The translations under genes were made by a program, and so were the position numbers. Source: Candidatus Omnitrophota bacterium (GTDB lineage: Bacteria; Omnitrophota; Gorgyraeia; 2-02-FULL-51-18; JAGOUK01). Taken from it: 60,469 bases of DNA. Below are positions 1 through 60,469 of this stretch, piece after piece. Numbering within the stretch: the stretch's first letter is position 1; every line of letters begins with the position of its first letter. The stretch lies in NCBI GenBank assembly GCA_047639455.1, contig JBLINS010000004.1, positions 1 to 60,469 on the forward strand, in the 5' to 3' direction. The notes below the pieces were generated by a model. It was not told the DNA's origin and made no database searches. It worked only from the letters and a program-made list of their open reading frames with translations.

Positions 1-563
1 ACACCTAAGTCTTTCAAGCAATCAACGGCCTTATCGACCGCATAACCCTTGCCAATACCCCCCAAATCTAAACTCACTCCATTAGATGCTATTAATACGG
101 TGCCCTTATTTTTATCGACAAAAATATGTTGATAACCCGTTTCATTCAAAGCCTGATCAAGTTCGGATTTATCAGGCAATTTTTTATTCACTTTGGCTTG
201 TCGCCATAAATCTTGTATGCCTGCTAATGTGACATCGAATTGACCTTGTGACAATTCTCCAAAAAATACAGATGCCTGCAGGACTTCCTTACATTCTCTA
301 CTAATGGGTTTTGACTTATGTTGTGGTGTGGCATTAAGGCGACTAATATCACTACTTTCGATGAAACGACTTAGGAGGTTTTCGATGCGGCGCATTTCTT
401 CAAAGGCGGCATATATCGCTTCTATGCCCGGCGCTTCTTGCATGCCCGCGACTTCTATGGTGACCAATGTCCCCATGAGGTATTGCATACGCACAAGTGG
501 CTGGTCTAGGTTTTTTTTAGGAATAAAATTCTTGAAATAAGTGCAGAAGTTTTCGAATGCCAT
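1..563 (-). CDS. apbE: FAD:protein FMN transferase ApbE (3' end runs off the window)
   Basis: Not in the ORF track because there is no stop in the window. Manual minus-strand translation gives ...VRMQYLMGTLVTIEV...FDVT...SLDLGGIGKGYAVDKAV..., the ApbE MGT and DLGGIGKGY motifs. Start is either ATG 563 or GTG 494. Confidence 0.9.
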   Translation of the reverse strand, partial: MAFENFCTYFKNFIPKKNLDQPLVRMQYLMGTLVTIEVAGMQEAPGIEAIYAAFEEMRRIENLLSRFIESSDISRLNATPQHKSKPISRECKEVLQASVFFGELSQGQFDVTLAGIQDLWRQAKVNKKLPDKSELDQALNETGYQHIFVDKNKGTVLIASNGVSLDLGGIGKGYAVDKAVDCLKDLG

Positions 564-1143
564 TGGTCACTCCATTGGACGATATCGAAGCACCTGTTAT
601 GCCTTTAATATCCTTCATCACCTCAATAGAATCCGTTATGGTCTTGCCACGGAATTGTTTCAAGAAACGCGTTTTGGCAACCGGCTTGCCTCGTTTTTCT
701 CTATACTCTAATATAGCTACACTCTTAACAGCACCCTCGGGTGTTATGGCAAGCGCGTAATGGATAGGGTCCCATTTACCTCTCACATAGTCTTCAACAA
801 CATAACCAATAATATTTCCTGATTTCTGAATCACCCTAAAGTGAAAAGCGGCATCCAAATTCTCATCTAAGGTCACATCAGCTTGTTCTTTAATGCGAGC
901 TTTGATGTCAGGCGTAATTTGATGTATGGTTGATTCAAATGTTATATCGCCCGGATACGTCTTGTGTACAAATTCGTCCACTGTGGTTAATACAATGGCA
1001 TAGGCTTGTTTTAAAGTTATTATGGCTATATTGTCTTTGAGAATAAGGCGTTGATAAGCCGTCGTGACTAATTGAACAGGAGATAGACAAATAAGGAGTA
1101 TTTGGCTACACAAAAAGAATGCCGCTTTTTTAGCATGCTTCAT
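517..1143 (-). CDS. FMN-binding (flavinylated) extracytosolic protein
   Basis: N-terminal hydrophobic/signal segment. C-terminal ITGASISS matches the [S/T]GA[S/T] flavinylation motif. Adjacent to apbE. Confidence 0.8.
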   Translation of the reverse strand: MKHAKKAAFFLCSQILLICLSPVQLVTTAYQRLILKDNIAIITLKQAYAIVLTTVDEFVHKTYPGDITFESTIHQITPDIKARIKEQADVTLDENLDAAFHFRVIQKSGNIIGYVVEDYVRGKWDPIHYALAITPEGAVKSVAILEYREKRGKPVAKTRFLKQFRGKTITDSIEVMKDIKGITGASISSNGVTNGIRKLLHLFQEFYS

Positions 1144-1146
1144 AGA

Positions 1147-1725
1147 CTAACCTTGTTTATGCGAGTGTGGGAACCACAAGTCATATTGAACGCGCAAAAA
1201 CATCGTCAAAAAACACAATGCAAGCATGAGTCCAGACAAGGCTAATTGCCATGCGAATAAATCATTGTAGCGAATTAACCATGCCGATCCAATATCTGAC
1301 AGTATCAATACTGGCACGACAGCCGCAAATATACGCTTAAGTTGCTCGCTAGCTCGAGTGAATAAAAATAATAAAACCGTGATGGCAAAAGTAGCTACAA
1401 ACCAAGAAAGGTAACGAAACGTATGGTCAATTAAACCCATGAATTCAAAGTCGCCATAACCTTCAATAATCAATGGAATGGACATCTCCGTCTCAACCCA
1501 AATATTGCCCAATAATGCGCAATAACTCAAACCGATAACGCACATAAATGACGATATGAACATCTTTGTACTAATTGGCAAACGACATAATAAACCATCA
1601 TGCATGGGATGAACTACCTCTTCTTTAACAAACGTTGAGGAGACACCTCCCTCCGCCTGCTTAGGCGAAGGAGAGGCGTTCTCAACTACATTTGCATCAT
1701 TTGTTTGTAATTCAGTTAATTCCAA
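1147..1725 (-). CDS. Multi-pass membrane protein (~4 TM), unknown function
   Basis: Four hydrophobic segments; abuts the porin stop and the FMN-binding gene in one operon. Confidence 0.65.
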   Translation of the reverse strand: MELTELQTNDANVVENASPSPKQAEGGVSSTFVKEEVVHPMHDGLLCRLPISTKMFISSFMCVIGLSYCALLGNIWVETEMSIPLIIEGYGDFEFMGLIDHTFRYLSWFVATFAITVLLFLFTRASEQLKRIFAAVVPVLILSDIGSAWLIRYNDLFAWQLALSGLMLALCFLTMFLRVQYDLWFPHSHKQG

Positions 1726-3048
1726 TTAGAATCCCATGGCAACTGAGGCAGTTAGGCCTTCAGAGTCGCCTTTTTCTAATGTTTCATTATCTGTGTCATT
1801 CCATTGATAAGATAATTTGAATACCCAGCTTTCGACAGGTCTGTAATTGAAGCCGACAGTGAATCGATCTTCTTTATTATCGCCAGTTCCATTATCGCTG
1901 TCATCACTAATTTCGGCAGCGCCAAAACGACCAATGATTGCGAATTTTGGATCATCAAAGCTACGACCTAAGAAAGTGTCATCCAATGCATCACACCAGA
2001 AGTCATATGACAATTGCACGCTATAACCGTCAAAGTCATTAGCGACGTCACTGCCTGCAGGCTCATCAACATCAAAATGCGCCCATTCACCTGTTAATTC
2101 CCATGCACCCATGGTGAATAAACCGTCAATAGCAATACCAGTGATATCGTCCCCTGTAGTATTGTAACCGCCGCCATATCCACTAAAACCAATTTCAGTG
2201 CCTAAAGCAGGGCTAACAACTAAGCGGCCAACTAAGGCCTTATTGTTATTATTGTCAGTTTCAAGTGAACCTCGAGCTCCGCGCATACCTGTGTCTGAGA
2301 ACCCAGCGTTCAAACCATTGATGACATAGGCTTCATAACCGAATTCCCAATCTTCAAAGGCTTCGCCGCCTAATTCAAATTCACCATAAATACCAGCACC
2401 CGACTCAGTCCATGTTGTAGGAATAATGTCTCTGTTCACCAGAGCGCGTTGAGTCAAGTTTTGTTGATCTGAATCATGGTATAAGTTGAAACGACCAAAA
2501 GGTACGAGTACTGCACCCGCACGGATATTAAATTGCTCAACAATGAGGTAGTCTATCCAAGCTTGTTCAACCTTGGCTTCACCAACACTAGCAGAGTCAG
2601 GACCACCGTGTTCGATTTCGTATTCAGAATAGAATCGAAGGCGATCGCCTAATTCGGCACCAATATTGATAATCCAACGATGTTGATCGAAAGTAGACGC
2701 TGTATTGTCAAAGTCCTCGAATTCATGGTCCATATAACCACCGACGCTGACTTGTCCAAAACCAGATTCTTCTCTGACAATTAAACCACCCTTGCCAAAA
2801 GGACCATTTTGTCGGCCAACGTACTCAGTTGTTATACCGCTACCCAAGTTACTCACACGGTCAGATGTTGCTTCACTTTTGCGTGCAATACTATCAACTT
2901 GCGTCATTAACATAGCAATTTTTGATTCATAATCGGCTCTTAAAGAGGCCATTTCTCTTTTCAAATCACTAATTTCGTCAGCAAAAGCCATGGGTGCCGA
3001 TGAGCACACAACCATAATAGCTAATGCAGCTGTAAATAAACGTTTCAT
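1726..3048 (-). CDS. Outer-membrane beta-barrel porin (OprO/P-like) with N-terminal coiled coil
   Basis: Signal peptide (AMA/AFA site), coiled coil DEISDLKREMASLRADY, alternating beta-strands, C-terminal Phe (AMGF). RBS ggagaa. Confidence 0.8.
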   Translation of the reverse strand: MKRLFTAALAIMVVCSSAPMAFADEISDLKREMASLRADYESKIAMLMTQVDSIARKSEATSDRVSNLGSGITTEYVGRQNGPFGKGGLIVREESGFGQVSVGGYMDHEFEDFDNTASTFDQHRWIINIGAELGDRLRFYSEYEIEHGGPDSASVGEAKVEQAWIDYLIVEQFNIRAGAVLVPFGRFNLYHDSDQQNLTQRALVNRDIIPTTWTESGAGIYGEFELGGEAFEDWEFGYEAYVINGLNAGFSDTGMRGARGSLETDNNNNKALVGRLVVSPALGTEIGFSGYGGGYNTTGDDITGIAIDGLFTMGAWELTGEWAHFDVDEPAGSDVANDFDGYSVQLSYDFWCDALDDTFLGRSFDDPKFAIIGRFGAAEISDDSDNGTGDNKEDRFTVGFNYRPVESWVFKLSYQWNDTDNETLEKGDSEGLTASVAMGF

Positions 3049-3166
3049 TCATTCTCCTAAGTACATATTTTATATTCTAGTTATTTAGTTTTGCTAAGCA
3101 ATCCGCAGACCTAATCAAAATTCACCTCCCCTTTCGGCGTAATTTAGATCGCCATATATTCAGTTA

Positions 3167-3217
3167 TTTTAGCCTCGTCGGTGTTGCGTTGTTTTATCTC
3201 AACTCACGAGGCTAAAA
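3167..3217. promoter_or_regulatory. Stem-loop between the feo operon and the porin gene (terminator, processing site or leader structure)
   Basis: Perfect 12-bp inverted repeat ttttagcctcgt (3167-3178) / acgaggctaaaa (3206-3217). Confidence 0.4.
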
Positions 3218-3228
3218 CCTCAAGCGCG

Positions 3229-3242
3229 TTAGATAATCCTAA
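3229..3242. promoter_or_regulatory. Candidate DtxR/MntR-type operator
   Basis: TTAGATAATCCTAA fits the TTAG-N6-CTAA core of DtxR boxes. It lies upstream of the porin operon and just downstream of a DtxR-family gene. Confidence 0.35.
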
Positions 3243-3256
3243 TAAATTTTGTCTAT

Positions 3257-3454
3257 TTATTTCTGTTCTAAAGCCTGAACCAATTCTTCGCGTACTTCAC
3301 GTACTTTATTCGACTTAAAATGCCTTTTGGTATCTTCTAATTTACTTATCGCACCCATGATAATTGACTCCAAAGATTGAATGCGTTGAGCCAAATTTCC
3401 ATCCATTGACTGTTGTGATATTGGCTGATTATGCATATGACTCATCATCTCCAT
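3257..3454 (-). CDS. Small helical hypothetical protein (65 aa)
   Basis: ORF 8 bp downstream of the DtxR-family gene on the same strand; amphipathic/coiled-coil pattern. Confidence 0.6.
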   Translation of the reverse strand: MEMMSHMHNQPISQQSMDGNLAQRIQSLESIIMGAISKLEDTKRHFKSNKVREVREELVQALEQK

Positions 3455-3462
3455 TAATAAGC

Positions 3463-4140
3463 TTAATTCTTTGAAAACCTAACCTGTATCATGGACGCCA
3501 ATTCTCTATCCACAACAAATTGACTTTGGCCCATTTGAAACAAAAAACCAGGTTTGCGCTTAATCAGTTTAATAGGCAAGCCTGGCAAAACACCCATAGC
3601 CGTTAATTTATTCAATGTATCTTCCTGCTCAGTCTTTAAATAAGCAATCAGACCCGTTTCGCCTAATTCGCATTCAGTCAAATTACGGACCAATTTGCGC
3701 GGCATGCGTTTTTCATCCCGGCAACAGTCCCCTTCTGGAATAGGCTTGTCATGTGGGCACATGGTTGGATGACCTAATAAAGTGCAGATATTCTCAGCAA
3801 CTTCTGTTTGCAATAAATGCTCCATCTCACAACCCAATTCATGATTTTTATCTCCACGCACATGCAAAACATCAGCAAAGAGTTTTTCGGCCAAACGATG
3901 GCGTCTAACACAAGATCTGGCTTCAAGGCGACCATGATTCGTAATTGTTAAAACACCGTCCTTCCACACAGCCATATTTTTTTCCAATAGTTCTTTCGTA
4001 ATCGGTTCTGCATCGCCACCTGTGTAAGACCAAGCCAAACCCTTTTCTTCGGTTTCAACCCAATAATCCTCTAATATTTCATGAGCCAGATCAGATACCC
4101 CTATTTTCTCGTGATTGTGTTCAAGAGTGTTTTGCTCCAT
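3463..4140 (-). CDS. DtxR/MntR-family metal-dependent repressor with C-terminal FeoA (SH3-like) domain
   Basis: RRHRLAEKLFADVL, CEMEH, LLGHPTMCPHDKPIP dimerisation motifs; FeoA-like LTAMGVLPGLPI. RBS aagggag. Confidence 0.9.
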   Translation of the reverse strand: MEQNTLEHNHEKIGVSDLAHEILEDYWVETEEKGLAWSYTGGDAEPITKELLEKNMAVWKDGVLTITNHGRLEARSCVRRHRLAEKLFADVLHVRGDKNHELGCEMEHLLQTEVAENICTLLGHPTMCPHDKPIPEGDCCRDEKRMPRKLVRNLTECELGETGLIAYLKTEQEDTLNKLTAMGVLPGLPIKLIKRKPGFLFQMGQSQFVVDRELASMIQVRFSKN

Positions 4141-4340
4141 CTTTTGCTCCCTTCGCTAACTTTAGCAGCCAAATTCTTTAACCATACAATTTCTTGCGGA
4201 TTATCATACCCGCACTTTGGGCATTTAAGCATGCCACAACCACTTGGAGCTCCAGCACTATCGGACTGATGACAGCTATGACAACCACCTACAGCTGCCG
4301 TTGCTTCTGTGAATGACGTATTGCAATACGAGCAGTTCAA
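4101..4340 (-). CDS. Small Cys-rich protein (7 Cys) between feoB and the DtxR-family gene
   Basis: CxxC, CxxC, C, CxxC pattern; overlaps the feoB stop; no signal peptide. Confidence 0.7.
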   Translation of the reverse strand: MNCSYCNTSFTEATAAVGGCHSCHQSDSAGAPSGCGMLKCPKCGYDNPQEIVWLKNLAAKVSEGSKRWSKTLLNTITRK

Positions 4341-6379
4341 AGCTGTATACCTGTAAGGTTTAATATGCCATTAAGCACGTAACCGATAAAAAATGCGAAT
4401 GGAAAAATAAAGGCCGCCATGCCCATAGCCATGGCTCCACCGCGCTCTTTCCACATAACAGCAAATTGAGCTATGCAAGGCACGAATAGAGTCAAGACAA
4501 CCGTTGCAATCAACATGCCATTACCACTCAAAGTACCTTGATTGGCCATATCGAATAAACCGGCTGCACCAAAGTCGCGCCTAAAGAAACCATATAGGAA
4601 CACTGGCGCAACACCCTCGGGCATACCCACCCATGTCACGGGATAAGCGATGAGCTTGACTCCCATTTCAAAAAGACCTGTTAATTTACCAAACCAAATA
4701 ATGACTGATGCATACAAAAAGATTGGCACAATTTCAATAAAGTACCAAACCATGCGTGAATAAGTTTTGGTAAAAACATTCACAACACTTGGCATTCTAA
4801 GTGGGGGCAATTCCATAAAGAAAGATGTGCCCTCGCCCTTAAAGACTTGCTTTGCCATCCAACCACTTATAAGGAAGACAACGCCCATGGTAAGGGCCCA
4901 CAAAACAAGCATTTTGGGACTATTACCCAATATACCAAGAATAACACCCAATTGAGCTGAGCAAGGAATGGTTAAAGACAAAAGAAAAGTCGCAATAATT
5001 CTTTCCTTTTTAGACTCTAATGTACGCGTTGTGATGGTAGCCATCGTATCGCAACCGAATCCAAGCGTTATTGGAATAACAGCTCTTCCACTCAAACCTA
5101 TGGACTTAAACATCTTATCCACTAACATGGCCAAACGTGGCAAATAACCTGAATCCTCAATCATCGAAAAGGCTATAAAGAACGTAGATACAATTGGCAA
5201 AACAATCGCAAAGGCATATCGCACACCCAAAGTTATAATGCCGTAATCACCTGCGAATAAATCATAAAACATATTATCGCCAAACAAAAAGGCGAAAAAA
5301 GATTGAACGGGAGGGTTGATATACTGACCAAAAATAACCCCTTCAATAAAATTAACGCAAGTGCCAGCGCCAAATTCACCCACAAATTTGAATAAACCAA
5401 AATAAAGCACAGCTAGTAATATCGGCACGCCAAAAATTGGATGGATTAATAAATGGCTCAAATGCTCTTTCCAGGCCGGTTCTTTATTGGCCTCTTGTAC
5501 AAATTTGAGATGTTCAGCGATTAATTTGCGTGTGACCTTAAGGCGGTCTTGAATAAAAATTTGGGCAGATTGTCTAAAGGACAAGTCGCCCATAATCTCT
5601 TTAATTTTGTCGGACCCTATGCGCTTTTCTACTTTCTCTATCACTTCTGAATCACCTTGAGCAATTAATGCGGCAACTGTTCGATTCGAAACCTCATAAT
5701 CACCATCTAAAAATTCACAAATATTAGCTATGCGGTTTTCAATTTCGGGTGAATAATTTGTTTTGAACATATTGAATTTATAACGTTTGTCAGCCACCTC
5801 AACAATACGCGCTTTAAGGTTTTGCATACCTCGGCCGCGTGTAGCTACAGTTTCAATGACAGGTATGCCCAAATCATGTTCCAAGTGCGCCACATCTAAT
5901 TGCATACCGCGAGATTCTAATTCATCATATAAATTCAATACTAGAATAACGGGATGCCCCGTCTCTATAAGCTGTAATGTAAGCGGCAACATGCGCTCGA
6001 GATTCTTAGCATCCACAACATGTAATATGCAGGCGGGTATTTGTTCTAATAAATAATTACGGGCAACACTCTCTTCGCCTGTTATGGGTCGCATAGAATA
6101 CATACCAGGTGTATCAATAACTGAGAATTCATGATGACCGCCAATGCGCAATTTGCCAGAAGCTATTCCGACAGTTGTGCCTGGGTAATTACTAACAGTC
6201 ACATAACTATTTGTGAGCGCATTAAAGATGGAGCTCTTACCAACATTGGGATTTCCGACAAGAAATATTTTGCCCGTTTTTGAAGCACATTCATCATTGT
6301 GATCGTGGTTATTCTTAACTGTTTTAGCGGTGTTTACTTCAAGGTCTTCATTTTGCGCATTGGAAACGGGTTGGCTCAT
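4337..6379 (-). CDS. feoB: Ferrous iron transporter FeoB
   Basis: G1 GNPNVGKS, switch VSNYPGTTV, G3 DTPG, gate motifs LGFGC and LFVPCIA, multi-TM C-terminus. Confidence 0.97.
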   Translation of the reverse strand: MSQPVSNAQNEDLEVNTAKTVKNNHDHNDECASKTGKIFLVGNPNVGKSSIFNALTNSYVTVSNYPGTTVGIASGKLRIGGHHEFSVIDTPGMYSMRPITGEESVARNYLLEQIPACILHVVDAKNLERMLPLTLQLIETGHPVILVLNLYDELESRGMQLDVAHLEHDLGIPVIETVATRGRGMQNLKARIVEVADKRYKFNMFKTNYSPEIENRIANICEFLDGDYEVSNRTVAALIAQGDSEVIEKVEKRIGSDKIKEIMGDLSFRQSAQIFIQDRLKVTRKLIAEHLKFVQEANKEPAWKEHLSHLLIHPIFGVPILLAVLYFGLFKFVGEFGAGTCVNFIEGVIFGQYINPPVQSFFAFLFGDNMFYDLFAGDYGIITLGVRYAFAIVLPIVSTFFIAFSMIEDSGYLPRLAMLVDKMFKSIGLSGRAVIPITLGFGCDTMATITTRTLESKKERIIATFLLSLTIPCSAQLGVILGILGNSPKMLVLWALTMGVVFLISGWMAKQVFKGEGTSFFMELPPLRMPSVVNVFTKTYSRMVWYFIEIVPIFLYASVIIWFGKLTGLFEMGVKLIAYPVTWVGMPEGVAPVFLYGFFRRDFGAAGLFDMANQGTLSGNGMLIATVVLTLFVPCIAQFAVMWKERGGAMAMGMAAFIFPFAFFIGYVLNGILNLTGIQL

Positions 6380-6403
6380 ATTTTGTCTTTTCTCAATTAG
6401 GCT

Positions 6404-6856
6404 TTAATGACTATGTGGCGATTGATTGCATTTTTGACAAATGCCATAAACAAATAAACGGTGTTGGTTAACGGTGAATCCTTCTGCCTGTGTACTTTTT
6501 TCATAATAACGTGCGAGCTCTTTACCAGCAAATTCAGTGATTCGACCGCATAAATCGCATATCATATGATCATGTTCTTTATGACCATAATGATGCTCAT
6601 AACGCATAGCTTTTTGACCAACATTAAAACCTTCGCCAATGCCTGAATCGCATATAAGTTTCATGGCTCTATGCACAGTTGCATTACTAACCTCAGGGTA
6701 AGATTCCTTAACCTTTATGGCTAATTCATCGACAGTCATATGCCCCTCTTGTGTAAGGAAGACTTCTAGGACTTGATCGCGCTGCTTACTAAAGCGGATT
6801 TGATTCCTTTGTAGGTATTCTTCAAATTCTTTTTTTGGTTCTGCTAATTGACTCAT
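6404..6856 (-). CDS. fur: Fur-family transcriptional regulator
   Basis: HMTVDEL, ATVHR, HDHMICDLCG and CQKC motifs; directly upstream of feoB. Confidence 0.9.
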   Translation of the reverse strand: MSQLAEPKKEFEEYLQRNQIRFSKQRDQVLEVFLTQEGHMTVDELAIKVKESYPEVSNATVHRAMKLICDSGIGEGFNVGQKAMRYEHHYGHKEHDHMICDLCGRITEFAGKELARYYEKSTQAEGFTVNQHRLFVYGICQKCNQSPHSH

Positions 6857-6884
6857 CGGACCCTTTTGATTCGGTATAAATACT

Positions 6885-6903
6885 ACTGCAAGTGAGTTGC
6901 AGT
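6885..6903. promoter_or_regulatory. 19-bp palindrome upstream of fur-feoB, candidate Fur-family operator
   Basis: ACTGCAA-gtgag-TTGCAGT (7-5-7), 29 bp upstream of the fur start codon. Confidence 0.5.
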
Positions 6904-7051
6904 TAAGTTAAGTGCTTATTTTACACGAACTCAAATAGCTGTCAACTTAATTCTGCAGAATTATATCAAAAAAATCACACGCATGCACGCGCCAACATAA
7001 TCAACAATTTCTACAATTTATTAATTCACACTATAGCGAGGAAGAACCATT

Positions 7052-7211
7052 GTCATTGCCGGCAGGCAGGCGGGCGGAACGCGGCAATCTAGAGCTAATA
7101 ATGGCCAGTTTTGCTATATCGGATGAGGCTCAAATATTACTGTTTTGGATTGCGCCCGCGCCTGTTCGTGGCACGCCCTCCTTATTCGTCGGACACTCAC
7201 TCTCCCAATGA
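7052..7211. repeat. REP-like inverted pair (gtcattgc...gcaatct / ggattgc...caatgac family)
   Basis: Same terminal words as the copies at 9640, 22820, 32817, 33002 and 44855. Confidence 0.65.
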
Positions 7212-7252
7212 CGTGTGGGCTTTCCATGTATGTGCGCGCGTCTAAAGGGGAC

Positions 7253-9271
7253 TTACTTAAGTGCGGGGCAATATTTGGCGAGGATTTTATTTAACTCGTA
7301 GGTATTAATAGGCTTGGCCAAAAAGCCATTCATACCAGCCTCTTTGCTTTCTAGCTTATCTTCTGTCCGTGCGGCGGCTGTGAGAGCCACTATTGGCAAA
7401 TCAGGATTAATATCATTATGAATAATTTGAGCAGCCTCTAATCCGCCCATAATCGGCATTTGCAAATCCATAAGAATAAGGTGATAAGAATTTTTACGCG
7501 CCTGATCAACGCCTTCTTGGCCATTTGAAACAATGTCTACATTTGAACAAACTTTGTCTAATAATGCTCTAATCAATTCTTGATTAATGAAATTATCTTC
7601 AACCACAAGTATGCGCATGTCTTGAAAAACATCCTGACTCAATCCCGGACTTTTACCGTCATTCGATTCTTCAGTTTCAGCGCCATCCAATTGAGTCTTA
7701 ATAATTTGCGACATCGATCTTTCTAAACTCGGTTTAGGCATATAGGCATCAAAACCAGCTTCCAATGCATCGCGCATACCATCTTTTGTTGATTGAGCCG
7801 ATATAGCCATGAATAGAATAGAATTATATTTGGAAACTTTACGAATTTCTTGAATTAATTGGAGTCCGTCCATATTAGGCATAATAATATCTATCATCAT
7901 TAAATCAGGCAAAGCTTTAGTTTGCGCCAACCAAGCCAAAGCTTTTTCACCTGAATCAGCGGTGCCTTGTAATTCAATATTCATTTTTTCACAACGTTTA
8001 GAAAATAATACCAAGGCCTCAGGATTATCATCTACTATAAAGACTTTTTTGCCCTTAAAGCTTTCTACATCTATGGCTTTCATTTCTTGATCTGACTCCG
8101 ATGTGGCGCCAGCTAAATTAACTGTTACAATGAATCGACTGCCTTCATTCAGTTCTGATTCAACATGTATAGTTCCACCCATCATTTCAGTCAAAGACTG
8201 TGTTATAGCTAGACCTAAACCCGTGCCGCCATATTTGCGTGTCGTAGATTCATCCACTTGTACAAAATTGTCAAAAATATGACTGAGCTTTTCTTTAGGT
8301 ATGCCAATGCCTGAATCTTTAACCATCATGACCAAAGGATATATACCCTCTTCTGATTTAATATCCTTTTGCGCTTCTACGATTAAGGCCACCTCACCCT
8401 GCTCTGTGAATTTAACTGCATTAGATAGCAAGTTTAATGTCACTTGTCTAATAGCCGTTGGATCACCATGGATGCGCTCCGGCAAATCCTTGGAATATTT
8501 GAATTTCAAATGGACATCGCTACCCGATTTAATACGCGCTGAAGCGATATTAAGTGACTCCTCCAATAGGCTCTTCAAGTCAAAATCAATAAATTCCAGC
8601 TTTCTCTGATTGGCTTCAATTTTGGATATGTCCAAAATATCTTCGATGATTTCTAATAAACCCAAACCACTCGACTTTATAGTCTTTTGGTATTTATGCT
8701 GCTCTTTATTTAATTCTGTGTCTTGCATGAGTTCAGAAAAACCAATAATGGCATTCAATGGCGTGCGAATCTCATGTGACATATTCGCTAAAAATTGACT
8801 TTTGGCTTTATTGGATTGATCAGCATCAGCCTTAGCTTTGGTCAAATCATCAATCGTTTTCCTCAACTCACCTTCCCTCAATTTAATTTCTTCCTCTAAA
8901 TGATCTTGATACGAGCGTAATAAGTCACCCTGAGAAAGTATGCCGACAATTTGACCTTTGTCTGAAACTGGCATATGCCGAATCTTTTCCTTTTGCATCA
9001 ACTCAAGAACGTCTACCCAAGAAACTTCGGGGTCCACTGTTTTAAGGTCCCTAGTCATCACTTCTCCAATAAGCGTATTGCCAATATCATCAGCACTCCA
9101 ATTGATTTTGCGCGCACAATCCCTCTCGGTGAATATACCAGCGATGTCGCCGTTCTCTTCTATTAAAAGAGAGCTAATTTTTTTAGCTTTCATTAAGCCT
9201 ACAGCCTCTATCAAAGGCATATCACTTTTAATCACCTCTATGGGTGACATTAAATCAGAAATTGTCTGCAT
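7253..9271 (-). CDS. Soluble hybrid histidine kinase: CBS pair, HisKA, HATPase, two REC domains
   Basis: CBS motifs ([22 protein letters not shown]), H-box [16 protein letters not shown]1/G2 boxes, two receivers (DIIMP, DLQMP). No TM segment. Confidence 0.92.
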
Positions 9272-9609
9272 TCACTTAAACTTCTTTCTGGCAATTGAGC
9301 CATATAAGTATTACCGATTTAGCATAACTAATAAACTATTGCTATTTACAATTAGTAGTATGCATTAATAAGTATAAATAATCAAGACTAATTATAAATA
9401 TTATTTACATTATCTTAATATTGTGGGTATTAACTCAACTTCGCGTTCATTCATGGGGCCGAGGAAGGTTTTGGAGCGTATTTTAGCGTTTCCTAAATAG
9501 TAAAGGGCTAATTGAAGACCGTCATTATGAGGAGCCTGCCTGTTAGCAGGCGGCCAATGAGTTGCAATGGCTTTAGATTGCCGCAGGACTTGCTTCGCTT
9601 CCTTAGCGA

Positions 9610-9802
9610 TCAGGTCGTGTCATAAAGCTCATTAGCCCCGTCATTGCGAGACGCGCGTAGCAAGCGCCGCGGCAATCTAAGGTTAAATTAGCACCGGGTG
9701 AAAATATTAGTAAAGTTGAATAGTTAATAGTTTTTAGATTGCCACTTCGCTTGCTTCGCGCTCATCGCAATGACGGCAGTGGTACGTTATGACACGGCCT
9801 GA
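9610..9802. mobile_element. ~190-bp MITE/REP-doublet composite with 16-bp terminal inverted repeats (copy A)
   Basis: tcaggtcgtgtcataa ... ttatgacacggcctga enclose a gtcattgcgag...gcaatct / agattgc...cgcaatgac pair. Homologous copy at 32974-33163. Confidence 0.7.
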
Positions 9803-9812
9803 ATGACGCGTA

Positions 9813-11006
9813 TTACGCAGCGACGGCTAAAGACTTCCAGTATTTGGCGGGCATGCGTTTGGCCATTTTAAGCGCTCCATTGGCACCGGCGTAGACGGGT
9901 TCATCGACTCGGGTGACTTTACCTCCACCCAACTCTTCCATGCCCTCTTCTATCAGCTTGTCCAAGCCAATCATCTTACTACCTCCACCGGCAAGGATAA
10001 TCCTTGAGCGTATGTCTTCTTGGAATTCGGGGTCATAACTGGATATGAGCTTGGCAATAGCCTTAATCATTCCGGGCACAATAGACTTACATGATTTACG
10101 TAATTCAGCTGTGATGTCAAACTCCGTTGGCTTGCCTTTTACAGGTAGCTTAACAATGAGATTATCTGTTTGCTTGGAAACAAAACCATTCTTCTCTTTA
10201 AACGCTCTAATCATATTCGTATTGAATTGTGCTTCCGGATATTTTTTGGCAATGAGTTCAGACAACTTTTCATCCACATAGTCACCGGCTGTGTCTAAGG
10301 TGATTTGGTCATCCGCATCAGGCATGGTTCCATGCAAACGACATAAATCAGTCGTTCCAGCTCCAATATCAATAACTAATGCCCTGTCCAATACATCCAT
10401 GCCATAAGCCACAGAAAAAGGCTCGGAAACAATCATCACCGCATCCATGACGTTCTTGCCCGAATCAACTAAGATTTTTTGGCTATTAATAGAAGCGCGT
10501 GCTGGAGCGCCAATAACCGCATATATAGGCTGACCAGATTTAGGCTTAACTTGTTTCAACATATGTTTTAATAATTGCTGCACAGCCAATAGGTTTTTAT
10601 TTTTGTCGACTGCCCCATTTTGTTGTATGACACCTTTAGCTAGGGGTCTAACCAAGTTAACAGACAAGCGATGTTTGAGGGCTTGTTCGCCAAATAAAGT
10701 CTTGGAGCCTGTTAGTTCTTTAGAAATCATATCTTTAGAATACCCGACATAAGTCGGCATAACCAATCGCATGCCAGTGGATGTGGACATGGCTGTTTGC
10801 GATGTGCCCAAATCAATGCCCACATAAAGTGGCTCTCCTGAATAAGCAGGTTTTGGTGGCGGGAATGTTGAATTCATTATAGCCGAACTAGGTGTTTTCT
10901 TAGTCAATACAGAAGCATCAAATTTTGGTGCTTTAGCCCTGCTTCTTACCTTGGTCCCATTGCTTCCATTTTTCTTAGCAGTGGTTGTGCGCTTTGCCTG
11001 AGCCAT
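9813..11006 (-). CDS. mamK: Magnetosome actin-like protein MamK with a basic N-terminal extension
   Basis: GIDLGTS, VRPLAKGVI, VIGAPARA, VSEPFSVAYG, IDIGAGTTDLC, LAGGGS and the MamK-type C-terminus GALKMAKRMPAKYW; context among mam genes. Confidence 0.92.
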   Translation of the reverse strand: MAQAKRTTTAKKNGSNGTKVRSRAKAPKFDASVLTKKTPSSAIMNSTFPPPKPAYSGEPLYVGIDLGTSQTAMSTSTGMRLVMPTYVGYSKDMISKELTGSKTLFGEQALKHRLSVNLVRPLAKGVIQQNGAVDKNKNLLAVQQLLKHMLKQVKPKSGQPIYAVIGAPARASINSQKILVDSGKNVMDAVMIVSEPFSVAYGMDVLDRALVIDIGAGTTDLCRLHGTMPDADDQITLDTAGDYVDEKLSELIAKKYPEAQFNTNMIRAFKEKNGFVSKQTDNLIVKLPVKGKPTEFDITAELRKSCKSIVPGMIKAIAKLISSYDPEFQEDIRSRIILAGGGSKMIGLDKLIEEGMEELGGGKVTRVDEPVYAGANGALKMAKRMPAKYWKSLAVAA

Positions 11007-11007
11007 A

Positions 11008-11439
11008 TCAAGTTCTCCCTTGTAATACTAAGTTTTGTTTGAATATAGTTTCTAAAACCGATTTTTCTTCTTCGTCCAAGCCTTCTTCATCACTAATCGA
11101 ATCCACAGCATCCTGAAATTGTGCCTCACCCATAGGTTGGCGCGTATTAGACTGAGCAACCTGCTCTTGCAATTGCAAAACGGCTTCGCTAATCATTTCC
11201 AAACGCTTTTCCAAATCCGCATTAGGCGTATTACGCTCATTAAGCATAGCTCTGATTTCATCGGCTAAAGACGAGGCAACTTCTTCTCGGGGTGCTGATT
11301 TGGCCTTCGCCCCGACTTTACCAGCCCCACTCTTAAATGTTCGGCCCACACGATTAACCACTTCTTGGCTTTTACGCACAAAAACACCGAGGCTTTTGAT
11401 CAAATTACCTTGTTTGTGTTCAAAGCGCTTTCTGTCCAT
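11008..11439 (-). CDS. Coiled-coil protein with basic N-terminus and acidic C-terminus; Mad26-like cytoskeletal accessory candidate
   Basis: Heptads LEKRLEMISEAVLQLQEQV; acidic DEEGLDEEEK; terminal IFKQNLVLQ resembles, from memory only, Mad26-type ends. Stop 1 bp from the mamK start. Confidence 0.5.
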   Translation of the reverse strand: MDRKRFEHKQGNLIKSLGVFVRKSQEVVNRVGRTFKSGAGKVGAKAKSAPREEVASSLADEIRAMLNERNTPNADLEKRLEMISEAVLQLQEQVAQSNTRQPMGEAQFQDAVDSISDEEGLDEEEKSVLETIFKQNLVLQGRT

Positions 11440-11835
11440 TTAATAGCCCAAGACCATCAGATGGCCCACAATCAACATGGCCACCATAATCCAAAAAATG
11501 ATGATTTGCGAATGTAATAAGCGGACATATTTACGTATATCCCGATTCATATCTACTTTAGAGCGCATCAAGAAACCAGCCAAAGTTAACCAAGCCATAA
11601 TGACCATGGATGTATATAACATCCAATTGCTCTGGAACTCAAGTAGCATATGGAATATCCCAAAAATAAAGCCAATAATATTACATTTAATATGCGCTTT
11701 TAACAAATCGCCCATGCTTTGTCTCAAGGCCTTATTGTCTGGCATGAGCTTATTAGCGACATATTTAATAGGTGTATAGGTATTGGCTACTAAAAGAAAA
11801 AATAAAGCCAAATTACCAAAAAGGGCAGACATCAT
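11440..11835 (-). CDS. mad2: 4-TM membrane protein with conserved His, Mad2-like
   Basis: G.LALFFL..N.Y.P start, His in TM2/3 (AHIKC, IFHM, LHSQ, VGH), 131 aa, inside the MGC. Resemblance to Mad2 is recalled, not searched. Confidence 0.5.
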   Translation of the reverse strand: MMSALFGNLALFFLLVANTYTPIKYVANKLMPDNKALRQSMGDLLKAHIKCNIIGFIFGIFHMLLEFQSNWMLYTSMVIMAWLTLAGFLMRSKVDMNRDIRKYVRLLHSQIIIFWIMVAMLIVGHLMVLGY

Positions 11836-12728
11836 ACTTGCACCATCCGTTTCTTCCGCTTGCGTTTAATGGGCGCAGTATTTGCGATTTCACTGGCTTC
11901 TAAACCAAGTGCTAATTTATCTTGAATAAACCTTTTTCTATAAAGCATATAGGCATAAGTGGCCATTTCTTTGGTGAATAAATAATTGAATCCGCCGCTA
12001 ATAACAATCCCAACAATGGGGATGCCGCTTGACAACTTACGCCGAGCATACCATTGTATGATTTTGGTAATCGCCAATTCAGAAATTTCTTTAGCTGCCA
12101 TACCACGAAGTTCTGAGCCAATTAAATTGCGCTTAACCATGGACGAAATCGCCGCATTAATGTCGTCAATTGCCAATTGGCGATCTTTTTCACGTTCTGA
12201 AGCAACTAAACAAAATATTTTATAAGCAAAATCTCGTTCGCTCTTCAAGTCTGGGTCATAACCATAGCAGGCTCCGATTTGTAAGACCATTTTCATATTG
12301 TGCATGAATATCAAAGGGATGTCCAAAAGAGCTAATGCAAATCCGGCGGTCGCAAAACCAGCACCTTGCAAAGTGGTCACAATTTGATTACGGCTAAAGT
12401 AACTCTGTGCTAATTCATCTAAATAAGGGGTGGGTAATTCTTTCATTTCCAATAGGCTATCGACTTCAATGCCCGAGTCCGATGTTTTATCTAATAAAGC
12501 ATCAATATTCACAAAATTTGTTGACGTATCCTGTAATGATTTAAGTGTTTTTTTCATCGGACCAATGGCTTTACTAAGTAATTTTTGGGGTAATATTCTA
12601 TCTATAGCGGAATCTATGGGTGAGAAAAAAAAGCCAACTATCATAGCGGCTTTGCCAGTCCTAAAACGCTGATCTTCCCAGCGTTCAATTTCGACCAAAA
12701 TACGATCGTCTTCAGGATTCCACTTCAC
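11832..12728 (-). CDS. EcsC-family protein
   Basis: LDIPLIF..NMKMVLQIGACYGYD and GIPIVGIVISGGFNY motifs typical of EcsC; 4-bp overlaps with both neighbours. Confidence 0.75.
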   Translation of the reverse strand: MKWNPEDDRILVEIERWEDQRFRTGKAAMIVGFFFSPIDSAIDRILPQKLLSKAIGPMKKTLKSLQDTSTNFVNIDALLDKTSDSGIEVDSLLEMKELPTPYLDELAQSYFSRNQIVTTLQGAGFATAGFALALLDIPLIFMHNMKMVLQIGACYGYDPDLKSERDFAYKIFCLVASEREKDRQLAIDDINAAISSMVKRNLIGSELRGMAAKEISELAITKIIQWYARRKLSSGIPIVGIVISGGFNYLFTKEMATYAYMLYRKRFIQDKLALGLEASEIANTAPIKRKRKKRMVQV

Positions 12729-13690
12729 GCTATCGGTTCCAAATACACATCCACATGGGCTATTGCCTTAACACGTTTCTTCAAAAGTGCGGTGATTTTG
12801 GTCGATACCTCTTCTATTTGAGCCAAACTATGCCCATTATTAAAATCAATTGTGACACCCACCCATAATTTGGTACCCATACGAATGATGCGAATACCTT
12901 CAGTTTTATGATTGACACAAATTTCGCTGACTGTTTGATTGATTTTATTCGTCAATTCCGTGTCCGGCGCCACATCTAATAATACTTTCAAATTGGAATA
13001 CCAATGATGTCCTCCATCAACAACAATCATCAAGCCCACGATTAGTGCTGCCAAATGATCAGCTGCCGCAAATCCAGGTCCCAACTGGGAAAGAAGAATG
13101 CCCAAGGTCACAGCCGTTGACGACCACAAATCAGCCTTGGCCTGCAAGCCATTAGCCATCAAGCCCACACTGTCTAATTTTTGACCTGCGCAAACATTGT
13201 ATCTAAAAATCATATAAGTCATAAAAACCGAAATAATGACAAATGGCAAACCGATTAAATCAGGCGTGACTAATTTGCCTTCTAATAGATAAATGCCGCT
13301 TTCAATAGCAATAAAAAGTCCTAAAGCCATTAATATGCTAAATACACCTAGGGCAACCAAATACTCGACTTTGCCATAACCATAAGGGAATTTGGAATTA
13401 GGTGCTTTTTGAGCTAATTTGAGGCTTATCCATATCATCACACTCGCCAAAACACAGGATAGAGATTGCATTCCATCAGCCATCAAGCCTTTAGAACCCG
13501 ACCAATAACCGCCAAACATCTTCAAAACTGTCAAAAAGATATTCGCAATAATTGTCCAAAAAACGATTTGTGCGGCGCAATCCTGGCAAGTCTTCTTTGA
13601 CCAAGGCAGCCCTTTAAAATTCTTAGAACTAGGTGAGTCTAGGGCTTCATTATCAGCAGCCGTTCGTGGAGGTTTAGTTTGTGTGCTCAA
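12725..13690 (-). CDS. Second CDF transporter, divergent MamB-like paralog
   Basis: N-terminal CxxC (CQDC), SKGLMADG, FPYGYGKVEY, CAG..LDS.GL.AN, cytosolic CTD. The TM2 metal site reads QSLSC instead of HSxxD. Confidence 0.8.
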   Translation of the reverse strand: MSTQTKPPRTAADNEALDSPSSKNFKGLPWSKKTCQDCAAQIVFWTIIANIFLTVLKMFGGYWSGSKGLMADGMQSLSCVLASVMIWISLKLAQKAPNSKFPYGYGKVEYLVALGVFSILMALGLFIAIESGIYLLEGKLVTPDLIGLPFVIISVFMTYMIFRYNVCAGQKLDSVGLMANGLQAKADLWSSTAVTLGILLSQLGPGFAAADHLAALIVGLMIVVDGGHHWYSNLKVLLDVAPDTELTNKINQTVSEICVNHKTEGIRIIRMGTKLWVGVTIDFNNGHSLAQIEEVSTKITALLKKRVKAIAHVDVYLEPIA

Positions 13691-14547
13691 TGTCGGCTGA
13701 ATCCTATATTAGTTACATGTTCATGTGGCAAAGTATCTGTGAACTTTTGATTCACGTTTTGTAATATGTTTTTTAAATCAGACACGGAACTATTCTTAGG
13801 CATGCTCACTTGAGCAACCACTTCTAATGTGACGCCCACGCGCCGTACCTTCAATGTTTTTAATTTGAGTCTTTTATCAGCCTCACGGATATGATCTGAA
13901 ATTTGGCCCAATAAATGACTATTGGTTGATCCGTCCATCAAACCCTTACAGGAATCCCATAAGAAATAAACACTATACCCAAGCAAAGCAAATGTCACTA
14001 ATATGGCCACAATATAGTCGATAATCAAGAACCCATCCCAAGAAAGAACAATGGATATGGTCGTCATACAAGAAACAATGAAATCGACTTGTAATAAAAA
14101 TAAAATGTGTTCAATATCGGCACTAATGGCCCCAAATATCTTATTCTTCCATTGGCGTAATACATATACATCGGCCACGGCAATAAAGGCGGCAATCGTT
14201 GCACCCAATAAACCATCCGGATATAGGGTATGCCAAAAAGTCACATGAATAACAAAGTACAATAAAAAACCCGTCAAAACGGCAATGAGTATCGATGAGG
14301 CCGCGACAATGATGAATTCCAACTTTTCCAAATTCAAATCAAATTTGAACCACCTCGAATTCGGCTTTTTGATTTCATCACTCATGAATATACGCAATAA
14401 ACATATCATTGTGATGAATATGCCAAATAAAGCGAATGATCCCGAAATTAAAAGCGATTTTGAATTAGACAATAAACCAAAACTTGTCTTTATCAACAAG
14501 GAGGCCGCAAAAAATAACAATAAGGAGAGTATGGTCTGTTTATTCAT
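13687..14547 (-). CDS. Second CDF transporter, degenerate MamM-like paralog
   Basis: EKLEFII..S.I..VLTGFLL resembles MamM TM3; CKGLMDG and a CDF C-terminal domain. TM2 Asp absent. Probable start ATG 14547 (MNKQ). Confidence 0.7.
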   Translation of the reverse strand: MNKQTILSLLLFFAASLLIKTSFGLLSNSKSLLISGSFALFGIFITMICLLRIFMSDEIKKPNSRWFKFDLNLEKLEFIIVAASSILIAVLTGFLLYFVIHVTFWHTLYPDGLLGATIAAFIAVADVYVLRQWKNKIFGAISADIEHILFLLQVDFIVSCMTTISIVLSWDGFLIIDYIVAILVTFALLGYSVYFLWDSCKGLMDGSTNSHLLGQISDHIREADKRLKLKTLKVRRVGVTLEVVAQVSMPKNSSVSDLKNILQNVNQKFTDTLPHEHVTNIGFSRH

Positions 14548-14549
14548 AT

Positions 14550-15011
14550 TTATCCAATACGCATCATTTCTGGACCACACCGTGGGCAAAATTGTCTTTG
14601 ATTAGCCGGGCCCCTGGTTTGCCAAGAGCAAACCTGGCATTGAAAGGTGCCTTGATTATTTTGGCCCCTAGACTGCATCGGCATACCCTGCGTAGGCCAA
14701 GACTGCTGCAATTGCATATTTCCTTGCATATTATTTTGCATAGGCATTTGTTGGAATTGCATATTATTTTGCATACGACGACGCTGATTAACCATGGCCA
14801 CATTCTGCATACCCGGCGATGTCGTCATAGTAGGTAATCCTGCAGGGGGTGCCGGCATGGGTAGTAATACCGTTGTCAATACTGCCACGGCCGCACACGT
14901 ACCTATGCCTAATACCCAGATCTTGGCTATGCCTGTTTTGGTGCATTGACTAGGGCAGGCGCCACAACCGGTTGGCCCGCATGATTTATGATCTTTGGGA
15001 TCTGTCTTCAT
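14550..15011 (-). CDS. Membrane-anchored protein: N-terminal Cys cluster, 1 TM, M/Q/N-rich linker, C-terminal Cys4 ribbon
   Basis: CGPTGCGACPSQC before the TM; CQVC...CPRC at the C-terminus. Confidence 0.7.
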   Translation of the reverse strand: MKTDPKDHKSCGPTGCGACPSQCTKTGIAKIWVLGIGTCAAVAVLTTVLLPMPAPPAGLPTMTTSPGMQNVAMVNQRRRMQNNMQFQQMPMQNNMQGNMQLQQSWPTQGMPMQSRGQNNQGTFQCQVCSWQTRGPANQRQFCPRCGPEMMRIG

Positions 15012-15013
15012 AA

Positions 15014-15970
15014 TTATCTAATCCTTTGCATATTAGCGCCACATTGTTGACATTGCGGCGTTTGACCCATTGGGCCCATGGCTTTATTCGAGCATTGTGG
15101 GCATTGGAATTGAGCCTGCATTTGAATATTATTTGGATTGGCAAAAGCCATGGGAGCAGGTGCTAGCTTCCTTCTAACCGGGGGCGTGATCGGGCGAACA
15201 TTATTTAATTCTCCCTCACCAACCTTAATTTGAACCGTTTGAATATCACCTTGTCGCATTATCACCATGGGGTATGTGCGCTCATTGCGGACCATACGAA
15301 CCATGCTTTGTAACCCTTGCGGACCTTGTGTCACGCGTTTTTTATTAAAACGCAGTATGATATCATTACGTTTAAGTCCAGCTTTGGCACCCTTAGAATT
15401 TCCCATAACACCACTCACCACTGCTTGCCCGGAACCCAACGACTTAACTTCAATGCCAAATTCGCGTATCAATAAAGGTCGCGAACCTTGTTGTCCAGAT
15501 CTTCTAGTTAAAGATTGTTGCGGCGCGAGATTAGGATTGGCCATCATCATGGATTGTGGATTAGGTTGCATTGGCGACATCATATTGGGCATGGCATTGG
15601 TATTTTGTTGCATCAAGCGTTGCTGCGCTTGCAGGTTTTGTAAAAGCATTTGTTGCTGTTGCGCAGGATTCGTTTGCATGGGTTGATTAGACATCATATT
15701 GGGCTGCATGGGCATATTCATGGCCACGGGATTCGCATTTTGTATGGGCTGATGCAAATTACGTGACTGCATATATTGCAAAGTCCCGGATTGAATATGT
15801 GTAGGTATGCCACCCGCTCTATTTTGTTGCATCTTAACTGACGGGTTCATGCCGGCAAACGGATCACCACTCACTCTAGCGCGAGCCGAGCCAATGGCCA
15901 TACCAATCACCAAAACCAAAACCGTAACACCTATGCCACCAGCAATCATCAATATACGTTTGTCACCCAT
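15014..15970 (-). CDS. Membrane-anchored PDZ protein with M/Q/N-rich linker and C-terminal Cys4 ribbon (MamE-Cter-like)
   Basis: N-terminal TM; PDZ EFGIEV...AKAGLKRNDIILRFN; CPQC...CQQCG. Confidence 0.75.
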   Translation of the reverse strand: MGDKRILMIAGGIGVTVLVLVIGMAIGSARARVSGDPFAGMNPSVKMQQNRAGGIPTHIQSGTLQYMQSRNLHQPIQNANPVAMNMPMQPNMMSNQPMQTNPAQQQQMLLQNLQAQQRLMQQNTNAMPNMMSPMQPNPQSMMMANPNLAPQQSLTRRSGQQGSRPLLIREFGIEVKSLGSGQAVVSGVMGNSKGAKAGLKRNDIILRFNKKRVTQGPQGLQSMVRMVRNERTYPMVIMRQGDIQTVQIKVGEGELNNVRPITPPVRRKLAPAPMAFANPNNIQMQAQFQCPQCSNKAMGPMGQTPQCQQCGANMQRIR

Positions 15971-15989
15971 AATAATATCCTATTAAACC

Positions 15990-16157
15990 TTAAGCTGATC
16001 GACCAAGTAAATAATAAAGCACAAGTCCTAGGACTGGCAAGAATATAATCAATAATATCCAAAGAACTTTTTTTACTGTGTCATGGTTACCCTTAACAAT
16101 GTCAAATATAGCTAATATATTTAATACAAAAACCACAAATCCAAGAATAACACCCAT
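15990..16157 (-). CDS. 55-aa PLDc_N-like membrane hairpin protein (missed by ORF track)
   Basis: Manual translation MGVILGFVVFVLNILAIFDIVKGNHDTVKKVLWILLIIFLPVLGLVLYYLLGRSA; RBS aaggag; K.LW...I..LP.LG..LY...GR is the PLDc_N (PF13396) signature. Confidence 0.85.
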   Translation of the reverse strand: MGVILGFVVFVLNILAIFDIVKGNHDTVKKVLWILLIIFLPVLGLVLYYLLGRSA

Positions 16158-16180
16158 TTCTTCTCTCCTTTATCTATTTA

Positions 16181-17146
16181 CTAAATAAACAACTTCACGG
16201 CAAAAATAAAAATCACAATAACAAATAAATACATAATGAGTTTAGAATTCAACTTAGGCGCCAACCAAGCGCCTGCTTGTGCGCCGACCACAACGCCGAG
16301 ACCCATCCACAAAGCCTCACCCACATAAACATTATCAAAGAATAAATGTGGCATCACAGCAATGGCGCAAGTCAACATAGTGATGAAATGACTTGTGGCC
16401 GTTGCTATATGCGGCGGATAGCGTAATAAGAATAAAAGAATTGGCACTTGAAAGACACCGCCACCTATGCCTAAAAAACCGACAAAAAAGCCTAATAATA
16501 AATTCATGTATACGCCCAATTTATCATTGGACGCATAATTGAATTTGAGCCCAAAGTGATCAATGACGGATACGCGCCTATGGCTTGCTGGAGCATCTTT
16601 AATTTCTCTAGTTGTTTGCGCTTCGCGCATTTTACGAATACCAATGATGCAATAGACGGCCAGGAGTAACAAGAATACGCCAAAAATGATATTGAACATG
16701 CGTATATTGAAGTGATGATGCACCAACCCTGATAGCACAGCGCCCGGAAGTGCCGCTAAGGAAAATTTAACACCACCTCTATAGTCGATTCGTTTTTGAA
16801 CCGCATAACCAATAGAACCTGAGAACGCGTTTAAGAAAACAATCATCAAGGATGTTGCAACTAAGAATTCATTTTCCCAACCATAGAAGAAATACAGTAT
16901 GGGCACAATTAAGGGGCCGCCACCTATGCCGACAATGGTTCCATAACAACCAATGGCCACACCAATCAGCACAATCATCATAACGGATGGCACATGTACG
17001 GTTAAGCCGGATGGACCAAAAGCGCCTTGAGACGGGGCTTCAAACATTGCGATAATGCAAAGCAGGAGCAATACCGTGCTCATTACCGTCACCAATTTAT
17101 TTTTTTGATATGTATTGACTATATTATCGAAGTATTGTTTTAGCAT
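16181..17146 (-). CDS. mamO: TauE/SafE-family transporter, MamO-Cter
   Basis: Duplicated GIGGG..VP.L motifs, A.ATS; no N-terminal protease domain; located in the MGC. Confidence 0.8.
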   Translation of the reverse strand: MLKQYFDNIVNTYQKNKLVTVMSTVLLLLCIIAMFEAPSQGAFGPSGLTVHVPSVMMIVLIGVAIGCYGTIVGIGGGPLIVPILYFFYGWENEFLVATSLMIVFLNAFSGSIGYAVQKRIDYRGGVKFSLAALPGAVLSGLVHHHFNIRMFNIIFGVFLLLLAVYCIIGIRKMREAQTTREIKDAPASHRRVSVIDHFGLKFNYASNDKLGVYMNLLLGFFVGFLGIGGGVFQVPILLFLLRYPPHIATATSHFITMLTCAIAVMPHLFFDNVYVGEALWMGLGVVVGAQAGAWLAPKLNSKLIMYLFVIVIFIFAVKLFI

Positions 17147-17147
17147 A

Positions 17148-18983
17148 TTAAGACACTATCGGCAGAGAGCACAAAAATATAATATAAATAGTTGAAATAA
17201 AGAGCATAACGCCAGCAACGGGGGCACCAATGCGTGAATAAGCTCCAAAAGTTAATAAGTATTTTTTAGTCGCCTTAAGCCCATAAATGGGGTCTTCCTC
17301 AGTTATTGTTTGAGTCACAATTCCTGCTGTAGCACCTGTCAAAGTCGCTGATGACCCGACAAGTATACCCAGTGCCAAAGCCCACCAAACTATATCACTT
17401 GAAGATGCGAATGGGGATTGCATTACAACGGGTATGAAGAAAACGGATGCAGGACCGGCGTTTAAGAAGGCGGTGACTAAAGCCACACCCCAAAGCAAAT
17501 AAACGGTGTACAAATATCGATTAGCCCCTGCCACGCCATCCAATAAACCAGATACCTTTTCAAGCAAACCTGAATGCAAGGCGCCACCTACCAATATAAA
17601 TAAGGCGATAAAAAATATAATGTCTATGAAGCTGATTTGTTTAATGACATCGGCTATATCTTTGCGATTCAAAGCTAATAAAAGAAAACCGCCACCCAAA
17701 GTGATGGTTGCCGCTCCTAGTCCAAATGCTGGTAAAAAAATGAGGCATAAAATAACTATGCTTAATATAAAGAGCACTTGGTGAACAGCCGGCCAATCCA
17801 TATTAAGATCATCAATATCTTTAGATAATTTATTTAAAAATGCTCTATTGAGTTCTGGAGATTTAATGCGGGGTAACTTAGAAAATTCTGTCCATCTCAA
17901 ATACCAAAATAAAGAGGCTAAGAGAATGGCACATATAGGCATCATGAAAATAAGGAAGTCCATGAATTGCAAGCCTGTATTCGTCGATATCACAATATTC
18001 GGAAAGTCCCCGATCATGGTCGAGGCACCGCCTATATTAGAGGCAATGATTTCGGCGACTAAAACCGGTACAGGTGGTAATTTCATTTCATGACAAAGCC
18101 CTAAGGTGATGGGAATAATGACTAATATCGTCGTTAGATTATTCATGAGCATCGAAAGTACGTATGTTAATAAACACAAGCCGATAATGGCATGCATACT
18201 CTGCCCCTTAACCAATATCACTAGCGACTTGGCCGCATAATCAAAGAATTTGAGCCGTCCCAGAATAATAGAAAATATACTCATACCAATCAAGATTAAA
18301 ATCGGGCTCATTTGAATAGCCGCAAAGGCCTTGCTTTGATTATAAAAGCCAATCAAGGAACCGCATGCCAGCATTAATACAGCGCCCATAACCACACAAA
18401 TTAAACGATTGAATACATTCAGGAATAAACACGTGAATGTCAGCGCGAATATTCCAATCACTACCATGGAACTAACTACCGTGGGGCGGAACAAGCCATC
18501 AATGGTTGAGGGATAAGGAATAGTTGTGCGCATTCGATGCATTTCTCCCCCGCGAAATATGGAGAATTGCACTTTCTCCCCCGGCTTGCTTTGTGACATC
18601 AAGTGACCGAGGTGATGAGCTGATTGAATTTGTATGGCATTATATTTTTTGATAATATCGCCACGCTTAAGCCTCACTAAACGACGGGCTGATCCAGTTG
18701 GTATTTCATTCACCAATACACCCGTATGGTCAGCTAAACCAAATTGCTTGGCTATAACCCAATCGACATCCACCACATTCAATTCTAAGACTTGCGCAAA
18801 TCCCGTGGTGCGCACATGGGCGCTATGCCCTGCCCGACTCAAATGCTGACCAGCCAATAAAGCCACAATAATTAGCGTAAGTAAAAAAGCAACACCCGCT
18901 AAGCTATAAATGGGCTCATCAGCGATGAACTCCTTTAAAGTGCGTTGTTTGCGTTTTAGTTGACTGGGTTTTTTGACGGCCAT
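17148..18983 (-). CDS. mamN: PDZ domain fused to an SLC13/ArsB-NhaD permease, MamN-like
   Basis: TM, then PDZ (RLKRGDIIKKYN...IFRGG), then a permease with NNLTTIL, ASNIGGASTMIGDFPNIV, TAFLNAGP. Confidence 0.65.
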   Translation of the reverse strand: MAVKKPSQLKRKQRTLKEFIADEPIYSLAGVAFLLTLIIVALLAGQHLSRAGHSAHVRTTGFAQVLELNVVDVDWVIAKQFGLADHTGVLVNEIPTGSARRLVRLKRGDIIKKYNAIQIQSAHHLGHLMSQSKPGEKVQFSIFRGGEMHRMRTTIPYPSTIDGLFRPTVVSSMVVIGIFALTFTCLFLNVFNRLICVVMGAVLMLACGSLIGFYNQSKAFAAIQMSPILILIGMSIFSIILGRLKFFDYAAKSLVILVKGQSMHAIIGLCLLTYVLSMLMNNLTTILVIIPITLGLCHEMKLPPVPVLVAEIIASNIGGASTMIGDFPNIVISTNTGLQFMDFLIFMMPICAILLASLFWYLRWTEFSKLPRIKSPELNRAFLNKLSKDIDDLNMDWPAVHQVLFILSIVILCLIFLPAFGLGAATITLGGGFLLLALNRKDIADVIKQISFIDIIFFIALFILVGGALHSGLLEKVSGLLDGVAGANRYLYTVYLLWGVALVTAFLNAGPASVFFIPVVMQSPFASSSDIVWWALALGILVGSSATLTGATAGIVTQTITEEDPIYGLKATKKYLLTFGAYSRIGAPVAGVMLFISTIYIIFLCSLPIVS

Positions 18984-18993
18984 TATGTTTTAT

Positions 18994-19761
18994 TTATCTC
19001 AATATGGGTGTTTCTTCGGAATAATGCACACGATTAAATAGCCTCACATCAGCATCAACTTGAACATAGGGGTATTCTTTAAAGCCAAATATGAAAGCAA
19101 ATAGCTTTTGAGGCACTTGACGAATATAAGTCCCATAAATATTACAGGCATTATTATAAGCCATGCGACGTTCTACAATTTTGTCTTCAATATTAATCAA
19201 AGCATCCATTAACTTCTGAAAATTACCACTGAGTTTGAGTTGCGGGTAATTCTCAGCCAAAGCCATTAAGCTGCCTAACATACCTTCTAAAGAAGCCCCT
19301 TTAACACCTTTAACGTCCCCTGCACCCACCTTTTTTAATAAGCCCTGTAATCCCTTTTGTTGTTCAGCACCCAAACTGCCTATCATGGCTTTAAGGGATT
19401 CTTGAGGATTGGCCTTGGCCGAACGTGTGTCGGATATATAGCGAAATAGTCGGCTTTCATGCGTGCTATAGTCCATGACTGTTTTAGAGAGATTAACAAT
19501 CAAATCTTTACGCCGCTGCAAATGTGCCTCGATTTGAGCCTGCTCAGTGTCCACCTGCGTTTGCATGGTCACGAATTGATTATAAAAATAAATTGCATAA
19601 ACAGCCATCACAAAAGTAAGCAATGCCGCAGCCCAAAGCTTCCAGCCATCAACCACAGGCATCCAATCAATGCGTTGCCACCAATGGTCCTTAACCGGTA
19701 CCAATTCCTCAAATTCATTGGGGAACATTTTTTTGATGGTTTCAGAAATACGGTTCGGCAT
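18994..19761 (-). CDS. mamQ: LemA-family magnetosome protein MamQ
   Basis: TM, YNQFV, LQRRKDL, AENYPQLKLSGNFQKL, ERRMAYN...FP-type LemA motifs; lies between mamA and mamN-like. Confidence 0.9.
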   Translation of the reverse strand: MPNRISETIKKMFPNEFEELVPVKDHWWQRIDWMPVVDGWKLWAAALLTFVMAVYAIYFYNQFVTMQTQVDTEQAQIEAHLQRRKDLIVNLSKTVMDYSTHESRLFRYISDTRSAKANPQESLKAMIGSLGAEQQKGLQGLLKKVGAGDVKGVKGASLEGMLGSLMALAENYPQLKLSGNFQKLMDALINIEDKIVERRMAYNNACNIYGTYIRQVPQKLFAFIFGFKEYPYVQVDADVRLFNRVHYSEETPILR

Positions 19762-19762
19762 A

Positions 19763-20560
19763 CTATTTACTTTCTTTCTCTAATTCCATGGCTTTTCTAA
19801 AGCATGCAATAGCATCTTTATGATTGCCCTGATTCTCAAATACAAAACCCAAAGCATGGTAATACAAAGGGTCCCGAGGCTCTAAATCAATGGCCTTACG
19901 ATACTTTTCGGCGGCCAAAACAGGTTTTTCTGTTTTTTCTAGAGCTGAGCCCCAATAATAGTAATTAGAGGCGTTTTCCTTTTCTGGAACTAAGTCGATT
20001 AAACGCTCAGAATATGGCACCATTTCAGCATAGCGCTCGAGCTTGAATAGGCATTGTATGATTTCGGCGATGATATCGGCATTATCGTCACCGACATTTT
20101 CTGATTTTTGCAAACATTCCAAGGCCTCTTCATGGTCTTCCATATGAGCATAGGTTAGACCAAGGTAATAAAGCGTTTCTTGATCTTCCTCATCCTCATG
20201 CTCAATAGCTTCGAGTAAGTGCTCATTAGCTCTTTTGATATCACCTTTTTCAAAAGACTTAATGCCTCTTTCTTTATGAAAACCAACATCAACAGCTTCA
20301 TCAACCACAAAGACATTCTTATAACTATTGATTAGGCCATTGGATATTCTATCCGATATTTCAAGCATGGCTTGAATAGCATGCCCCACTTTGTCTTGAG
20401 GCGTATGTGTGGATCTCTTTTGAACTTTGGCCTTAAGTACATCCGTCTGGCCATTTGCATGATTTTTGACTAAACGGCTTTTGGTCTCAGCTTTTTTTGT
20501 TTTAACTTTTGTATTGCTATGGTCGTGATCATGGTCGTGATCATGGTTGTGCTTACTCAT
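19763..20560 (-). CDS. mamA: TPR protein MamA with N-terminal His-Asp repeat
   Basis: About five TPRs (RGIKSFEKG, YYLGLTY, YYWGSAL, YHALGFVF); adjacent to mamB and mamQ. Confidence 0.85.
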   Translation of the reverse strand: MSKHNHDHDHDHDHSNTKVKTKKAETKSRLVKNHANGQTDVLKAKVQKRSTHTPQDKVGHAIQAMLEISDRISNGLINSYKNVFVVDEAVDVGFHKERGIKSFEKGDIKRANEHLLEAIEHEDEEDQETLYYLGLTYAHMEDHEEALECLQKSENVGDDNADIIAEIIQCLFKLERYAEMVPYSERLIDLVPEKENASNYYYWGSALEKTEKPVLAAEKYRKAIDLEPRDPLYYHALGFVFENQGNHKDAIACFRKAMELEKESK

Positions 20561-20656
20561 AATTTAACTCCTACAATTCTCTCTTGAAGAACAACTTTGA
20601 TATTGATTCTAAAATGAATCGACTACCTAAAATAATGCCTCCGTTTAATGATGAGT

Positions 20657-21568
20657 TTATTTTTTGGCGAATAAACGCCTTTGTTTCTTTATAGCTATTG
20701 TTTCTGTACAAGTAAAAGCAATGGATACATCTTTAATTTGGTCAAAACGTCGCATCAAAGCCAATCGGATCTCTCTAATAACGGCAGACGCTTCTCTAAC
20801 GGACATCTTTAAATCCATAGCAATTTCTATGTCCAGCCAAACACTTTGGCCTATACGCCTCGCTTTAATGAAATTAATTTTCTTAACTCCGCGATAAGGC
20901 TTAATCGCATTTTCTAAAAGAACTAATTTATCCATGGGTAAGGACTTATCAATCAACTGCACCCATGAAGACTTAATCAAAAATATAGCCGTCTTCATAA
21001 TATAAAAAGCTACAAAAACTGCGGCAGCCGGATCCATCCAATAAAAACCCAAATTAGCGCCAATAATACCAATCATCACCGCTATGCTCGAATTCATATC
21101 GGCACGATTTTCTTCTGCATTCGCTACTAATGCCGGTGAATTTAATCTTGTTCCAGCGCAAAATGCATAACCGGACATCGTATAATTCAAAACAATTGAT
21201 ATCACCGTAGCAAAAAATGCCATCATCATTGGTGGCTCGGTAACACCCTCTTTCATCATCTTAATCGCGTCAACCAAAAGCACGCAGGACAAAAGAAAAA
21301 GAATCGTGTAAACAACCAAGGCGCCCGTGAATTCGACTTTGCCCCTGCCCCAAGGATGTTTGTCGTCATCCTTTTTATTAGCAATGAATAAAGTCACAAT
21401 AACCGTTACCGTACCAATAACATCCGTCATTGAATGTATTCCGTCAGCTATCAAACCTTTAGAGCCGGCGAATACACCCATCAGCACAGTGAACACTGCC
21501 AAAAAACTATTTCCAAAAAAACTTACCCATGGCACGCGTTTGCCACAATCAATGCATTTCTGTCTCAC
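20657..21568 (-). CDS. mamB: Magnetosome CDF transporter MamB
   Basis: CIDC, ADGIHSMTD, HPWGRGKVEF, CAG..LNSPALVANAEENRAD. Confidence 0.88.
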   Translation of the reverse strand: MRQKCIDCGKRVPWVSFFGNSFLAVFTVLMGVFAGSKGLIADGIHSMTDVIGTVTVIVTLFIANKKDDDKHPWGRGKVEFTGALVVYTILFLLSCVLLVDAIKMMKEGVTEPPMMMAFFATVISIVLNYTMSGYAFCAGTRLNSPALVANAEENRADMNSSIAVMIGIIGANLGFYWMDPAAAVFVAFYIMKTAIFLIKSSWVQLIDKSLPMDKLVLLENAIKPYRGVKKINFIKARRIGQSVWLDIEIAMDLKMSVREASAVIREIRLALMRRFDQIKDVSIAFTCTETIAIKKQRRLFAKK

Positions 21569-21589
21569 ATCACATCCTTAAACGTACTA

Positions 21590-22477
21590 TCAGGCAATAG
21601 ACATTGGTGTCGGCTTAATCTGCACCAATATACTACCCATGTATCGATCGCGTTTGCGTAAGTCTGCTTTAATATTTTGTACAATGTTTTTTGACTCCAA
21701 AACAGATAAATCAGGATTAATTTCTACGGTTAAGTCGAGTATCATTTTTGAACCAGAGGATCTCGCCAAAACTTGTGTGACATTATCAACTTCATCAATT
21801 TGTAGCACACTCTTCTTAACTTCTTCAATATAACCTTTGGGCGCACTTGCATCCATCATGCCCTTCAAACCTTCCGTCAGGATCGCATAACTACCATGAA
21901 TGATATGTATGGACTCAAATATCGCAATCACTGGATCCGCCCAATGAATCCCTATTCGGGTAGCTAGAACTCCAACAGCAACTAATAAAGAGCCATAAAC
22001 ATCAATCTTATTATGCTCGGCATGTGACCTTAATGTGGGGCTATTCAATTGTCTAGCTCCACAATTCGAAAACTTGTAAACCAAAGCACTAATCACAGAA
22101 GATATAATCGAAACAAAAAATACCAACATATGCGGAATAACCATAACTTGTTTATTCATATGAATGAACGAAGACGCAATCAAAGCAATCGTTCCGGCTA
22201 TCATGGCACCACTGATGCCCACTTGAGCTATGAATTCAATTTTGCCAAATCCATAAGGGTATCCCCTAGTCGCCGGTCTATGGGTATATTTCATTCCCAA
22301 AAAAACCACCATCGAAGAACCAATATCACTCACATTCGACATGCCACTCGCCACCAAAGCATGACTGCGACCCATAAAACCAAAGGTCAATTTAAAAATG
22401 GATAAGAATACCGCTGCTATAAATCCGAGCGAACTCGTGATTTTGGCGCATTTGCGACAAAGCTTTTCATCTTTCAT
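21590..22477 (-). CDS. mamM: Magnetosome CDF transporter MamM
   Basis: CRKC, SNVSD, YPYGFGKIEF, SPTLRSHAEHNKID, ADPVIAIFES. Confidence 0.88.
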   Translation of the reverse strand: MKDEKLCRKCAKITSSLGFIAAVFLSIFKLTFGFMGRSHALVASGMSNVSDIGSSMVVFLGMKYTHRPATRGYPYGFGKIEFIAQVGISGAMIAGTIALIASSFIHMNKQVMVIPHMLVFFVSIISSVISALVYKFSNCGARQLNSPTLRSHAEHNKIDVYGSLLVAVGVLATRIGIHWADPVIAIFESIHIIHGSYAILTEGLKGMMDASAPKGYIEEVKKSVLQIDEVDNVTQVLARSSGSKMILDLTVEINPDLSVLESKNIVQNIKADLRKRDRYMGSILVQIKPTPMSIA

Positions 22478-22479
22478 CT

Positions 22480-22770
22480 TTAGTGGTGATGACTTTCTTC
22501 TTCAATTAAGTCATCTTCATCATGGTCATCATGATCATCATGATCGTCATGGCCATGATCCATTATATGATCGAACTTCCTATATAAAAGAGCGCCAATA
22601 CAAGCACCCAAAAAAAGTGCGATAATTAATACTGCACTCATCGAAACATGATACGGTGGCCCAAATGGAAACTGTATCACCGTCGGCCGCCAATTCTGCG
22701 CAAAAAACATGGCCACCAATGCCCAAAATATCAAATAAAAGAATAACTTAAGCCAAGTCCAAGTCTTCAT
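22480..22770 (-). CDS. MamL/LapA-like 2-TM protein with His/Asp-rich C-terminal tail
   Basis: F..QN...V...F...-..S...V....LFLG..IG pattern of LapA/DUF1049 and MamL; tail HGHDDHDDHDDHDEDDLIEEESHHH. Confidence 0.65.
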   Translation of the reverse strand: MKTWTWLKLFFYLIFWALVAMFFAQNWRPTVIQFPFGPPYHVSMSAVLIIALFLGACIGALLYRKFDHIMDHGHDDHDDHDDHDEDDLIEEESHHH

Positions 22771-22817
22771 GCTTTAAACTCGCGTCATTACACGAAATGC
22801 GTCCTGGCTTTCACTCC

Positions 22818-22892
22818 ACGTCATTGCGAGGAGTGCGTAGCAACGACGCGACAATCTAGACTGAGATTGCTTCACTTCGCTCGTAGTGACGG
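22818..22892. repeat. Compact REP-like doublet inserted between mamP and the mamL-like gene
   Basis: cgtcattgcgag...acaatct-agactg-agattgc...cgtagtgacg. Confidence 0.7.
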
Positions 22893-22958
22893 AACTTCCG
22901 CCCGTGCTGACGGTGCCTCTGCTCGCCATAAAGGTGCTTTTACTCTCAAATGACATCA

Positions 22959-24071
22959 TCACCTCAAAATCACGTGGCAATTCTTGCATTTGCCTCTGTC
23001 TTCATGAGGCATGACCGCATCACGCATAATTGGTGGTGCCGTGGGTAATAAATCGCCCATATCAACCGCTAATTGCCCACCAGTACGCATAATAATATGA
23101 CAAGCCGTACAAGGTTTGTCCATTTTTCTATGCGGACTAATAGCGCCTGGTGGAATTGGCGAAGCGGCTTCATTTTGCGAAAAACCCAAAGTACGCTTGG
23201 AAGCCATGGTCAAGTTCAATAATTGACCTTTACGTGATATCAAAAGCTGGGCCTTGCGTTGATTCTTAACTTTACGAGTACCTTCAGTGAATAGGCGTAA
23301 ATCAGGAGTCGCTATACCATTCACAGCCAAGACAACATCGCCAGCCAAGAAGCCTGATTCAGCCGACTCTAAAGAAACCTCATCCACCAAAACACCCTTG
23401 GTATTCTCGGGAACGCCATTCATACGGGCCAATTGGGCTACTAAAGGAATTAATTCCATGCCCAACCAATGGCCTTCACTTAATATTTTGTCAGCTGCAT
23501 TTTGCTCGAGCGGTGTGGGTAACGGCGCTTGGGGCGTTTGCATGGCTATAGTCACCATGCCATTACCCCTATTACTAGGAATCATAACAGGCATAGCCAC
23601 ATGACCACCCGTGACAATTTTTTCTCTTAATACTTGACTGATTTTATTATGCGCTTTTTTGTGAAAAGAACGATGGTCTTTAATTGTGACAAAGAGTGGT
23701 TTTTTATTACGAATAAGGTCAACAAATACACCTTCCTCAATATCCAAATCTTTTGTCGCACTAAGAAAGTCGCGTATATTCCTAATAGGCCGTCCATTAA
23801 AAGATTTAATCAAATCACCTTGGCGTATGCCAGATTTATAACTGGGGTTATCAGCCCAGCTAACCACAACACCTTTTTCATCAATAGGCACATTGAATTC
23901 ATTAGCGAGCCTAAAACTTGAATTAGAAACTAATAATCCCGCCCATTTGGCTTCACCGACACCAAAACGCATCAAACTCGCCACAAACAATAAGGCCAAT
24001 GCGGTGACGATCACCACAATGATGAGTCTATTATTCCGTGAATCACTTTTACCAAATTTGTTATCAGCCAT
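22959..24071 (-). CDS. mamP: Magnetosome protein MamP (TM, two PDZ, two magnetochromes)
   Basis: EGHWLGMELIPL PDZ; magnetochromes PIPPGAISPH...CTACH and PPIMRDAVMPHEDRGKCKNCH. Confidence 0.93.
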   Translation of the reverse strand: MADNKFGKSDSRNNRLIIVVIVTALALLFVASLMRFGVGEAKWAGLLVSNSSFRLANEFNVPIDEKGVVVSWADNPSYKSGIRQGDLIKSFNGRPIRNIRDFLSATKDLDIEEGVFVDLIRNKKPLFVTIKDHRSFHKKAHNKISQVLREKIVTGGHVAMPVMIPSNRGNGMVTIAMQTPQAPLPTPLEQNAADKILSEGHWLGMELIPLVAQLARMNGVPENTKGVLVDEVSLESAESGFLAGDVVLAVNGIATPDLRLFTEGTRKVKNQRKAQLLISRKGQLLNLTMASKRTLGFSQNEAASPIPPGAISPHRKMDKPCTACHIIMRTGGQLAVDMGDLLPTAPPIMRDAVMPHEDRGKCKNCHVILR

Positions 24072-24079
24072 GTATGAAA

Positions 24080-24448
24080 TTATTCTTTATTATTTTGGAC
24101 GACTTCAGCATCAACTACTTTAGGTTTAGATCTAAAAGCCGACCAAGCATTATTCTTAGGTTTATTCACAATTTTTGTATTAGGCATTATTTTGAGCTCC
24201 AGCCTTTCTACGGCTGTATTACATGACCCACATACCCATAATTTGCGTTTTTTACCGGCCATATAGGCGCCAGCAATGACAATAGGTAATCCAAGTAATG
24301 GGCCAGTCCACAATAAAGTGCTGAATACGCCGCCGGCCATAATAGCCGCGCCCAATTTGCGATTATGCTTAGGGCCATTATAAGGTTGCATTTCACCTTG
24401 GCAATGTGCACAAATCAAATTAGCAGACATTTTTTGTATCCAATTCAA
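24080..24448 (-). CDS. Split Cys4 ribbon enclosing a hydrophobic hairpin (LITAF-like topology)
   Basis: CAHC, then a Gly-rich hydrophobic hairpin, then WVCGSC. Confidence 0.7.
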   Translation of the reverse strand: MNWIQKMSANLICAHCQGEMQPYNGPKHNRKLGAAIMAGGVFSTLLWTGPLLGLPIVIAGAYMAGKKRKLWVCGSCNTAVERLELKIMPNTKIVNKPKNNAWSAFRSKPKVVDAEVVQNNKE

Positions 24449-24627
24449 TGCGCTTCATCATGTTGCAATTCCTCTAGATCTGAATCTTTGGTGCGAGCAC
24501 CTTTGCGTTTCACTTTACGTTTGGCTTGTGTTTCTTTCCAATCATCATTGGGGCATTCACGTTTGAACATAATGCCTCCCACAGCCGTCAAACCAAGCAC
24601 AAGAATGGTCATGGTTAATGGGTCCAT
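24445..24627 (-). CDS. 60-aa single-TM protein with basic then acidic tail
   Basis: Overlaps its neighbours in operon fashion; TM followed by KRKVKRK and DSDLEE. Confidence 0.6.
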   Translation of the reverse strand: MDPLTMTILVLGLTAVGGIMFKRECPNDDWKETQAKRKVKRKGARTKDSDLEELQHDEAH

Positions 24628-24630
24628 GGT

Positions 24631-26292
24631 TTAACGCATTGATGCTTCTGTTTTGGCAACCGTACTACTGGCTGCACATGGTTGACCATTGACTTGATGA
24701 CAAGTCGCACATTTGCCACGCCATCCATGCGGCATTGGCGTATTGCAATTAATTGTCGGCAGGCCTCCGCCTGCACCACCAAATAGATCACTCAAAAAAC
24801 CCACATTTTGCATTTGCGCTTCATTAGCTCTGCGTCTTTCCTGACGCTCCATAATTGGCAAAGTTTGAGCAACGGTCATTTGACCTCTATTACCTGTCAT
24901 TTGAGCTACAGGTGTTCCCGTAGCGCAAGGCGCATCCAGAATTTGATGACAATTGGAGCAATTACCACGCCATCCATGCGGCATAATGGAATGACAAGTG
25001 ATTATAGGTGCGCCACCCAAAGCGATATTTTGCATATTGCCACCAAGATTTTCGGCTTGCATACGTCTATTTTGATTAATGTCCATCATACCTGCATTAA
25101 TACCAGCTTGAGATGTTTGAGCACCTGGGCTACCAGCTGGGCATGGGCCATCACGGAATTGATGGCAATTCTGACAAGCGCCACGCCATCCATGCGGCAT
25201 ACGTTTATTACAACTAATCGTGGGCGCTCCGCGCAAAGCCATATTTTGCATGGCAACCATATTCATATTACTCGAAGTTTGTGCGCCCGGAGAGCCTGCT
25301 GCGCATGGGCCGTCCCTGAATTGATGGCAATTCTGACAAGCGCCGCGCCATCCATGTGGCATACGTTGATTACAACCAACAGTTGGCGCACCTCCCATAG
25401 CAATATTTTGCATACCTCTATTTTGATTCATGGGCTCTTGGCGATTTTGATTATTATTCATGGGCCGAAGTTGATTTTGCATAGTTGTTCCACATAATGA
25501 ACAGCGCGGATTAGGCCAGACATTATTATTCTCTACGCGTAGTTTCCAACCGCATGTTGGGCAAAAAAAGTTCTTACGATCCAAATTCATATCATTGGCC
25601 ATCATAGCGTTTTGCTGCTGCATCATTGGGAATGATTGAGTGGGAGGCCCTAATTGAGGAGAAGCATTGGCAAAACCTTGCAATAAAGGATTCTGCATTG
25701 GAGCTATGGGTTGTTGCATGGGTTGCGGCTGAATCATAATGGGTTGATTCATGCGTCGATTTTGATTCACAACTTTAATGCCACCATCAATAGAGAATCT
25801 AGCTTGTCGGTACAAACTAAGGGCTTCTTTGACCTTGCCTTGATAACCGCCATAAGCGCGTATACCTGATTTGGTTAAGACATCATAAGCTTCTGGATTA
25901 ATACTACCGGCAATGACAGCGTCCTCTCCAAGTCCCGCGACAAAATAGGCCATTTGCGAAGAAGGAATCAACATACCCGCATAGGGGTTTTTGATTGATT
26001 CAATGAGTTTATTCCACTCGGGATTAATGACTAAATAATTCGTGGCCTGCGCCAAAGATAATGCGACATTCGAACGCATGGTCGGGCCATCAGCCGCAAC
26101 CACTACCCTGCCGCCGCCAACTGTATTAGCATCGGGATTATTTTTGTTGGGCGAATATAGGGCTAAGAGGCCTATGCCCAATACAAGCACAATGGCGCCG
26201 AATATATAAAACGCATTCAAGTCAGTTGTGTGCAAACGATTCTTAAAATCTTCTAGAGAAACTTCCGCTTTATTTTTGGATTTTTTTGCCAT
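24631..26292 (-). CDS. TM, NifX/NifB-like (Nitro_FeMo-Co) domain, Cys4 ribbon, four magnetochrome-like CxxCH repeats
   Basis: VVVAADG...YLVIN...IKNP...DAVIAGSINP.AY..L..SGI..Y..G.VKEAL; four P.I.C...MPHGWRG.C..CHQ...PC repeats. Confidence 0.8.
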   Translation of the reverse strand: MAKKSKNKAEVSLEDFKNRLHTTDLNAFYIFGAIVLVLGIGLLALYSPNKNNPDANTVGGGRVVVAADGPTMRSNVALSLAQATNYLVINPEWNKLIESIKNPYAGMLIPSSQMAYFVAGLGEDAVIAGSINPEAYDVLTKSGIRAYGGYQGKVKEALSLYRQARFSIDGGIKVVNQNRRMNQPIMIQPQPMQQPIAPMQNPLLQGFANASPQLGPPTQSFPMMQQQNAMMANDMNLDRKNFFCPTCGWKLRVENNNVWPNPRCSLCGTTMQNQLRPMNNNQNRQEPMNQNRGMQNIAMGGAPTVGCNQRMPHGWRGACQNCHQFRDGPCAAGSPGAQTSSNMNMVAMQNMALRGAPTISCNKRMPHGWRGACQNCHQFRDGPCPAGSPGAQTSQAGINAGMMDINQNRRMQAENLGGNMQNIALGGAPIITCHSIMPHGWRGNCSNCHQILDAPCATGTPVAQMTGNRGQMTVAQTLPIMERQERRRANEAQMQNVGFLSDLFGGAGGGLPTINCNTPMPHGWRGKCATCHQVNGQPCAASSTVAKTEASMR

Positions 26293-26310
26293 TATTAACC
26301 TTAATTAAAA

Positions 26311-28083
26311 TTAACCATTATTCATCATAGGGTCCCTATCTCTATGGACCATATTCATTTTACATTTGGGGCATACTGGATGGATGCCCATATCATTATT
26401 AATACTTAGCTGCCACCAACACTGTGGGCATACCAAAACGCGATCACGTCGCATTTCTGGCATTAAGCCATGTTGCATCAGAATGTTTCCATCAATATTT
26501 AAATTGTCTTGCATACCACCTCTAAACATCGGCCCAGCCTGTTGTCGATGAATTAGTATTGAGCCGTCAAAAGAGCATAGTGGGTGAACACCCATATCAT
26601 CATTGACACTCAAGCGCCATGAACAAGTTGGGCAAACCAAATTACGATCTTGGATATCCTCCCATATGCCATTATTGCCATTAATGCCATTCAGGCTAAA
26701 GCGTCCACCTCTATCATTATTGTTCATACCCATCATCATATTCATATTCAAATTATTCATATTATTCATGGGGCTAGTCGGCATATTTTGCATAGAATTC
26801 ATAGTAAAATTATTATTCGACATAACGGGCGCATTTTGCATAGCATTCATATTCATTGAATTAACACCCATGCCATTCATTGGCATATTATTGGTATTCA
26901 TCATATTCATATTGCCACCCATACCCATATTCATGCGCCGCCCCATGCCCACGTTTTGCATATTCATGGGTTGCATAGCCACATTTTGCATGCCGAGAAC
27001 ACGTCTATTTGGGTCCATGACGATTTGATCGCGGCCTTTGCCTGTGATGCCAAGTGCAGTGTCCATTTGATTTCCGTCCAAACGTTTTTGATTCTGTAAG
27101 GCCATATTTTGCATATTCGCATTATTGTTGCCACGCATATCCATATTCATGGGTTGCATAGCCATATTTTGCATATTATTATTGTTGCCACGCATATCCA
27201 TATTCATTGGTTGCATAGCCATATTTTGCATATTCATATTCATGGGTTGCATGCCCATATTGGGCATCGCTCCTCCCCGGCCAAACATGGCTAGGGTTTC
27301 GCGATGAATCATAGTCGTATTACAGCGCGGGCAGGCTGGATGTATGCCTTGATCGTCATTGACACTTAATCGAAATAAACATTGGGGACAAACCAGCATT
27401 TTGTCGCGTCTTGGATGCATCATCATATTCGTATTTGGAACCGGCTGCATGGGTGTTTGAATACCATTGGGATTGCCCATATGCGCATGCATTGCATGGG
27501 GATTCATGCCATTATTGCTTTGCACATTACCTAAACTAGTATGACCAGTAACATTGCGATGTTTGAGCACATATATTCGGATGGCTTGTTTCGCAGGCCC
27601 TGTATAACCCGCATGTACGCCCAAGCCTGATTGAGTCAAAATTTGTTGTGATTGGGGTGCAATTGAACCTGCAAGGACAGCTTCCTCTCCCATGCCACTA
27701 ACCAATATAGCCACTTGTTGAGGATTTGTGGGTGTATTAGCATAAGGGTTTTGAACAGCTTCGATGAGCTTAAAGGTATCTGGGTCAACTAACAAATAAT
27801 ATTTGGCTTGTGACATGATTGGCGCCACGGCGGAACGTAAAGATGGGCCATTCGCAGCTATCACAACAGGCTTTGAGTGACGAGCAATAGGATTGCTACC
27901 TTTTTGGGGTCCATAAAAAAATAAAAAGGCCAAGCCAAGCACGAGACTTATGGATGCGACCATAATAAAGGTAGTCAAATCCCAAGTCTTGAATAAATGC
28001 CTCAATTCCTCAATGGATGCATGCGTTACCTTCTCCGTCTGAGGCTTATTTGAAGTATTAGTTTTTTTACGTTTAGTTGCCAA
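26311..28083 (-). CDS. TM, NifX/NifB-like domain, three Cys ribbons and long Met/Asn/Gln-rich tracts
   Basis: Paralog of the flanking genes; three LVCP.C..(R/Q)LS(V/I)N(D/N)D.G.HP.C repeats; 57-bp tandem repeat near 27105-27235. Confidence 0.8.
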   Translation of the reverse strand: MATKRKKTNTSNKPQTEKVTHASIEELRHLFKTWDLTTFIMVASISLVLGLAFLFFYGPQKGSNPIARHSKPVVIAANGPSLRSAVAPIMSQAKYYLLVDPDTFKLIEAVQNPYANTPTNPQQVAILVSGMGEEAVLAGSIAPQSQQILTQSGLGVHAGYTGPAKQAIRIYVLKHRNVTGHTSLGNVQSNNGMNPHAMHAHMGNPNGIQTPMQPVPNTNMMMHPRRDKMLVCPQCLFRLSVNDDQGIHPACPRCNTTMIHRETLAMFGRGGAMPNMGMQPMNMNMQNMAMQPMNMDMRGNNNNMQNMAMQPMNMDMRGNNNANMQNMALQNQKRLDGNQMDTALGITGKGRDQIVMDPNRRVLGMQNVAMQPMNMQNVGMGRRMNMGMGGNMNMMNTNNMPMNGMGVNSMNMNAMQNAPVMSNNNFTMNSMQNMPTSPMNNMNNLNMNMMMGMNNNDRGGRFSLNGINGNNGIWEDIQDRNLVCPTCSWRLSVNDDMGVHPLCSFDGSILIHRQQAGPMFRGGMQDNLNIDGNILMQHGLMPEMRRDRVLVCPQCWWQLSINNDMGIHPVCPKCKMNMVHRDRDPMMNNG

Positions 28084-28112
28084 AATAATTGATCCCTTTG
28101 TTTGTATTCTGA

Positions 28113-29333
28113 TTAACCATTGTTGTTGTTATTATTATTATTGTTTCGCATATCCATATTCATGGGCATCATAGCCATATTTTGCATATTGTTATTGTTA
28201 CGATTATTATTGTTGTTTCGCATATCCATATTCATGGGCATCATATTATTATTGGCACCCATACCTTGATTCATGCCATTTTGATTAATCATATTCTGAT
28301 GTACTGTGGGTATGCCACAAAATGGGCAGCGCACATGATTGCCTATATCATTCTTAACTTGAATTCTCCACATACAATTCGGACAAACTAAAGTCCTATC
28401 CTTAGGCGTTTCCATCATAGGCTGATTCATAGCCACATTTTGCATCATCATAGGTTGCTGCTGCATCATCATGGATTGTTGCTGAGCCATGCTTGGCTGA
28501 GGATTGGACCAACCATACAATAATGGGTTTTGTGTATTTGATGACATGCCATTGGGTTGCATATTATTCATACCCATAGTTGGTTGCTGCATCATTCCTG
28601 GCTGTTGCATCATGGCGTTAGGATTCATGGGCATGTTTTGATTGCCTCTATTGCCTCCAATACCGACTTGTACGCCGGCAAGATTGCCCGTAGGGAATTG
28701 TTGAGGAGATGTTTTGCGTACGACCAAATATAAGTCAATCGCATTTTTGGCTCGTCCCGTGTAACCGCCATAGGCATTAATTCCCGATTGACTAAAGGCT
28801 ACATTTGACTGGGGGTTGATGAAGCCAGCAAGTACAGCTTCTTCACCCAGGCCGGCAACAAAATAGGCCACCTGAGTCATGGGCACTTGTTTTCCAAAAT
28901 AAGGATTTTTGATGGCTTCTAACAAACGACCATTAGCCGGATCAACCACTAAAAAATATTTGCCCGTAGATAAAGTTGGGGCCACATTGGAGCGTAAGGC
29001 TGGACCCGTTGCTGCAACCACAATTCTTTGACCAGCGGCAGTGACCATGCGGCCATTTTTATGCGCGCCACCCACATGCGGGTGATAAATGGCCAATACG
29101 GCTATACCGAGAACCAAAATAACAGCGGCAAATATAAAGAAAGTGTTCATATCCCATTTTTGTAAACGGCCTTTGATCACGTCATAAGACGGACCAATTT
29201 TGTCGCTTACTTGCTCTTTGATTTTTCCAAAAGTTTCGCCAACGGCGCTCGCACTCAAATTCTCAGCAATGCGTTGGCTGGTTTTTTTTCTAGGTGCCCG
29301 GGATACTTTTTTTCTTACTTTTTTTGCAGCCAT
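28113..29333 (-). CDS. TM, NifX/NifB-like domain, Cys4 ribbon and Met/Asn/Gln-rich tail
   Basis: IVVAATGPALRSNVAP...YFLVVDP...AIKNPY...EAVLAG; CPNC...CPFC; 72-bp repeat near 28141-28245. Confidence 0.8.
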   Translation of the reverse strand: MAAKKVRKKVSRAPRKKTSQRIAENLSASAVGETFGKIKEQVSDKIGPSYDVIKGRLQKWDMNTFFIFAAVILVLGIAVLAIYHPHVGGAHKNGRMVTAAGQRIVVAATGPALRSNVAPTLSTGKYFLVVDPANGRLLEAIKNPYFGKQVPMTQVAYFVAGLGEEAVLAGFINPQSNVAFSQSGINAYGGYTGRAKNAIDLYLVVRKTSPQQFPTGNLAGVQVGIGGNRGNQNMPMNPNAMMQQPGMMQQPTMGMNNMQPNGMSSNTQNPLLYGWSNPQPSMAQQQSMMMQQQPMMMQNVAMNQPMMETPKDRTLVCPNCMWRIQVKNDIGNHVRCPFCGIPTVHQNMINQNGMNQGMGANNNMMPMNMDMRNNNNNRNNNNMQNMAMMPMNMDMRNNNNNNNNNG

Positions 29334-29378
29334 TTCATTCTCCTCGAAGAGATCGTCTATTGATAAAAATTAAATGCA

Positions 29379-29951
29379 TTAAACTTGTTTTTGTTGAGCT
29401 AAATTGCCTGAATTCAAAGCGCCATAATCATAACTAAAAGGCACGCTCACATAAATTCCGCGGCCATTGCGATATACATCTAAAAGAATGCCATCTTGAT
29501 AAGGTATTTGACTGGTGGCGGCCTCAAAAGTTTTGCCATTTGAAACTGGCATGTGATTAACTGCGCGAATCACATCAAACATTTGAACCGATTGTAATGC
29601 GGCTAAGCCGTATTGTTTGTCCAAGCCATAAACAAATACACCCTGTACTTCTCTGGGTATACCAAATTCTTTGCGCAATGTCCTACTCAGTGGCAATAAA
29701 TCAATGCCTAACCAACGCAAAGCCTTGCTGTTGGGCAAACGCTGACTTGCTGGCACAACATTCATCACTGGTACAGCCTGTCGACTTTGCCTCATTGTAC
29801 GCAAACCTCTCACAGCTGGACGCATTGATTGTGTCACAGCCAAAAAGTAAGTTAATGCCACCACAATCAAGACAACTAAAGCCGCATAAATGGGATAAGT
29901 CTTACAAAGTTTTTTGATTGTTTCAATCCATTCCATCAAAGTTTGCATCAT
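29379..29951 (-). CDS. Membrane-anchored single-PDZ protein (MamE-Cter-like)
   Basis: TM, then RWLGIDL...GVFV...FDVIRAVN...VYRNG; overlaps the mamE stop. Confidence 0.75.
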   Translation of the reverse strand: MMQTLMEWIETIKKLCKTYPIYAALVVLIVVALTYFLAVTQSMRPAVRGLRTMRQSRQAVPVMNVVPASQRLPNSKALRWLGIDLLPLSRTLRKEFGIPREVQGVFVYGLDKQYGLAALQSVQMFDVIRAVNHMPVSNGKTFEAATSQIPYQDGILLDVYRNGRGIYVSVPFSYDYGALNSGNLAQQKQV

Positions 29952-31390
29952 ATCAATTCTATCTTTCGCGTTATGGTTTGACCGTTTCTTAATATAATGA
30001 CATCAACCACATCACCAGCTTTAAAAGTTGGCAATATCATCGGTATATCTTGGGTTCGTTGAATGGGTGTATTGGCCAAGGATATAATCACATCCCCTCT
30101 TTGCAATCCGCCAATTGCCGCAGGACTATTATCAATGACGCGATTAATCACAACACCTTCTGAGAGAGGTGCATTCAATTGCCGAGCCATAATACTATCC
30201 ATGGTTAGTCCCTCAACTCCAAACTGAACCGGCTTGGTGGGCGCCATCGCTTGCGCTGTTTGGTTATTACCAAAGAATTGCCCAAATAATGGGAACTTCG
30301 CTTGTTGAGGTCCGTAATTAGTTCCTAATTGTGTGCCAATGAATTGCTTGGCGTCATTAATCGGTATGGCAAAACCTGTACCATTAAAAAAACCATTGGG
30401 TGCATAAATGGCTGTATTCACACCAATGACTTCGCCATCCATATTCACCATGGGGCCACCTGATGATCCGCGATTAATCGGTGCATCGGTTTGAATTAAG
30501 TGGTCATACCTCACACCATCAATGCGTGTTGATTTGCGTATACCGCTGACAATACCGCTAGTCACGGTTTGATGCATGCCAAAGGGACTGCCAATGGCAA
30601 TCACAAAGTCAGCTGTTTGTAAGGCATCCGAATTACCAAAACGCGCTGGTGGAATTCGACTACCCGCTTGAATTTTGATCAAAGCCAAATCGCGGGTTGG
30701 GTCATGTGCTATAAATTCTGCGACATAATCACGATCAATTTTGCCAGGCACGGTGACACGGATATTTCTAGCGTTTTTGACCACATGGTAATTCGTGAGG
30801 ATATACCCACGTGCATCAAAAAAAGTGCCTGCACCTATATTTTCGAAGCCTTGATTATCAATAAATTTATCTATAGTGCCATCAAATGGTTTGACGAATT
30901 GGGGGTCTTGTGGATTTGTTGGAGTGGTGGGCGTGTTTTGCTGAACCCACATAGCGTGTATGTCCACAACAGATGGCAAGGCTGTATTGACTGCATCCTT
31001 GAGTGCGTTTTGTAAACCAATATGACCTTGTTGTTTAGTTGCACCTTGAATAGCAACTGGTTGCATATTGGATTGCATGCCATTATTCATACCAGCAACT
31101 TGCCGCATAGCCACTTGTTGAAAGCTGCCATTATTTTGATTACGCAAAAGTGGTGAATTAACCGGGATGTTTTGAATGGGACTAGCAATCAAAGGTTGAA
31201 CTGGCACGGCAACCAAAGGTTGTGTTTGAGCGGCAGTTGCGTCAACAGCACCAAATAACAGGTGATCACCCTGTAATACACCCCAACCTACAATGGCAAC
31301 TAATAGCAAAGACAACACAATTATCCAAGGCTTTTTGGGCTTATCGCAAAAGAAATCGTCTTCGTGAACTTGTTCGCTAAATCGTGACAT
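29948..31390 (-). CDS. mamE: HtrA-type magnetosome protease MamE (TM, trypsin, PDZ)
   Basis: Intact triad TNYHVV, DLAL, GSSGGP; TDAPIN; C-terminal PDZ; context next to mamI. No CxxCH in this chain. Confidence 0.88.
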   Translation of the reverse strand: MSRFSEQVHEDDFFCDKPKKPWIIVLSLLLVAIVGWGVLQGDHLLFGAVDATAAQTQPLVAVPVQPLIASPIQNIPVNSPLLRNQNNGSFQQVAMRQVAGMNNGMQSNMQPVAIQGATKQQGHIGLQNALKDAVNTALPSVVDIHAMWVQQNTPTTPTNPQDPQFVKPFDGTIDKFIDNQGFENIGAGTFFDARGYILTNYHVVKNARNIRVTVPGKIDRDYVAEFIAHDPTRDLALIKIQAGSRIPPARFGNSDALQTADFVIAIGSPFGMHQTVTSGIVSGIRKSTRIDGVRYDHLIQTDAPINRGSSGGPMVNMDGEVIGVNTAIYAPNGFFNGTGFAIPINDAKQFIGTQLGTNYGPQQAKFPLFGQFFGNNQTAQAMAPTKPVQFGVEGLTMDSIMARQLNAPLSEGVVINRVIDNSPAAIGGLQRGDVIISLANTPIQRTQDIPMILPTFKAGDVVDVIILRNGQTITRKIELI

Positions 31391-31415
31391 TAATATTTAT
31401 TCTCAAACTCCAAAA

Positions 31416-31703
31416 TTAAAAAACCAAAACATCTGGATTGTTATTTGTCTGTCCTGAAATAGGATTTGTCAAAGCTACATGTTGCATATTAGCTGCGTCA
31501 GGTTTTGGTGTCGCATGTCCCCCGCCACCGCCATGATCAGCAGCTCCAGCCGTAATCACATTTTGAACTGACGAAATAGAAAGTTCGCGTCCACTACTCA
31601 CATAAGTGATAGCCAAAATAATTAAGCTGGCACCCAAAATCCATAATAACCCTATCCACGCATTCCAGCAGGTGTCAGGGTCCTTTAGTTTCATAGCAGG
31701 CAT
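31416..31703 (-). CDS. 95-aa single-TM protein ending in -VLVF
   Basis: TM, Gly/His linker DHGGGGGH, NMQHVAL; lies between mamI and mamE. Confidence 0.65.
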   Translation of the reverse strand: MPAMKLKDPDTCWNAWIGLLWILGASLIILAITYVSSGRELSISSVQNVITAGAADHGGGGGHATPKPDAANMQHVALTNPISGQTNNNPDVLVF

Positions 31704-31828
31704 ATATATCTCTAAAAAAAGTAATTATATATTATTAACGTTGAATTGGACATTTATTTATTGAATATTTTGTGTAACTTTAACAATTGCAATTAGTTCG
31801 CACTTGCAAACTAGATATTGTGTCGTAT

Positions 31829-32005
31829 TTATTTCTTGCTCTTTTGGCCCTTGAGTTGCAACCCGCTGGATACAGCCACCAAACCACCAATTAATAAGAA
31901 CAAGGGCACAGATCCTCTTAAAAAATCACCAAAGTTTTCCCACCAACCAATAATCCCTAGAACACCTAAAGCTAAAGCTATCAAACCACCGATGATATGT
32001 GACAT
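31829..32005 (-). CDS. mamI: Magnetosome membrane protein MamI (58 aa, missed by ORF track)
   Basis: Manual translation MSHIIGGLIALALGVLGIIGWWENFGDFLRGSVPLFLLIGGLVAVSSGLQLKGQKSKK has the MamI G...WW....FLRG.VP..L..G.VA..SG signature; RBS ggag. Confidence 0.93.
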   Translation of the reverse strand: MSHIIGGLIALALGVLGIIGWWENFGDFLRGSVPLFLLIGGLVAVSSGLQLKGQKSKK

Positions 32006-32008
32006 TTC

Positions 32009-32470
32009 TTAATCTCCTTGAATTAACTTAATGGGAGTTAGTCCCTTGTTTATATTTTTATGATCAGTTTTTGCAGATTTATTCGAAATATTGCTTTTAA
32101 AAGAGGCTAAATATTTGCCTGATGCAAATAAACCTTTTTGAAATAGGCCATTGGACTCTTTTTTGCTATTAATATGGGCTGCAATGCGATTTGGCCGGCG
32201 AGTTTTTTTGGGAATAATAAACTTTTTTTGCTGTGCCATTTCTTCAGCCAATATTTCGACAGTGCTTTCTTTGAGGCGATTTAATAAAGCTTGGTCTGCC
32301 ATTTTGCGTTTGGACATCACGCGCAACAAAGTACTCACTTCTATACGTCTGTGGCCACCCAAAGTTTTGATGGATTTTAATAAATTGCGGTCAGCCCAAT
32401 TCATTACAGTGAAGCGCGAGACATTACATAAATTGGCAGCTTGAGTGGTGGTGATATACTTTTGGTTCAT
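32009..32470 (-). CDS. Excisionase/MerR-like (HTH_17, BldC-like) DNA-binding protein
   Basis: YITTTQAANLCNVSRFTVMNWAD...KTLGGHRRI; first gene of the minus-strand MGC run, 3 bp before mamI. Confidence 0.85.
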   Translation of the reverse strand: MNQKYITTTQAANLCNVSRFTVMNWADRNLLKSIKTLGGHRRIEVSTLLRVMSKRKMADQALLNRLKESTVEILAEEMAQQKKFIIPKKTRRPNRIAAHINSKKESNGLFQKGLFASGKYLASFKSNISNKSAKTDHKNINKGLTPIKLIQGD

Positions 32471-32587
32471 TAATAATCCTGTTTACGAAGAGCTCTTTAG
32501 CTCAAGTCTTATAACTGAAACCTAGTCAAAAATATTAAGCGGTACACAAATCCAGTGCAGAATTTACCATAACCCCCTATGAGCGTC

Positions 32588-32654
32588 AACAGCTTCCTGC
32601 TATTTCCTGCTATAACAGCTTCCTGCTATTTCCTGCCCTGCTATTTCCTGCTAT
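32588..32654. repeat. Short direct-repeat array (TTCCTGCTAT, ~6 cores) upstream of the MGC
   Basis: ttcctgctat at 32594, 32604, 32620 and 32645 plus partial cores at 32630 and 32637. Confidence 0.85.
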
Positions 32655-32816
32655 ATAGAGTAGAGCCTTATCAAAATTAATCAAATGTAGAAAATGTAGA
32701 CGCCTCCATTACCCTCTTTTTTCTACACTTGCTTGTTTGTGTTCAATGCTAATTGGTTGGTTGGGGTGTCGTTCAAGTGTCGCTTCAGCCGTCATTAGAC
32801 TATGTCACAACACCCC

Positions 32817-32942
32817 GTCATTGCGGGTGTATTATGGCCAAGCACGGGCACAATCCAGTAACAACAAATGATGCGAATGTATCGCATTTCCATAGCTAGC
32901 ATCTAGCGCACCTTCAGATTGCTACGCACTCCTCACAATGAC
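32817..32942. repeat. REP-like inverted pair
   Basis: gtcattgcggg...caatcc / agattgc...cacaatgac. Confidence 0.6.
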
Positions 32943-32973
32943 GAGGTTTTCTCATGCTACGCACTCCCCACAA

Positions 32974-33163
32974 TCAGACCGTGTCATAAAGCTTATAGCC
33001 ACGTCATTGCGAGGCGCGCGTAGCAGCAACGTGGCAATCTAGTGTTAATTAAATACAGGTGTCAAATGTAAATAAAATTGACTAGGCATTAGCCTTAGAT
33101 TGCCACTTCGCCGCTACCGCGCTCATCGCAATGACGGTGCTGGTACGTTGTGACGCGGTCTGA
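32974..33163. mobile_element. ~190-bp MITE/REP-doublet composite (copy B)
   Basis: tcagaccgtgtcataa ... ttgtgacgcggtctga; internal sequence clearly homologous to 9610-9802 and in the same orientation. Confidence 0.7.
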
Positions 33164-33449
33164 ATGACGAGGTTTTCTTCTGCTATGTGGCCTCGCACCA
33201 GCACCACGGTGTAACGACCTCCTAGAGCAGGCTTTTGCTGTGGGATCTACAAGGGTCTCGTCCCCTCGACCCATTCGTAAATAGGCCTTTGGCCACTCAC
33301 CGTCGCTACGCTCCTCAGGGTGACATACGCAAGCAGTCTTTGATTGCGTTAATTACAATTATAAAGACTTATACATAAATTAGCTTGCATGCTTAGCTTG
33401 TATACATTAGAATTGGCACAAATTTAAATATTGGAGACATGGAGAGATT

Positions 33450-34142
33450 ATGGAAATTCAAGACCTCGTTAAAACATTTAAACAAAATACTCGCGCGTGT
33501 GCTGCAGAATTCATTGGTGTCTTTGCATTAGTCTTTGTAGGCATGGGTGCGATTGCATCGGATATGATTACCGGTGGTCAAACAACTCTTTTGGGCGTTG
33601 CCCTAGCGCATGGCTTGACTATTGCTGTCATGGTCACGGTATTCATGAATGTCAGTGGCGGCCATCTCAATCCCGCTGTCACAATTGGTATGTTAGTCAC
33701 TAAGCGAATTGATGGTGTATTGGCCATTGCATATATCATTGCTCAATATCTAGGCGGTTTGGCGGGTGCAGTAGCCATTCAAACCATTATCGTTGGTGAA
33801 GTGCCGTTTGGAACCGGCGTCCCCGCTTTGGCTAGAGGCATATCGCCTGTTGTTGGTTTGCTTCTAGAAGTCATACTCACATTCTTCCTCGTGCTAAGTA
33901 TATTTGGCACAGCTGTAGATAAAAGCGCTCCTAAGATGGGCGGTTTGTTCATTGGCTTAACCGTGACATTGGGAATTCTTGTCGGCGGCCCCATATCGGG
34001 TGCGGCCATGAATCCAGCGCGTCACTTAGGTCCTGCTATTTTTGGTGGGGGTTTGGGCAGTGCTTGGCTTTATACTCTAGGACCCATTATCGGTGGTGTC
34101 ATAGCAGCTTTCGTTTACGAACAAGTCATCGAAAAGAAATAG
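33450..34142 (+). CDS. MIP-family channel (aquaporin)
   Basis: Two NPA motifs (HLNPAVT, AMNPARH), six TM segments. Confidence 0.95.
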   Translation: MEIQDLVKTFKQNTRACAAEFIGVFALVFVGMGAIASDMITGGQTTLLGVALAHGLTIAVMVTVFMNVSGGHLNPAVTIGMLVTKRIDGVLAIAYIIAQYLGGLAGAVAIQTIIVGEVPFGTGVPALARGISPVVGLLLEVILTFFLVLSIFGTAVDKSAPKMGGLFIGLTVTLGILVGGPISGAAMNPARHLGPAIFGGGLGSAWLYTLGPIIGGVIAAFVYEQVIEKK

Positions 34143-34183
34143 TTTACCGGACCCGTCCCCTTGGGACCTGGTCCAGTTAATAT

Positions 34184-36829
34184 TTAAGACCAGCGAGTCA
34201 AGATGGCTTGTAATTGCTCCGGTTGTATGGGCTTACTCAAAAAGTCATTCATGCCAGCTGCTAGACTGGCCTCTTTGTCTTCTTTCATCACGGCAGCAGT
34301 GACTGCAATAATCGGTATGTCTGGATTGGTTTTGCGAATTTCGACAGCGGCCTCAACGCCTCCCATAATAGGCATTTGAAGATCCATGAGAATAAGCTGG
34401 TAATCATTCTCTCCAGATATTTTTTCAATGGCTTCTTGACCATTATCCACTACATCAACTTCACAATTTAAGTCATCTAATAGGCATTTGATTAATTCTT
34501 GATTAATCATATTGTCTTCGGCAACCAGAATTTTTGTGGTTTGCATGATTTCATTAGACAAGTAGCGCGTGATAAATTTGCCTGGAGGGTGATGACCGCT
34601 CAACATGGTTTGAACGACTTTGCTAAAATCAGACTCCAAAATAGGCTTGGCCAAAAAAGCATCAAAACCAGCTGTCTGCACGCGTGAAGCAACACCAGGC
34701 ATACTATCTGAAGTGATGGCCATGAGCTTGATATCTTGATAAGCGGTTATTGCTTTAATCTTTTGAGCAAACATACACCCATCAATGCCCGGCATCATAA
34801 TGTCTGAAATAATAAGGCCAGGCAAATCACTTGCCTGAGCTAACCAATCCAGCGCATTTGCCGCTGATGAATTCTCGTATATGACTTCTAAGCCCATTTT
34901 TTGACAATGTTCGAGAATGATATGTCTGGCATGCTCATTATCATCAACAATGGCAACAGTTTGACCAGCCAATTTTGCAACTCCAATGGGTAGCGCTTTT
35001 TGTATGAATGCCTCTTTAGCATCATGTAATTCGAAAGTGAGCGTGAATGTGCTACCCTCGCCCACCTTAGACTCAACTCGAATATCACCATGCATGAGTT
35101 CAATTAAAGACTTAGAAATAGCCAGACCCAGACCTGTGCCGCCATATTTACGCGTTGTTGTGAAATCAACTTGAGTGAATTGGCCAAATACGTGCTCAAC
35201 TTTGTCTTCGGGTATGCCTATGCCCGTGTCTTTTATCGCTATACTTAACTTTCTTTTGCCTGAATCATCCTGGCTCTCTTGAGTGACAATGACTCCGACA
35301 GAACCAATTTCGGTAAATTTAATTGAATTACTCAAGAAGTTGAGCAGGATTTGGCGAATAGCGGTTGGATCACCATTCAAGCGTGGCGGTATATTGGATG
35401 CATACCTCCAAAATAATTCAACTTCACTGCCTTTTTTGAGACGGGCGGAGGCTATTTGTGCGCTCTCTTCAATTAATTTGGGAAAATCAAAATCGATTAA
35501 TTCGAGCTTTCTTTCTTTGGCTTCAATTTTTGAAAAGTCGAGTATATCGGTGATGATGTCCAATAAGCCCCGCCCACTAGTTAAAACCGTATTTGAATAT
35601 TTGCTTTGTTTTTCGTTCAAATCCGTCTTTTGCATGAGTTCACTAAAGCCAATAATGGCATTTAAGGGGGTGCGGATTTCATGCGACATATTGGCCAAGA
35701 ATTGCGACTTGGCTTGGCTAGCATTAACCGCTGCTTCTTTGGCCTCTATTAATTCTTTTTCTTGAATCTTGCGCTCACTAATATCTTTAGCTATAGTCAC
35801 AATACCTTGCAATTTAGAGTCCACGTCCCGCAAAGGCGAAGCTGAATACAGCATTTGGATACTGCGACCGTCACTCGTGACAAAATCCACATCAAAATCG
35901 CGAATGCCTTTTTTGATCATAGAAATAGTTCGAAGACTCTTAAACATCTCATCTGGCGGCATAATCATTTTGGCCTTGGAGCCCAAAAGCTCCTCTTCGC
36001 TATAACCCAGTAACTTGCAAGCAACCTTATTAACCATCGTGATATTTGTCTGCATATCAAATATAATCAAAGCATCATTAATATTCGATAGTATATTATT
36101 AAAGTAATCTTTGGAAACGGTGCTTTGGGCCAATTGATTAGACATAGTATTAAATTCAGCTACCAATTGACCCAATTCATCATGCGAATCAATATTAATA
36201 TGTTGCTCAAAATCACCCTGCTTAATCTTGGTAATGGACTCCAATAGTGCATGTATAGGTCGAACAAGGATATTGGCGACAATGGAAGCAGCTACAATTC
36301 CGAAGAGTAAAAAAAATAGGCCCAAACTCAAACTTTGATTACGCGAGCGCGTCAAAGCCAAATTCAATTCATTTAATGAAATGTCTAATCTAATCGATCC
36401 AACTTTATTTTTGCCTAAATAGACGGGCTCCAAAATATGTAGAACATTTTGCTCAAATATCGCATCCGCTCTCAAAAAGCGAGACGACTTCCCAAAGGAG
36501 TCATCCATATATTGGCCTCTGAATTCATTCTCTACGGTTCCATCAGTCAATACGCGGCTTTTTTTATCTAGAACATAAGCGGCCCTGACATTTTCGTTTT
36601 TTTTGATATCATCAACTATCTTGCGTAAATCACCCAAGCGAAACAGAGCTAAGGCGTCTGTCGCATTAGCTCCAAATACATTCGTGGTATACCTCGCTTG
36701 TTGAAGCAAATCTTTGCGTAAGAACTTGGCTTGAGTTTGGGTATTAAAATAAGTGGAAGTGGCTATGAATGCGGTTAATAAAAAGCATAAGCTGACAATG
36801 AGTTTGGTTCTGATGTTTAGCTTTAACAT
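34184..36829 (-). CDS. Hybrid histidine kinase: periplasmic sensor, HAMP, PAS, HisKA, HATPase, two REC domains
   Basis: Two TMs, DELGQL HAMP, PAS (GYSEEEL, DISERK), [10 protein letters not shown], two receivers. Confidence 0.93.
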   Translation of the reverse strand: MLKLNIRTKLIVSLCFLLTAFIATSTYFNTQTQAKFLRKDLLQQARYTTNVFGANATDALALFRLGDLRKIVDDIKKNENVRAAYVLDKKSRVLTDGTVENEFRGQYMDDSFGKSSRFLRADAIFEQNVLHILEPVYLGKNKVGSIRLDISLNELNLALTRSRNQSLSLGLFFLLFGIVAASIVANILVRPIHALLESITKIKQGDFEQHINIDSHDELGQLVAEFNTMSNQLAQSTVSKDYFNNILSNINDALIIFDMQTNITMVNKVACKLLGYSEEELLGSKAKMIMPPDEMFKSLRTISMIKKGIRDFDVDFVTSDGRSIQMLYSASPLRDVDSKLQGIVTIAKDISERKIQEKELIEAKEAAVNASQAKSQFLANMSHEIRTPLNAIIGFSELMQKTDLNEKQSKYSNTVLTSGRGLLDIITDILDFSKIEAKERKLELIDFDFPKLIEESAQIASARLKKGSEVELFWRYASNIPPRLNGDPTAIRQILLNFLSNSIKFTEIGSVGVIVTQESQDDSGKRKLSIAIKDTGIGIPEDKVEHVFGQFTQVDFTTTRKYGGTGLGLAISKSLIELMHGDIRVESKVGEGSTFTLTFELHDAKEAFIQKALPIGVAKLAGQTVAIVDDNEHARHIILEHCQKMGLEVIYENSSAANALDWLAQASDLPGLIISDIMMPGIDGCMFAQKIKAITAYQDIKLMAITSDSMPGVASRVQTAGFDAFLAKPILESDFSKVVQTMLSGHHPPGKFITRYLSNEIMQTTKILVAEDNMINQELIKCLLDDLNCEVDVVDNGQEAIEKISGENDYQLILMDLQMPIMGGVEAAVEIRKTNPDIPIIAVTAAVMKEDKEASLAAGMNDFLSKPIQPEQLQAILTRWS

Positions 36830-36853
36830 GGGTCTTGAATGGTCACATATACT

Positions 36854-37768
36854 TTATAATTCTTTAACCAAGTTAATAATCGGATTCATTTGAGCATCAA
36901 TGTCACCATCAAAATCATCAAATCGCTTGGTTTTCTTGAAGGCTGCCAAAACAGCTTGGCCATCCTCGGTCTTATCCATATTCACTAGAATATCTTTTAG
37001 AGCATTAATGATTTTTGGATCCAAATCCGCTCGATGTGAAACGACTTGCCTAGGGACATCAATGGTTTCTTTAATAATAGTCAAATCCACCAAATCAGAA
37101 CCAGCCAATTCCTCAAAGTCAATATTGTTCACAGCACCTGCGGCAACGATGCCTCTGGCAACCCAAAGCACAGTGGCTTCATCGTCTTCAGAAAATACAT
37201 AGCCTATTTTGCCATCAGGTATATTGTCCTCAGGTGATTTTAATTCACTCATTTGAAGTCCTTGCTTCAATATAGTGGCTTTTGGAAGAAAATAAGCTGA
37301 AGTTGAAAAAGGTTCTTCAAATGCAATCACCTCATCAACCAAATCACCCAAATTCTCTATGCCGCTATCTTTATGAGTAAAAATCAGGCTGCGATATTCT
37401 TTAACGCCCTTTTTCCAGCGCCTCAGGAATATCTCGGAGCCAGATTTATTAGCAACTTGAATGGCTGGGAATGGGCTGTCGAAATAAATATCAACCTTGC
37501 CCTTCTTTAGTAATTTGGCCATTTTGACCATAGTAGTCGTTGCCACAACTTGGCAACTCTCTATGCCAACAGCCTTTAAGTGTTGGCCCAAATAATCGGC
37601 TAAGGGCTGAAATTTGATAACTTCTTCTGATGGAGAACCTCCAATAGAGCCAATAGTCAGAATCGATTCTTCGGCATGCAAAAGAAAAGGGCCAGCACAA
37701 AATACCGCCATAAGCATGAATGATTTGAATATGTATTTTGGACTTAACATTATTTGAAGACCTCCCAC
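36854..37768 (-). CDS. PhnD-like phosphate/phosphonate substrate-binding protein
   Basis: Signal peptide, FQPLADYL, STSAYFLP, VDIYFDSP; no ABC permease nearby, directly upstream of a kinase. Confidence 0.85.
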   Translation of the reverse strand: MGGLQIMLSPKYIFKSFMLMAVFCAGPFLLHAEESILTIGSIGGSPSEEVIKFQPLADYLGQHLKAVGIESCQVVATTTMVKMAKLLKKGKVDIYFDSPFPAIQVANKSGSEIFLRRWKKGVKEYRSLIFTHKDSGIENLGDLVDEVIAFEEPFSTSAYFLPKATILKQGLQMSELKSPEDNIPDGKIGYVFSEDDEATVLWVARGIVAAGAVNNIDFEELAGSDLVDLTIIKETIDVPRQVVSHRADLDPKIINALKDILVNMDKTEDGQAVLAAFKKTKRFDDFDGDIDAQMNPIINLVKEL

Positions 37769-37942
37769 ATATGGATGATTTCTACCTATTGGTAAATTTA
37801 TTTAAAATTAAACTTATCTATCTAATACTATACATAATTACACTATAATAACCAAATTGTAAAGGGTTAATGGGAAAAAGTGTGTGTTTTGGTGGTGATT
37901 CTGGGTTTTGCCTACAAATCGCAGACAAAACCCAGAATGTTT

Positions 37943-39178
37943 TTAGAATTGATATTCCAATTGGAGCATGAGCTCATTATTATTGATGTCGCGAGCACCC
38001 GTCTCTTCTTCAGCAATGGTGTATTCTGTTTTAAGCTTCATGTTTTCTGCAATTTGCGTAATCAAAGCAAAGGTATACTCTTCCCTATCCCAAGTTCCAG
38101 GCAAATTGAATGTAGCATCATTATCAATCATGAGCTGACCGTAACGGAATAACAACTGTTGTTCAGTGCCATACTTCCAATCAACTGGAAGCGTGAAGTC
38201 AAACGTGGGTTGTAAATACCAAGCATAACGATCAAAGTCGCCGTCTCTAGCATCGATGAATTGGCCGGCTAAACCCAAACTACCTATGCTGTATTCAAAG
38301 TTAAGGCCTATTCTGGTTTGATCATCGTCTGTTGAGGAGTAATTGTTCAAACTCGTAGTCAAAAAGGCCTTGTCAGCATTACTTAATTTGCTAATCAAAC
38401 CCCAAGCTAATATTTCTAATTGGCCCGCTTCACCCAAGTCAAATTCATAACCCAATCCACCAGAGAATTCATGGAAGCCATTATAAGCAGCTCCACGCGA
38501 ATCATCATGAATCAGCGCATAAGCGTCACCCGTAGAGTCATCCTCGCCTATATCGCGCGTATCCAACTCCAACCCTTGTGACAAGGAAAATGCTATATAA
38601 ACATCATTGACCTCAGCTTCCCAAAGAAGACCCAATTCTTCATCCCTCCAAAAAGCATTGGCTGCCAATGGATAACGCTCTGTACCTCTAGGGCCTTTGA
38701 AAAACCTATCATCCAAACCCACTTGCAAAGTGGAGTTTAAGGGCAAGTTTTGAAATATGAAGTAATATTCATCCAAATCAACACCGCCGTCTGCAAAGTC
38801 TATATCAGCTTCGAAACGCATGTCTTCATTAATTTGCACCTCTAGCTCCAAGCGTACCTTGTCAATTTGCATATGCTGCTCGGGTTCACCGGTAGCCACG
38901 TCATCCTCTGTGTCCACAATTTCAATTTCAACTTCCCCACCCAATTCAATGCCTTGAACCGGTAATTTGGTCCGAAAAACTTGCGGGCCTTTAATTAATT
39001 GTGACGGCTCTAGACCCTTTAAAGAAGCCATTTCAATGCGCATAGCCTGCATTTCTGCCTGCATGACTTGCATTTGATCTCGTAATATCGAAATCTCATC
39101 TGCTGAAGCTGGCAATATGAGCATATAAGTGCTCACTATCGCCAAGGTTAATATTCGTTTAAAATGCATCATATTCAC
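37943..39178 (-). CDS. Outer-membrane beta-barrel porin
   Basis: Signal peptide (ASA), coiled coil, beta-strands, C-terminal LEYQF. Confidence 0.75.
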   Translation of the reverse strand: MNMMHFKRILTLAIVSTYMLILPASADEISILRDQMQVMQAEMQAMRIEMASLKGLEPSQLIKGPQVFRTKLPVQGIELGGEVEIEIVDTEDDVATGEPEQHMQIDKVRLELEVQINEDMRFEADIDFADGGVDLDEYYFIFQNLPLNSTLQVGLDDRFFKGPRGTERYPLAANAFWRDEELGLLWEAEVNDVYIAFSLSQGLELDTRDIGEDDSTGDAYALIHDDSRGAAYNGFHEFSGGLGYEFDLGEAGQLEILAWGLISKLSNADKAFLTTSLNNYSSTDDDQTRIGLNFEYSIGSLGLAGQFIDARDGDFDRYAWYLQPTFDFTLPVDWKYGTEQQLLFRYGQLMIDNDATFNLPGTWDREEYTFALITQIAENMKLKTEYTIAEEETGARDINNNELMLQLEYQF

Positions 39179-39327
39179 TCCCTAATCTATTCGTTATAAA
39201 TGTTAGTTTATGATTAATATTATATGTTTAAACTTAATAAAAGTCAATATAATTGAATACATATGGCTAGAGACAAGTATGGTGCTGTATTGAGTTTATT
39301 TGATTGGTTACCTAAAGAAGCTGGGGA

Positions 39328-39942
39328 TTACGATTGGGGCTTGGGAGGTTTTTTACTAGGGCGGTTTTGCACATAATGAGCAAAGGCCATGAATCCACCG
39401 ACCAGGGCGATGACAGATAACATGAGCAACCAATTCAAATTGGCCATGACTAATTCACGAATATGTTTACCCAAAAAGAAGAAGAATGTCGCAATTAAGA
39501 AATACCTAGCCCCTCTCGAAATGAATGTCATCAGCATGAAGCGCCATGGATCAATCTTAAATGCGCCGCCCGATATAGCAAACATTTTATACGGCAAAGG
39601 CGTGAAACCCGCTATGCCTATCGTCCATAAATCATACTTTTTATAAAAACTCTCAATGGTTTCTACATATTTGGCGGGCACCATCTTCTTAATAATCGGC
39701 CTGCCTCCCTTAAGTCCAATTGTGTAACCCACTATGGCTCCTAATAACGAGCCAGCCAAAGCAATTGAAGCATAAAAGTAAGCATACTCATGCCGAATCG
39801 CGGACATTGGTATTTGTAAAACATCTGAAGGAATAGGTGAAATACAGGATTCTAAAAAAGCCAAAACAAATAAAGCCAACGCCCCTTCTGGAGTGCTCGC
39901 TAAAGTGTTTAACCATATTTCTAAGTGCTGCATCATATCCAT
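39328..39942 (-). CDS. DedA/YqaA (VTT) family membrane protein
   Basis: FLESCISPIPSDVL, GSLLGA..GY.IG, FTPLPYKMF, SRGARY; probable start MDMMQ at 39942 (ORF track extends to 40005). Confidence 0.88.
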   Translation of the reverse strand: MDMMQHLEIWLNTLASTPEGALALFVLAFLESCISPIPSDVLQIPMSAIRHEYAYFYASIALAGSLLGAIVGYTIGLKGGRPIIKKMVPAKYVETIESFYKKYDLWTIGIAGFTPLPYKMFAISGGAFKIDPWRFMLMTFISRGARYFLIATFFFFLGKHIRELVMANLNWLLMLSVIALVGGFMAFAHYVQNRPSKKPPKPQS

Positions 39943-40003
39943 AAGACTGCTATTATAAGCATGCCCACCCCAAAACACAACCCGCTTAACCCAATCACCC
40001 AGC

Positions 40004-41427
40004 AAAACCTGTACCTATATAGTTAGTATGTCCGAACTCCCGTCATCCTGAGACACCGCGGAGCAGGTGGCGTGAGGATCTCAGTAAGTCTGTACCTGCA
40101 TAATCACCATGTCCGTCACAAAATGATTGTTCTGACTAATTTTGTCATCTAGAGCTCCAACTCAAATGGCATGAACATACAATCCTGACTACAGCACGCC
40201 ATTTGCGTGGAGCTTCTTTTAATCACAAAATACGTCAACAATCATAAAGTTCCGGACACGGTAACTATGCAGGTACAAATAAATACAAGGTTGCCACAAC
40301 TAAACTAAATCGTATGTGTAATGCGGTATAAAAATAAAACAAAATGATGCGCCTATAGGCAGTGGGCTTCCAGCACCACTGCAGGAGCCTATGAAAAAGG
40401 AGATCCTACAATGCCTCCGGCTAAAGAAATAATGAGGCGCCTGGAATGAGCTTTAGGACTGTCTAAAACCTGGCGGTTTTAGAGGCGTCAGTCTAGGAGC
40501 GTAGCCCATTAAGAGTCTTAAGGTATTAAATTCGGGAACTTCTAACTTCCTAATACACGTATCAATATATGTGTCCCTTGAGCCCTGTGTCTACGGCATT
40601 CATTATTGAACTTACCTTGTTCCGAACTTTCTCCGCACCCAATGCTTGAATTGAAACCAATTTTGATCATCCAATAAATACAACTCTTCGTACCTTTGTC
40701 TATGTTTGTGAGCATTGATAGATAGACGCAAAGAGCGCGCCTCAAGTCGGTACAATAACTCGTTGATCCAGACATTAAATTCAACCAGAGCATAATGGCT
40801 TACAATGCTGGATCGAAACCTTAAAATGAATCTGCCTTTAGATAGACTGAAGAGTCGATGGTTCGGATTATAACTCGTGTTATATATCAATTTATAAATA
40901 TACTAGCGTAATTGTTTTAAGGCTCTTAATAGGCTACCTACTAACCGGCGCTTCCAAAACCGTCAGGTTTTGGATAGCCTCTTAGACTCATCCAGGCGCC
41001 TCATTATTTCTTTAGCCGGAGGCATTGTAGGATCTCCTTTTTCATAGGCTCCTGCAGCGGTGCTGGAAGCCCGCTGCCTATAGGCGCCACATTTAGTTTT
41101 ATTTTTTTACTTTCTTTATTTTTTTTAGGTATGTAATTGCATTAATAATTAGTGCCTGCATAATCACCATGTCCGGAACTTTATGATTGTTGACGTATTT
41201 TGTAATTAAAAGAAGCTCCACTCAAATGGCATGCTGTAGTCAGAATTATATGTTCATGCCATTTGAGTTGGAGCTCTGAATTGCAAAATTAGTCAAAACA
41301 ATCATTTTGTGACGGACATGGCAATTATGCGGGTACTGACTTTTACTGTGAGATCCTCACGTCGGAGTTAACGCGCTCCTCAGGATGACGGGAGTTAGGA
41401 CATGTGACTATGTAGGTACAGGGTTTT
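40004..41427. mobile_element. Nested long inverted repeat (~520-bp arms, ~395-bp loop) built from MITE/REP modules
   Basis: Arm 40004-40522 is the diverged reverse complement of 40918-41427. Each arm holds a ~187-bp MITE with TIR tgtacctgcataatcaccatgtcc. Confidence 0.8.
40612..40890 (-). CDS. Hypothetical 92-aa ORF in the loop of the long inverted repeat
   Basis: ORF only; no recognisable motif. Confidence 0.3.
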   Translation of the reverse strand: MIYNTSYNPNHRLFSLSKGRFILRFRSSIVSHYALVEFNVWINELLYRLEARSLRLSINAHKHRQRYEELYLLDDQNWFQFKHWVRRKFGTR

Positions 41428-41437
41428 ACTAAGGGTT

Positions 41438-43237
41438 TTATTGAGAGCGCCAGATTTTGAGTGGTAGGGAGCCTAGGGCCATGAATAGTATTTGGGTGAC
41501 TATGAAACTGATTAGCCAGAAAAAGGCTTTGTCCATAAAGCCGTAAGAATGCAACCCAACGCCAAGCATATTCACACCAAACCAAGAAAAGCTCGTAACA
41601 ATATTACCAAAGATCACACTGACCATTAATCCGCGTGTCTGAATCACACGTGCTTTGAGTGAGTGTAGCACAATCAAATTCCATAGGACGATTAATAGAG
41701 CCCCATTCTCTTTAGGATCCCAGCCCCAAAAACGGCCCCATGATTGATCAGCCCATATACCGCCCAAAGCCGTACCAACAAAACTAAAAAATAAACTAAA
41801 ACAAACAATTCCATAAACCATGGAATGCGCTTCTTGTTTTTCTTGTGCGCTAAAGTTAGTCGTGAATAAACCACGTAATATATAGGCAATGCCCATAAAC
41901 CCAGCTAAAAAAGTACCGCTATAGCCCATGGTCACAGTAATCACATGTGTTGATAACCAAAAATTAGAATCCAAAACAGCTTGCATCATTTCTAAGGTAT
42001 CGCCTGAGAGTGACAAGTGGTGTGCGATAATTAAAGTTGTGAAGCCTATCGCGCTTGCGGTCAATATTCCCATGCGGTTTTTATAAAAATACTCTAAAAT
42101 TTGACTCACGAATATTGCTATCCACCCGACAAAAACAGCGGATGCATACAAATTCGTGACAGGCGGCCTGCCCTGCAAAACCATGCGGCTAATCAAACCT
42201 ATGGTGTGAATAATAAAGGCTAGCAAAAGCATATTGCCTGCTAAACGACCCAAGCCTTTAGGCCAAAAAAGCCAAGACAAAATAATCAAAATAAAGCTCA
42301 GTAAGTACAAAACCACACTTTTGTAAAATGGCTCAAAGTCATTAAATAATACTTCGAAACGAGCTTTTTGATAGGCCTGTCGCAACTCGCTATTGGACGT
42401 TTGATTTAATTCATTAAGCGTTTCATTTAAGCTTGGCCAATCTTGAGTATTGTATTGATCTAATAATTGTGCATAAGCACTCAGACCTGGGTGAAAGAGT
42501 TTTGTTTGCATAAAATTCATAAAGCTATGGCCTGTATTTAGCCAGTCCTCGGGTTCCGAGCTCTGCCCTTCCAAAGGCGCAATGGGCGCAAATAATGCCA
42601 CGCGACTCGAGAATTCATACTTCTCTTGTAGCTGTGCCAAATCATTACCATCAGAACCCGGAACATGGGACATCATAATAGACTTATCCTCTTCTAAAAC
42701 ATGATTAGCGTCTAAAAATAGGTATTCAGAAAACAAAGTATTTTTTAATCGGGAATAGAGCATCAGGTGATCTTTTAAACTAATTAAGGCGCGTTGATAA
42801 GGCGACCAAAGTTTTTTTGTATATTGACCGACTTGTTGAGATTGAGCGTGGATTTGGGCCAAATGCGGCATGAGTTCAGCATAACTAAACATTTTCTTTT
42901 TTAAGTCACGCATACCTAAGAAGACTTTGACATCTGGATTATGAATTAAGAATATTGGGTATTGATCAGCAATTTCAGCGCGGGTCAAAACGTCCACAAG
43001 CCATTGAGTTGCATTTAACTGTTTATCTTTTAAGCGTAGTTTTTGTTTACCGTGAATTAAAATCAAAGACAAACGCGCCACTGAATCTAGAGGCTTGAGG
43101 CGTCCATTATGCAATACCGGGATATGTCCAATTTGTTCTTGGTGAATAGCTTCAATCGTTTTGGGTTTTTGAAGCATGGGCATGCTCAAACCAATTAAAA
43201 GCATTAGTGGAATGAGGGCACATAATATTTTCTTCAT
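41438..43237 (-). CDS. ccsA: System II cytochrome c synthase CcsA/ResC with large N-terminal soluble domain
   Basis: GRPPVTNLY, WLSTHV, WWD motif GGIWADQSWGRFWGWDPKE, GLHSYG. Confidence 0.93.
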   Translation of the reverse strand: MKKILCALIPLMLLIGLSMPMLQKPKTIEAIHQEQIGHIPVLHNGRLKPLDSVARLSLILIHGKQKLRLKDKQLNATQWLVDVLTRAEIADQYPIFLIHNPDVKVFLGMRDLKKKMFSYAELMPHLAQIHAQSQQVGQYTKKLWSPYQRALISLKDHLMLYSRLKNTLFSEYLFLDANHVLEEDKSIMMSHVPGSDGNDLAQLQEKYEFSSRVALFAPIAPLEGQSSEPEDWLNTGHSFMNFMQTKLFHPGLSAYAQLLDQYNTQDWPSLNETLNELNQTSNSELRQAYQKARFEVLFNDFEPFYKSVVLYLLSFILIILSWLFWPKGLGRLAGNMLLLAFIIHTIGLISRMVLQGRPPVTNLYASAVFVGWIAIFVSQILEYFYKNRMGILTASAIGFTTLIIAHHLSLSGDTLEMMQAVLDSNFWLSTHVITVTMGYSGTFLAGFMGIAYILRGLFTTNFSAQEKQEAHSMVYGIVCFSLFFSFVGTALGGIWADQSWGRFWGWDPKENGALLIVLWNLIVLHSLKARVIQTRGLMVSVIFGNIVTSFSWFGVNMLGVGLHSYGFMDKAFFWLISFIVTQILFMALGSLPLKIWRSQ

Positions 43238-44379
43238 TGAGCGGACCGGCTACCCCTTTGAACAAAATTCTTTAATTGGCTCATGAATTGAATCAATAAG
43301 CCTAGGGCCACTAAAGCGCAAGAAATATAAGGCACAATCCACCCGGGATTATGAATCACATCCAGTATGGACATAGTGTCATTTTGACCAAAGCTAGCTT
43401 GATAATAAGTCTTTCCACGATGACGTAAAGGGTGATTCATATAAATCAGAGCATCCCTTTCTTCACCGCGCTTTGGATCTGATAAATATATTTCACTAGA
43501 AAAGTTTTTAGGAATTTGGGTGCCTGCATAGATTTCATGTTTGAAGTCTTTAAGCGTAATATCGTAATCATTATAATAGCGTTTGGCTCTAATTTGCATA
43601 TCATAGGCAATGCCTTTGAATTCAAAACGTTGTGGAGCCGCCATAACCAAAGAGAATAACCACGTACCCAAACGCTCAGAGCCGTCCCACAACTCAACAA
43701 AAGCGGTGGCTTGTTCGGGCCGCACATCGCTATTAAATAAATCTAGGGCCGTTACATGCGCTCCCTGCCCAAGGCCTTGGTCCACGCTTGGGTATAGCGG
43801 GTCTTCAACAGCATGTTCGTGAATCACGACATCCGCATTAGGTAAGTATTTTTGCACTTTGATTTGAAAAGGCAAATCACCCTCTTGAATTAAAGTATTC
43901 TTTTTAAGTCGCGACTCGGGAATGCTAGTAATGGTGTCAATGAGCGGATGGGACTTATTAATAATGGCTAATTCTACTTTGCTATAAGACTCTGAATAAT
44001 TCTTAGTCTCGCCCTCTGATATCATCATAAAGCCATCATTGGATAATACCGACGTGATGCCACCGCCTATCATCAGCACCATTATGCCCGCATGAATAAT
44101 AATAAGACCTATATTTTGTTTTTTGAATTTGAAACGCGTCAAAAAAACAGCCGTCAAATTAACAATTAAGATCAACCCGACTAAATAACCCCCAGGGAAA
44201 ACGGGGACTCGATAAGAGCCTATAGGGTGAAACACAAAAAAGGTGAGGAAGTATTTCTTTTGCACGGCATATATACCTAAATTCACCTGATCCATTGTGC
44301 CGACGAATATTAGCAGCATATAAATCATCAAACAAATGATAACGACCCGCAGTGATGTGAAAAAACGTAGAATGGCCAT
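43234..44379 (-). CDS. resB: System II cytochrome c biogenesis protein ResB/CcsB
   Basis: GT..Q, IHAG, MNHPL.H.G..YYQASF, NPG..VPY; overlaps ccsA. Confidence 0.88.
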   Translation of the reverse strand: MAILRFFTSLRVVIICLMIYMLLIFVGTMDQVNLGIYAVQKKYFLTFFVFHPIGSYRVPVFPGGYLVGLILIVNLTAVFLTRFKFKKQNIGLIIIHAGIMVLMIGGGITSVLSNDGFMMISEGETKNYSESYSKVELAIINKSHPLIDTITSIPESRLKKNTLIQEGDLPFQIKVQKYLPNADVVIHEHAVEDPLYPSVDQGLGQGAHVTALDLFNSDVRPEQATAFVELWDGSERLGTWLFSLVMAAPQRFEFKGIAYDMQIRAKRYYNDYDITLKDFKHEIYAGTQIPKNFSSEIYLSDPKRGEERDALIYMNHPLRHRGKTYYQASFGQNDTMSILDVIHNPGWIVPYISCALVALGLLIQFMSQLKNFVQRGSRSAQ

Positions 44380-44395
44380 AGGTATGTGCTTAATC

Positions 44396-44791
44396 TTAGG
44401 AATGAATTAAACGACCACCGGTATAACCGGTCAATAATATGAGTAAAGTGCCGATTAAGGCCGTGAAGAGATGGTATTTTTGATAATAACCTTCTTTCGG
44501 ATCCGCCCATTTCCAATAAGCGCCCCTAAAGATATAAACATATAATGTGCCAATAGAATTAATATAATGCGTACGGCCCACGCCATTAAAGCCACCCCAA
44601 GCCTCCATATCCATAAATCCAGATATCATACTTAAGATCAGAAAAATAAATCCAGCTATGAAATTAATACGTGCGAATCGCAAATAAGCCGGATCTTTTT
44701 TATAGACCCATAAACATAAAAGTACGAATTCAAAAAATAATAAAGTTATCGGAAAATGAATAACTATAATGTGATTAAAAAAGTTCAGCAT
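44396..44791 (-). CDS. DUF2231-like membrane protein
   Basis: HIIVIHFPI start and TGYTGGRL end; four TM segments. Confidence 0.7.
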   Translation of the reverse strand: MLNFFNHIIVIHFPITLLFFEFVLLCLWVYKKDPAYLRFARINFIAGFIFLILSMISGFMDMEAWGGFNGVGRTHYINSIGTLYVYIFRGAYWKWADPKEGYYQKYHLFTALIGTLLILLTGYTGGRLIHS

Positions 44792-44854
44792 GGTCTAATT
44801 TTCATTCTATTAATTTTAAAAAGTTCATTTGTTATTCAGGGTACGCTATCCCCC

Positions 44855-44985
44855 GTCATTGCGAGGCCGTTTTGTGGCCGCGGCAATCTAAGCCCCGTAA
44901 CTAATCAATTTTATTTATATTTGACACCTAATATCTAATCTTACACTAGATTGCCGCGTTGCTGCTCCGCGCAACTCGCAATGAC
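44855..44985. repeat. REP-like inverted pair
   Basis: gtcattgcgagg...ggcaatct / agattgcc...ctcgcaatgac. Confidence 0.75.
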
Positions 44986-45056
44986 GTGATGACTACTCCG
45001 CGCCTGTCTGCCGACAAGCAGGCAACGTTCACCGGTCGTAGTCGAAAGATCTTATT

Positions 45057-45842
45057 TTAATGCAAACCTTGTGCTTGTGCAATTAAAGTTACATAAACTT
45101 CATCTTTAACTTGCTCATCATGTAATTCAAGGCAATCAATGTTCCAATGCTTTGGGTCTAATATATTAATGGGTCTATGCACTTCTTCTTTGCGGCCGCC
45201 CGAAATAATTAACCATTCGGGTATCCCAACAGGTTTATGACCACTGCCCTTTGCCGTTTTGACCTGACTTTGCAAATACTCCCGCCCAAACTGCCAACCT
45301 GTATTCATAGCCAAAACAGATCCTTGAACATTTTTTGGCTTAATGCGCGCAATATTCTGCATGATTTGAAAGTCTTTATATTCTACCATGCCATTTAAGG
45401 CGGCATTCTTTCGAACCGCCACATGAAATTTTTTGTATTTTTCGACAAAGTAGACAGCTTTGGCGCCATAACGATGCGCCAAAATACCATAATTACCTCG
45501 GCCCGCACCAAAATCGATGAATATCCTACCCTCTATCTTAGACCTTAAATACTCCATAGCACGTACTACACCAATTCGTGAGAGTATGGGTGCGAATGGC
45601 TGGGCATTGGCTACGCTATCCATACAAACAGTATGCAAATCTCTAGCCTGGCCATTAGTAACAAATTGTATTGGCTTAGCCCAGGGCTGTTCTTTTGATT
45701 CCAAATCTTTCTGACGTTCAGACTGTACAAAGGTTACACCACCATAACGATGTGCAATCTCGCCTGTCTCATCCCAGACATAGTCCACATAATCATTCAA
45801 ACTACCCTGTTTATCTTTAATAATTATAGGTGCTAGAGGCAT
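45057..45842 (-). CDS. Class I SAM-dependent methyltransferase (PrmA-like motif I)
   Basis: FIDFGAGRG, GAKAVYFVE, AVRKNAALNG. Confidence 0.7.
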   Translation of the reverse strand: MPLAPIIIKDKQGSLNDYVDYVWDETGEIAHRYGGVTFVQSERQKDLESKEQPWAKPIQFVTNGQARDLHTVCMDSVANAQPFAPILSRIGVVRAMEYLRSKIEGRIFIDFGAGRGNYGILAHRYGAKAVYFVEKYKKFHVAVRKNAALNGMVEYKDFQIMQNIARIKPKNVQGSVLAMNTGWQFGREYLQSQVKTAKGSGHKPVGIPEWLIISGGRKEEVHRPINILDPKHWNIDCLELHDEQVKDEVYVTLIAQAQGLH

Positions 45843-45865
45843 ATGGTAGGGTCGAAATAAATGAT

Positions 45866-46492
45866 TTAGACTTGAATCACTTTTCTAATTTCGGGAATCA
45901 TTTTTTTAAGCCTGCGTTCGACGCCAACTTTTAATGTCGTCATGGCGCTTGGGCATGACTTGCATGCGCCCTGCATATGCAGAGAAACAATGTGCTTCTC
46001 ATAACTCTTGAATAGTATATCCCCTCCATCTTGCGCGACTTCAGGCCGTATTTCTTTATCCAAAATTTCTTGTATCAGCAAAGCGATGGGGTCATCAGAT
46101 GGGCTATGACTTTGAGAAACGTTCTTTGCATCACCCAATAAATCAGATTCATCACTCAAAATGCGAGCCAAACTATCCGCCAAAGGCCTCGCCACATCAG
46201 CCCATTCATAAGACTTCTTCTTCGTAATCGTCACAAAGTCCTTAGCTACATAAATTCCGTCAACAGAGTCCTCTTCAAACATAGCCTTAGCCAAAGGTGA
46301 CCCTTGAACCAAATGACCAAACTTCGTCCTAAAGTCCATAGATCCCCGCTCCATTAGCTGCCTATGCACATTAAATTTATAAGCCTGCGGATTAGGCGTC
46401 TCCTCAAAAGTAATTGGCTTAGGTCCTGCATCCAAAACCTCTGGCTCCTCCGCCTCAATTCTACGTTTTTTAAACCAACTCAATGATATCAT
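45866..46492 (-). CDS. NifU/Nfu1-family Fe-S carrier (N-terminal scaffold domain plus NifU C-terminal domain)
   Basis: ETPNPQAYKF, DFVTITK, IRPEVAQDGGDI, GACKSCPSA..TLK.GVE. Confidence 0.9.
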   Translation of the reverse strand: MISLSWFKKRRIEAEEPEVLDAGPKPITFEETPNPQAYKFNVHRQLMERGSMDFRTKFGHLVQGSPLAKAMFEEDSVDGIYVAKDFVTITKKKSYEWADVARPLADSLARILSDESDLLGDAKNVSQSHSPSDDPIALLIQEILDKEIRPEVAQDGGDILFKSYEKHIVSLHMQGACKSCPSAMTTLKVGVERRLKKMIPEIRKVIQV

Positions 46493-46612
46493 TCTATTCT
46501 CTTAACCCCAATTACCACATTGACTTACTATAATAGAGCATGAATATATCAAGCCACAAAGAACCCGTCAAGCTAGTCTTGTGGCGATATATAGTTTAAA
46601 TCGATTGGGTGA

Positions 46613-49093
46613 CTAAGACCACTTATGTAATATATCTTTTAGGGATTGGATTTGGATAGGTTTTGATAAAAAATCATTCATGCCAGCGGCGAAGCTCTGC
46701 TCTCTATCTTCTTTGAAGACAGATGCCGTGAGAGCAATGATTGGTATTTTGGGGTGATTCAAGCGTATAGCCTTAGTGGCTGCTATGCCGCCCATAATCG
46801 GCATTTGGAGATCCATAAAAATGAGTTCAAAACCCGCTTCGGCCGCATTCATTTTATCGACCGCTTCCTGGCCATTACAGGCTATTTCAAAATCACAATC
46901 CAATTGAACTAAATATTCTTTCATCAATTCTTGATTAATCATATTGTCTTCAGCGACAAGAATTTTGGTTTTGGCAATGACTTCATTGGATAGGTGGCGA
47001 TTGACAATCGGTCCTTCGCTGCGTTCATCACCTAAGGTGGTTTGAATCATCTTAATAAGATCAGCCTCAATAATTGGTTTGGGTAAAAAAGCGTCAAATC
47101 CAGCCTCTTTGGCTTTAGGCGCTACACCTGGCATGCCATCAGACGTGACCGCCATGAGTTTAATTCCCTTACATGCAGGATTAGATGTAATGACTTTGGA
47201 TAATTCACAACCGTCCATGCCAGGCATCAAAATATCCGTGATTATTAAATCTGGCAAGTCCTTAGCTTCTGATAACCACTTCAGAGCTAGGGCCCCCGAA
47301 GAAACATTGCCCAACACTTGCATGCCCTGCTTGTTACAATGTTCTAATAATATATGCCTAGCATGCTCATCATCATCCACAATAAATACTTTTGCGCCTC
47401 TTAATTGAGCACAAGTTAAAGGTTCAATGCCAATCCCCAGCTCTTCTTTTGCACTTCCCAGCGCTAATTGTACAGTGAATTCACTGCCATGCCCCTCTTC
47501 TGACTCAACATCAATAGAGCCATGCATTAACTCAACCAATGCTTTAGAAACAGCCAAGCCTAAACCCGTGCCGCCAAATTCACGCGTCGTAGAAAAATCT
47601 GCTTGCGTGAATTTTCCAAATATATGCTCAATTTTGTCTTGGGCAATGCCAATACCTGTATCCTTAATAGAAATTTTTAAATTGAAAATATCGTCCTTAA
47701 TTAACGCCCCAGTAATGTGCACACGCACGGAACCCTCGGCCGTGAATTTAATCGAATTACTAATAAAATTAAGCAAAATTTGGCGAATAGCTGTTGGATC
47801 ACCATTCAAGCGCGGAGGCAAATCAGATGCATATTTCCAATACAATTCAACCTCGCTACCTTTCTTTAATCTAGCCGAAGAGATTTGAATGCACTCTTCC
47901 AATAGTTTGGGGAAGTCAAAATCAATATTCTCGAGCTTTCTCTCTTTAGCTTCTATTTTGGAAATATCAAGAATGGCTTCGATGATACTTAGTAGACCAC
48001 GCCCGCTAGCCAATACCGTTTTGGCATATTTATCCTGCTTTTCATTGAGTTCAGTGCTTCGTAATAACTCAGAGAAGCCAATGATGGCATTCAAAGGTGT
48101 TCGGATCTCATGTGACATATTAGCCAAGAATTCAGTTTTGGCCGCATTGGCCTTTTGCGCCGCCTCACCCAATATAACGGCAAACTCACGCTCACTTTTT
48201 AAGTCAGCCATTAAATTTGCCATAGATGCTTTGGCTTTTTCTGCTAAACGATTTTGTTCAGCAATTTGTTTTATTTTTTCTTCTAAATTTGTGGCCTGCA
48301 CTGCCAAGACATCTTTAGAAACCGTGGTGACCTTCAAATTGTGAGCCATTGAATTAAACGCCTGCGCTAATTTGCCCAAATCATCATTGGACTGCAGTCT
48401 CACCGTTTGATCCATATCACCTTTAGTTATAGCAGTTGCCGCTTTAGCTAATTTGCGTAGCGGCTTAGAAAGTGCGCTGCCCATAAAAATAGCCACCAAA
48501 AGACCGGCCAAAAGACCAATAGCGCCTACAATAAAGGTGACTTTACGGACTAATTTCATAGACGTGACTAAGGCTTCATCACCTACTCTCAAATCTTCAG
48601 AAATGCCCTTTTTAAGGTTAATAATGGATATATAAAGGAGTAGTTCCGATTTCTTTAATGCCCGCGCAATATCGCTGGTTTCATTTGTTGATTGTGCGAC
48701 TATGGTTGACTGGGCGTATTCCAAGGCAATGCTTTTGAAAGTTATCGCATTAGAATGTAAAGACTTTGCACTAGATAGGTGAGCATCCTTTTCTATGGCT
48801 AAGACATCACACAAAACCTGACTCTCTTGAATTAAACTATCGGCGCTGTGAATAATGATGTCTAAATCGCTTATTTTTTTGAGCATATAATCCGTATAAT
48901 CGCGGTTGACGCGATTAAATAAACTTTGAATTTTTTCAATACGAATCAATTCAGCATCGCGTACATGTATATTTCGATCTAATTCCACATTCAAACGATT
49001 TGTGGCAACAAAAGAAAATACGCCAAAGGCTAGAATGATACCGACTAATAAACCTAAGCCTAAATTACGTATAGTTGTGAAAGATAAGTTCAT
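46613..49093 (-). CDS. Hybrid histidine kinase: periplasmic helical sensor, HAMP, HisKA, HATPase, two REC domains
   Basis: Two TMs, [23 protein letters not shown]; core closely similar to 34184-36829. Confidence 0.93.
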
Positions 49094-49699
49094 TTATAAA
49101 CCCAGCAGTTCTCCAGTTAGGGCATCCAAATTAATGGCCACCGTCATAGCTCCAATTGCCAATTCCGACTGAGGATCAATAATGGGCACTGAGACTTGTA
49201 CAGAATAGGTTTCACTACTATCGTCATATTCAGGTTCATCAATGAAGACATTGCCTCTACCATCAGCGAATGATTTGATAAATTTAGCTTCATCACCTTG
49301 CCAATAATCGGATGTTTTGTCCGTTTCAGAAACAATATTGCCCTGTCTATCCATAATGAATATTTCTGGATATAATACACGCTTGCCTTTGACCTTATTC
49401 TGAAATTCCTTAAGACGCACAACTACAGGGTTATTTGAAAAACTCGCCACCCATGCATCACCATCTTCAGCCTGACGCCAACGACCATCTAATTCCAATA
49501 TTTGCGCTTCTGTCTTATTAGCCTCTTTATTAGCCTGCCTAATCGCTTCCAAAACGACAGTGTCTTTAGACCATATAAGAATTTTGCTATTCACAGTTTC
49601 CTTAATCACATCCTCCAAAGCCGCATCCATCGACCAAACCACCGTATTAGGAAAAATTAAAAGCACAACCACCCCTATAATCAAACCCATGTATTTCAT
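49094..49699 (-). CDS. Stand-alone Cache/PDC-type periplasmic sensor protein
   Basis: EIFIMDRQG, TSDYWQGDEAKF, VQVSVPI; start MKYMG with RBS ggag; stop abuts the kinase start. Confidence 0.8.
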   Translation of the reverse strand: MKYMGLIIGVVVLLIFPNTVVWSMDAALEDVIKETVNSKILIWSKDTVVLEAIRQANKEANKTEAQILELDGRWRQAEDGDAWVASFSNNPVVVRLKEFQNKVKGKRVLYPEIFIMDRQGNIVSETDKTSDYWQGDEAKFIKSFADGRGNVFIDEPEYDDSSETYSVQVSVPIIDPQSELAIGAMTVAINLDALTGELLGL

Positions 49700-49942
49700 A
49701 TCTCTTCTCTCCACTCCAAATACCTCGCCATCACGATCATAATCACAAAATCCCAATTAGCCCCAACAAACACAATGCTACCTATTACTAACCTATATAC
49801 ACTATAAATAAGTACAAATCAATATTACCAACTAAAAACATATAAAAAACATATAAAAAACACATAAATCTAACCAAAATTCCCCCAAAATACCTACATT
49901 ATGAGATATGTGTCCTCGATTCAAAGAATTGTAAGTCAAACA

Positions 49943-50960
49943 TAGGGGTCAAGTCTTTGGTTTTAGTATAGATTGCGCTAATTTCTCCCAAATTTCAACG
50001 TCACCCTTCATCATGTAAAAGGCGCTGCCAATGGTGTTGTAGCTTAGTCCGCCAAGTAAAGATCCAATATGCTTGTATGTTAGCTGACATTCGTTCCTGA
50101 GCATGTATATGGCCAATTTTCTAGGTATATTCCTTTTAGAAGAACATCTGCCCGTGATATGTGTTGCTGCAACATTGTAATGGGCGGCTATCAACGAAAT
50201 GATACTCTCAGGACTAGGAAGATCTTTTATTTCGTTTAGCTGTGGAATTTCTCTCTGATGTTTTACTTGTTTCTTATAGAAAGTAGATTTAATTTTTTCC
50301 ATAAATGCCTTTGTCCCCATAACCGACGGCCATTTACTTGATTTCATAACCTTGAGTAGCGTTTCGTCTTCATCCTCGTTTACAAATTTATCCAACTCTT
50401 TTTTAGCAGCAGACTCATACTTTGAGAACATGGACAGCACTGTTGATGTCGTCAGCCATTTGGGCTTCTTATTCAAAATCATATAGCATCTATGACTTCC
50501 ATGCATGTCTTCTATGGCGCAGTTAAACTTACGTGCCCTAACAGCATTCAAATGAATATATCTAACGAGTGTCGTCAGATAGCTATCTTTATCGATGAGA
50601 ATCGATTTATATCTGCCTTTGAATAAGGCCCCGTCCCTATTATGGCGTCGATTATACCGTTGAGTATAGATTCCATCGATATGTCGCATGGCTCGTGATA
50701 AGTTTCCTAGAGGGGTTTCTATGATAATGTGGTAATGATTACTCATTAAATTGAATGCATGCACTCTTATCTTCCACAAGTTTACACTTTCTTCCAATAA
50801 TTTTAGAAAAGCATTGTAGTCGCTTTCGCCATTAAAGATAATGCGACGATTTAATCCGCGGTTCATGATGTGATAAAAAGCATTGGGATATTGAATTCTT
50901 AGCGGTCTGGACATGTGGCTATGATACCATATTTTATGATAACCAAAGACTTGACCCCTA
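49943..50960. mobile_element. RAYT-type element bounded by perfect 20-bp terminal inverted repeats
   Basis: taggggtcaagtctttggtt (49943-49962) and aaccaaagacttgaccccta (50941-50960). Confidence 0.85.
49949..50914 (-). CDS. REP-associated tyrosine (Y1 HUH) transposase with C-terminal DnaA-like HTH
   Basis: MSRPLRI...YHIMNRG, HUH motif NHYH, FKGRYKS, catalytic Tyr in VRYIHLN; C-terminal PRKLAIYMLR..CQLTYKHIG. Real start probably ATG 50914. Confidence 0.9.
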   Translation of the reverse strand: MSRPLRIQYPNAFYHIMNRGLNRRIIFNGESDYNAFLKLLEESVNLWKIRVHAFNLMSNHYHIIIETPLGNLSRAMRHIDGIYTQRYNRRHNRDGALFKGRYKSILIDKDSYLTTLVRYIHLNAVRARKFNCAIEDMHGSHRCYMILNKKPKWLTTSTVLSMFSKYESAAKKELDKFVNEDEDETLLKVMKSSKWPSVMGTKAFMEKIKSTFYKKQVKHQREIPQLNEIKDLPSPESIISLIAAHYNVAATHITGRCSSKRNIPRKLAIYMLRNECQLTYKHIGSLLGGLSYNTIGSAFYMMKGDVEIWEKLAQSILKPKT

Positions 50961-50995
50961 AGTCTAAGTTTGAGTTGAGAAATTGATAGTTGCAT

Positions 50996-52528
50996 TCATT
51001 CATGCGCCAAAGCGCTTCTTAAGAAATCCATATGTTTTTTTAGCGCAGGCCTCAATTGCCCCAAACGAATGGCTTGATCATAAAAGTGGTGTGCTTTTTG
51101 TCTTCGATCAGTTTGCAAATAAAGTAGGCTGAGATTAATTAAGGCTTCAGGGTAATTGGGATAAACTTGTAGGGCTTGCAAATAAAATTTCTCGGCCTCC
51201 GCGGATTGCCCCCGTCTTTTTAAGGCATTACCCAAATTCAAATAGGCCACAAATACATTAGGCCTATGTTTGATCGTGTGTCGATATAGGCTTTCATTAT
51301 TTCGCCAATGTTCTATTTGATAAGTGGAAAGGAGGCTTAGGGTGCCTATCAGCCCAATCCCTAAGACGCAGCTAATACTTTTTTTCCATGGGAGACTAGA
51401 CAATACATCGCGCATACCCCATACAAGCATGACTGCCAGTCCGCATAGTGGAAAATACATGAAACGATCTGCTGGCCTTTCTATCACAAGCATTGGAGTT
51501 AAAGCAACCACAAACCACATAAATCCAATAATCAAATAGGAGGCTTTTAGCCTCCATTTCCACACACCAAAGAGGATTGTCCCCATGCCTATCATCGACA
51601 CAATTACCCTATAAGGCTCTATGTGGATTTGCGCGACGGGCCCATATAATGAAAGGTTCATTGGATAAAATGCATTGCATACGTAAAAAAGGTAGTCTGT
51701 AAATACCCTAGAAATCATTGCAGGAAATCTAATAAGCCCTAAATTCAACCCCTGATCCATAGCGTGCGCATTACCCACAAAAGGTATTGGGATGTACAAA
51801 ATCGCTATAACTAAAAGAGGCCATTTTTCATAAAAAAGATTTTTGAATATGTTCTGAATGCTTAAAGTAGGCATTCTTCTAAGCGGCCAATAGTCTAGCA
51901 ATACCATAATGATTGGCAATATAAGCATAGTCGCCTTAGTCATCAATGCTAATCCAAATAGTGTAGCCAAAACTCCTTGCTGAACAAAAGTGCGTTTGTC
52001 CAAATGCTTCACATAATAGTGCATTATGAGCAGACCCCAAAATAAGGCCAAAATATGTTTGCGGGATGTGATCCAAGCAACGCTTTCTACTTGAATCGGG
52101 TGCATGGCAAAAATCAACGCCACTAACAGGCTCAATCCATATGCGCGGGTTATAGATTTGAATAAGAAAAATAGTAACAAAACATTGAGAGTGTGAATAA
52201 TCACATTCGTCCAATGGTGAGCGCCTGCCTTATAACCAAAAAGCTGTATATCCAACATATGCGAAATCAAAGTGACGGGTTGCCAATAGTCTGAATAATC
52301 TGATGCTATTAATAAATCTGCTTTGAATGCCCAAAAAATACCAGACAAACTAATACCTTCACGTAGATGCGGATTATTCAGGATATATTGCCCATCATCT
52401 AGGCTTAAGAATTCAAAATCTAGAACCGGATAATACACATATCCGACCAAGCATAGAATGAGGAAGCAAATGCCAAATAAATATATGAAAGAATTTTGCT
52501 GAAAACTACGCATAGAATCTGTCAACAT
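50996..52528 (-). CDS. GT-C (TMTC/O-mannosyltransferase-like) membrane protein with C-terminal TPRs
   Basis: DD..YI..NP, WQPVT..SH.LD, HP.QVESVAWI..RK, DRFMY, WRNNESLY, TPR tail. Confidence 0.85.
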   Translation of the reverse strand: MLTDSMRSFQQNSFIYLFGICFLILCLVGYVYYPVLDFEFLSLDDGQYILNNPHLREGISLSGIFWAFKADLLIASDYSDYWQPVTLISHMLDIQLFGYKAGAHHWTNVIIHTLNVLLLFFLFKSITRAYGLSLLVALIFAMHPIQVESVAWITSRKHILALFWGLLIMHYYVKHLDKRTFVQQGVLATLFGLALMTKATMLILPIIMVLLDYWPLRRMPTLSIQNIFKNLFYEKWPLLVIAILYIPIPFVGNAHAMDQGLNLGLIRFPAMISRVFTDYLFYVCNAFYPMNLSLYGPVAQIHIEPYRVIVSMIGMGTILFGVWKWRLKASYLIIGFMWFVVALTPMLVIERPADRFMYFPLCGLAVMLVWGMRDVLSSLPWKKSISCVLGIGLIGTLSLLSTYQIEHWRNNESLYRHTIKHRPNVFVAYLNLGNALKRRGQSAEAEKFYLQALQVYPNYPEALINLSLLYLQTDRRQKAHHFYDQAIRLGQLRPALKKHMDFLRSALAHE

Positions 52529-52743
52529 TCACTTAATCAGATTTCGCTGCGACTCTTGCCGCTTTGTGAGGTCGGGTCACAATTATTATGTGAGGCTACC
52601 CACAGCTTTGAGCGCAGCTATTTGCATTGGTTGGATAAGTTTGACATACAATTTTGCTTGGCGTGAAATCGCAATTTTGCTCTTAACTCTCTGTTTGACA
52701 CTTCTGTTCAATAGTAAAATAGTTTTTCCAAGACTAAAAATAG

Positions 52744-53184
52744 CTACAAATCCAGGCGCACAATTGAATCTGCATCTTTCAGAATAACGTGATCTATAAA
52801 TATTTGTAAAATCACTTTATCTTGAATAAGATCGCCTTCGTAGAGAACATTGCCATTAATAAATGCTCTTGGTTTATCAATACTCCAGGCTATGGCTGAT
52901 ACACTCAACTTATCTTCAATAACATCAAAAGGATTTCTGCCCCAATTTTTAAACTCGCTTCTAGGTCGCTGTTCTTGAACCCTCGTTAATTCAGTATGTA
53001 TGTTTACATCGGGAAGCATTGGATCAATGCTATGGTGTGCTGAAGAGTTAGTTGGATTGTCTAAGGGCGCCTGTGCTGAGGAAGCGCTCTTTTTTACAAC
53101 AGGGTCGGCTGTCATTCCATAAATAAGACTGCCCAATGCTCCTAAAGTCAATGCAATCAAAATGATGGTTTTTTTATCTTTCAT
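52744..53184 (-). CDS. PilP/GspC-like pilus assembly protein
   Basis: N-terminal TM, WGRNPF, A.ING....GD.I motif; operon position. Confidence 0.55.
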   Translation of the reverse strand: MKDKKTIILIALTLGALGSLIYGMTADPVVKKSASSAQAPLDNPTNSSAHHSIDPMLPDVNIHTELTRVQEQRPRSEFKNWGRNPFDVIEDKLSVSAIAWSIDKPRAFINGNVLYEGDLIQDKVILQIFIDHVILKDADSIVRLDL

Positions 53185-53691
53185 CTAAAAGTCCCGAACA
53201 TGTATATGCAATACCAAATTAGCATGAATGATGTTCTGATTATCTACACTGGGTCTAATGTCAAACTTATTGACTAACAATACCCCTAAATTCTCAGATT
53301 TAAACATTCCTAATAATTTGCCTAACGTTTGATAGGTTGACTCAATTTCTAAATGAATAACGCGCAATTGTTGAGACTCTAATTCTATGGGTGTGGCTGG
53401 CCTTTCATTTAAAGCCATTATTGATATATCTTCAACGCCTATTCGCTGAATCACTTCTTTAATAATTGATTTGGCATTATGCGTGCTTTTATAAAATTTG
53501 TATTTAGGTACGCTAAGCGCATTCGTTTCTTCAATAATATGCTTAATCTCCAATCTAACTTGAGATAATTTTTCTTTATTCCTGTCTATTTCGCTATACA
53601 ATGGGCTAAAAATGAGGCTGTGAACACCCGCCAAACTCAAAATAACCCCAAATGTGATTATTAATGGCTTTTTGTGTTTATTCCATTTCAA
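53185..53691 (-). CDS. PilO/GspM-like protein
   Basis: TM, coiled coil, ESTYQ.LG.LL ferredoxin-like tail; follows pilM. Confidence 0.6.
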   Translation of the reverse strand: MKWNKHKKPLIITFGVILSLAGVHSLIFSPLYSEIDRNKEKLSQVRLEIKHIIEETNALSVPKYKFYKSTHNAKSIIKEVIQRIGVEDISIMALNERPATPIELESQQLRVIHLEIESTYQTLGKLLGMFKSENLGVLLVNKFDIRPSVDNQNIIHANLVLHIHVRDF

Positions 53692-55273
53692 AGCTCAACC
53701 CCACCGCTTCCAAAACTTCGTCTCCAGAAAATACTCGTCTAGTTATCTTGGTGTTTTTAAATAGCCCTGAATTCAATTGCTTCAATAACGGCTCTATCGA
53801 TTGGGAGCCTTCAAGCTTCACATTCGCTTTGATTAGCATGGGCTGTCCCGCTTCATAGACCCATGAAGTCAATTGTGTGTGACGTGGTAATAAATGGCTC
53901 AATTCCTTAAACACATCTTCCCAATAAGGTTCACTCGCCGCAAGATAATCCGCTTGCATATGCCCTTTAGAAGAATCATAAATTCGCTTTAGATTATTAA
54001 ATTTTTTATTCTCAATTTGTATTTGCTTACCCAATTGTATAGACTTATTTTTAAATTGCATAAAACATATAAGCACAAATAAACAAATCAAACTAACCCC
54101 AATGCCTAAGAATAATCGCTTTAGCATTCTTTGCGTTTTATAACGAATTTCGGGAGGCAAAAAATTAATGCCCTCACCCAAGCTCATCCCTGCCCCTAAA
54201 GCACGTGCGTAAGAAACGACCCCAAATTCCGGCAAATCAATTTTAGACTCAATATTCAGCTTCTTTAAGTTCTCAATTACTTCTGCCTCAATATCAAGCT
54301 CACTAGAAATATAATTCTTAAGGCCCTTAAGCATAGATCCGCGCCCGAACAAATACAATGTATCGATTTTTTGATTATGCTCCTCGCGATAATAACCAAG
54401 GCAGCGATGTATTTGTTCAGTTAGATTTTCAAGTGGCACACGTAACATTGACATCAATTCATGCGTCGTGATTTTGCCTAAGATTAACTCCTCATCAAAA
54501 CTCTCGGGTATACCAACCTCTCGCTTAAATTGCTCAGCCTCTTCAAAGCTAAGCTGCACAGAACCCCTTTCTGTTGAAAGGGGCTGAGTCATAGCTTTGG
54601 TAAAATCTTGTGATGAAATAGGTATTTTTCTAAAAAAAGCTAAGGTCTTTTCTTTGATAATCGCAAATTCTGTGTGTTGCGCCGACAAATCGACTAAACA
54701 TAAGGGGTCCACATTCAAAGATGAAGAATCCAATATTTTTTTTAGAGCATTGCCTGCTGGAATCACAGAAGTAGGTTGCACACCTACGCGCTTAAGTAAT
54801 TTGAGTGTATCTGCAATACTTTGTTTAGAAATCACAATTAACGCTATGCGCAATTGCTTAATGTTATCAACAACAATCTCATTTAAGACATCAAAATCAA
54901 AGTAAACATTATCTGCAGGCATATTAAAGTATTGTTGGATGTTTAAGCGCAAGGATGCGCTTAATTCTTCTTCTGGAATAACAGGCGTTGTTACAATTTT
55001 GGTAATGACTTGGTCTGAGTTAATGCAAATATTGAAGTCATATTTCTTTACATTGATGTCTTTGAATAATTCCTTAACTGCCTCAAGCATAAGCTTGTTC
55101 CGTAAGTGAGCTTTATCTTCAAGTTTAATTTCTTTGATAGCTACTTTTTCTAAAACAAGTGTTTTTCCAACATGCGAAAAAATGGCGAGCTTTATGGAAC
55201 TAAAGCCTATATCCAAACCCATAACCATTTTTTTGAAGTTAAATAAATTCATATCAAGCTTCAGCCCAATCAC
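53678..55273 (-). CDS. pilM: PilM (actin-like) with fused PilN-like C-terminus
   Basis: GLDIGFSSIK, VDLSA, LFGRGS.L, INFLPPE followed by a TM and periplasmic domain. Confidence 0.85.
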   Translation of the reverse strand: MIGLKLDMNLFNFKKMVMGLDIGFSSIKLAIFSHVGKTLVLEKVAIKEIKLEDKAHLRNKLMLEAVKELFKDINVKKYDFNICINSDQVITKIVTTPVIPEEELSASLRLNIQQYFNMPADNVYFDFDVLNEIVVDNIKQLRIALIVISKQSIADTLKLLKRVGVQPTSVIPAGNALKKILDSSSLNVDPLCLVDLSAQHTEFAIIKEKTLAFFRKIPISSQDFTKAMTQPLSTERGSVQLSFEEAEQFKREVGIPESFDEELILGKITTHELMSMLRVPLENLTEQIHRCLGYYREEHNQKIDTLYLFGRGSMLKGLKNYISSELDIEAEVIENLKKLNIESKIDLPEFGVVSYARALGAGMSLGEGINFLPPEIRYKTQRMLKRLFLGIGVSLICLFVLICFMQFKNKSIQLGKQIQIENKKFNNLKRIYDSSKGHMQADYLAASEPYWEDVFKELSHLLPRHTQLTSWVYEAGQPMLIKANVKLEGSQSIEPLLKQLNSGLFKNTKITRRVFSGDEVLEAVGLSFEME

Positions 55274-56321
55274 TTTGAATGATTAAGCCAGCACCGCCGC
55301 CAACAACGCTCGTTAAAGGACCTAGGGTAATCGCGCCATACGTTATCGTTAAAGCATTGTTTCTCTCTATTATCATCTCTTTGCCAGCTGCTAAAGCACC
55401 AGTGATGGTGGTGTTATCAGATTCCTCAATTTGAATATTCTTTTTGGCATAAACCAAACCTGTAATGGTCAAATGATCAGATTCCTCAATTTGAATATTC
55501 TTTTTGGCATATACCATACCTGTAATGGCCAAATGATCAGCCTTTATAATTTTAATATCTTTATCGGCAACAAGGGCTGCACCGCCGGCGCCTGCTGTGA
55601 TCGCTATATTATCTTCATTTTCTTTGATTTCAATTTGTTTGGTCGAAACAACTGTTCCGACGATAATCACATTGGCTTCGATTTCAACATCTCCATCGAT
55701 ATACCATATACCTGTATAAACTCCGGCCGTAAAGATTTTATCACCATTAACCACCGTATCGGCAATAGCTTCATATGCACTTAAACTAAGCGCTGGTGGA
55801 GACGTGGTGGAGTTTTCGGTAATAGTGCCTGTATGTATCATATCATCAGTATCTTTGACTTCTTTCTTCGATTCAATATTGCCCGTAACTGTGCCATTCG
55901 TATCTTTAAAACTAATATCGTTCCCACCCGTTTTAACTGCAGAAGTAAAACTACTAGCTGCGGTTCCAGTCGTACCGGTTCGAGTAATGACTTTACTAAT
56001 TCCATCCACTGTTCCTGTTGAGGTTAAAGTGTAATCATCACCGTCCTTAACAACTGCTGTGGAATACGTGCCTGCGCCCAAACTTGCTGCAACCGTTGTC
56101 GGTGTTGTTCGGTAATCTGAGTCATTCAGCAAATTATAAAAAACTTGCTGTAATCCCGCTTCTGCTAAAGACAAAGCTTGGGCTCGTGCCATGGTATGCG
56201 ATATATTTTTAGAACGCACTACATTAACACCTATATAACTAGATGTTAAGATTGTGAGTGTTGACAAAACCATTAATGCCATTAACAAAACCACCCCTTT
56301 TTGATTCTTTAAGGATTGCAT
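55254..56321 (-). CDS. PilX-like minor pilin with beta-helix repeats
   Basis: QKGVVLLMAL, QALSLAEAG; 60-bp tandem repeat at 55416-55540 (20-aa repeat). Confidence 0.75.
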   Translation of the reverse strand: MQSLKNQKGVVLLMALMVLSTLTILTSSYIGVNVVRSKNISHTMARAQALSLAEAGLQQVFYNLLNDSDYRTTPTTVAASLGAGTYSTAVVKDGDDYTLTSTGTVDGISKVITRTGTTGTAASSFTSAVKTGGNDISFKDTNGTVTGNIESKKEVKDTDDMIHTGTITENSTTSPPALSLSAYEAIADTVVNGDKIFTAGVYTGIWYIDGDVEIEANVIIVGTVVSTKQIEIKENEDNIAITAGAGGAALVADKDIKIIKADHLAITGMVYAKKNIQIEESDHLTITGLVYAKKNIQIEESDNTTITGALAAGKEMIIERNNALTITYGAITLGPLTSVVGGGAGLIIQSDWAEA

Positions 56322-56890
56322 TATAAATTCCTTGGAGTGATTTGAGATCTCAGACGAACCGTTGCGTTAGCTGTAATGGTCGTAAGGTCAATCGTGATAA
56401 TATTACCCGACAAAGACAGGTCAGATGTAGTTGGTGCCGATATAGCACGTATCATTAAAAATCCGCTGCCATAGGTAAAGGTACCGTCAATTCCTCCAAT
56501 TAAAGTCGCTTGGCGCAATTCATAAGAAGTTTGATCAAAAGCTGGAGGAGGCACGTAACTATCGGCCGAGTTATAAAAATAATATATATAGAATGTAGAA
56601 CCATCCTTGGTATACCGTATTTCATCACGACCAGCTACAGACCGAACAACTGTTGCTTGACGCAATTCACTCGTGATTTCAGCCATGCCGCGTTCAAGAG
56701 TAATTTTGAGGCCTGCACGATCATTTTCTGCCGACCAGCTCAGAAGCACTGTTTTAAAGATATTTGTTGTTAAGCTGAGTGTAATGGTCAGTAGCATTAA
56801 AACAATTAGCACTTCAATTAAAGTAAAACCAGCTAGAACGTGGTGATGTTCACCGAGCGTACGACGTGGTAATCGCGATTTATTAAACAT
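56321..56890 (-). CDS. Prepilin-type minor pilin (PilW/GspJ-like)
   Basis: GFTLIEVLIVL; probable start MFNKS at 56890. Confidence 0.8.
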   Translation of the reverse strand: MFNKSRLPRRTLGEHHHVLAGFTLIEVLIVLMLLTITLSLTTNIFKTVLLSWSAENDRAGLKITLERGMAEITSELRQATVVRSVAGRDEIRYTKDGSTFYIYYFYNSADSYVPPPAFDQTSYELRQATLIGGIDGTFTYGSGFLMIRAISAPTTSDLSLSGNIITIDLTTITANATVRLRSQITPRNL

Positions 56891-57314
56891 CGGACACCAA
56901 GGTTGTGAGTTCAACGTCACTTTTGGCAGAAGCATCCCACGCATCCCATTCAACCTTAACCACCACCGTCTTAGGGTCTGAGCCCGTAACTGTTACAGTG
57001 ACATCATAATCTGAGAAAGTTGAGTCGGCAGTGGATCCGCTAGTAATAACACTGGCGAAAGCCGTATCTTTAATAGTCTCTATATTGGTTTGGGCAATTT
57101 CTAAAGCAACACTAATTTGATCTGCATCGGTTGAAGTGAGTATGCCCTTGGAAAAAACTTGAGTCAGTGTGAATATACCCAATCCGAGAACAGTGATTGT
57201 GATTAGGACTTCTATTAAAGAAAATCCTGTGTTGGATGAATTGAATTTCTTATGGAGCAGAATCCACCGTCGCCATATTAGAAATATAAATACAACTAGA
57301 CCCATTAGTCTCAC
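56883..57314 (-). CDS. Prepilin-type minor pilin (PilV/GspI-like)
   Basis: GFSLIEVLITI, A..IAQ..IE.IK; start uncertain. Confidence 0.8.
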   Translation of the reverse strand: MRLMGLVVFIFLIWRRWILLHKKFNSSNTGFSLIEVLITITVLGLGIFTLTQVFSKGILTSTDADQISVALEIAQTNIETIKDTAFASVITSGSTADSTFSDYDVTVTVTGSDPKTVVVKVEWDAWDASAKSDVELTTLVSDV

Positions 57315-57711
57315 TCACATCATCACTCGAAATAGCTGCCGAACCATTAGCGCCCGTACCGATCGAATAAATGACATAGTACTTATTGCCTGTACCACCA
57401 CGCACATAGACGTATTTTGTTCCCGAGGCAGCAAATGGGTCATCAGGAAGTGTAGCCACCACTAATGGTGTGGCGCTAGTTATGGCCGTTATTGCAGCAG
57501 GGTAGGCATAACTATTATGAATATAATAACTTTCAACTGCCGTTTGCAATGTTTTGAGCTCGCCTTTAGACTTAGCAATATTCCCTTCATCTTGCATGCC
57601 TTGAATTCGAGGCAAGCTAACGCCAACTAATATCGTGATAATCATAATCACAATAAGCATTTCGATAAGCGTAAAACCGCTATCTTTAAGTTTTAATAAG
57701 TTTTTTAGCAT
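57250..57711 (-). CDS. Major pilin/pseudopilin (GspG-like)
   Basis: SGFTLIEMLIVI.II.IL, ELKTLQTAVESY, DPF. Confidence 0.85.
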   Translation of the reverse strand: MLKNLLKLKDSGFTLIEMLIVIMIITILVGVSLPRIQGMQDEGNIAKSKGELKTLQTAVESYYIHNSYAYPAAITAITSATPLVVATLPDDPFAASGTKYVYVRGGTGNKYYVIYSIGTGANGSAAISSDDVSETNGSSCIYISNMATVDSAP

Positions 57712-57758
57712 TTTTTATTATTTTACACATCTCTTCTACACAATAGTATACAATAAAA

Positions 57759-58979
57759 TTACTTCCTTAGCAACTTCATCATGTCTAATACGGGCAAAAG
57801 CATCGCAGCCATAATCAAACCCACCAAAGCACCTATAATGAGCAAACATAATGGCTCAATTAAAGTCATTAAGTTTTTTAAAGTCTGAGCAACTTCTTTC
57901 TCATTGAGATTACTGATTTTTTCCAACATATGCTCGACATTGCCAGACTCTTCACCGACCTCTATCATTTGCATGGTCTCTTCAGGGAATTCACGACTTA
58001 TGCGTAGAACGGAGCACATGGTCGCGCCGCCCTCTACAGCCATTTTTACTTTGGCAATAATTTGTCTATAGACGCTATTCGAGAGTACTTTACGTGTCGT
58101 TTCTAAAGCCTGTAGCATTGGTATACCGCTTACCATCAACATTCCCAATGTATGCGTGAATTTAACCACTTCCAGCTTACATTCCAGCTGACCCCATATT
58201 GGCAATTTAAGCTTGAGTTTGTCCCAATATGGTCTGGTTTTTTTATGTTTAATAGCCCCACCAATACCCCCCACCAACGCCAAGGGTACAAACATGATCA
58301 CATACCAATATTGCCTTATACTAATGCCCACCACATTTAAAATATATGTAGGTAATGGCAATGGCACATCTGCTTTGACAAAAATTTGAGCGAATTGCGG
58401 CACAACAAAGGTAATCAAATAAAAGGTTACTAAAAAACCTCCGCCCAATAACATCGCAGGATAAATCAAAGCGCCTCTAACTTTTTGCTGAATATCATAT
58501 TGCCCTTCTAAGTATTCAGCATGCTTTATCAATATATTATCCAAATTACCGCTTAGCTCGCCTGCCCTAACCATACTAATCAATAAGTTAGAAAAAATCT
58601 TTGGATGTGCGTTCATGGCCTCAGATAAACTGGTTCCAGACTGTACTTTACGATCAATATCACCAAATGTTTTTTTCAGGGTTTCATTCTTGCTTTGTTT
58701 AGTAAGCATTTGAATAGATTTTAATATAGGTATGCCTGCATTAATTAAATTAGATAGCTGGTTTATCGCCACCACTAACTCTGGAAGCTTGACTCCGTTG
58801 GACCCAAAGCTTATATTGATGCGACGCCAATCAATATTGGATATACCTTCGGATATTTTTGAAACCATATAATCCATTCCACGCAATTTTTGCATCAATT
58901 CATCACGTGTCTCAGCAACCATATTTCCCGTGATTAACTTACCGTTTTTATCTCGGGCTTTATAGCTAAAATTAGGCAT
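57759..58979 (-). CDS. pilC: PilC/GspF inner-membrane platform protein
   Basis: QLSNLINAGIP, AGELSGNL, ALIYP, GEESG, LIEP. Confidence 0.92.
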   Translation of the reverse strand: MPNFSYKARDKNGKLITGNMVAETRDELMQKLRGMDYMVSKISEGISNIDWRRINISFGSNGVKLPELVVAINQLSNLINAGIPILKSIQMLTKQSKNETLKKTFGDIDRKVQSGTSLSEAMNAHPKIFSNLLISMVRAGELSGNLDNILIKHAEYLEGQYDIQQKVRGALIYPAMLLGGGFLVTFYLITFVVPQFAQIFVKADVPLPLPTYILNVVGISIRQYWYVIMFVPLALVGGIGGAIKHKKTRPYWDKLKLKLPIWGQLECKLEVVKFTHTLGMLMVSGIPMLQALETTRKVLSNSVYRQIIAKVKMAVEGGATMCSVLRISREFPEETMQMIEVGEESGNVEHMLEKISNLNEKEVAQTLKNLMTLIEPLCLLIIGALVGLIMAAMLLPVLDMMKLLRK

Positions 58980-58983
58980 ATAC

Positions 58984-59370
58984 TTAATTTTTAGAAATTA
59001 ATTTCTCAATTGTAGATAGTAGCAGATCTACTTGTACGGGCTTTTTAAGGTATGCGTCAAAACCTACATCTTTGCTGATCTCTTCTGTGTCGGGGCTATT
59101 ACTTGCGCTTAAAAGTATGATTGGAATCATGGCATATTGAGAATTGTTTTTAAGCAACCCACAAACTTTGTATCCATTCATCTTCGGCAACATTAAATCT
59201 AATAAAATGAGGTCAGGACTGGAAGATTGAGCTATGGCATAAGCCTCTTGCCCATCCATTGCTGTAATGATTTCATAATTTTCATTACTTAAAATCAGCG
59301 AATTCATTTCAAGGCAGACCATGTCATCATCTACCACGAGGATTTTTTTTCTAGCTTCTCCATCACTCAT
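58984..59370 (-). CDS. Single-domain response regulator receiver
   Basis: ILVVDDD, DLILLDLMLP, KKP. Confidence 0.88.
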   Translation of the reverse strand: MSDGEARKKILVVDDDMVCLEMNSLILSNENYEIITAMDGQEAYAIAQSSSPDLILLDLMLPKMNGYKVCGLLKNNSQYAMIPIILLSASNSPDTEEISKDVGFDAYLKKPVQVDLLLSTIEKLISKN

Positions 59371-60469
59371 CTTGAGTCACCCGAACCACTTCTTCAATAG
59401 TGGTGAGCCCTTCTTTGATCTTAGCTTTTCCATCGACTTGTAACGTTGTCATACCCAATGTCTTGGCCTGTTTCCTAATCTCGTCAATTGAACTCCTTTT
59501 AGAAACCAAATCACGTATATGGCGATCGGGAATCATGAGCTCATATATACCTACCCTACCTTTATAACCTGTTTGATTACATTTGGCACATCCCTTGCCG
59601 CGATAATAGACACCATCCTTGGGTAAATCCAAATCATCTAAAGCTGTCTTAGTTGGGATGTATTCCTCCTTACAATTCGAACAAATAGTACGTACTAATC
59701 TTTGTGCCAAAACAGCAATAACTGAAGAGGCTACCAAAAAAGGTTCAACATTCATGTCAATCAAGCGCATAATAGAACTCGGCGCATCATTGGTATGTAA
59801 TGTAGAAAAAACTAGATGGCCCGTCATGGCCGCTTGCACAGCTATACCCGCTGTTTCAGAATCTCGAATTTCACCAATGAGTATAACATCCGGATCTTGA
59901 CGTAATATAGACCTAAGACTATTTGCAAACGTCAATTTGACTTTAGTATTAATTTGAATTTGCCTAATACCCGGCAAACGATATTCCACAGGATCCTCAA
60001 CCGTCATAATATTGTTTTGTTTTGTGTCTATTTGCGCCAAACATGTATACAGCGTAGTTGTTTTACCACTACCTGTAGGCCCTGTGACCAAAATTATTCC
60101 ATGGGCTGCCCTTTGAACTTTTTGCATTTGGTTTAGCAATTCTTCCGAAAAGCCCAGTTGTTGTTGGGTTGGTAATGAACTTGTAGAATTCAGTACACGC
60201 ATAACAATATTTTCTCCGTGAATGGTTGGGAGGGTTGCTATGCGTATATCGGCACTCGTTCCATTCCTATCGAACTCGAAACGTCCATCTTGAGGAATGC
60301 GGTGTTCGGCTATATTTAATTCAGCCATGACTTTAATGCGTGATAAAATTGCAGCCTGAAAATTCTTAGGACAAGAAGCCACCTCTACCAAAACACCATC
60401 AACACGATAACGTATATTTAGGGACTCATCCTCGGGTTGGATATGAATATCACTAGCTCCCTCCTTCAT
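59363..60469 (-). CDS. pilB: PilB/GspE secretion ATPase (5' end outside the window)
   Basis: ASDIHI, GPTGSGKTTT, VEDPVEY, LRQDPDVI.IGEIRD, STLHTN, CSNC/CAKC zinc motif. Confidence 0.93.
   Translation of the reverse strand: MKEGASDIHIQPEDESLNIRYRVDGVLVEVASCPKNFQAAILSRIKVMAELNIAEHRIPQDGRFEFDRNGTSADIRIATLPTIHGENIVMRVLNSTSSLPTQQQLGFSEELLNQMQKVQRAAHGIILVTGPTGSGKTTTLYTCLAQIDTKQNNIMTVEDPVEYRLPGIRQIQINTKVKLTFANSLRSILRQDPDVILIGEIRDSETAGIAVQAAMTGHLVFSTLHTNDAPSSIMRLIDMNVEPFLVASSVIAVLAQRLVRTICSNCKEEYIPTKTALDDLDLPKDGVYYRGKGCAKCNQTGYKGRVGIYELMIPDRHIRDLVSKRSSIDEIRKQAKTLGMTTLQVDGKAKIKEGLTTIEEVVRVTQDE

Follow-up and report, generated by a model that had tools for sequence, protein, structure and literature searches.

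The window analysed here, a stretch of DNA of 60,469 nucleotides, carries a magnetosome gene run on its minus strand. The first gene of this mam run (32009–32470, minus strand) encodes a BldC-like winged helix-turn-helix (wHTH) protein of 153 amino acids, the short form of its family, and is preceded by a Shine-Dalgarno-like AGGA (32477–32480, minus strand) located 6 nt before the ATG. Only 3 nt separate its stop codon from mamI (31829–32005, minus strand), which encodes a 58-amino-acid protein matched by the NCBIfam MamI model with an E-value of 1e-16. mamI is followed by a 95-aa open reading frame, mamE, and then a co-directional mam run of about 25 kb. The run after mamE encodes a PDZ protein, magnetochrome proteins, MamP, MamM/B, MamA, MamQ, MamN, a MamO-Cter protein, further CDF transporters and a MamK-like actin, and ends in a fur-feoB-feoA group, all on one strand. 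The initial annotation had placed the wHTH gene first in the mam run, which is confirmed by this order. Upstream of the gene lie, in the sense direction, a tandem pair of 9-bp direct repeats, an array of 10-bp repeats and a predicted promoter.

Several other features of the cluster were recorded. The segment 26311–29333 (minus strand) encodes two paralogues of 406 and 590 amino acids that are rich in Asn, Gln and Met and have zinc-ribbon-like motifs; their counterparts in relatives contain a magnetochrome (MCR) domain. A GspE/PilB gene flanking the cluster has its best matches in Omnitrophota, at 61–66% identity. Dispersed REP/MITE-like palindromic elements with the motifs CGTCATTGCGAGG and GCAATCTAG occupy several intergenic regions of the cluster, namely 32780–33330, 7040–7250, 9616–9808, 22816–22859 and 44905–44988. 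The window also encodes a transposase of the Y1 (IS200-like) type with a fused DnaA_C HTH domain (49949–50995, minus strand), which may be a REP-associated transposase that spreads these palindromic repeats.

On profile matches and predicted fold, the protein at the head of the run is a BldC/Xis-type wHTH protein with no recognisable effector domain. It was matched by Pfam HTH_17 at 38.1 bits (cut-off 27) and by TIGR01764 'excise' at 32.9 bits (cut-off 28.8). The score of 36.9 bits for NCBIfam HTH_BldC (NF033787) is under the curated cut-off of 77, and the Pfam MerR score of 25.0 is under its cut-off of 28.2. None of the NCBIfam magnetosome models was found to match the protein, even at E-values up to 10. 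The wHTH domain comprises residues 1–55 (32306–32470, minus strand), as delimited by an AlphaFold model (AF2), the alignment with BldC and the invariant columns of the family, and contains the wing motif T36-L-G-G-H40-R-R42. The pLDDT of the model exceeds 90 over these residues. They are followed by a poorly conserved helix (residues 60–81), a disordered linker and, at the C-terminus, a conserved helix with the signature GLYxSGKYxA. This C-terminal motif, GLFASGKYLASFK (residues ~108–126; 32093–32149, minus strand), was delimited from the family alignment and is a helix in the AF2 prediction; its hydrophobic moment gave no distinctive signal of a membrane-targeting amphipathic helix.

The closest structural relative is BldC of Streptomyces venezuelae and S. 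coelicolor. Among PDB entries, the family profile ranks the BldC–DNA complexes 6AMA and 6AMK first (hmmsearch E-value of 1e-8), and they are also the top Foldseek matches, with an rmsd of 1.0–1.1 Å over 49 columns, 35% identity and a TM score of 0.8–0.88 on the target; the next Foldseek neighbours are the third-ranked Pukovnik Xis (PDB 4J2N) and RacA. The proposal of the initial annotation that the gene encodes an effector-less MerR/excisionase-type wHTH protein is thus borne out in the form of the BldC/Xis type, with BldC as the best PDB match by both sequence and fold. BldC subunits bind head-to-tail and occupy 9-bp direct-repeat sites with the consensus AATTxxxxC (PMC5859096). The head-to-tail interface of BldC packs F21, V23 and W31 against L11, I40, T42, L43 and G44, and Arg30 contacts a guanine in the major groove (PMC5859096). 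The statement made at the outset that BldC/Xis-type proteins assemble head-to-tail on direct repeats is accordingly sound (PMC5859096).

How far do the DNA- and subunit-contacting residues agree with those of BldC? H46, R47 and R48 of the minor-groove wing of BldC correspond to H40, R41 and R42, giving the same TLGGHRR wing, and G38, G39, H40 and R42 are invariant in family alignments of 19 and of 16 sequences. The head-to-tail interface is kept in part: six of its eight hydrophobic residues are retained (V17, W25, I34, T36, L37 and G38), and these are mostly invariant in the family. The changes relative to BldC are F21 to C15 and L11 to Y5, and the R22–E16 salt bridge is replaced by N16/Q10. 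The base-reading Arg30 of BldC is replaced by Asn24, which is near-invariant in the family, and Lys26 by Phe20, whereas Arg19, invariant in the family, is missing from BldC. The two proteins also differ in size and scope. BldC consists of 68 amino acids and of the wHTH domain only and controls a developmental regulon, whereas the Omnitrophota protein has a linker and a conserved C-terminal motif, belongs to a family whose long forms contain a Cys-rich insert, and is tied to one gene cluster.

Relatives of the protein were collected by an exhaustive HMMER search, which returned 382 proteins, including a set of 97–156 aa that aligns end to end with the C-terminal motif; a word-index homology search with the protein alone had recovered only the protein itself. 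Context look-ups, together with a scan of the GTDB species genomes, gave 24 distinct related loci, many of them from the survey of magnetotactic bacteria of Lin et al. (2020). They comprise 21 labelled Omnitrophota/Omnitrophica MAGs, one unlabelled ENA metagenome scaffold (L004), one Phycisphaerae and one Planctomycetales locus. A Logan contig (L001) is identical to the window and therefore uninformative for comparison. The relatives are distant: full-length identities are 27–41%, rising to at most 63% within the wHTH domain. This alignment assigns the protein to an unnamed family characterised by a wHTH domain at the N-terminus, a variable linker and a C-terminal GLYxSGKYxA motif.

Synteny in these loci is strongly conserved. 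In 22 of the 24, the HTH gene is followed by mamI, mamE, the PDZ gene and the MCR genes, either directly or after a FixC/FixX-like pair. An ApbE flavin-transferase gene usually lies before the HTH gene in relatives (L002–L026), about 1.0–1.4 kb upstream. The window has neither ApbE nor the FixC/FixX-like pair at the HTH gene and contains only a weak ApbE-like fragment at 33–476. The HTH gene is the sole conserved DNA-binding gene in the neighbourhood of the related loci. As read from gene order, it is the conserved leading gene of the mamI–mamE operon in magnetotactic Omnitrophota, and the earlier suggestion of a gene dedicated to the magnetosome cluster is supported by this synteny. The literature searched on Omnitrophota magnetosome clusters does not mention the HTH gene.

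Two variants of the domain architecture were observed among the homologs. Long-form members (P0005, P0007 (L004, 2241–2975), P0151, P0157–P0159, P0042, P0048, P0160, P0162 and P0164–P0167) contain an insert of about 70 amino acids with seven conserved cysteines between the wHTH domain and the C-terminal motif. The insert has the pattern CWE...HNCxxC...CF...QC..DCxxCxY..YYP, is missing from the window protein and was not matched by any Pfam model. To judge from its cysteine pattern, it could act as a metal, Fe-S or redox sensor. P0002 (279 aa) and P0003 (251 aa) each contain four tandem BldC-like wHTH domains in a single chain and resemble covalent versions of a head-to-tail multimer.

Twenty loci share an 18-bp element, the tandem 9-bp repeat (TTCAACAAT)x2, no more than 320 bp upstream of the mamI-preceding HTH gene. 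The element is present with two or fewer mismatches in 17 loci. Its information content is close to the maximum at exactly these 18 bp and falls to almost zero on either side. It is followed by a strong promoter of the form TTGACA-16/18-TATA(A/C)T, mostly at a distance of 31–39 bp (range 18–63 bp). In about 14 loci, a second copy of (TTCAACAAT)x2 precedes ApbE. With a shifted frame, the 9-bp unit reads AATTTCAAC, which fits both the AATTxxxx(C) consensus of BldC and its 9-bp period. The candidate site is thus, like a BldC site, a tandem direct repeat, and its two units correspond in number to the two-unit BldC dimer site described at whiI (PMC5859096).

The counterpart of this element in the window is the tandem 9-bp direct repeat GTCTACATT-TTCTACATT (32684–32701, minus strand), a candidate operator. 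It has the period, copy number and orientation of the family element and was picked up independently by TRF. The pair differs from the 18-mer consensus at five positions: an A-to-T change is present in both halves, and the other changes also occur in relatives. The closest HTH domain is that of L004, yet this locus is without a clean tandem pair. Downstream of the pair is a predicted sigma-70-type promoter, TTGACG-17-TAAATT with a TG-extended -10 box (32561–32589, minus strand), and equivalent promoters are present in relatives. Sequence inspection between the 9-bp pair and the array gave no hexamers at an acceptable spacing, and an alternative promoter there was rejected. The distance from the pair to the -35 box is 94 bp, and subtraction of the 61-bp array leaves 33 bp, the usual spacing in the family.

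Additional copies of the 9-bp unit are present in the window. A single inverted half-site copy, TTCTACACT (32721–32729, plus strand), lies 20 bp beyond the pair, faces away from it and points to the divergent aquaporin gene (33450–34142). A degenerate tandem pattern has two matches in the window against 0.18 expected. A second operator-like pair, ATCAACAAT-TTCTACAAT (7000–7017, plus strand), is intergenic and inverted, upstream of fur-feoB. The fur, feoB and dtxR-feoA group (3463–6856, minus strand) forms the far end of the mam run and has a near-consensus promoter, TTGACA-16-TAAAAT (6945–6918). The pair at 7000–7017 is located 54 bp upstream of this promoter, beyond a terminator-like hairpin (6977–6992). 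It was set aside as weak evidence for a regulon, given its inverted orientation and the hairpin that separates it from the fur promoter.

The 10-bp array (32594–32654, minus strand) consists of five ATAGCAGGAA units on the sense strand, one of them with a GCAGG duplication, and one GCTGTT spacer. Exact copies of TTCCTGCTAT, its plus-strand form, start at 32594, 32604, 32620 and 32645. The remaining unit (32630–32644) reads TTCCTGC-CCTGC-TAT and is a copy with an internal 5-bp duplication. On the sense strand, the region reads ...TCTACATTTTCTACATTT gattaattttgataaggctctactctat ATAGCAGGAA ATAGCAGG(GCAGG)AA ATAGCAGGAA gctgtt ATAGCAGGAA ATAGCAGGAA gctg TTGACG-17 nt-TAAATT, so that the second of the five units carries the extra GCAGG and the array ends 4 bp from the -35 box. 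Start-to-start spacings of the units are 10, 16, 10 and 15 bp on the plus strand, and a 26-bp super-unit, composed of two units and AACAGC, is duplicated exactly. The initial annotation had described about six cores, several of them 10 bp apart; the repeats are real, but there are five units, and only two of the four intervals measure 10 bp. Its placement of the array 120–185 bp upstream of the gene agrees with the measured 124–184 bp upstream of the ATG.

Chance clearly does not account for four identical 10-mers in a stretch of 61 bp. A scan for the array unit yielded no further exact copy of TTCCTGCTAT in the 60-kb window, and matches with one mismatch occur elsewhere at chance level. The array has no predicted fold (z = +0.99) and no Rfam family. 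An RNA element in the intergenic region was also rejected: the sole Rfam match was a sub-threshold, spurious hit of a miRNA family to a palindromic hairpin at 32996–33144. A metagenome scan for the array 20-mer ATAGCAGGAAATAGCAGGAA returned nine contigs with GC contents from 34% to 62%. These contigs were rejected as relatives of the array; the 20-mer lies in unrelated contexts (a ribosomal protein operon, fabF and a phage-like region) with no homology to the window, and its occurrences are regarded as independent or due to chance.

The ATAGCAGGAA array is private to this genome: all 24 related loci have kept the HTH gene, but none has the array. The initial annotation had taken the 10-bp array as the site of the regulator, which does not agree with its absence from 24 of 24 relatives, in which a repeat with a 9-bp period is conserved instead. 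The arrangement of HTH gene plus array that was to be sought upstream of mamI in relatives was found in its first part only, with the gene kept and the array not, and this counts partly against the array proposal. The array (32594–32654) is therefore probably not the operator of the family. It is probably a recent, lineage-specific, perfectly homogeneous tandem expansion, for which an origin by slippage is suggested, and the expansion can be explained by duplications of 10, 26 and 5 bp. The perfect identity of the units would also be expected from strong selection for a repeated binding site.

Taken as a whole, these data suggest a BldC-like, probably autoregulatory regulator that acts on the candidate 9-bp pair, with the array as a private expansion in the operator–promoter spacer; we give this reading a probability of about 0.55. 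In this mechanism, the HTH protein would bind the tandem 9-bp pair head-to-tail as a dimer. The pair GTCTACATT-TTCTACATT lies upstream of the predicted promoter, which would drive the gene of the regulator itself and the downstream mam genes. Because the pair does not overlap the core promoter, an activating or architectural role is favoured, and positive or architectural autoregulation would be more likely than simple occlusion. The array would have been inserted between operator and promoter, stretching the spacer from the ~33 bp typical of the family to 94 bp, and may lengthen a protein filament, serve as a site for another factor, or determine spacing or phase. A more far-reaching version, which we regard as tentative, can also be formulated. 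A dedicated master regulator of the BldC type, encoded by the first gene of the cluster, would control its own expression and switch on mamI–mamE and the neighbouring ApbE gene through a phylum-wide 9-bp operator, the long forms would sense iron or redox state through the seven-cysteine insert, and a hypermutable 10-bp minisatellite would tune or phase-vary control in this genome.

What else could the array be? The HTH protein might polymerise on the ATAGCAGGAA units, in which case the array would be the switch itself or an operator extension along which a filament spreads from the 9-bp pair to the promoter. The array directly abuts the -35 box, and BldC is known to tolerate loose sites and to form filaments that span varying numbers of repeats (PMC5859096). 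An AT-rich tetramer and a G/C block alternate in each unit, and the plus strand reads ATTTCCTGC, a loose fit to AATTxxxxC that matches ATTTTCTAC of the window at seven of nine positions on the opposite strand. This last similarity was discarded, since it is not significant once every frame and both strands are taken into account. The best-fitting orientation is, moreover, opposite to that of the conserved pair, the period is 10 bp with irregularities of 15 and 16 bp rather than the 9 bp of BldC, and the unit lacks other copies in the window as well as counterparts in the related loci; polymerisation on the array is thus rather unlikely. Alternatively, the array may be the site of a different regulator, for example a response regulator of the OmpR/PhoB type, or a phased A/T-tract bending module, providing a lineage-specific input to the mam promoter. 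Its units lie at about -40 to -100, the classical activator zone, response regulators of this type use direct repeats next to the -35 box, and three hybrid histidine kinases are encoded in the window. No DNA-binding response regulator was identified there, however, and the unit sequences are free of degeneracy, the irregular spacings put them on different faces of the helix, and the motif occurs nowhere else in the cluster, all of which makes this explanation quite improbable.

Other explanations concern the protein rather than the array. Deletion of MamR, an HTH_17/Xis-like protein of Magnetospirillum, alters the number and size of crystals, and the protein has no demonstrated regulatory role (PMC3905215). 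With this precedent, and with a conserved C-terminal motif that suggests a partner, the Omnitrophota protein may be a structural or accessory magnetosome protein that uses its wHTH domain for nucleoid tethering or protein contacts, the 18-mer being read by another factor. The 18-mer could indeed be bound by a different factor common to Omnitrophota. The DNA-contacting wing is, however, invariant, as is most of the oligomer interface, a BldC-type 9-bp tandem repeat precedes the gene in 20 loci, and no other DNA-binding gene is conserved nearby; an accessory role is therefore considered unlikely. The alternative raised in the initial annotation, a recombination-directionality factor left from island integration, has fared worse. 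Integrase arm-type sites, such as those of lambda, are ~10-bp direct repeats, so the array could be read as such sites; the excisionase model TIGR01764 scores above its cut-off, and the adjacent intergenic region is filled with repetitive elements. Yet the 60-kb window contains neither a recombinase of the tyrosine or serine type nor a tRNA gene, and the array is not conserved. Since the gene occupies the same place upstream of mamI in 22 of 24 loci, it is a conserved cluster gene and not an integration relic; the relic reading is largely refuted and retains a very small probability.

Comparison with other known systems places the proposed regulator more precisely. MamR and the Omnitrophota protein are both small, HTH_17/excisionase-like and encoded by genes within a magnetosome cluster (PMC3905215). 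MamR has about 72 amino acids, is encoded between mamQ and mamB and has no known operator, whereas the Omnitrophota gene lies upstream of mamI at the cluster head; the likeness is one of HTH class. In the window, mamQ is preceded by mamA and followed by a mamN-like gene, with no adjoining HTH gene. Xis-type factors (lambda Xis and Pukovnik Xis, 4J2N) share the wHTH class and bind direct repeats cooperatively, a property that is only a candidate one in the Omnitrophota protein. They have a partner integrase and an att site, unlike the Omnitrophota gene, whose position in a biosynthetic cluster is conserved. Classical MerR proteins have a coiled-coil dimerisation helix, an effector domain and a palindromic operator within a promoter spacer of 19–20 bp. 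In contrast, the region after the wHTH domain is not conserved here, the candidate site has directly repeated units and lies upstream of the -35 box, and the promoter hexamers are 17 bp apart. NsrR, Fur, OxyR and Crp are, like the protein described here, candidate controllers of magnetosome gene transcription, in their case for the mam operons of Magnetospirillum. These regulators are global and encoded outside the cluster (PMC11014258), whereas the Omnitrophota protein is encoded within the cluster and conserved with it.

Little is known about the transcriptional control of magnetosome genes. In Magnetospirillum, it was not until 2024 that a first direct regulator of mamAB was reported, namely NsrR, a global sensor of NO (PMC11014258), and our literature search returned no case of a regulator gene lying inside a magnetosome cluster. 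The present analysis shifts the candidate binding site from the 10-bp array to the 9-bp pair. It pairs a conserved protein with a conserved 18-bp candidate operator across more than 20 uncultured Omnitrophota genomes. This pairing can be tested in vitro and in E. coli reporters without culturing Omnitrophota. If true, it would mean that the unusual head-to-tail mode in which BldC occupies 9-bp repeats also operates in a further phylum and in the formation of an organelle.
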